Assembly (NCBI GenBank): GCA_001275005.1 | Contig: JWZX01003015.1 | Location: forward strand, 1 to 38,176 | DNA from: Chrysochromulina tobinii | Taxonomy: Eukaryota | DNA length: 38,176 nt | Direction of reading: 5' to 3' | Shown: piece after piece, positions 1 to 38,176 of the stretch | Numbering within the stretch: the first letter of the stretch is position 1 | How the letters are laid out: every line of letters starts with the position of its first letter | Notes under the pieces: model-generated | Seen by the model: only the letters and a program-made list of their open reading frames with translations | Told to the model about the DNA's origin: nothing | The model's database searches: none | Program-made: the position numbers and the translations under genes

Positions 1-86
1 TACCCCCGACCGTCGAGGAACAGCACACTGCAAGATTTGCCCGCAGCGACTCGCTTGCCGCAGTAGAAGCAGTCGCGCGACGTCAT
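1..86 (-). CDS. 5' end of a gene running off the window (CxxC-containing N-terminus)
   Basis: Minus-strand ATG at 86 reads MTSRDCFYCGKRVAAGKSCSVLFLDGRG, open to the window edge. It is divergent from the gene at 335 across an AT-richer spacer. Confidence 0.35.
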   Translation of the reverse strand, partial: MTSRDCFYCGKRVAAGKSCSVLFLDGRG

Positions 87-334
87 TGGCACGCGCAAAA
101 AAACCTGAAAACTGACGCAACTCATTACGGAATGAGATTTGCATGCCCCGTGACCGCAGACACATGCCTGGATCCGTCTATGCACCCTCTCGATGGGTGC
201 CACACGTAGGGGGGGTGGGGAGTTCGGCACAAAAAAAAGGCCGCGACGGCGCCCGCTTCATCCCTCCTATTCGACACCCACTTTGAAGTGCAACTCAAGG
301 GTCTGTGTGCGCTGTGCGCGCGCGCCTGAGTTCC

Positions 335-2511
335 ATGCAGGTCGCAGTCCTCGGTGGGTGCGGCTTCATCGGCCGACACGTGGTGGATGCTCTCCTCGCC
401 GAATCACCACAGAGCGCTGTGATCGTCATAGACCGCGCCATAGCTCCACTTCCTTCCACTGTCGAGCTGCGCATCGCCGACTGCGGCAATGCCGATGAGC
501 TGCGTCGAGTCCTCGCTGGCGTTACATGCATTATCCAATGCACAGGCCTTGTCGACACGCGAAGTGGCCGATTCCACGAGCCACGAATCCGTCGCGCCAA
601 TGTGGAGGCCGTTGAGCAACTGCTTGCCGCTTGCCGGGCTGTCGGCGTGCGGCGCCTCGTCGCGCTGTCCTCCGCAAGTGCTCTGAGTGATGGTGCATGG
701 GGTGACAATCACGCAGCAACATCCGGCACCGGCCGCGCCTCGGCCTACGGGCGTTCGAAATATGATGCCGAGGGGCTCGTGCGGGCCGCCAATAGCCCGG
801 CGCTTCGCACCGTGAGCATTCGACCGCAGATGGTCTTCGGCCCAGGCGATCCGTTGGTGAGCGATGACATGCTACTCTCAGACGTGCTGCCACCTACAGT
901 GGGCGACGAGCAGCGCACGCACACGCCCATCTATGTCAAGAATCTGGCGGCGCTGCTCGTACGTGCGGCGGCCGAGCTTCCTGTCGATGACGGACCGACG
1001 ACCTCGGCGGTCGCTGCGGGCAAAGACCGTCACCTGCCTCGGTTGCGTGGCGGCGAAATTCTCAACGCAGGCGACGCACACGTGCCATCCAGTGAGATTC
1101 GCGCTCTGCTGCTCTCGTGCCGAGCCGCGCCGCCCCGCCGCCCTCTCCACGGCCTCTTGCCGGAGCGGATACCACTCGCCATCGCGTGGCTGCTCGCCTG
1201 TTGCCTTGAGGCGCTTGACGGGCTGCTCTGCATTCTTCTCGTCACGCCGCTGCCGTGGAAGGCGCTGAAGCTCACGCGCGCGGCGCTGTACTACATGTGC
1301 GGCGCCGAGTTCGCCTTCGAGCGAGACGCATACGCCGCTCTCGGCATGCAGCCGCCCTTCTCCTTCCCCGACGGCGTCGCCGCCGACCTCACTGCGTATG
1401 CCGCCGCCAAGGCTGCTACTCGCGCCGCGTCGCCGGCGTTGGCGCTGCCCTTTTACGACGGCGCGACGGTGGTGCTCACGGGCGGCACGGCAGGCCTCGG
1501 CATCGCGCTGCTCGATGAGCTGGCGCGTCACGCGGCGACCATCTTCCTCGTCTGCCGCTCGCGATCCAAGGGTGAGGACGCCCGCGCCCGCTGCCGCGCG
1601 GCCGGCGCGCCCGCAGCGATTGTCGTCGTTCTTGCCGATCTCATGAGCATGCGCGAAGTCGCAGAGGCTGCACGCACCATCCGTGCGGCATGCAGCCGTA
1701 GCCAAACGTGCATCGACGCCGTCATCCTCAATGCTGCCATGTTCGCTGCGTGTGGCCTGCGCGGCGGCCGCGTGCTCTCCACCGAAGGCCTCGAGGCGCA
1801 GTTTGCGGCGAACGTGTGCGCGCCCCACCTGCTTCTTCGCGAGCTGCTGCCGAGCATCAGGCCCGCACACGGTCGCGTACTCGTGACCGGAAGTGGCGCG
1901 CCGCGCGCCGTCGGCTGGCGTCTTGAGCAAGACGACAGCGTCAAGCCTCAGCTGCAGGGCGAAGCTGGCGTTGGCCCCGCCGGCTTCCAGCAGTACACAT
2001 TGACCAAGCTGATGGTGGCCATGCTCGCCGCTGAATGGACTCGGCGGGAACCGGGGCTCGACGTGCTCGTGTGGAATCCCGGCGCCACCGACAGCCGTAT
2101 TGCGCATCGTCCTCGAACCTGTGCTCCTAATTTAGTAACCCAGGAACCTGGGCTTCCAATGCGCCCTTCCCCGCCGCACGCTCCACGTTCTGACCGTAAA
2201 AGCGTTCGACTGTCTGCGCAGAGATGGGCGACAACGTCGCGCCGAGGCTGGCCGCTCTGCTCAAGCCGCTGCTTCGCACCTTTTTCCGCACGCCTGCACA
2301 GGCCGCGGCCCTTGGCCTCTCGGCGTCTGGAGGCCCAAGAGGCGTTCGGGGGTACCTGAGCGATGGTGACCTCGGCCAGCCCAGGTGCTCCACGGCGCCG
2401 ATTGCCTTTGGAGCGGTTGGTGGTGACGTCGCAAGTTCACGGGGTGAGTGGCTGTGGGAACAAACGGAGCAGGCAATCGAGAGCGTGCTCGGAAATCATA
2501 CTCCTGATTGA
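335..2511 (+). CDS. Fusion of an extended SDR (3-beta-HSD/epimerase-like) and a classical SDR (retinol dehydrogenase/WWOX-like); 2 exons (335-2096, 2222-2511)
   Basis: N-domain: VLGGCGFIG, YGRSK, IRPQMVFGPGD. Hydrophobic linker. C-domain: TGGTAGLG, ADL, ILNAA, YTLTK, NPGATDS. A GT(2097)...CGCAG(2221) phase-1 intron joins to QMGDNVAP...FFRTPAQAA, a typical RDH-type C-terminus, with TGA at 2509-2511. Confidence 0.8.
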
Positions 2512-2694
2512 CAGTTTTCCACTTCGTGGTGCACTGAGTCGAGCTCAGAGCAGAAGCGAGAGAGGCGTCGTGCTCATTTTCAACCGAAACGCGAAAGCAA
2601 AACCCTCACTTCCTATCTAAAATCACATGACATGAAGGACATGTATAGTACGTGGTGACAGCTTCGAACGGAGCAGCCACCGAGGACGTCTGGC

Positions 2695-3243
2695 TCAGCA
2701 AATCACGTCCAGTGAGTTCGGTGCGGCCGCAACGCCCACTGGGGGCCGCTGGGCCTCGGACGTTGGTACCTCAAAGAGCCTCTGGACGACTCCGTCCGTG
2801 GGCCCCGGCGTCGTGAGACTGCCGCTGGCACTGCCGCCGCCGCCGCCGCCTGGGAAGGATGTGCCGCTCTTGCGATCGCTGAGAGCGATACCTCCCGAAT
2901 CCCGCATGGACACGCTCCGAGCGGAGACCTTGCCCGGCCGCGAGCGAGCAGAGTCGCACGTAGACATCTCCCGAGCAGAGGCGGCGGCCTCGGCCACGTA
3001 GTCCTCATCGGCACCATCTTCCCGGCGCCGAATCTTGAGGGCGGAGGGTGCCGCGCCCACATCGTTGCCACAGCTGCCGTTCCGAGCGGCGAGCTTGCTC
3101 GGCCGCGAGCGCGCAGAGTCGGTTTCAGCCACGTAGTCCAGTACATTGGTACCATCCTCCGGGCGCAAACTCTCGAGAGCGGCGGCCGGCGAAGGTGGGG
3201 CGCCCACGTTGCTGCCGCCGCTGCCGCCGCCGCCGCCGCCACT

Positions 3244-3278
<35 letters not shown>

Positions 3279-6200
3279 TGCCGCCGCCGGATAGCTCTCC
3301 AGATTTGGCGCGCCCGCGCCTGCCGTGTTGAGGGCTGTTGCCGTGTTGAGAGCCGTTGGAATCGATCCGGTTCATCGCACGGAGGAACACTTCTCGCAGC
3401 TTGTAGTGTACCATAGGGGGCGTCTGCTTGTCCATTTCCCGAAGAACCTGGGCCAGATCTCTGCTCATGGCAAGAATCTCATCGTAGCTGCCGCGCGGAT
3501 GCTTTGGAGGCAGCATGGGCTCCGGCAAGTTAGCCTCTCTGTGCTTCTTCAGCTTTATCAGCGTCTTCAAGGTGGGAAACGCCCCTTTCGTGCCAGCCCC
3601 ACTGCCCGAGCCAAACCACGAGCTGGGCACTTTCTTGGACTTAACCTTTGGCCCTTTTTTGCCCCCTTGGGACGACTTGCGCCGCATTGCTGCGACTTTT
3701 GCGGCGGCCTGTGCGGCGGCGGCAGCGCGGCGCGCCTCCTTCACGTTGCGGAGGTACGCCTTGTCGCGCTCGAGCGCTTTGTCCATGAGCTTGACCTCGA
3801 GGCACATGATGTCGCAGTAAGTGATGGCGTCCGCGGTCCCGGAGCACTGTGGGCGTTCGTTCGAGATGCTGCCCGTCCAGTAATCATCGAGCCCACAGTT
3901 CTCGTTGTTCGAGATGGTTCGCTCCGTGCCGTCGTGCGTCGAGATCTTAACGATGCCCCTGTTGATGAAGTAGACGTTTTTGAGTGCCATGCCCTGCTTG
4001 GCAACCCGCTGTGCCGGGATGAAGACCGCGGCTTCGAAGCCGCGGAGGAGCGACACGAGCGCCTCGTTCGAGACCTTGTGGAAGAAGGTGCAGCTCAAGG
4101 CGAGCCGCTTGTTCGTGGTCAGGCTGAGCTGCGTCGTGAGAGCGGCCGGCATCGACTCGAACAAGTTCATGTCTTCGAGCGCCGCAGACGAGCCAAGAAC
4201 ATAATGGTAATACTCAAGGATGCGCCCGCGCAGGACTTTCGGCACCTGCTTGATCGTGAGGTACGACTTGATCGCAGCGATCTGCTTGCCCGTGAGCTCC
4301 GCTTTGGCGTTCATCGAGGCCAGGGCTTGGTTGAGCGACGAGATGACAAAGGCGTTGAGCATCAGAGCAAAAAACATGATTGCGCAGGTGACGATCAACT
4401 CGACTACGGTGACCGGATTGACGTGGCGCTCCCCGAGCGAGGTGATCATGCCAGCGCCCCAAAAGAAGGCATGCATGTACTTCATGGTGACACTCGCCTC
4501 GTTCTTGAGCCAGTGGGGAGGATGCCACTCGTTCTTGCCGCTCGATTCGATGGCGTAATAGGGCGTATTCATCCACGAGTAGCTGGACGCACCGTCCAAC
4601 TCCTCGGCGATCTCGAGGTCGGAGATCATCCACCAGAGGCAGCCGAAGAGGTGGCAGCAGAAGAGCAAGATGAAGACGAGCTTGAAGACCGCGAGCACGC
4701 TCGGGTTGAGATATTCCTCGAAGGACTCCAGCACCTTAGCGAGTTTGCGCATGCGCGCGAGCTTCGTCAGCTTGGCCATGCGCATGAGGCGCAGCATCCG
4801 CGCGGATTGCGCGGAATCGCCGCCGGTGCCACCCGCCGCTTCGTCCGCCGCCATCTTCATCTGCGTGATCTGCTCGTCGCCGAACGGGTTGTCCGGATTG
4901 GTGAGCATCTGAATGATGCCGAGCGGGATTGTGCCCGCCACATCCAATCCGAAAGCGCCCGTCAGGTAGGCTTTCATCACAGGCCAGTCGTCGTTCACGA
5001 AGTGGCCCTCGTGCATATAGCCAGTGCGGAAGTTGATGGTAATGTCGATCATGAACCACACGTCAACGAGGAAGTTGAGCCAGAACCAGAGCTGGAACGA
5101 ATTGCATTCTTGGCGATATATTTGTGGTCCGAAGGGGTCTTCCGGCCTGGTACAAAAGGCGCGGACCATGTCTGACTCGAAGGCGATCTCGAGCGGCACC
5201 GCGAGGGCGCAGTACAGGATGAAGAAGGCTAGGACCACGTTCCAGGTCGAGCAGAAGCGCGATTCGGGGTGCAACACGGGGAAGCAAATCACGCCACAGC
5301 AGCCGCGGAGCGTCTGAAATTTCTCCGGGATGACGCGCTCGAGCAAAAAGGCCTTGAGGCGTGCCATGAAGCTCGGCGCTTTGTTCGGGCCGCGCCCGCC
5401 TCTTCGCTGTCCGCCCTGCTTGAGTCTGTCCTCCTCGCCCTCGGGCTCCCACCAGACTTGGATGCGCACTTCGCCCTGCGGTTCCAGGGAGCTGATGATC
5501 TCGCGCCGAATCCCGTTGCAGTACGCGTGGTCGGCGAGCTCGATCTCGGCTTCGCCTAGCATGTCGTCCACGGAGCTCAAGTCAAAGTCCCACACGGACA
5601 CCTTCAGCGGCTCGTTGACCACTTGGCCAAGGACGCCGGCGAAGGTGAAGATCTCATTATGCCAAACCGGGTCGAGCGTTTCGTAGAGCTTGCGCGAACG
5701 CTGGCGCTGCCCGCCAAGGTCCAGCTTGCAGTACGGGTCGGACAGGCCGTTGGAGTCGGCCGCGACCAGCCCCGTCGCGCTGATCAGTTGAACGTACAGC
5801 GTCCCTTCAGCCCCGAAGTCCGCCATCGTCGGCTCGTTGCGCGCATTCTTGACGAAGTACTCATCGATGCGCCCACGCACGTCCTTCAGCATCGCGTTGA
5901 CGTCCTGGTCGCCCTCGATGAGTTCCCATTCTCGCCCCGGATCGTCAGACGGCTCCTCCTCGACGCGGCCGAGCCGCCGCTTGCTCTGGGCTCGCTCGAA
6001 CTGAGGCGAAAGGCTCGGAGAACAGGCGCACGCGCTCCCGCCGTGAGCGCTGTCACCCGGCGCTTCGCTGGAGGGGGAGGGGACGCGAATGCTGACGGAG
6101 GAATGGCAGTCGCTGCCACCTTGCGGTGATGCTGCCGCGGGTCGGAATGATATGGCTTTCAAGGAACGCTGATCGCTGGCTTGTCGCAGCCTCTGCCAGG

Positions 6201-7674
6201 GTGGTTGGTCTGACGGGCTGCACGGGCCGACGAGAACGCCCTTCGATGTCAAGCCCCCCTCAGCGCTGATGCCCCCGGCGCTGATGCCGCCAGCGCTAAT
6301 GTCGCCGCCGCTGATGCAACCGGCGCTGATGCCGCCATCGCTAATGCCGCCGCCGCTGATACCGATGCCGCCGCCGCTGATGCCCCCGTCGCCGTCGCCA
6401 TACTTGGCGGCGAGGAGGTGGCGCAGCTGGCCGATTTCCTCGCGCAGGCTTTGCGTGGCGTGCGCGTGCTCTTCGAGCGTTGCTTGCAGCGTGTCCTGAT
6501 GCGTGGCCAGCGTCCCCCACGTGCGGACGAATCTCTCCTCCAGGCGTGCGAGCGTGAGCACATTAGATACGAGCGTTTCCGCACTGGCGCTGGCCGCGCT
6601 CTCCGCCGCAATCATCTTCGTCATCACACCGTTGCCGCCTTGCTTGCGCCCCCCGGCGGTTGCCGCCGGGGGCGGCACGTCGGGGGAGCCGCCGGTTTTG
6701 CGCACATATTCGTGGGCGGCGGCGGCGATGGCACACTGGGGGTCGAGCTGCGATCGCATGTGGGCTACAGAGAGCAGGTCACACGTGGCGGCCGAGAGGG
6801 CATAGCTCGCCTCGAACCAGCGCCGCGCATCCTCGAACTCGCACGCCTTGTTGGCCGCGAAGCCGCAGCCACGCACAAGCGGCAGCAAGCGCTCGGTCTG
6901 AGATGCGCGAAGACCTACCATCGCCGGCGCGGCGAGGAGTATGCTCAATTCGGCCTCCGCGGCAGCACGCGCGCCCTGGCTGCCTGGGTTGGCCTTGGCG
7001 CGGCTGGGCGGGGTGTTTGGCGGCGGCGGCGGCGGGAGCGTGGCGATCTGATGAGAAGAAGCGCAGCCGAGCAATAGCGGCGAAACCTCGTACGAGGCGC
7101 CTGCCGACGATGAGCTGGTGCTGGTGCTGGTGGTGCTGCTGCTGCCGCAGCCGCCGCCGCCGCCGCCGCCTGCAGCGGCGCTGCCGGGCGGCTGCGAGGC
7201 CGCAACAATGCCATCCATGAGTGAGATGGCCTCTCCGAGGTGGCGGTAGACGGCGTCGCGCTCCTCCTTGGTGAGCTCCATGCGCAGGAGCCGCCTGTAC
7301 AGCGTGTCCGCTAGCTTCCACTGGCCGAGCTTCATGCGCATGTCGACGGCATTTATGAGCTCGGGGAACGCCTCCGGCTTGGCCGCAAAGCTGAGCTCGA
7401 ACCATACGCATGCCATATAGTGCGCTCCGCGCTCGCTGAAGACGTGGCCCAGGTGCGAGAGCCTCCGGTGCATCCACTCGCGCGCGTCGCCCTCGGGCAG
7501 GCTGCAGTGCCTGGGCCGCAGGCACTGTTCTACGAGCGCAGGCCGAGGCTCCACATTGCAGTCCTGCAGCGGCGTCGTGGGGCCCGAGTCGTCGGTGCTC
7601 GACTCTGAGGATGTAGCACTCGGGCTTTGCTGCTTCTTTGGACTTTGCTTGGCTGGTGGCACTAGGTTTTCCAT
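2695..7674 (-). CDS. Voltage-gated CNBD-superfamily (EAG/HCN/CNG-like) cation channel with N-terminal TPR-like repeats and a C2 domain
   Basis: Single long ORF; likely start MENL at 7674, with an upstream ATG at 7761. C2: GLVAADSNGLSDPYC...VWDFD..DD.LG. S1 preceded by LHPESRF..TW; DITINFRTGY; basic S4 RMLRLMRMAKLTKLARMRK; HLFGCLW; pore YMHAFFW; C-linker RILEYYHY; CNBD-like VYFINRG...AITYCD. Confidence 0.88.
3213..3290. repeat. (GCC)n trinucleotide repeat encoding poly-Gly/Ser in the channel C-terminal tail
   Basis: Interrupted runs of gccgccgcc that translate as GGGSGGGGGGGGGGGSGGGGGGSGG on the minus strand. Confidence 0.85.
6255..6390. repeat. Degenerate 15-bp coding repeat (GGISA/GGISG pentapeptides)
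   Basis: About 8 copies of gcgctgatgccgccn-like units, giving GGISGGGIGISGGGISDGGISAGCISGGDISAGGISAGGISAEGG. Confidence 0.8.
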
Positions 7675-8221
7675 CACAGGGCGATCGCGGGAGGCACGTC
7701 TTTTTGCACTTTTTGCTGCGCAGAGCGGCGCCGTTTTCCGTATGCGTTTTTCGAGAAACATAATAAACTCGCAGGAAACGACACTACCGGTAAATTACGG
7801 TTCATTTATAAATTTCATTGGGCTGAATGGGACCAATGTTATGGAGGGCCTTCTTTTCTCGGCTCCGTTACCGGTGTCGGCCGCTGGGTGGGCACCGGGA
7901 TTGGCGTGGTCGGTGCGTCGGTGCACGTGCGTCCGGTGAGTCGATTCGAGTTCTTGACCACTTGACTCTTGAGGTCCTTATGGGTCGATTCTGTGTGACT
8001 GTCTCTTGTGTGTCCCGACTCCCCCAAGTGTCTTCTAACTCGGTGTTTTCTCGTGCAAGAGGAAGTCGCCCACAGGACACACTAGGGGTACGGTACCGGT
8101 AAGAGTGTGCGCGTCGTGTGTCAGAAGTCACACAGACACACATTCACATTCACACACACACGTGTGTTTCACAGGAGCAGCACGTGTCCTTTAACTAATG
8201 CCTTCTGCATAGGAATTTCCT

Positions 8222-9316
8222 ATGCCTTCAATCCTGACGTGCCTTCCCTTTGAGGGTGTGCCGAAGCCGCTGCGATTCGATGGCGTGGACGAGGCTCTCG
8301 CGGCTATCTCGGCGCACCTCCGCCAGCGATCGGCCGTCGCTCACAAGGAACGCGTAGACCTCGCCGCATTACATGCCCACTCCGGCCAGCGGTTTGCACA
8401 ACACGTCCTCATCCCTGACGAGCTGCACGCGACGTTGCGCGGGCTCCATGGCGTGGCACCGCTCGTGCTGCTGCCCGAGGGTGCAGGCAGCGCGACCCCC
8501 GTCGGAATCGACGCCATCGTCCTCTTCTTCGATACATACGGCCCACTCAAGGGACTGCCGCCAAACAAGCTGGCGACGATGTTGTTGAATGCTTGTGGCC
8601 TCAGCGCCCGCGCGACGCCGTGCGGTGACTGCTTTTTTGTACGCTTGCGTACAGGCACGTCCGGCGCGCCGGCCCTTGGTGGCGAGGCCGCGCCGCAGCT
8701 CGTGGCTCAGCGCGACTGGCTCGAGGCCGCACAAGCGGCCATTAAGTGTGCGGAAGGACCATCGGCCCTCGAGCAGATCCTAACAGCGCGGCTCGCAGAG
8801 ATCCATCGCAGCGAAGTGGCGGCATCGGCCAGTCCGGCTGCAGCGCCTCCCAAGCCAGCCACAACAGCCGCGTCCGCCGAGGCGCCTGCGGGCCCGGCGC
8901 CTACGCCGCCACCACCGGCGCCAACAGAGCCGGGCGTGGCATCGGGCAACATTGCCACCGAGGACGGGAGTGATGGCATGGCTGCCAGGGCGTGCACGGA
9001 CGTGCTGACTTGGGTGGACGGTGACAAGGCGTCGGGGCAGCAAACCACTCTTACCGTAAGTATCCGTGTGCCCGCGGGCACCAAGGCAAAGAACCTCAAG
9101 GTGACCATCAAAGAGCAGTCGCTCAGGGTAGAGGTACTCACGATGCAGGGTCCGGCGCGCGTGCCCATCGACGGCCGGCTCTTCCAGCAGGTCAAGGCCG
9201 CCGAGTGCATATGGTGCGTCGAGGATGGCCCGGTCGCGGGGGGGGAGCGCGTCCTCATCATCTCGCTCGAGAAGGCCCAGCCGATGCGCTGGCTCTTGCT
9301 GCTACGCACCGACTGA
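8222..9316 (+). CDS. CS (p23/NudC-like) domain protein with an uncharacterised N-terminal domain
   Basis: C-terminal LTVSIRVPAGTKAKNLKVTIKEQSLRV...IDGRLFQQVKAAECIWCVED...LIISLEK...W matches the NudC-type CS signature. A Pro/Ala linker precedes it. Confidence 0.8.
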   Translation: MPSILTCLPFEGVPKPLRFDGVDEALAAISAHLRQRSAVAHKERVDLAALHAHSGQRFAQHVLIPDELHATLRGLHGVAPLVLLPEGAGSATPVGIDAIVLFFDTYGPLKGLPPNKLATMLLNACGLSARATPCGDCFFVRLRTGTSGAPALGGEAAPQLVAQRDWLEAAQAAIKCAEGPSALEQILTARLAEIHRSEVAASASPAAAPPKPATTAASAEAPAGPAPTPPPPAPTEPGVASGNIATEDGSDGMAARACTDVLTWVDGDKASGQQTTLTVSIRVPAGTKAKNLKVTIKEQSLRVEVLTMQGPARVPIDGRLFQQVKAAECIWCVEDGPVAGGERVLIISLEKAQPMRWLLLLRTD

Positions 9317-9883
9317 CCAACGTAAACTTCGTCCTAGTATCTCCTTTGAACTCGTGTGACATAAACGGCTGTGCAAGCGACGCAAAGTACCGGTGGGGCT
9401 GGTCTACGAGATGCGCGCGCGCCTACAGGTGGTAAATCCGGATTTGGTTACAGACTACAGATACCCACCGGGCCCCCCGAGCGCGGGACGGGTACGGCTA
9501 CGGGGTAGTACCAACGTACGTACGAAAATATATTATAAGTTGCGGGTTCGGTGGTGCCCGGCGACGACGGTACGATCGTATCATACGTCGATACATGGCC
9601 CAGTGCATGGGCCCAGTGATGGTCCGCGTCCCGCGTGCCCGTGCCCGTGGCGAAATTTAGTGCAGCGCTTTCACCTAGCTTTGCACTTTGGTCCTTTCTT
9701 TCTCCCGATCGACACAGAACAATTCCAATCGTCCATGACAACAGAGCGTAGATTTTTCCGCACATTCCGCGCTGGCGCATCGCATCGCACCTCTCTTGAG
9801 TCTGTCGCGCGTCGTTCTCGGTGCGGTGCACGCCCTCGTCGACAGACGAGCGACGCGACACGTCCGGTCCAGAGGTACCGCTT

Positions 9884-12103
9884 TCAGTCCAGGCCCTCCA
9901 TTCCCTCGTCGGCGTCGGCCTCATCCTCCTCGACCCAAAGCTCGTCCTCCTCCTCCTCCTCCTCGCCCTCGCCATCCTCGCCATCCTCGCCGTACTCATC
10001 GTCCGTATCGTCCTCCCGCACCACCTGCAGCGTGACCGTTTGCAGGGCGTCGCACCCAGCGTAGGACAAGCACACAGCATGCACCTCAAGCTTGAGCTCA
10101 TCCGCCGCCCTCACGCGCGTGCGCATCACACCCGTCCATTGGACGCCGCTCTTCTTGTCCTTGGCCTTGCCCGCGCCCTTGGTGACCGCCACGGGCGCCC
10201 GCAACGGCGCTTTCCACTTTGTCCATTCCTTCGGCGCTGCACAGATCGCCCGCACGCCCCCCCCTTTCCCCTCGACGCCCCCCTCATCCCCCTCCACGAG
10301 CAAAAGCATCCAGGCCTCGGGCTTCTGGTGTGGGAAGAGCGGCGCGTGGCACGAGGCGGCGGGTAGCGCTCCGCTGCGTGCGCCGCTCTCGCGGTGAGCC
10401 AGATGGAGCGTCGCCTCCACCGTCAACAAATCGCCTTCCCTTGGCGGTCCCTCCTCGTCCTTCACGCCCGCAAAGTTCACAGTGAGCGTGGCGCGCGGGA
10501 AGACGCGCTCGCAAAAGGCGTGCACATCCGAGCGTGCGGACCCGCCCTCGAGCCCTGCGCGCACCAGGAGCGCGTCGCGCGCGTGCCGCTCCATGCTGAC
10601 GAAGTCCGCAAGCGACTTCGGAGCGTCCTCCTGAGCGTCCTCTCCTTGGCGGAAGGAGGCGCACAGCAGTCGCGCTGCGCACGCCGGATCCACACAAGGC
10701 AGTTGGAGAAGCTGGAGAAGCGGCGTGCCGGCGCCGCGCGGCGGCAGCGCCTGGTGTAGGCTCTGGGCGAGTGAGAGCACCGGCCGCACGCATTCGGCGA
10801 AGCCTAGGCTATGCTTGAGCACCGCTTCCATGAAGAAGGCCTCGAGGATCGTTGGCATGTAGAGCAGGAGGTTTTGTAACGGCTTCTGCAGCTCGAGCGG
10901 CACCGGCAGCCGCTGCAGATGCGCCAGTAGCAGCCACTCGAATGCCGTGTCCATGCTCACCTTCTCGCTTGCCCCGGCCGTCGCCCCCGCCCCCACTTGG
11001 GCCTTCGCTCGAGCAGCAGAAGACTCCATCGCGGCCAGTTCCAGAGCTTGCTCGGCCAGTGGCGACCGCGATCCCTTGGCGATTGCGGCGTCGCCATTGC
11101 CGCCCTCACGCTCACCGCCGCCGCCGCCTTTGCCCTTCTTGCGCTTGCGCGCCTTGCCACCTCCTGTCTCGCCCTCGGCGCAGTCCGCCTCCGCCTCTGT
11201 CCCCTCTCTTGATCCGCCCGGGACATCGCCGCGACTCGCCGCAACCGTTGGCACGGCTCCCGCGGCGCTCGCCTTCGGCTGTAGCTGCAGAAGCGCGCGG
11301 CGCTGCTCGTCGCTCAGCGCCGTCTCGGATGTGTCGGCCGCGGCGTACGCAGACGCGGCTAGCTGGACCAGATGCTCGCGCACTGCCTTCGCGCCACTCC
11401 GCTTGAGAGCTTCGCGGTAGTGTTCGGAGGCCACTTCACCGATCTTCGAGGCGCGTTTGGCCTGGGGATCGCCATTATCACGCATGCAGCACAGGGCGAT
11501 CAGTGGCACGCCGAGCACGAGCATCAGCGCGGGCAGCAGTGCTGCCTCGTCCAGCATCCACGCGGGCAGGCCCATCCCGTATGCGAATCCTTGATACCCG
11601 TCCGGGCTGCCGAACTTTCTAAAGTTACTCGCCGCGACGGGATCCGTGAGGATGGCATGCGCCTTGACGATCGCCGAGAAGCGCGCCCTCGCCGCCGGGT
11701 CGGGGTTCTTGTCGGGGTGGTACACGCGCGCGAGCTGCCTGTACGCTGCCTTCACCTCAGTGATGTTCGAGCTCGAATCGATGCCAAGGGCCTCGTGAGG
11801 ATCGAATGGCGCCGCTTCGCCGGGACCCGCACCCAGGATCCCGTACAATACCAGGAGCTCTGCCAGCAACGATAGCACGAGCACCAGATTGGTGACCGAT
11901 GCCCATCGAGGCCCGAGGCGCTCATCTATGGCCGTCGCTTTTACGACCACAGGAGACGCGACGTCAAAGCCAACTGCCATCCAACAGTCACGCTCACGTG
12001 GCGCACCAGGGCTGCACGTCTTCACGAGCAGCGCAGAGAGTAGCACGGCCGTGATGACGGCCAGCACGAACGAGTCACCGGCGGTCAAGTCCGCTGGTGC
12101 CAT
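9884..12103 (-). CDS. SEC63: Sec63/ERdj2-like translocon J-domain protein
   Basis: Two TM segments; J domain FDPHEALG...KAAYRQLARVYHPDKN; KFGSPDG...GMGLPAW; third TM; LLQLP; HAPLFP..KPEAW; SYAGCD; long acidic C-terminal tail. Confidence 0.85.
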   Translation of the reverse strand: MAPADLTAGDSFVLAVITAVLLSALLVKTCSPGAPRERDCWMAVGFDVASPVVVKATAIDERLGPRWASVTNLVLVLSLLAELLVLYGILGAGPGEAAPFDPHEALGIDSSSNITEVKAAYRQLARVYHPDKNPDPAARARFSAIVKAHAILTDPVAASNFRKFGSPDGYQGFAYGMGLPAWMLDEAALLPALMLVLGVPLIALCCMRDNGDPQAKRASKIGEVASEHYREALKRSGAKAVREHLVQLAASAYAAADTSETALSDEQRRALLQLQPKASAAGAVPTVAASRGDVPGGSREGTEAEADCAEGETGGGKARKRKKGKGGGGGEREGGNGDAAIAKGSRSPLAEQALELAAMESSAARAKAQVGAGATAGASEKVSMDTAFEWLLLAHLQRLPVPLELQKPLQNLLLYMPTILEAFFMEAVLKHSLGFAECVRPVLSLAQSLHQALPPRGAGTPLLQLLQLPCVDPACAARLLCASFRQGEDAQEDAPKSLADFVSMERHARDALLVRAGLEGGSARSDVHAFCERVFPRATLTVNFAGVKDEEGPPREGDLLTVEATLHLAHRESGARSGALPAASCHAPLFPHQKPEAWMLLLVEGDEGGVEGKGGGVRAICAAPKEWTKWKAPLRAPVAVTKGAGKAKDKKSGVQWTGVMRTRVRAADELKLEVHAVCLSYAGCDALQTVTLQVVREDDTDDEYGEDGEDGEGEEEEEEDELWVEEDEADADEGMEGLD

Positions 12104-12212
12104 CCGACACGAGCCTCGTCGCGACTCCTTTGGTAAACGAGTGTGAAGAAACCTGTGAACTACTGGTAACGCACTCGTCGTGCACCGGCGGCCGTTTCGT
12201 CCACTGACGCGC

Positions 12213-14096
12213 TCACTTTGCAGGCTCCACCATGTAGAGCGACTTTTTGAACCCGCGAATACCGAACGTGGCGCGGAGAGTCTTCGAGGAGAAGAAGCTC
12301 GCCAACATACCTGGCTTAGCTGGCGACTTGCCGCCCTTGCGAAAGACTTGTTCCATCACTGCATCGTCGATCATGCTTTCGGTCTTCACCAGTTCCCGAT
12401 TCTTCGCGAATCGCTGGTTCCCCCACGCTGTCAGCTTTTTATCCGCGGGATCGGAGCGCTCCAGCCCATGGACCGGGTACATGGGCGGAGGCAGGCCGAT
12501 GATCACAAAGTTGCGCGCCCTCTCATCGTGCCGGAAGTCGAATCGGCGCTTGGGCACGTTACACCGATCGCACGGGTCCGGTCCTCCGATGAGCTCCTCA
12601 CGAAGCTCATGGCGTGCGGACGAGATGAGGACGGAATTGCGCGCGATCTCGCTCAAATCGGTCATCGTCAGACTCCATGCGTGCTTCGCCGTGATGTACT
12701 CCTCGAGCTGGGGCTGGTTGCTCATGTGGAACTGGAGGGGGTCGTCGGTTGTGAGCGTCACGCGCAAGCCACGCTTGAACATCATCGGGAACGGGTTCTT
12801 TGCATATGGCAGGAAGAGGCAAGCGTTGCTGATCGGCGAGACTGAAATCGGGAAGTCTGCGAGGTAGTACAGGTACTGCAGCACCGGCTGGTGCTCGAGG
12901 TTGATGCCGTGCGAGATGCCATTCGCAAAGAGGAATGTGCTCGCCAGGTGATGAGGCGGACCAGCCTCGCCCGCGTGCGGCCGAAACTTGAACGTGTTCA
13001 GACCCTTGTCCTGGCGAATGGCGTTGAGCGCCCTCAGATTGTGCCAAAAGTAGAAGGTGTAGTAGCTGTACGGCGGGTTCTGGTCTCTGTCGTACTTGGT
13101 CGCCGGAGGGTACTCGCTGATGAAGAAGGGGTCGTCCTGAGCTTCGTTGTCCACGGTGTCGATGCATTTGATCTGCTTGAGCAGCTTGGCCAGGTTCTCA
13201 TGCTTCTCAGGGTGGAGGGTGGCCTCAAACATCGGCCCAAAGAAGTTGTTCAGCAGCTCCCCAAAGTTGTTGATGGCCTTCATCTTCTTCCAGACGTGGT
13301 ACACGCGTGGAAACTGGATCGCATAGAGCACGTGCTTGTGCCACGGCCTCGCCGTTTCGAACCAGTCGCCGAGCTCCGCCCACTCCCCGTACTTGCGGGC
13401 GTACACGGACACACGCGGCTCGAGAAAGATGTTGCTCTGTTGGGCCTTGTCAGCCATGCGGCTGATGATCTCCTTGAGGTAGCGGCCACCGAGGATCTGA
13501 GGCTTGAAGAGCAGATCAGCCAACGCCTTTGAGCGGAACGGGGTGAACGCCGCGTTGAACTCGTCAAAGTCGCGGTACATGTCAGCCGTACTCTGGGTAC
13601 GGAGGTCATCGATGGCGGTCTTGCCCGGTTCAAAGCCAGCGGCGAGAATCATCTCGCCGATCGTCTGCTTGGCGTCGTAGGGCATGTGGCCGTCGCGTGC
13701 GTAGATCTCGTTCAGATACGCGAGCAGCTCAGGCGAGGTCATGAGAGCCGAGAGGTGCAGGTGTGTGTCAACCTTGGCGGCCATGTAGAAGTCGGTGTTG
13801 TCGCTGCGGGTCTCAACGTCCTCCAGCCGCTTCTCGGTGAGCTCATAGCCCTCATAGTGCAGATCGTTGAGGCGCAAATGATTCTCGCAGAACCGAGACA
13901 GCGATGGGTTTTCCATCAATTGGTACAAGCGAGCCATGGAGGACGTGGCCACCTCATACACCGGCCCCACATAAGGCTCCGTGCCTGGCACTTTTGCCTG
14001 CAAGAGATCAGTACGGAGCTGCAGAAGCTCGCGCAGGGCTTTGGCGTCGCCGAGTTGTGCAGTCGGCATGGTGTTCGTACCGCCAACCTTAGACAT
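12213..14096 (-). CDS. AMPD: AMP deaminase
   Basis: DFY...KVDTHLHLSA, EPRVSVY, NPPYSYY, FRPHAGEAG, ISHGINL, LQYLYYL, SPISN, LTTDDPLQFH, EEY, SEIARNSV. Confidence 0.95.
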   Translation of the reverse strand: MSKVGGTNTMPTAQLGDAKALRELLQLRTDLLQAKVPGTEPYVGPVYEVATSSMARLYQLMENPSLSRFCENHLRLNDLHYEGYELTEKRLEDVETRSDNTDFYMAAKVDTHLHLSALMTSPELLAYLNEIYARDGHMPYDAKQTIGEMILAAGFEPGKTAIDDLRTQSTADMYRDFDEFNAAFTPFRSKALADLLFKPQILGGRYLKEIISRMADKAQQSNIFLEPRVSVYARKYGEWAELGDWFETARPWHKHVLYAIQFPRVYHVWKKMKAINNFGELLNNFFGPMFEATLHPEKHENLAKLLKQIKCIDTVDNEAQDDPFFISEYPPATKYDRDQNPPYSYYTFYFWHNLRALNAIRQDKGLNTFKFRPHAGEAGPPHHLASTFLFANGISHGINLEHQPVLQYLYYLADFPISVSPISNACLFLPYAKNPFPMMFKRGLRVTLTTDDPLQFHMSNQPQLEEYITAKHAWSLTMTDLSEIARNSVLISSARHELREELIGGPDPCDRCNVPKRRFDFRHDERARNFVIIGLPPPMYPVHGLERSDPADKKLTAWGNQRFAKNRELVKTESMIDDAVMEQVFRKGGKSPAKPGMLASFFSSKTLRATFGIRGFKKSLYMVEPAK

Positions 14097-14365
14097 GTGA
14101 CTCTTCCGCGATTACATCAGCTTCCGGCCGAGGCAAAAAGGTCGATCTCGAACCGCTCGGTTTGAAACGGAACTTGGTCCATAAATGGCAAGTAAGGAGA
14201 CACGAATGCATGCAACTTGCAACGCAACTACGCAAGTCACCGTCACGAGATACTGTGGGGGCGGGGTCCGGTCAGAGCAACTGTACGGTACTACACCCAG
14301 GACCCTGACGCTTGAGCTCACCCGCACGACCCACGTCCGAGCTCCCAGGACCCACCCATCGCCCT

Positions 14366-15709
14366 TTAGCTCTCATTCTTCTCAAAGCCCATCGCCGTGA
14401 AGCCCTTGGCCTTCGGGTCGGAGCGCACGGCGTCGATGATACCCATCTGCTCCGTCGAGAGTGCAAAAGAGTAGACGCCCGCGAGGTTCTCGTCCATATG
14501 AGCCGGGTTGCTCGTACCCGGGATGGCCACAACACCCTTCTGCACGGCCCAGCGCAGCACTACCTGCGCCACCGTTTTGCCGCTCGAACGCGCGATCTGC
14601 TGCAGCGACTCGACGGTGAACATGCTCGCGTGCTGCATCATCGTGCCCTGTAGTGACGCGAGGCGAACGCGCTTTCGGTCGTGAGGTGGTGGCACAATAG
14701 TCGGGCATGCGGGCTCAAGATGGTCCAGCTTGCATGCGGGCTCAATATGGTCCAGCTTGCATGCGGCGGGCTCAACATGGTCCAGTTTCGCAGGTTGCAT
14801 GCGGGCTCAAGATGGTCCAGCTTGCATGCGGGTTCGAGGGCCCACCTGGAAGGGGGACCATGCGGTGATGGCGATGCTGTGCTTCTGGCAGTAATCGACG
14901 ACCTCCTGCTGCCAATCAGGCGCCCACGGGTTGTACTGGATTTGGTTCACGCTCACTGGCGCCAGGCCGAGCTTTTCGAGCGCCTCGATCTGCGAGATTC
15001 CAAAATTGGACACACCGATATTGCGAACGAGACCGGCGTCTCGCAGCGCGGAGAGCTTGGTCCATGCATTCACTCGGCACTCGACCGCCGTGCCGTTGCG
15101 GCAGCGCCCGAGCGGCCCGAAGCCCTCCGGATGGTGCAGCAGCACCAGGTCCAAATAGTCCAGGCCCAGCTGCTTCAGCATGGTACGCACCTCCACGTCG
15201 ACCTCGTTGCCCGAATAAAAGCGCGGGCCGAGTTTAGACGTGACGAAGAGCTCGGAGCGTTGCACACCGCGCTCAGCGGCTGCCGCGATTGCATGGCCGA
15301 TGGCCTCGTTGTTCATGTAAAGGTACGCCGCATCGAGGTGGCGACCGCCTTTGAGGAGGTACCACAAGACCGAACGGCTCACCGAGTGGAAATCGTACGC
15401 GGTAGCTCGGCAGCAAAGACCGAGGCCGAGCATGGGAAAGGAGTCTTTGGTCCCGCGCAATGAAAGAAACTTCTCCCCGCTTGGGCGCGCGGCGGGCTTG
15501 AGGTCTGCCGGCACTCGTGGCGTTGGCGAACGCTCCTCCCACCAATCATCACCCACGATGGTCGCCGGCAAGTAGCCATTTGCGAGGGGTATGATTGTGG
15601 CAAATGCGCGGCCCTCGGGAATGTGCGCTTGTGAGCAGAATCCAACAAGACTTGCGATCAACGCCACCACTAGCGCACACGGATACACGCAGAGCTTGCG
15701 CAACATCAT
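14366..15709 (-). CDS. Aldo/keto reductase with an N-terminal signal/anchor; 2 exons (15709-14846, 14647-14366)
   Basis: PMLGLG, HLDAAYLY.NE (catalytic D,Y), LFVTSKL (K), LGLDYLDLVLLH (H), IGVSNF, VNQI, AWSPF. A phase-0 GT(14845)...CAG(14648) intron joins to KTVAQVVLRW...IPGTSNPAHMDENL. Confidence 0.9.
14705..14832. repeat. 27-bp minisatellite (about 4.3 copies) inside the AKR intron
   Basis: Unit GCATGCGGGCTCAAGATGGTCCAGCTT with variants; the third copy carries small insertions. Confidence 0.9.
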
Positions 15710-16247
15710 CGCCTGCCTCCGCTGCCGAAGTGACGAACGTGTGTACCGGTACCGGTATCGAAGGTCATTAGTTTCGTCAAGCCGCGCGTTTCAGCGCTTC
15801 GAAGCACGGTAAAGGTTTTACATGTTCTGAGCACTCTATAACGCTCGTTTGAGTACACGATGTACTTGAGTGTTTTTTCGACTACTTGTACAACTAAACT
15901 TGTGAGAAATGAGAGTCTTCCTCTCTTCCACGACGTTGTACGTCGTGTGGGCGATCGTAATGCCTATGGTGACTCCGGATCCCCGGATCTGGGGATGCAG
16001 ACTAAAAGCCGTACGCCTGAGGAACATGGGCGCACATGGACCTGCTGTAGAGGATGCAGACGAGAGCAGGGACCGACCCGATCTGATCGGCGTATGCTTA
16101 CATGCATTGAACGCGAGGCGGCGGTGCGCTGCGCGTCCCGGAGACGGCACGCCCGTCAATCGCCCCCGGGCTTGTCATTTCGTCCCAAGCGCGTACAATA
16201 CATGTGAGTGCGGCCCATGCCGACAGGCCATCCATGCCGACAGGCCA

Positions 16248-16690
16248 TCATGGCCAGAACTCATTGTCCTGCGCGCACACGAGCGAGGGCGCAGGAGTGA
16301 GCCACAGGGAGCTGGTGCGGCAGCTCGCACAGCAAGCATACAGAGGTGCGACCTCCCCCGGTGAGCGGCATTCGCGACCAACCACCGCCAGCTCTTGCGC
16401 ATCAGAGAGGCAGTGGAGTGCGGCGGGACAACGCGTCTGGCCTCTTGGCCCAACTCCCACAAGCGGCGTGTCTACGTGGCAGCACCCGCAAATACACGCA
16501 AGCTGCGGTCCACGCAGAACCGCGAGGGCGAAGCGGGGCTGGCGCGCACCGCAAAGAACATGAAGTCAGTCACCATGAGCATGAAGAGTGACGCCGTCAA
16601 AACTGACCACATAGTCCAGATGTTGGCCGCGAAATTCATAAACAAGCTGGCCCCGAAGAGGGTCACTAGGACACCCTGCCGCGTGTTCAT
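16248..16690 (-). CDS. Putative 53-aa two-TM membrane microprotein; 2 exons (16690-16550, 16268-16248)
   Basis: ATG at 16690 gives a strongly hydrophobic 47-codon exon followed by GTGCGC. A GCTCAC branch-like site and GCGCAG acceptor at 16269 lead to DNEFWP-TGA. Product: MNTRQGVLVTLFGASLFMNFAANIWTMWSVLTASLFMLMVTDFMFFADNEFWP. Confidence 0.5.
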
Positions 16691-16907
16691 GACTCCCTGC
16701 GGATTGCGCGCAGGTCCAGCACCGCTTCCGTCGCGCGGACAGCTACTCGATCGAAGGACCCGAAGAAAAAGTCCTCAAGAAATGACGCGTTGTTCGAGAG
16801 GAATTCATGCGCTGGAACTGGCGCTCCGGGTTCATGCTTCATCGCGAAAGTCGATAAATGCGAAGCAGTTCGTGCATGTGAAAAGTCGAGCCCTTTGGTT
16901 CCCTCCG

Positions 16908-18309
16908 ATGGCCGCTGTACTGGTACTGGAGAGCACGGAGATGCTGACGGCGTCACCGCCTGCACCCTCGCCGCCCGTACCTGTACTGGAAAGCAGCACG
17001 GAGGTGCTGACGGCGTCACCGCCTGCGCCCTCGCCGCCCCTACCTGTACTGGAGAGCAGCACGAAGGTGCTGACGGCGTCACCGCCTGCGGCGCCCTCGC
17101 CGCCACCAATCAACAACGGCGTCTTCAGGTCCGACCTTCTCACCGCCTACGAGGCTCTTCGATCGCCCGACGGTCTGATCGGCAAGGCCGACCTCATGGC
17201 ACTCCTCATCGGCGGTGTGCTAGCTGCAGCGGTGCTGTTCCTCACCTTGCTCACCTGGCGAAGGACATGCGGACGGCTGCGCCTTCGCTGTCAGAGCTGC
17301 CTCGCCGTGGGCTTCGCAGCGCCAGACGACGTTGAGGGAGCAGAGCTTCTTTATTCCGGACTGCCACGTTCGGATGGATTGGCTGCAGGAGCGCCGCCGG
17401 ACTGGAAAGCTCCGCCGGCGGTCGAGTGGTCCCTAAGTGGCAAGGTCGCCCTCGTGACGGGCGGATCCAAGGGATTGGGTCGTGCGATCGTAGAGGAGCT
17501 GCTCAAACACGGCTGCGAGGTGCTCACATGCGCTCGCGACCTGACCCCACTAGCCGCGCTCGTGAGTTCAGAGCCGCGCTGCGTCGCTGTGCAGGCGGAC
17601 GTTGCGACGGCGGAGGGGCGGCAGAAGCTGCTCGCCCTCATCGCTCGCCGCTACTCAGGCAATCTCGACATCCTCGTCAACAATGTGGGCACCAACCTAC
17701 GGCGCACCAGCGCCTCGCATGAGTATACAGACGCGGAGTATGATCTCGTCCACACGACGAACCAATCGTCCGCCTTCCACCTCACTCGGCAGTGCTACGC
17801 CGCGCTCAAGAAGCGCAAGGGCAGCGTGGTCAACGTCTCTTCCGTTTCCGGCTCCATGGTCGACAACACGGGTGCGCCGTATGCGGTACGCCAAGAGCCA
17901 ATCGAACGCTTGCGTGCAGACCCGAACCGCAGGGCCACGTCGCTCCATTTCGCTCATCGGCCGCGCCCCGTGCTGGCCCGGGTGTGCATCGGCCTCGCAG
18001 ATGACCAAGGCGGCTCTCGAGCAGATGACGCGCTACCTCGCGTGCGAGTGGGGTCCCGACGGCGTTCGAGTCAACGCCGTCGCGCCCTGGTTCATCTCTA
18101 CGCCGCTGACGGAGCCCTTCTTGCGAGACAGCAGTTTCCACGCCGCCGTGAAGCGCGTCACGCCGCTGGGCCGCGTCGGCGAGCCCCATGAGGTTGCCTG
18201 CGTGGTCGCATTCCTGGCGATGCCCGCCGCCGGTTACATCACCGGGCAGGTGCTTGGCATAGACGGCGCAATGATGCAAGAGGGCTTCCGGTATGAGAGC
18301 GCTCATTGA
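16908..18309 (+). CDS. Tropinone-reductase-like SDR with an N-terminal Pro-rich repeat and TM anchor; 2 exons (16908-17885, 18001-18309)
   Basis: WSLSGKVALVTGGSKGLG, LDILVNNVGTN, VNVSSVSG. A phase-0 intron GT(17886)...CGCAG(18000) reconstitutes the catalytic YA|MTK, followed by LACEWGPDGVRVNAVAPW, TPLGRVGEP and YITGQ. The start codon is uncertain. Confidence 0.88.
16915..17105 (+). repeat. About 60-bp coding tandem repeat x3 (VLESSTEVLTASPPAPSPPxP)
   Basis: Three near-identical units tactgga(g/a)agc...tgctgacggcgtcaccgcctgc...ccctcgccgcc. Confidence 0.9.
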
Positions 18310-18411
18310 GAGCTGAGGGGGCCGAGGCATGTTCACGTGTGTACACGCGCAGTCGCCGTCTCCGGGTCTCCGCCTCGACTATTCCGAAACGCCGTTTTGG
18401 GTTTTCGTCGA

Positions 18412-18814
18412 AGTTCAAGTTCAAGTTACTACATAAACAACAGACACTCTAGCGGAAGCCTATCGAATCACTGCTCTCGAGCTTGAACTAACTCACTTTC
18501 GTCGTTTCGAGGATCGAGCGCTTACGGCACATGAAAAGTCTTTTCGTTTCGCTTCCGTATAGGAGGAGTTCAAGTTCAACTTCAAGTTACTACATAAACA
18601 GCATAAACAACAGACAACCTAAAGGAAGCCTATCGAATGTGCTCTCGAGGCTTGCAGTGGTGGTGAAAGATTGTTGACGTGAGACACACAGGGGAGAAAA
18701 AACGGAAAGAGCACGAGCGGGAAGGAGACGGGGAGGAGACACGCCACAGGGTGCTAGCCTGCGTGCCCTCAGAGTACAATCGAAGAGAACAGAACTTGAA
18801 CTTGAACTTGAACT
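18412..18814. repeat. Intergenic ~75-bp imperfect direct repeat plus inverted (GTTCAA)n/(TTGAAC)n tracts
   Basis: gttcaagttcaagttactacataaac...acagaca...ggaagcctatcgaat...gctctcgag occurs at about 18413-18485 and 18568-18654. The reverse-complement tract aacttgaacttgaacttgaact lies at 18793-18814. Confidence 0.8.
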
Positions 18815-18893
18815 AGAATTATATGCATATTATAGACCTTGAAATATACGAGACTTTACTTGGAACTTTTCGTTAATCTCCGAAACGAGAACC

Positions 18894-19564
18894 ATGCGCT
18901 TCGCCGCACTGCTGCCGCTGTTGGCGGGCGCCGTGAGCGCGTGGCAATCGGCTGTGCCACTTGCTCGGCATGGCACTGCACTCCGCCGGGCGGCCGTGCA
19001 CGCCAAGGAGGAGGAGGTCGTCTTTACCTTCGGAGATGCAGACGACATGAGTGACTCAACGGCAACGGCGATCATGGGGGAGGAGCGTGAGCTGACGGAG
19101 AGGGAGAAAGAGATTGCGCGGTTGCGGGCGGCCGAGAAGTTCATCCAAAAGGCGACGGGCAACGCCAAGTGCAACACTTGCGGCTACAAATACAAGTGGG
19201 AGGAGGGTGCGCCGGGGATCCCCAAGAGGACGCCCTTCGAGCTCGTGCCCGATTCCTGGTCTTGCCCGAACTGCAAGTCGCCCAAGGCCTTCTTCGCTGC
19301 GGAGACGATCGAGATCGCCGGCTTCGAGGACAACCAGAAGTACGGCTTTGGCACCAACACGTGGACGGAGTCGCAGAAGTCGACGGCCATCTTTGGTGGT
19401 CTGGCTGCCTTCTTTGCCCTCTTCATTAGCGGCTACGCGCTGGTGAGCCAACACTCCGCCTTGAGCATCTCGCACGATCCCCTCCCATCTCGCCATGCTC
19501 TACCGATGCCCCAGCCTCTTCTGACGCGACGTTACGGACCTGTCGTGCGCTCTCGCAGAACTGA
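18894..19564 (+). CDS. RBD1: Plastid-targeted membrane rubredoxin (RubA/RBD1-type, photosystem assembly); 2 exons (18894-19442, 19559-19564)
   Basis: Signal peptide MRFAALLPLLAGAVSA-W; CNTCGYKY...GIP..TPFE.VPDSW.CPNC..PK..F; AGFEDNQKYGFG.N..T..QK..IFGGL...F...GY. A GTGAG(19443)...CGCAG(19558) intron gives the ending SGYAL-N-stop (184 aa), in place of the long unspliced tail. Confidence 0.9.
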
Positions 19565-19888
19565 TTGGGATTTGGGACGCAGCGCAACCGCGATGGCAGC
19601 GCGCTCCGGCGATGGCGAGAGCTGTGCACTTCTGCTGATGTCTTTTCTCGCATGTGGGCGTTCACCAGCTGTGTGCGGGTAAGTGCCCCGCACAATCATG
19701 CCTTGCGCGTGCGTTGCACTCTTTTGCTTTTGTCGTCCCTCTTCTCCCAAACCAAAGTGTGCCGGCGGCTGCCCCGCCGACATCGAGGCGGTGTGCGCCG
19801 CGTGGATTCGAAGACAAATCTTTTGCATTAGTCGCGATTTGGTGTTCATTATTCATGTCGCTGTGCGGTTAAATGAACGGCAGCACCC

Positions 19889-21193
19889 TTGCATGCAAAT
19901 CAGTTTCACAGCCAATGTTCACATTCCTTTTGCAAACGTTCCCGGTCGCGCCTCTCGGCCCTAGATGTCCGTGCATCGGGTCGCGTCGAGGCCCTTCCGG
20001 CCGGGTTCCGTGCGCGGCGTCAGTGTCTGATTGTACTACAAAAGCGCAGTCTACTGGGCCGTGCACACGGTGTCGCAGCACAGGAGGTCACTCGCTTTCT
20101 TCGAACAGCACCCAGCGTCATGGCGGTGTTCAACGCGTCAAATTGCATGCGTGACGCCCCACCCACACCTGAATACTTGCCATCGCCAGCATCGCTTCAC
20201 GTACCCTGCCCATCCTGGCGCGAGGTGGACGCAGGCGATCGGCCATGTGCCATGATTGACCACCTTCGGGCTGGTTATGCGAGCTACATACACCACGCGA
20301 TACACGGTGTCTTTGCGGCCCGAGGCAAGGGCCTCCGGCTCGTGCCACTTTTGCACCACTACGTGCGCAAGGAAGCCATCCATCATCGAATGGCAGAGGT
20401 GCCGATGGTCCGACAGGCCTTCTCCATCGATCGCCGTGCTCGATGGAACGGGACGAACGCGTCTTTGGCGCCTTGCCAATTAGCTCTTCTTGGGTGTGTG
20501 ACCGGGGTTGCGGAATCCAGCTGCGACTTTCGGCACGCACCTCGTATGGATATGAGCGGTCAGGCTCGGCGGCGCCATTCGCTCTTCCAGGTTGGCGCCG
20601 CGGCCCTCGCCCTGCTGCGGCCAGACCTCTCGCCTTTGGCGTCGCCGACGGCACACCTCCGGCTCGGCGGCCCATGTATTGCCGCGCAGCTTCGCTTTGG
20701 CGACTCGTGCGGCACCAACGCCTTCCACACGGGTCGGCGCTGTGGACCGGTGCAGGAGTACGTGGATGCGGTCGTGAAGCTGCGCGACCGCTACGGCATC
20801 ACACGAGTCGTGGCGGCGAGCGACTCCGCAATCTCTCTCGCCGAGTTTACGAGCCTGCTAGGCGCACGCGGCGTGCACGTGACCACCCTCACGCCGCCCG
20901 AGCGTCTGCAGGGCGACGCCATCCTGAGAGAGCGGAAGATGGTTGAACATGTCATGGTGCGCAACGCGACACTGGCGTGGGCAATGCTCGAAACCTTTCT
21001 CGTCGATCTGTACGGCCTCTCACAATCATGCGATGCGCTCGTCACCAAGTTCACCTCCAACATGGGCCGTCTGCTTCTCGAGCTCATCGCAGCGCGGCTA
21101 GGGCGCGTGCCGCCCTATATTTCGCTTGACGTCCCGTGGTGTTTTGGCAATCGCGCGGCCTCGCCTCATGGGCAGGGCTATTTTCCGTGCTAG
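19889..21193 (+). CDS. Alpha-1,6-fucosyltransferase (FUT8/NodZ, GT23)-like glycosyltransferase; start uncertain
   Basis: IAAQLRFGDSC (cf. vHvRrgD), EYVDAV, VVAASDS (cf. vylATD), DLYGLSQSCDALVTKFTSNMGRLLLEL, PPYISLD.PW. Confidence 0.65.
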   Translation: MHANQFHSQCSHSFCKRSRSRLSALDVRASGRVEALPAGFRARRQCLIVLQKRSLLGRAHGVAAQEVTRFLRTAPSVMAVFNASNCMRDAPPTPEYLPSPASLHVPCPSWREVDAGDRPCAMIDHLRAGYASYIHHAIHGVFAARGKGLRLVPLLHHYVRKEAIHHRMAEVPMVRQAFSIDRRARWNGTNASLAPCQLALLGCVTGVAESSCDFRHAPRMDMSGQARRRHSLFQVGAAALALLRPDLSPLASPTAHLRLGGPCIAAQLRFGDSCGTNAFHTGRRCGPVQEYVDAVVKLRDRYGITRVVAASDSAISLAEFTSLLGARGVHVTTLTPPERLQGDAILRERKMVEHVMVRNATLAWAMLETFLVDLYGLSQSCDALVTKFTSNMGRLLLELIAARLGRVPPYISLDVPWCFGNRAASPHGQGYFPC

Positions 21194-21423
21194 TGTTCAG
21201 TGTTCGACGCTATGGAACCAGACATGTGCTATCTAGCGCATCACATGAGCACTAGCCTGCTGAAATGCGCGACATGGACCGCATTAGTAGATATTTTCTC
21301 GCTCAGTGCACTCACTCGACCTTGTATTACTGGTATGGATACCGCACACGATGCGCTTCCAAAGCACAATGGCACGCCAGACCACCGATAGTCACACTGA
21401 CAGAATCCGGCCGCAACAGTTCA

Positions 21424-21885
21424 TCATGCGGCGTCCTCTGGGGCAGGCGTTAGCGTGTCCTCTGGGTCGCTGCCAGGCCAGTAATCGAGGATGTCGGAAT
21501 CTTCGTCTTCTTCGACTGGTGCGTCGCCGCCTGCATAGCGGCGTTCCAAGGCCTGGGAAAGCTCCGCCTGCCGTGCCCACGCTTCTTTCTGCTCGCGTTC
21601 CGCCCGCTCCTTTACCTCAAATGCGGCGATGGTAGCTGCAGCGATAGCTTCTGCTTTGGCCATCAACTCCGTGTACTCCTCAGCGGTTCTGCCGACAGCG
21701 TAACGCTTTGCGAGTGTGGCTTGGCGATCGGCGTCCGTGTCAAGGGTCTCGTCGGCGGCGGGCCACCGCGGAGAGAAGGGACCGCCATAGCATGTGCCCA
21801 GTGGCGGCACTGGTGCCTGCTTAACCACACGATGCGTGCGCTGGGTGCGTTGGGTGTACACATCAGCGAAGTTGCCGTGTGGCAT
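21424..21885 (-). CDS. Hypothetical protein with a coiled-coil and acidic tail
   Basis: Open frame from MPHGNF (ATG at 21885) with charged helical composition (AEEYTELMAKAEA...ERAEREQKEAWARQAEL). No family recognised. Confidence 0.4.
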   Translation of the reverse strand: MPHGNFADVYTQRTQRTHRVVKQAPVPPLGTCYGGPFSPRWPAADETLDTDADRQATLAKRYAVGRTAEEYTELMAKAEAIAAATIAAFEVKERAEREQKEAWARQAELSQALERRYAGGDAPVEEDEDSDILDYWPGSDPEDTLTPAPEDAA

Positions 21886-22093
21886 CGGCGGATCGGGGCA
21901 CAAATGACGTTTTTTTGGACGTTTTCCGAAATTTCGTGAACAAATCACATGCGTCGCAAGAACGAGGAATAGAGCATACATGTACTTCTAACACACAGAG
22001 CTTTGCTGGCATGCCTTATACATGTATCAGGTTTGTTCATATTTTTTGATTCCACACCCTTTTGACTTTCCTTTTATGGGTCCCTGGGCCTTC

Positions 22094-24727
22094 ATGCTGC
22101 GACTCGCTTTCCTCACGCTGTTGGCTGACATTGTTGCGCGAGATGTGCGATCGCGAGATGCGCGACTTGTGAGTATCTTACAACCGTCCGCATCCCCTTT
22201 ACCGCAAGCCGCTTTTCCGCTACCGGATCCCAAAGGCACACAGCAAGCGCACGAGGTGGACCCGCTACCGCACCACGCATCGACGTCACCGGGATCCAAA
22301 GGTGCGCCACGGACTGTCCAGGTGGACCCTTCACCGCAATATGACGACGCTCTTCCGCCACCGGTTCCCAAAGCCACGTGCAAGCTCCGCATCATCTCGT
22401 CGTGCGACAAGTACACGGTGGCCTGGCTTCACTCGTATGCGGACCTGCTCGCCACGCGTGCTAACAGCAGCTTGCTGCCGAACGGCCTGTGGGATACTTC
22501 GGACGCAAGCTCAGACCCGCTCAACTTGCCGATCACCGTGCAGGCAGCGCTCATCAACCAGCAGGTCGTGCGCCACGCGAGCGATGTGAGGCTGACGCTC
22601 GTCGCGTCTCCTGATGCGGACGAAAACGGCGTGGCGCTCGGAGGCCGACTGCTCGCCTGGTACAAGATTCAAATCGTCCAGGAGGCACTCAGGCGGCCCG
22701 ATCTCCAGGGGTGCAAATACATCGCGTGGATCGATCCCGATGCCTTCCTCTCGGAGCCCGACGTGGACTACGCCGCCGCCATCGATGCACTTCCACTCTT
22801 TCTCAGGTCCGACCGGGTGCCCTCTGGTCCATTCGCGTCTCTCGCGCTCTCTGCTCAAGCCCAAGACGAGTCCACTGGCGCGATGACAAGCCTGCCCCAG
22901 CTCGCCATGGCCGCCTCAGTCGAAGCCACGATCCCAGGGATCCTCGAGGACATGTGCCCCGACTGCCACTTCAATGGCGGCGTGCTCCTGTTCAACGCGG
23001 AGCACCCGAAACTGCCGGAGCTCCTCGAGGATTGGTGGAGGGCGCCGCTCACGGGCGTGTGCATCCCCGACATGGCGACGGTGCGCCTGGCCGAGCAGTC
23101 GTGCCTCAACTGGCTCGTCGAGTGGAACGGTCCCACTCGCACGCAGTACCGGCATGTCGTCGGAGAGGCCGATTTCCTCACGATCAACACGCCGGCCGGC
23201 CGGATGGTCCGGCACAGCTGGACCGAGTATCGCGGGAACGTGAGCCACGAGGACGTCTTCCGAGCGCACATGAGCATGGTCGGGCTGTGGAACCATACGA
23301 TCGCGCGCCAGCTGCTCCTCGAGCTTCCCGCGCTTGTGACCAACGTGTCGTGGCGGCTCGCCCACAACGACATCAACGAGGCCATTCTACTCACCCGCCA
23401 GCAGCCCCGGAAGCAGCAGTGGGTGCCCGAGGGCTCCGCAAACTTCCATGATGCGGGCGAGAAGGCAGCGGCACAGCATCGGAGCGATCTGTGGCATCGC
23501 TACGACACGCCCAGGCTGCCCAGCGGCGTGCCCAACCTTGGGCAGGGCCCACTCGTGGCTTACACGCACGACGAGGAGCCCGACGCGCCGCTGCCCCCCG
23601 AGTCTGAGTCGTCGCACGTACTGGCCTCGAGTGAGTGCGAGGCTGTCTTCGCCGTGTACGACAGCCTCACCGAGCTGGCCGACGCGCTCGGGCACGTCCG
23701 CTGCGATCGTATCTACGTGTACACTAAGCAGGTGAGCTGTGCCGCCATCCGCGCATCGGACAGCGTGAATGAGGCGCTCATGGGGCGATCTCGCGGGACG
23801 CAACTACTTGCAAGCCAGCAGCCCAATGTCTTCTCCACCTTTTTCCGGTGGATGCAGGGCGCGCTGGGCTGGCAAAAGGACGAGAAGGAGACGATACCGT
23901 CGGGTGGCGCACCGTCGGCCTATTGGTGGAATGATGAGAAGGCTCCCGCCTTCGAGTGTGTCCAACTGCCCAACGTGGGGAGAGAGCAGCACTCCTTTCT
24001 CGAGCACGTGACGCGCCATTGGGTCGGAGCGAACTTTGCGCGTGAGGTGCTCTTTGTGCCCGTGCCCATCGACAGCCACCACCGCGACGACGCCCTCGCG
24101 CGCGCCATTCGGCTTTCGGATGACTGGAAGGAGCGCCCGAGCTTCGACTGCCGCGTCATGCGACCCGACGGTTTCAACGCTTCCCAGGAGCTGCTCTCCT
24201 TCCCGTGGCTCTACGCGTCGACGACCACGGGTGGCGAAGCCGAGAGGACTCCGGTGATGCTCGCCTCGGGCGTGCCTCCAACTAGCCCGGAGCTGCGCGT
24301 CTCGCGTGCCGGCGCGACCAACTTGCACTTTGCGGGCTCCTTCCGATTCGGGCATGCGAACGCCTCGTGCTACGGCTCCAACGCTGACGGCCCCGCTCAC
24401 TCGTGCCTCGACTTCTACCTCAAGGTCTATGACAAAGGGGAGACCCGCCAGGTGCCAGCAGACGTGCGCCCGCTCTGGGCTTGGGCGGAGCGTCATCAGG
24501 GCATACCCGTACGCACGCTCGCGGGCGTGCCTATCTGCAAAGGAGGCTTCGCACGTACATGGAGTGGCAACATCATGGCCAAACCCCTCGGCTTCTACGT
24601 CGGGCTCAAGGCGCAACTTGAGGCGGGTGGCGTCTCGCCCGAGGCCGGCCACTACATGGAGCGACTCATGGCCGCCGTCTACGGCCCGAACGCGGCGGAA
24701 TGGTGCACGGCGCCGGACTGCATGTGA
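22094..24727 (+). CDS. Secreted/Golgi protein: GT34 (GMA12/MNN10)-like domain plus C-terminal DUF3431-like domain
   Basis: Signal-like MLRLAFLTLLA (upstream ATGs at 22022 and 22076). WYKI...YIAWIDPDAF (DxD), FNGGVLLF, LLEDWW, EQS.L. Then IYVYTK, LPNVGREQHSFLEHV...W, FY..L...L and PEAGHYMERL..AVY. Confidence 0.7.
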   Translation: MLRLAFLTLLADIVARDVRSRDARLVSILQPSASPLPQAAFPLPDPKGTQQAHEVDPLPHHASTSPGSKGAPRTVQVDPSPQYDDALPPPVPKATCKLRIISSCDKYTVAWLHSYADLLATRANSSLLPNGLWDTSDASSDPLNLPITVQAALINQQVVRHASDVRLTLVASPDADENGVALGGRLLAWYKIQIVQEALRRPDLQGCKYIAWIDPDAFLSEPDVDYAAAIDALPLFLRSDRVPSGPFASLALSAQAQDESTGAMTSLPQLAMAASVEATIPGILEDMCPDCHFNGGVLLFNAEHPKLPELLEDWWRAPLTGVCIPDMATVRLAEQSCLNWLVEWNGPTRTQYRHVVGEADFLTINTPAGRMVRHSWTEYRGNVSHEDVFRAHMSMVGLWNHTIARQLLLELPALVTNVSWRLAHNDINEAILLTRQQPRKQQWVPEGSANFHDAGEKAAAQHRSDLWHRYDTPRLPSGVPNLGQGPLVAYTHDEEPDAPLPPESESSHVLASSECEAVFAVYDSLTELADALGHVRCDRIYVYTKQVSCAAIRASDSVNEALMGRSRGTQLLASQQPNVFSTFFRWMQGALGWQKDEKETIPSGGAPSAYWWNDEKAPAFECVQLPNVGREQHSFLEHVTRHWVGANFAREVLFVPVPIDSHHRDDALARAIRLSDDWKERPSFDCRVMRPDGFNASQELLSFPWLYASTTTGGEAERTPVMLASGVPPTSPELRVSRAGATNLHFAGSFRFGHANASCYGSNADGPAHSCLDFYLKVYDKGETRQVPADVRPLWAWAERHQGIPVRTLAGVPICKGGFARTWSGNIMAKPLGFYVGLKAQLEAGGVSPEAGHYMERLMAAVYGPNAAEWCTAPDCM

Positions 24728-25037
24728 TCCAGACTAGTCGAGTGCGTGCGCATAGTGTAGCCATCCGATGCAGTCGTTGCGCTTGTGATGTGCATGGGGT
24801 ATTGTGTGCAGAGGTGGTGCGCGGTCGTCGGGGCGGCGCCGGCGGCGGTTGGTCGTGTCGTGTCTCGGAACGCTTAAGCACTAGGCTGAGCGGAGCGAGC
24901 TGGACTGTCCCCTGGGTGAGCGTTGACGCCTGACCGGGGGCGAGGTGTGCGTGCGACATGGGTGCGAGGGAAACCCATTCATTTATAATATTTTATTTAT
25001 CTTCGTAGTATAATTTGGATCATGTATACATCTGAAA

Positions 25038-27005
25038 TCAACGATGTCCTATGCCGAGATCGAGCAGCGCCTCCTCCGCAGTCTTCATGGCACCGATGAG
25101 GACGAGCGGCACACCGTTGCCGGGCCGCGTGTTTGCACCCACCCAGTGCAGACCACGCACACCCTTATGGCGTCGTGCCGGGCGAGCGAGCGCGAGCTGC
25201 TCGAGGTTGTGCGAGAGCCCAAAGACCGAGCCGCGCCGCAGCCCATAGGCGTCTCGCCAGCCAGGGGGGGTGCGCACGCGCTCGTCCACGATCGTCGCTC
25301 CGAAGCCCTCCATACCAGCGCTCTCGAAGGTTTGTATCACCGCGTCGCGCGCGCGGGCTACCATGCGCTCGGTCGCCGCGCTTACGTCGGCCGCGCTCAT
25401 GCGCTCATCGAGGGGAGGTACGGGCACGAGGACCATGACGGCGTCGTCCGTGGGCAGCTCGCAACACGAAGGGTCCGTTCTCGCCGGGGCATGCACGTAA
25501 AAGTGAAGCGGCGCCGAAGCGAGCCGCTCGTCCCAGCGAGCATACTCCGCAGCGTCGAAGAGGCCTCGCCACGCATCGGCCGGCGCCAGGAACACATTAT
25601 GATGCCGCAGCTCCGCGTAGCGTCGATCGAGGCACCAGTAAAACGAGACGGTGGACGACGAGTAGCGCCATCCCCCCGCGCGGAGGAGCCCTTCTGTCGC
25701 TGTCGTCGGCGGCGGTGCCATCGTCTCCGCCACCTCGGCGACGTGGGGAACCGCCGCACCCATTGCCGTCTTGAGCGCCACTGCCACCGCGGTGGCCGCC
25801 CGCTGCACCGTGCGCCCGATCGTAGCTAGTCGCTCGCTCGACGTGATCTCGGACTGCTCCGCATACTCGGAGCGCCGCAGGGCGGGCGGTAGAAGCAGAG
25901 GCTCTGCCGCAGCGAGGTCAGCATTGACGATGACACAGTCAGCATCGAGCAGTTGCGACTCCAGTTGCGACCCAGGCACTGCTGGTGTCGACATCGGGCT
26001 AGCTGTGACTGCGCCCGCACCTACGCAAAATTCGACGCACGGGTCGCCGCCTCGAACCGCCGTGTCCACGCCTCTGCTGCCACGTGCCGCCGCCGCTGCC
26101 ACCACGCGCACGCCTTGCACTGTGCCATCTCTGACGACGATCTCTTCGACGCGGGTGTTCCAGCGGACCTGGACGCCATTCGCCTCGACGGCTGCGAGCA
26201 GTGCGTCACGCACCGTTCCCCAACCACCTCGCGGGTAGAAGACGCCACTGTCCGAGTCACCTGCGCTCGGAAGTTCGATTGCCTGTAGCAACGAGAAGAC
26301 GGCAGGCGCACGCTCCGGCGCGAGCCCGACGTATAGGTCCTGGAAAGCAGCTAGCTCGCGGTGGCGCGCGGCCTTAAAGAGGTCAGCAAGCTGACCACCA
26401 TGCGATCGAAGGGGCCAGTCTCGCAGCGGGCTCGCCTTCGCGCCGGTGCCGAGCAGCGCGCTCTGTAGGAAGCGAGGCAGTGTCGCAAGCGATGCACCGT
26501 CGAACGTCTCCTTGATGAAGATCGGCAGACCACTCGCAAGGTTGGCGCGGGCGCCACCGAGATAATGGCAGTACGTGTCGTACGCGCCAGGTTCGACGGC
26601 GTCCATCTTCGTGCGCAGCGCCGCCTCGCAGGCGGCATCGCCGCCAATCTCCAGTGGTGTTGGACCGCCATCATTGAAGTGCACAGCGTAGCTCGGGTTG
26701 CACCGTGCGAGGTCGAGGTGTGCATCTGGATCCACGCCGAGCGATGCAAATGCATCTCGATAGATGCTCGGCAGCAGCAGCAGGCTCGGGCCCGTCTCAA
26801 AACGGTAGGCGCGGCCATTGGCTGCAGTGACGCACTCACACGCCAAACGCCCACCCGCGGCCGCACGCGAGTTCTTCTCAAGGAGCGTCACAGCCACGCC
26901 CTCCCGCGCCAGCTTGGCCGCCGCGTACAACCCGCCGACGCCACCGCCGACGACGACCGCGCGCGGCGGTGGCGCACCAACGACCATGAAGGCGCTTAGA
27001 AACAT
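25038..27005 (-). CDS. crtI: CrtI-type (bacterial/fungal) phytoene desaturase family flavoprotein
   Basis: VVVGGGVGGL..A..LA..G..VTLLEKN, GGR, YRFETGPSLLL.P, FQDLYVGLAP..APAVFSLL, FYPRGG, NADL, L.HHNVFL, FYVHAPARTDPS, VLVPVP, GSVFGLSH...RP, GL.WVGANTRPGNGVPLVL. Confidence 0.82.
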   Translation of the reverse strand: MFLSAFMVVGAPPPRAVVVGGGVGGLYAAAKLAREGVAVTLLEKNSRAAAGGRLACECVTAANGRAYRFETGPSLLLLPSIYRDAFASLGVDPDAHLDLARCNPSYAVHFNDGGPTPLEIGGDAACEAALRTKMDAVEPGAYDTYCHYLGGARANLASGLPIFIKETFDGASLATLPRFLQSALLGTGAKASPLRDWPLRSHGGQLADLFKAARHRELAAFQDLYVGLAPERAPAVFSLLQAIELPSAGDSDSGVFYPRGGWGTVRDALLAAVEANGVQVRWNTRVEEIVVRDGTVQGVRVVAAAAARGSRGVDTAVRGGDPCVEFCVGAGAVTASPMSTPAVPGSQLESQLLDADCVIVNADLAAAEPLLLPPALRRSEYAEQSEITSSERLATIGRTVQRAATAVAVALKTAMGAAVPHVAEVAETMAPPPTTATEGLLRAGGWRYSSSTVSFYWCLDRRYAELRHHNVFLAPADAWRGLFDAAEYARWDERLASAPLHFYVHAPARTDPSCCELPTDDAVMVLVPVPPLDERMSAADVSAATERMVARARDAVIQTFESAGMEGFGATIVDERVRTPPGWRDAYGLRRGSVFGLSHNLEQLALARPARRHKGVRGLHWVGANTRPGNGVPLVLIGAMKTAEEALLDLGIGHR

Positions 27006-27228
27006 GGAGAACCTCCAGGCTCCCCTGGCGTGAGAGAAACCAAAGGCTGTGAAACAGCTGAGCCGGCGGAACGTCCGCACTTCTTGGGGCCCCGAGAAGG
27101 CACCAACTCACATTTGAAAAGGTCGTGCCTTCAAGAGACTCCAGATTGCGAGCACCTCTGGCAAGTTTTTCAGTGGTCCACAGCCTCGCGCGAGAGAAGC
27201 AGCTGACCACTGCGCGCGCGCGAGCGCG

Positions 27229-27795
27229 ATGACCGAGTACAAGCTCGTGGTCGTCGGTGGCGGTGGCGTGGGCAAGTCGGCGCTCACGATTCAGCTTATC
27301 CAAAATCAGTTCGTGGACGAGTACGATCCGACCATTGAGGACTCGTACCGGAAGCAGGTGACGGTTGACGAGGAGACGTGCCTGCTTGACATCCTCGATA
27401 CTGCGGGCCAGGAGGAATACTCGGCGATGCGCGACCAGTACATGAGGAGCGGGCAGGGCTTCTTATGCGTGTATAGCATAGCCAATAAGGGCAGCTTTGA
27501 GGAGATAGCCACCTTCCGCGAGCAGATTCTCAGGGTCAAAGACGCTGACAAGGTGCCCATGGTAATCGTCGGCAACAAGTCGGACCTTGGGGAGGAGCGC
27601 CAGGTATCGCAGGCAGAGGGCAAGGAGCTGGCTGCTTGCTATGGCTGCCCATGGATGGAGACCTCGGCTAAAACGCGGATCCGGTGCGAGGATTGCTTCT
27701 ATGAGCTGGTGCGAGAGATCCGCAAGTCGGCGGAAGCCGAGCTGAAGTCCAAGAGGAAGAAGGCCTATCGTGGCACCAAGTGTGCCGTCCTGTAG
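27229..27795 (+). CDS. RAS: Ras small GTPase
   Basis: [26 protein letters not shown], effector [38 protein letters not shown], polybasic tail and CaaX (CAVL). Confidence 0.97.
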
Positions 27796-27942
27796 GAACA
27801 TCCCCTTCTCCGTGCGGCTGCGTCGCCGACCCTATCTACTAGCTATATTGGTCACAGTGTCTATGTGTAACAGTGCTGACGTCCTAGAACGAATTAACGA
27901 TACCATCGGGCCGGCGGGCGCGACGACACGCACCGGTGCACA

Positions 27943-29130
27943 TCACACCTTGTTCGCCGCCACACCTAGCCACTTGTGGAGCAGCAGATCGCCAAACGGC
28001 GTCGTTGCGAGTTGCTCGAGGCCAACTCCTTCCGTGGCCCGTATTAACGTGTTGAACGCCTCCGCCGCTCTCGAGCCCAGCTTGCGCCGTCGCCGGCGCG
28101 CATTCCGGAGTGCGCGCTGCTGTGCGCGGCGCGCGGATTCGGCTGGCACGAGCGCGCCGTACTGCGGGTATCGGAAGTAGGTGAAAGAGAAGCGTTCGGT
28201 GGGCGGCGGCGGCAGCAGCACGCGATGCACCGGAGCGACGAAGCTGCCGTTGGAGATCGCCGAGAGATAGTCGCCGAGGATGATGACTATCTCCCCCGGC
28301 TCGGCGGGCACGTCGATCCACTCGGCCGCATCCGGGCGGCGAGCCTGCAGCCCACCCGTCGTGTCCTGCACCACGATCGTGAGTAGGTGCCAGTCTGAGT
28401 GGGGCGAGGAACCGATGCGAGGAACAGCCGGCGCCACGTGCGGCGCAGTGGTGTTCGGAAAGTAGTGGAAGAGGCGCATGAGCGAGATGGGCTCGCCGCC
28501 CGTCGCGAGCGCACCGAGGAAGCCCGCCTCGTGCCCCATTGCAACAGAGAGCGCCCGCAGCAGCTGGTTAGAGAGCGCCTCGCACGCTTGCAGGTGTCGT
28601 AGCATGGTGGGCACCCACGCGGGGCCGAGCGCACGCTCATGCTCGTCGGGCCACGCATTGGGCGAGAGCAACAGCTTCAGCCCGTTCGATTCGGTCGTCG
28701 CATTCGATGACGTCGCGGTCGATTCGTTGCCATCGGGCTCCGCGCCATAGCAAAAGCCTTCTTTGAGCTCCACGTAATCACGAAGGCCACTCTCGCCTGC
28801 GAGCGGAATGTAGCCGCGCTTGAAGCCACCGACGCCGGTGGCACTCTTTGCGCTCCACTTAACCGCCTCGGGAAGCGCGAAGAAGCTGCGAGATGCTTCG
28901 AGTGCCGCTTCCACGTCGACGCTGTCGGCGGCAAGCCGGAACACTCCGAGTGAGGAGGCCGCAATACGGAGCTGCTTGACGTTGACCTCGGAGACGTTGA
29001 CGAGCAGCGGCACGGCGGTTGCGGACGCGGCATCCGATCGTAGAGTGCCCACGAGCAGCCCGATGGCAGCCGACGCGAGGCCGACGACCAGCGCCGCGAG
29101 AGGCGGCGGCAGGCCAACGAAGGGAACCAT
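27943..29130 (-). CDS. 2-oxoglutarate/Fe(II) dioxygenase (IPNS/DIOX_N family) with an N-terminal TM
   Basis: GVFRL, SRSFFALP, RGY, LKEGF, PNAWP, MRLFHY, HSD (HxD), LTIV.QD..GGLQ, W.DVP, GD.L..ISNG, PVHRV, ERFS. An upstream ATG lies at 29175. Confidence 0.88.
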   Translation of the reverse strand: MVPFVGLPPPLAALVVGLASAAIGLLVGTLRSDAASATAVPLLVNVSEVNVKQLRIAASSLGVFRLAADSVDVEAALEASRSFFALPEAVKWSAKSATGVGGFKRGYIPLAGESGLRDYVELKEGFCYGAEPDGNESTATSSNATTESNGLKLLLSPNAWPDEHERALGPAWVPTMLRHLQACEALSNQLLRALSVAMGHEAGFLGALATGGEPISLMRLFHYFPNTTAPHVAPAVPRIGSSPHSDWHLLTIVVQDTTGGLQARRPDAAEWIDVPAEPGEIVIILGDYLSAISNGSFVAPVHRVLLPPPPTERFSFTYFRYPQYGALVPAESARRAQQRALRNARRRRRKLGSRAAEAFNTLIRATEGVGLEQLATTPFGDLLLHKWLGVAANKV

Positions 29131-29382
29131 ATGATCTGCCGACGATGAATGACCGCGTGCGCGAGCACTTTTCATGCACGCACCTTTCGCAGTGTACAGG
29201 AAGGCACTTTTCGGATCCCGTTATCTCGAGCCCCTCAGGGAACTTGGGAGATCGACTCTATTTCGTGGCCGAAGTCGCTTTTCGTGCTTAGATGCTAACG
29301 AGGTGTGCTCAGACGACGGGCCCTTTCACGACGGTGGTGATATCCGAGGGCCAGTTGTGGCCGGCGCTGAGCGGCTGCAAAA

Positions 29383-32300
29383 ATGGGCCAGGAGGTCAGC
29401 AAGCCGCCAGATGGCGCGAGTGGCGTCCCTGAAGCCGCGCTGAACGTGTCAGTGCCCACGGGAGAACCAGCTGCGAACAACCTGAGCCGCTCGCACAGTG
29501 CGCACATGCTTTCACACGCCGTGCCGCCCGCGGTGTGCGATGAACGGCACCGCCGAGCAAACACGTGGCAGCATCGCGGGCAGCAGCGCAGCGTGTACAC
29601 GCGTGCGCCGTGGCCGGCTCGTGGCGGCTCCTCGACGCCAGGCCCCTCGGACACTGAGTCGGAGGCGAGTGTCTCCGAGTCTGGCGGCCTCTCGCGCACG
29701 GGCTCATCGAATCGCGTGAAGCGCTCCATCTCCGAGGCATCTGACTGCTCGGAGCTCGGCGAGGATCCGCCGCGTGGCCCTGGTCAGGGCGACGGCCATC
29801 ATCGCAACTCGGGCACCTGGCCGCGGATGTCCAAGCGCTCAAGCAGCAGCTCGCAGCTGAGCCACGACCGGCTGGATGTGTGGGAACTCACGCGCGCGCT
29901 CGCGCGTGAGAAGTCGGACCTCGCCGACCTGCTCGCACGCATGACCTCCGAGGTTGAGGCGCGCGGCGAGGGCATCCCGGCGCCGCCCGCACTCAACCGA
30001 GGCAGCACGGACCACGGTACCGGTACGGCATGCGACCCGCAGCTGAGGCAGCTCGAGGCCCTCGTGGCCAAAGAACGGCAGCGCGCCGAAGTGGACGACG
30101 GCACGCTGAACTCCATCCTGGGCGCGCTCCAGGACCAATTCAAGCCCGAGGAGCCGCCCTCGGCCGCACCGACCGCCCTGCCGAAGCGGCGAGATTGCGA
30201 TCTGCCGAAGCGCGCACGTGCGCACCGCCACACGCAACCGACGCCGCACCCGCCGCCGCCGGCGGCGCTGTACGGTCCGCCGCACGCGCCGCATCCGCAC
30301 GCGCCGCCGCCGCTGACGCCGCATCCGCACGCGCCGCCGCCGCTGACGCCGCACGCGCCGTCTGCGCACCTCTACCACGCACAGTACCACGCACACCAAC
30401 AAGCTCCCCAGGATGCACCTCACCACGCGAGCTACCACTCGAGCTACCACGCGAGCTACCACGCGCCGCGCCCTCCGTACGAGTACGAAGATGTCGCATA
30501 CCGGTACACCGGCGTACCCGGTGCGCCCGCGATCGGACTACACGCGTCTCTGCCAGTCCGCGAGCGCGCTGGCGGCGACCCGACGTCGCGAATCACGCCG
30601 CCTCCAGCTCCCGGCGCTGTGCTGGGCGCCGTGCTTGGCGCCCACCACGGCGCCTGCTCTCACGCCGTGAGCGCGGGCTCGGCCGCGGCTGGCGCTGTGC
30701 TGGGCACCTCCTCACGTCCGAAAAGGATGCCTCCGGCAGTGCCGCTGCTTCCGGCGGCCGCGCTCGGCCCGCAGGCCTTTGGATGCTCGAGCTCGGACCA
30801 TCTCGGACCATCTCGGACCATCTCGGACCATCTCGGACCATCTCGGACGAGCTCGGATCATCTCGTTTCATCTCGGACGAGCTCGGACCATCTCGTTTCA
30901 TCTCGGACGAGCTCGGACCATCTCGTTTCGTCTCGGGCCTTCTCCGAGCTTCTCGGGGCCTTTGGACGCTCGTGCTCGGACGGGTTCGCCGACCAGCACG
31001 ACGCGTCCATGGGCGACGCCCAGCACGACGCGCTCATGGGCGCGGAGCAGAGCTCGGCTCTTCACCTCTCCGAGCAGCTCTGCATGTACGAAGGGCTCTT
31101 CGATGACGTCGACTTTTGCGGCGAAGTCGTGGCAGCGAGCGCCGGCGTCACCTCTCCCCGACTCACGTCGCTCGCGCTCGAAAAGGCGCAGCTCGGCCTC
31201 TCGCCAGTCCTCGAGGCGTCGCCGGGGGGTTGTCCGGGCGAGGGGCGCGAGTTGCTCCCGCCCGATGTGCTGCGCTTCCTCGAGAGACACAGAGAGCAGA
31301 CGCCGCTGCCGCCCTCCCCCCAGCCCGCCGCCACCCCGCCGTACCAGCGCTACCGACTCCCCGACCCACACGGTGCCCTTCAGCGGCCAACGTACCACAC
31401 GGCGGGCTCAGGAGGCGGTGGCCTTGAGTACCCACCTGGCGCGCCGTGGATGGCTGCCCACGACAGTCGAGTCGATGGCATAGAGATGTATCGCTCCACG
31501 ATGGTCACGGACGCTGGAGCCATCGCGTCCGACCCAGCCGACCCAGCCGACCCCGCCGGAGTCATTTGCGCACCGCGGACGTCGTTGGGCACGCCGATGC
31601 CGCCGGGAGTGCCGCGGAGTGGCTCTCCTGCGTGCTCCACTTGCAGCTCCGGCGCCGGCGCCGGCAGCAGCATGTCGAACTATCCCTCGGCGAGCGGCGC
31701 GATGCACCCCTCTGCGCGGTTGCTGGGTCAGTTGCTCGGTCACCACAGCGGCTCGTCCTGTGAACTGGGAGGCGGCAGCGTCGATGGCGAATGCGCGCTG
31801 GGTGGCGCCAAGCTCAAGAGGGAGAAGACGACGGATAAGGACGGGCCCTATCGCAAGGAGTGGACTATCGTCGAGGATGAGCTCATCGTCGAGAAGGTGC
31901 GCGAAATCGGGCCCAAGTGGCGCCAGATTGCGTCCGCACTGCAAACCGGCCGCTCGGACGATGCGGTGCGCAACCGTTATAACCGGCTCATGGAGCCCGG
32001 GGTCATCAGCAATTGGGCGCGCGAGAACGGCTCGCAATCGACCAAATCGTCCAAGTACAAGTGCTCCAAGTGCGGCCAGTTCAAGAAGAACCACCAGTGC
32101 ACGTACGTCAAGCCTGAGGCCGACGGATTCCCAGAGGAGGCGTGCCAGCTGGGCGAGGGCATCGGCGTGCATCCATGTGCGATCGGCGGCCTCGGCGGCT
32201 TAGGCGGACCTTATGGTGGCCACGGAAGCGGCGCCGGTGGCTGCGAGTGCGGCAGCAGCGGCTCGTCGAGCGCGGGCGCCCTCGTGGGCGCCCTCGCCCT

Positions 32301-32631
32301 CGGCGAGCAGGACAAGAAGGACATGACGCTGCGCGTGGGCTGGACCAAGGCGGAGGACGACATCATCATGAACTCCGTCGCCGAGCTCGGCAATAAATGG
32401 AACCTGATCACTCCGCGTCTCCCCGGCCGCACCGACCATGCCATCCGCAATCGGCATCATCGGCTGCTCACGATGCGTCAGAACCTCTTGCTCGCAGCGA
32501 GCTCGGCGTCGGCAGCGGCCACGGACGACGTCGACGATCTACTGGACTCGAGCGAGGGCCACTCGTCGCCCATCGGCGCCGAGGACGTGCTCGATGCCTT
32601 CATCGATCAGGTCGAGTTGGCGCAGCAGTGA
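29383..32631 (+). CDS. Myb-family transcription factor with two separated Myb/SANT repeats flanking a CxxC-H-C zinc knuckle
   Basis: RKEWTIVEDELI...GPKWRQIA...GRSDDAVRNRY (about 31852-31990); YKCSKCGQFKKNHQC (32056-32100); GWTKAEDDII...GNKW..I...LPGRTDHAIRNRH (about 32338-32466). The N-terminal ~800 aa are low complexity and the exon structure there is uncertain. Confidence 0.8.
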   Translation: MGQEVSKPPDGASGVPEAALNVSVPTGEPAANNLSRSHSAHMLSHAVPPAVCDERHRRANTWQHRGQQRSVYTRAPWPARGGSSTPGPSDTESEASVSESGGLSRTGSSNRVKRSISEASDCSELGEDPPRGPGQGDGHHRNSGTWPRMSKRSSSSSQLSHDRLDVWELTRALAREKSDLADLLARMTSEVEARGEGIPAPPALNRGSTDHGTGTACDPQLRQLEALVAKERQRAEVDDGTLNSILGALQDQFKPEEPPSAAPTALPKRRDCDLPKRARAHRHTQPTPHPPPPAALYGPPHAPHPHAPPPLTPHPHAPPPLTPHAPSAHLYHAQYHAHQQAPQDAPHHASYHSSYHASYHAPRPPYEYEDVAYRYTGVPGAPAIGLHASLPVRERAGGDPTSRITPPPAPGAVLGAVLGAHHGACSHAVSAGSAAAGAVLGTSSRPKRMPPAVPLLPAAALGPQAFGCSSSDHLGPSRTISDHLGPSRTSSDHLVSSRTSSDHLVSSRTSSDHLVSSRAFSELLGAFGRSCSDGFADQHDASMGDAQHDALMGAEQSSALHLSEQLCMYEGLFDDVDFCGEVVAASAGVTSPRLTSLALEKAQLGLSPVLEASPGGCPGEGRELLPPDVLRFLERHREQTPLPPSPQPAATPPYQRYRLPDPHGALQRPTYHTAGSGGGGLEYPPGAPWMAAHDSRVDGIEMYRSTMVTDAGAIASDPADPADPAGVICAPRTSLGTPMPPGVPRSGSPACSTCSSGAGAGSSMSNYPSASGAMHPSARLLGQLLGHHSGSSCELGGGSVDGECALGGAKLKREKTTDKDGPYRKEWTIVEDELIVEKVREIGPKWRQIASALQTGRSDDAVRNRYNRLMEPGVISNWARENGSQSTKSSKYKCSKCGQFKKNHQCTYVKPEADGFPEEACQLGEGIGVHPCAIGGLGGLGGPYGGHGSGAGGCECGSSGSSSAGALVGALALGEQDKKDMTLRVGWTKAEDDIIMNSVAELGNKWNLITPRLPGRTDHAIRNRHHRLLTMRQNLLLAASSASAAATDDVDDLLDSSEGHSSPIGAEDVLDAFIDQVELAQQ
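30791..30936. repeat. 10-bp minisatellite (TCTCGGACCA, about 14.5 units) evolving into a 30-bp higher-order repeat
   Basis: Five near-identical (t/g)ctcggacca units, then 3x [tctcggacga gctcgga(t/c)ca tctcgtttc(a/g)]. Confidence 0.92.
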
Positions 32632-33031
32632 GCTTGGCGAGCAGCCGCACGCAGGCTGCGCATCATGTTTTCTGGAGTCAGAGTTCCCCAGCGAAGAGCG
32701 TCGCATGTCACTGTCTCACTGAGATACAACCCCTGTTCAGCCTCAGAAAAATTTTAAGAGTCCCGATAAATAGGCAGATGGAGAGCTGCGCTCTGCTCAT
32801 GGCATTCCCATTGATGTTATGAGAGTTCATATGAGTGCACACTAGCTGCACTAAGTTGCACTAAAGCTCACGCTTGTACGGTTCCGGCCGGTGGGGTAAA
32901 GGGGTAGATTTCTCATGCCTCACCGGTGTCTTTTCGACGTACAAGTACCGTTTCGAAAAACACCGGGGGGAGACACGAGACAGCCACTCGAACCTCAAAA
33001 ACCACCTCAACCTCGGTCTCCCGTTGTGCTT

Positions 33032-33210
33032 GAACTGAACCGTAAGTTTCGTTCATGAAAGGTACTATACTGAACGGTAAGTTAGGTCCGGAGTAATCGA
33101 CTTGTTACGGAGTGTGTGCGCGCGTTGTGTTGAACAGCAAAGCACGGTAAGTCCTTGGGGGTCCGGAGGTTGTGCGCGGTGTGTTTCACAGCAGCAGCAC
33201 GGTAAGTCCG
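33032..33210 (+). repeat. Degenerate tandem units each ending in GTAAGT
   Basis: GTAAGT at 33042, 33077, 33147 and 33202. The last two units share ggtccggag...tgtgcgcg...tgtgtt..acagca..gcacggtaagtcc. Confidence 0.65.
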
Positions 33211-33319
33211 CGGTGCGAGAGGAGCCTTGTGACGAGAGTACACGACACGTCGAACGCCGCGCATCGGACCGACCACCAGAGCTCTCTTCTCCTTCCCCAA
33301 GAGCCGGCCCTTCGAAACA

Positions 33320-36300
33320 ATGCGAGGCAAGGGCCTGTTCCTGTTTGCGATGCTCGTCGCCTTGGGCAATTTGAGGTTCGCGAGCACGCCGCGCTGCCGC
33401 TCGCTCCCTGCCTTCTACAGCATGACCATCGTGGGCGCCGGCGGCCTCTCGACGCGCGTGGGCAACGCGATGATGCGCCTGCGCGAGGGCACGGGCCGCA
33501 AGTTCGGCAACATGATCCTCACCAACATCTCGACGCACCCCGGCATCCGCATCGAAACTTGCACTCAAAGCAGCACCGATACCCCGTCCGCGCTCCCGAC
33601 GATGTCGCTCAACACGTACCTGTTCTTCACGTCGAAGAACATCATCGAGAGCCCCACCGCCGGCTTCAGTATTATGTCGCCAAGAACTGACACGGTGCCT
33701 AGCATCTGCTCGAATGAATGTTTCTACACCTCCAACGCTGCTCGCGACAATGGCGCCCCCGGCTGCGAGTGTGATCTTCATCGCGCCCTCTTCATATTTG
33801 ACGCCTTCTCCACCGCGCCTACGTTTGCGACGCGCGCCTCGTCGGACCAGGTGGAATGCAAGCTCAATGTGTTCGCGGAGCACACTTCCGCCTCGCCGCC
33901 GAGCCCGGAGCTGGATGCGTTGAACCCTTACATGTCGCCGGAGCCGAAGCTCATGGCGACGGAGCCCGACTCGCCCTACATGCCCTACAACCCTGCCGTG
34001 ATGAGGCGTCACCAGGGCAACTTCTCGCTCGCCCACACGGAAAAGCGCTCGTACTGGTACCGCGAGCTTGACAACGGCATGAAGAAGCTCTTTGGCTCCA
34101 ACCTGAGCGCCACCACGAACACGAGCTTCTCCGCCTCAGTCAAGGTACCGACGGGCAGCTACTCGGAGCTGAAGGAGTACCCGGCGATCGCGCAGGACAT
34201 GCTCTTCCCCTCAGATGCCACGTGTCCCAAGGAGGACGAGTGCGAGACCTTCCTCACCTCGGTGGGCGGCGGCTCGAACGCCTTCGTGGACAAGATCCAC
34301 AAGGACTTCTTCTTCGAGATGGTCAGCAGCAATGTTGTGCCGGTGCTCGAGCGGCTTGTGGCCTTCTTCATCGCGCCCACGTTTGTGACGCGCGCCTCCT
34401 CTCTGGACCAGATCAACCGCGAGTTCAACAAGTTTGGGAAGCACCTGACAAACGCCACCGCCTTGTCGAACACCTCTATCTTGTTGAGCCCGGAAATCTT
34501 GGATGTGATGAACCCCGACGTGTCGCCAGAGCCGAACCTTGTGGCGACGAAGCCCAACTCGCAGGGCCCGGTGAGTGAGCGCTTGTGCGAGCACATGCTC
34601 TTCCCCTCAAATGCCAAGTGTCCCAAGGAGGACGAGTACGAGACCTTCCTCACCTCGGTGGGCGGCGGCTCGAACGCCTTCATGGACAAGATCCACAAGG
34701 ACTTCTTCTTCAGGGTGGTCAGTAGCAAAGTTGTGCCGGTGCTCGAGCGGCTTGTGGCCTTCTTCATCGCGCCCACGTTTGTGACGCGCGCCTCCTCTTT
34801 GGACCCGGTCAACCGCGAGCGCAACGTGTTGGCAGAGCCAGTGGCGAACACCCCCGCCTCGCAGAGCCCTGATGCGATGGCGGTGGGTACGAAACTGACT
34901 TGCAATCTCAACGACTTGCCTTCTGCTGGCCGTGAGATACTCCATGCGGCCGCGCCGCTGGCAAGCCGTGACCGCCTCGTGGCGCACATCATCGAGCATA
35001 GTCCACTATGTGGCACCGACGGCTCGCGCCCGAACACGGCATCGGCCCCGTTCCTGTCCACCGCGGTCGGCGGCACTGGCCTCTACCGCAACTCGGCTGG
35101 CGAGTCCACCGTCGATTCGTGCGCCATCTGCTGCTACGCTGCGTGCACTCGCGCCGAGCGTAACTCGATGACGGCCGAATACGGGCTGCGCAAGGGCGGG
35201 GTCTTCACGATAGCACTCGAGGAGCTCTTCATTACGAGCACAATCTGGGACGCGGACGTCAAGTACTCGTTCCCGTACGACCAGACGAACGCGAGCGAGG
35301 ATACTGCGGGGGATCCCATCAAGGCAGCGGCGGACTTGGACGGTGTGCCTTGGGAGTTGGTGGAGTGCTTCGACCTCGCATTCGTATTGCTCAGGCTTGC
35401 GTCGTTTGTTTGGGCGATTTGCGCGTCGCGGAGACGATCCGGTCCAAACGGGCGCTTTGCGAATCAGACGCACCGTAACCAGCGCTTTGCATTGGCCTTG
35501 CTCGTTTTCGTCGTCGTCCCGCGGTCAAGTGCCATGGCGACGACGGCACCACCCAATGGCGATGGGACTGGTGCGCATCGTGCAGAGTCGGCGCTGATGC
35601 CGCCATCGCGGCCGCCTCCGCCCACTCCATGCGCCGATGATGTGAACAGCGGCGCCTTGGACTTAAGCGGCGCCTCCATGCCGTGCTCCTACTTCTTAGC
35701 ACAGCCCTCTGTTTGCGCTTCCTATTCCATTGCACGCACCACTTGCCCGGTCGCGTGCGGGACGTGTCCGCCTCCCCTGCCTGACCCCTCTGGCATGACA
35801 TTCATGGCCAACGCCGAAACCAGTGACCACCCTGTTGCCGGGATGCACGCAGTCCAGCATGCGCCCAGCCATCGTCGTGCGCAGCAGGCCCAGGCCGGCG
35901 TCGTCCCCAGCCTGACCAGCACATCCAGCACCTCTGCAGGCAGCAGCCTCGTGACAGCCCCTTCGTTCCCGCAAACTCCTTTGCCGCCCTCATCCGCGTC
36001 GCGGACCCCACGGTCACGGCCTCCGCCCTTGCCACCCTGGCCGCCCTCGCCTCCCCGACTGATGCCCCCACCCACGCCGTCCCTGTACCCTCTGGACTCT
36101 GGGCCGACGCCACCTCAATCCTCGTCGCCGTACCTGCCCATTCCACAACCGTCGCCGTACCTGCCCATTCCACAACCGTCGCCGTACCTGCCCATTCCAC
36201 AACCGTCGATTCCACCCGTTTGGAGGTCTCCGCAGACACCCCTAATGCCCAACCACCGCCGTGAGCTGCAGACTGCGGTGAGCACCAGCGCGGGCCTGAC

Positions 36301-38176
36301 CAGTGCACTCGCCAACACAGCCGTCGGCCGCATTGTCCTTGCCCCCGGCACCTACTTCCTCAACGCCGAGCTCACCGTCACCAGGAGCGTTGTCATCGAG
36401 GCGGAGGTGGCAGGCTCGGTCGTGCTGGATGCACAAGCAAGCTCCTCGAGTCGGCGCCGTGTGCTGTACATCAACCCGGGCTCGTTGGGCGTCGTGCAAC
36501 TGATCGGGCTCAACATCACCAGGGGGTACGTACAGGGGGTACGTGGCTGCCGCAGAGACCTGTATATTCCCCATTGCCCTAATGGGATGCCTTGCTGACA
36601 CGCCCCATTCGACTCCCGTCGTTGATGATGGGTGCTGCCTCAATCTACCAGTTGGACGTACGTGCCATATGCGCCTGAAACTCTCATAGTTCCCATCGCC
36701 CTCATGGGAGACTCAAGTTTTGCTCGTTGTTTGCAGGGTGGGGGTGTCAATGTCCAGGGTGGCACAGTGGCCATCTCATCGTGCGCCATCAGTGGGAACA
36801 CAGCTGTTTCAAATGTGCGCGCTCTTATTCAAGAGTTCCCATCGCCCCTATGGGAAAATTCCTGACAAGCTTGCCTTGCCTCGACTCACTTTTGCACAAC
36901 TGCGGCCGACGCTCCGGGCAACTATAGGATCATGTACCTGCTGCAGGAGACCTTGAACATTTCCCATCGCCCCCATAGGAGACTCCACGTTTTGCTTGTT
37001 GTTTGCAGGGAGGCGGTGTCTACGTCGGTTCCGGCACGGTCACGATAACGTCTTCCTCGATCTACGGGAATTCAGCTCCCTATGTGCGTGCTCATGTTCA
37101 AAAGTTCCCATCATCCCGATGTGAAAATCGCGGACGTGCTTGCCTTGACTCTCGCTTGTACCGCTCGATGTTTGCAGGGCGGCGGTGTCTACGTTTATTC
37201 CGGCACGGTCACGATAACGTCTTCCTCGATCTACGGGAATACAGCAGACTATGTGCGTGCTCATGTTCAAAAGTTCCCATCATCCCGATGTGAAAGTTGC
37301 TGACGTTCTTGCCTTGACTCTCGCTTGTACCGCTCGATGTTTGCAGGGCGGCGGTGTCTACGTCTCTTACGGCACGGTCACGATAACGTCTTCCTCGATC
37401 TACGGGAATAGAGCTGGCTATGTGCGTGCTCATGTTCAAAAGTTCCCATCCCCCCGATGGGAAGATGCCCCATCCCCATGGGAGACTCACGTGTTGCTTG
37501 TTGTTTGCAGGGTGGTGGTGTCTATGTCAGTTCTTATTCAGGCACAGTCACGATAACGTCTTCCTCGATCAGTGGGAATAGAGCTCAAAATGTGCGCGCT
37601 CATGTTCAGAAGTTCGAATTTTCCCATGACCCTGATGGGGAAATGGCTGACATTTCTTACCTCGATCCTCGTTTGCACAATTGCGGCCGATGCTCTGGTC
37701 AACTACAGCAAGATGTACGTGCCTCAGAGTAGATTTCCTCCGCACATGGGAGACTCACGTTTGCTCGTTGTTTACAGGGCGGCGGTGTCTTTGTCGAGCG
37801 TGGCACGGTGACCTTCTCATCGTGCACCATCAGTGAGAACACAGCTAGCAATGTGCGCGCTCACGCTCATAAGTTCCCATCGCCTTTAGACTCACCTTTT
37901 GCTGGTTGTTTGCCCAGGGCGGCGGTGTCGCCGTCAATGCCGGCACAGTGGCCATCTCATCGAGCAACATCAGTGGGAACACAGCTTCAAATGTGCGCGC
38001 TCATGTTCAAAAGTTCCCGTACCCTAATGGGATGCCTTGCTTTTGTGTCCTCCTTTGTGACCACGCGTCCCCTATTCTCCACCCAGGGGCCCAATGTCTG
38101 TGTCTTTGGAGGCACCGTCTGCTCCTGGCCAATGACCCTCACCGACGTCTATGGCACAGTCTCAACCTGCCCAGCA
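33320..38176 (+). CDS. Large mosaic secreted/surface protein with a right-handed beta-helix (pectin-lyase-like/Pmp-type GG..N repeats) encoded by tandem exons; 3' end outside the window
   Basis: Exon 1 is 33320-36538 (signal-like start, M16 relics, Cys module, Pro-rich stalk, RRELQ, beta-helix cap LTSAL...IVLAPGTY...LTVTRSVVI...VLDA...RRVLYI...GLNITRG). Phase-0 GT-AG exons follow at 36737-36814, 37009-37083, 37178-37252, 37347-37421, 37511-37591, 37778-37852, 37918-37992 and 38087->38176. All splice in frame with no stops. The true start is uncertain. Confidence 0.78.
34197..34820 (+). repeat. About 225-bp direct duplication (period 396 bp) of a peptidase M16-like segment
   Basis: acatgctcttcccctca.atgcca.gtgtcccaaggaggacgagt.cgagaccttcctcacctcggtgggcggcggctcgaacgcc... 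at 34197 and 34593. A diverged partial third copy (APTFATRASS...SPEPKLMATEPDS) lies at about 33803-33973. Confidence 0.92.
36123..36208 (+). repeat. Perfect 27-bp coding repeat x3 (SPYLPIPQP) in the Pro-rich stalk
   Basis: cgtcgccgtacctgcccattccacaac repeated three times. Confidence 0.92.
36539..38086 (+). repeat. Tandem array of homologous exon+intron cassettes (7 repeat exons, 8 related introns)
   Basis: Exons of 78, 75, 75, 75, 81, 75 and 75 nt each begin GGN GGN GGT GTC. Introns (198, 194, 94, 94, 89, 186, 65, 94 nt) mostly begin GTGCG(C/T)GCTCATGTTCA(A/G)AAGTTC and end TGTTTGCAG. A 169-bp period is seen across 37009-37450. Confidence 0.93.

Follow-up and report, generated by a model that had tools for sequence, protein, structure and literature searches.

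The last few kilobases of the window, a 38,176-nt stretch of Chrysochromulina tobinii DNA (contig JWZX01003015.1), encode a predicted beta-helix with one repeat per exon, which raises the question of whether these exons are interchangeable cassettes of a diversified recognition protein, as a sequence-only reading had proposed, and by which route such diversity would arise. We consider it probable that they form part of a two-tier, frame-preserving cassette system under diversifying selection, in which the variable face likely recognizes foreign surface molecules and the repertoire is inherited.

Structure of the gene at the end of the window

The window ends in the 3' half of one gene from a large Chrysochromulina family. 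The features of this gene are as follows.

33320..36538, plus strand: long first coding exon (open frame; RNA contigs match parts of it with 0 differences; hydropathy scan)
34583..34795, plus strand: the better of two partial peptidase M16 fragments (Pfam PF00675, profile 36-105 of 149, in 2 stretches)
36257..36538, plus strand: beta-helix N-terminal cap and first coils (269 relatives; helix plus strands in the twin-domain model)
36539..38086, plus strand: eleven homologous GT-AG introns, 113-117 nt before micro-exons and 63-94 nt before other exons
36652..36657, plus strand: 6-nt micro-exon, Leu-Asp (an RNA contig joint in X1 carries TTGGAC; AG/GT flanks; common to close paralogs)
36737..36814, plus strand: repeat exon 1, 78 nt (acceptor joint in RNA)
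36928..36933, plus strand: predicted 6-nt micro-exon, Asp-His (motif match only; no bridging contig among those of five RNA runs)
37009..37083, plus strand: repeat exon 2, 75 nt (GT..AG, phase 0)
37178..37252, plus strand: repeat exon 3, 75 nt (included in gene model P0005)
37347..37421, plus strand: repeat exon 4, 75 nt (joint 37421>37511 in RNA)
37511..37591, plus strand: repeat exon 5, 81 nt (RNA joints on both sides)
37709..37714, plus strand: 6-nt micro-exon, Gln-Asp (RNA joint 37591>37778 with CAAGAT between; also in P0005)
37778..37852, plus strand: repeat exon 6, 75 nt (RNA joint 37852>37918 in X1 and X2)
37918..37992, plus strand: repeat exon 7, 75 nt (RNA joint 37992>38087 in X1)
38087..38176, plus strand: C-cap exon, cut by the contig end (in loci L018 and L070 it runs on into a Pro/Ser stalk)

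The seven repeat exons and the cap agree in position and translation with the sequence-only reading; all are multiples of 3 in phase 0 and bounded by GT and AG. The 39-nt core that it described in the three middle exons is indeed identical, and these exons differ only at positions 3, 18-20, 23, 64-65 and 69-71. The introns number 11 and not eight, because the supposed introns of 198, 194 and 186 nt each consist of two introns around a 6-nt micro-exon; the rows of micro-exons, the most unusual feature of the family, had been missed. The two adjacent 94-nt introns differ at 4 of 94 sites and the exons at 37178 and 37347 at 6 of 75 (four non-synonymous), as reported, but this contrast alone is not significant (Fisher p=0.34). 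Spliced with its three micro-exons, the gene is open for 1287 codons across the 11 introns. Most of these introns carry an imperfect palindrome ~21 nt after the donor, and a 10-nt intron motif has seven occurrences within the array and a single one in the rest of the window (1.5 expected).

Upstream of the array, the leader is a patchwork of decayed fragments: the first exon has a signal-peptide-like start, decayed gene fragments, two hydrophobic segments, a Cys-rich motif, a Pro-rich linker and the beta-helix N-cap. The gene model of this locus, P0005 (C. tobinii), is named insulin-degrading enzyme. A complete M16 peptidase domain has the motif HxxEH; P0005 contains two partial stretches of the domain and, in translation, the motif without its first His, and was rejected as a peptidase. 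The misleading name is explained by the partial M16 fragments in the leader.

L018 and L070 both equal the end of the window exactly and then diverge, and the window stops before that choice. In neither candidate C-terminus (L018/L069, closed; L070, open) does an anchoring membrane helix follow the array. L070 is 98.7% identical to the window over 30987-37615 and has five middle units of 169 nt versus three in the window, and RNA contigs hold the junctions of its two extra cassettes. The three-unit middle of the window may therefore be an assembly collapse across a 162-nt identical run.

A multigene family in Chrysochromulina

A search with the N-cap (36257-36538) yielded 269 related proteins among 1628 candidates, and among the 120 matches listed, all nine with an organism name are from Chrysochromulina. 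An exact exon-intron pattern retrieved 119 metagenome loci (full flanks for 80), which together with the window form 50 gene clusters at 93% over 350 nt; this family size rests on one exact pattern and is a lower bound. The expectation of a multigene family was thus borne out. The 50 clusters contain 516 cassette calls and 240 distinct repeat exons, 156 of them 75 nt in length. All but four of the 240 are multiples of 3, the four being donor miscalls by inspection, and open frames are kept in all but the miscalled exons. Because the alga is suggested to be haploid in the available text of PMC4580454, distinct versions of a gene are probably paralogs. Short-read assemblies can make chimeras between paralogs, and L043 looks like one.

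Rows of predicted single-codon exons

When a strict motif was applied to 180 distinct segments between repeat exons, 120 micro-exons were identified: 93 of 3 nt, 19 of 6 nt, four of 9 nt and one each of 8, 15, 21 and 24 nt. The same motif gave 5 matches in 524 kb of reverse strand versus 120 in 36.7 kb. All micro-exons but one (119/120) are multiples of 3, as are 26 of the 27 whose length is other than 3 (p=7e-12), and stop codons are absent from the 93 single-codon micro-exons (0 versus 7.9 expected). Altogether 28 different codons are used, which specify 16 amino acids, with Gly, Tyr, Ser, Asn and Asp predominating. A weight matrix trained on the strict calls, and hence not independent of them, placed 122 of 122 in frame. 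After de-duplication, 118 micro-exons remained in 31 of the 50 clusters, where they form tandem rows of up to about seven. Loci with rows of 3-nt exons include L027, L028, L036 and L054. Most micro-exons are apparently single codons, and six-base ones are seen spliced in RNA, as described in the next section.

Counted by hairpin-to-hairpin units, 110 of 177 match the strict motif, 48 more match a relaxed pattern (45 in frame) and 19 have no match; at least 158 of the 177 have intact and uniform splice signals. Three 8-nt calls of the relaxed pattern look like pieces of diverged repeat exons.

The introns fall into two classes according to the exon that follows. Those before micro-exons have a median length of 108.5 nt and an AG-free zone with a median of 80 nt, and in 63 of 92 of them YTRAC lies 55-59 nt from the end; those before repeat exons have a median length of 71 nt, CTCAC at 20-24 nt in 94 of 142 and an AG-free zone with a median of 24 nt, the branch sites in both being motif predictions. 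Overall, family introns measure 63-140 nt, and the micro-exon units are near-clonal repeats of ~115 nt. From these signals we infer that 3-nt exons are also spliced in, helped by a dedicated intron class.

L070 runs on into a second, intronless beta-helix domain, and loops of 4-24 residues occur in intronless or spliced arrays. Only 1 of 21 loop codons in intronless arrays ends in C, versus 916 of 2255 codons in four ORFs of the window (p=4e-4, from four loci only). Loop codons of intronless arrays thus avoid third-position C like micro-exons, as is expected for reverse-transcribed copies.

Splicing in RNA

The RNA data consisted of five of 14 RNA runs, used as assembled contigs, which drop rare isoforms, and one run of unknown kind. 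Contigs from X8 cover intron 1, indicating that DNA or unspliced RNA is also present. At 90% identity, contigs from X1 show the joints 37421>37511, 37591>37778, 37852>37918 and 37992>38087 on the window, and the joint 37852>37918 was also found in X2. One 341-nt contig spans four exon pieces (98% identity on L070). Splicing at several of the proposed junctions is therefore shown by RNA; the contigs of the five runs contain neither 37083>37178 nor 37252>37347. Two joints carry six extra letters, TTGGAC and CAAGAT, which correspond to AG-flanked, GT-followed hexamers inside long introns, and an X2 contig carries CATGAT, the matching hexamer of the paralog L004. All three micro-exon junctions seen include their 6-nt micro-exon. 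As for 3-nt exons, four RNA junction motifs had no matching genomic pair, and a comparison of RNA loose ends or 177 proteins with the genomic micro-exon rows gave no 3-nt case.

Diversification by splicing, which the sequence-only reading had considered, found no support in the five runs: no skip joint was detected at 98% identity in these contigs, in which rare forms are dropped. The joint 37083>37347, seen at 90% identity, was rejected as exon skipping, being a normal junction of the longer L070 array.

Variable codons and selection

The repeat exons belong to three recurrent core types (cassette classes), and most genes contain them interleaved. In a set of 153 distinct 25-residue repeats, 17-18 amino acids occur at positions 7, 24 and 25, and 14 at position 5; the hypervariable codons are 5, 7, 8, 22, 24 and 25. 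Codons next to the variable ones are nearly fixed even at silent sites (codon 3 is GGT in 154 of 156), and the outward positions 10-19 are conserved within a class.

Selection was examined with a purpose-built, fixed-tree codon model in the three classes. For the six variable codons, the pooled dS/dN values were 1.5/3.0, 2.0/4.5 and 1.5/3.0 (LR 15.6, 8.9 and 18.0), a dN/dS of about 2, compared with 0.2-0.35 for the framework and 0.67-0.94 for whole cassettes, in line with the proposed excess of amino acid changes at these codons. Single sites reached p<0.05 at codons 7, 22, 24 and 25 in class I, at codons 7 and 24 in class II and at none in class III; at codons 5 and 8 taken singly, dN about equals dS. 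The variable sites were picked from the same data set as tested, and they recur in each class. With true or 30%-scrambled trees, 0 of 40 neutral simulations matched the observed LRs, and fully scrambled trees gave 1, 4 and 0 false positives of 40.

A tree-free comparison was made on 14 collinear alignments from 13 chosen locus pairs. Positions 1-2 of variable codons differ at 17 of 228 sites (7.5%) and micro-exons at 6 of 71 (8.5%), versus 147 of 4758 (3.1%) in introns (p=0.0016 and p=0.024, respectively), the introns being no neutral baseline because framework third positions differ less (4/361). Framework positions 1-2 differ at 9 of 722 sites.

Cassette shuffling and probable inheritance of the repertoire

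The nearest relative of a cassette lies in another gene in 166 of 184 cases and in the same gene in 18 (2.4% under shuffled labels), so that duplication within a locus does take place but accounts for a small part only. Of 45 close cross-gene cassette pairs, only 6 have next cassettes that point to the same gene. Mixing of cassettes between genes, as the sequence-only reading had foreseen, is evident from these two counts. Three versions of this gene, those in the window, in L004 and in L020, have a common leader and common first and last cassettes, and differ in the middle.

Between assemblies, the arrays of 18 of the 25 multi-locus clusters are identical at the residues compared, giving no support to rearrangement within a culture; two of the other seven show copy-number differences of near-identical units, and the rest point or order differences. 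Orphan cassettes, which had also been envisaged, and inverted ones were found in 0 of 120 sequences.

Site-specific (integron-like) recombination at the intron palindrome was rejected, because 15 of 35 supported breakpoints lie in the palindrome versus 54% for homology-weighted random crossovers. Compensatory changes are absent from the palindrome stem, and the predicted folding of six introns did not surpass that of shuffled sequences (z -0.11 to 0.97). Since breakpoints are no commoner in the palindrome than homology predicts, ordinary recombination suffices. Diversity-generating retroelements act by adenine-specific mutagenesis; this source was also rejected, as the third position of codon 22 is A in 151 of 156 exons and codon 21 is AAY in 155 of 156. 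In three paralogs the shared sequence begins ~90 nt upstream of the start codon, and no terminal repeat of a mobile element is evident in their alignment. A viral origin was rejected as well (two patterns, 0 matches in viral contigs).

Stable arrays between assemblies, the lack of skipping in the RNA contigs and crossovers that are not hairpin-specific make the diversification look inherited rather than somatic. The repertoire is most likely inherited, varying between strains, and not made anew in each cell.

Predicted fold and associated domains

The domain that was folded is the intronless twin in L070 (L070:8525-9526; 33 sequences), not the spliced product of the window. The model has a pLDDT of 93.2 and a pTM of 0.91; an earlier single-sequence model (pLDDT 65.7) was superseded. 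The twin domain matches right-handed beta-helices, by Foldseek as well; it aligns with the AlgE4 A-module over 302 residues (Z 30.6, rmsd 2.5), and the best 50 VIA-align rows have Z of 22.7-30.6. Pfam PF13229 was matched at E 5.6e-16 (59 bits versus a cutoff of 25.9). Each coil has strands at residues 4-6, 10-14 and 17-19, and residues 22-25, the micro-exon residues and then residues 5, 7 and 8 are contiguous around one side of the coil, solvent exposure and face being deduced from strand alternation, without coordinates. As the sequence-only reading had supposed, the scaffold is thus predicted to be a right-handed parallel beta-helix with the variable codons on one predicted face. We take this side to be the usual ligand (glycan-binding) groove in related folds. 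Catalysis there is unlikely, judging from the absence of conserved polar residues.

Several members have a receptor-like layout, in keeping with the proposed role in recognition. Beyond the cap and stalk, a hydrophobic helix is followed by a kinase domain in L001 (E 3.5e-38) and by an ADP-ribosyltransferase (ART) domain in L040 (E 3.1e-19). L010 has a kinase-like tail by inspection. Kinase and ART tails occur in three gene clusters; ankyrin tails are present in a distant relative. L006, L007, L027 and L057 carry a helix with a tail, and no such helix follows in L018 and L069. C-type lectin or laminin-G-like domains occur in yet other members. In P0251 a TIR-like tail was suspected by eye and was not confirmed by Pfam.

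Proposed mechanism and alternative explanations

The predicted beta-helix is encoded by one-coil exons and by micro-exons of one to a few codons. In the mechanism that we propose, the 3-nt exons would be spliced in with the help of their dedicated introns, in which the branch-like motif lies 55-59 nt before the acceptor. The homologous introns would undergo ordinary unequal crossing-over and gene conversion, by which coils or single loop residues are added, dropped or swapped without frameshift, and selection would favour new residues on a face made up of the coil end, the micro-exon loop and the first strand of the next coil. Members with a membrane helix and a kinase or ADP-ribosyltransferase would signal after binding, those like the gene of the window are probably secreted or surface-tethered binders, and occasional reverse-transcribed copies would fix a spliced array as an intronless domain. 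The recognition role of the variable face is putative, as is its ligand. Neither an absence of splicing, nor an invariant single copy, nor scattered or buried variable sites with low dN/dS, nor purely local duplication was found.

It is also conceivable, if rather doubtful, that each gene yields many isoforms through regulated or stochastic skipping of repeat exons and micro-exons, with inherited shuffling secondary. Every cassette is frame-neutral and the micro-exon rows are long, and the available texts on brown-algal ROCO genes (PMC11378527) and schistosome micro-exon genes (PMC10526429) offer precedents. However, the three micro-exon junctions in RNA all include the micro-exon and the splice signals of most units are intact; the lack of a skip joint points in the same direction, weakly, given what the contigs drop. 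A bolder version, which we regard as unlikely, is that rows of single-codon exons, each exon with a specialized intron of its own, are both shuffled between genes by recombination and spliced in varying combinations, so that every cell would possess many different beta-helix receptors with antibody-like loops and kinase or ADP-ribosyltransferase outputs.

The variable face might instead be the target of recognition, if the family consists of abundant coat or adhesion proteins whose variation evades attachment by viruses, parasites or grazers. The same signature of selection would be expected, and in several members, the type in the window included, nothing more than a Pro/Ser stalk or a short tail follows, without a signalling domain. 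We nevertheless think this quite improbable, because the kinase, ART and ankyrin tails point to signalling and because variation is confined to one predicted face, the other outward positions being conserved within a class.

A recombination-prone repeat might also have expanded neutrally, without adaptive significance and with its exposed sites less constrained. This would fit the decayed leaders, the copy-number differences between assemblies and the dN/dS of whole cassettes below 1; it is very unlikely in view of the preserved open frames and of dN exceeding dS at specific codons with conserved third positions. Finally, it is very unlikely that the 3-nt exons are intronic spacers, varying among tandem copies of an intron and never entering mRNA, so that only the repeat exons and a few 6-nt exons count: no direct RNA junction was found for any 3-nt exon, but these exons show frame and stop-codon constraint with an intact AG and GT at each unit, change faster than the flanking intron, share the intron context of the spliced 6-nt exons and have counterparts in the micro-exon-like codons of intronless loops.

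Comparison with known systems

No description of this family or of single-codon exon rows was found in the open-access literature, nor was an open-access paper on micro-exons in haptophytes or Chrysochromulina; the available part of a 2026 preprint on protist immunity mentions neither Chrysochromulina nor exon arrays. How free-living algae recognize viruses, bacteria or prey is largely open, and the family provides concrete, fast-evolving candidate receptors in a cultured and sequenced haptophyte. One-codon exon rows are an extreme gene structure that annotation misses, as the filing of this gene under insulin-degrading enzyme illustrates, and a natural system for asking how the spliceosome handles 3-nt exons. 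Putative micro-exon loop residues would be an unusual way to vary a binding surface.

In agnathans, the variable lymphocyte receptors (VLRs) are modular repeat receptors that bear end caps and a stalk and are put together in somatic cells from flanking cassettes. The present family resembles them in its modular repeats, capped ends and stalk and shows no sign of somatic assembly: arrays are complete, inverted cassettes were found in 0 of 120 sequences and 18 of 25 clusters are identical between assemblies. The fold itself is common, being shared with right-handed parallel beta-helix proteins such as the AlgE4 epimerase, phage tailspikes and polysaccharide lyases, at 9-21% identity to solved structures.

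As in vertebrate neural microexons, according to the available text of PMC12871342, the distance from branch site to acceptor is longer before tiny exons; those are single conserved exons under SRRM4, whereas here the rows are tandem and hypervariable and the branch sites predicted. The micro-exon genes (MEGs) of Schistosoma, as far as the accessible text of PMC10526429 describes them, likewise have runs of very short, mostly 3n exons and encode secreted, fast-evolving proteins. In MEGs the entire protein is encoded by such exons, mostly of 15 nt and separated by introns of 0.1-5 kb, whereas those described here are mostly 3 nt, lie in ~115-nt units and form one loop; alternative splicing is established for MEGs and not here. 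Since the micro-exons here supply loop residues only and the introns are so short, the family does not belong to the MEGs.

Closer in their mode of diversification are the 90-bp-exon LRR arrays of Tetrahymena, for which the text available from PMC6564038 reports clonal exon-intron units, ectopic recombination within and between genes, kinase fusions and intron length classes. They differ in being LRRs in phase 2, in numbering thousands of genes and in their association with the REP retrotransposon, and micro-exons are not mentioned in that portion of the text. The LRR-ROCO and NB-ARC-TPR genes of Ectocarpus, in the available texts of PMC3341825 and PMC11378527, likewise encode each repeat in a single exon, of 72 nt in their case, and combine exon shuffling with positively selected residues on one face and an attached signalling domain; an immune role is proposed for them as it is here. 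Unlike those genes, the present family has a beta-helix in place of LRR/TPR, an extracellular layout in place of ROC-COR/NB-ARC and phase 0 in place of phase 2; Pfam gives beta-helix, kinase, ART and lectin domains. Inverted intronic cassettes were not found here, and a second layer, that of the micro-exons, is present. Combinatorial inclusion, if true, would be a new route to receptor diversity; if inherited shuffling alone is at work, the pattern of brown algae and ciliates would be extended to a new fold and lineage at single-residue resolution.

Structure of the leader and the upstream flank

The leaders of many family members are long open frames, as in the window (33320-35350) and in P0026, P0072, P0081 and P0088, four proteins related to its N-cap. 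These frames are pieced together from decayed fragments of housekeeping genes, namely peptidase M16 and acetyl-CoA carboxylase, and the patchwork is followed by two hydrophobic segments that are common to the members. Similarity of the window to its paralogs L004 and L020 begins ~90 nt 5' of the start codon (window 33233 onward), and the flanks farther upstream in the three loci are mostly unrelated. Upstream of the gene, at window 33040-33210, a short motif occurs four times, each copy ending in GGTAAG or CGTAAG, and is in part common to L004; these repeats are possibly promoter elements or splice donors of the 5' UTR.

The remainder of the window contains no further cassettes (38,176 nt in total), and the neighbouring genes are ordinary and intron-poor. 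Neighbour genes and short tandem repeats in the window are as follows:

287-32631: neighbour genes for dehydrogenases, a C2/ion channel, DnaJ, AMP deaminase, a 2OG oxygenase and a Myb protein
30788-30936: short tandem repeat, 10/30-nt units
36123-36208: short tandem repeat, 27-nt units

The copy number of the last repeat differs among the window and the related proteins P0004 and P0007.

Intronless arrays and micro-exon units

Beta-helix arrays without introns were found in four metagenome loci, L070 (8525-9526), L022, L013 and L033, and in L070 the array lies immediately 3' of a cassette array within the same gene. Their codon choices match those of the cassettes. The intronless arrays are likely to be reverse-transcribed copies.

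Two micro-exon units, located in the inter-cassette segments of L004 and L027, apparently use a GC donor rather than GT. In addition, one assembled RNA contig (X2 record 15, aligned to L070 6875-6925) carries an identical micro-exon on both sides of one repeat exon, suggesting either a collapsed tandem copy in L004 or a circular RNA.

Distant relatives

Two layouts occur in the distant relatives P0251 and P0267: the beta-helix is joined either to a Cys-rich region that has several membrane helices or to ankyrin repeats together with one membrane helix.
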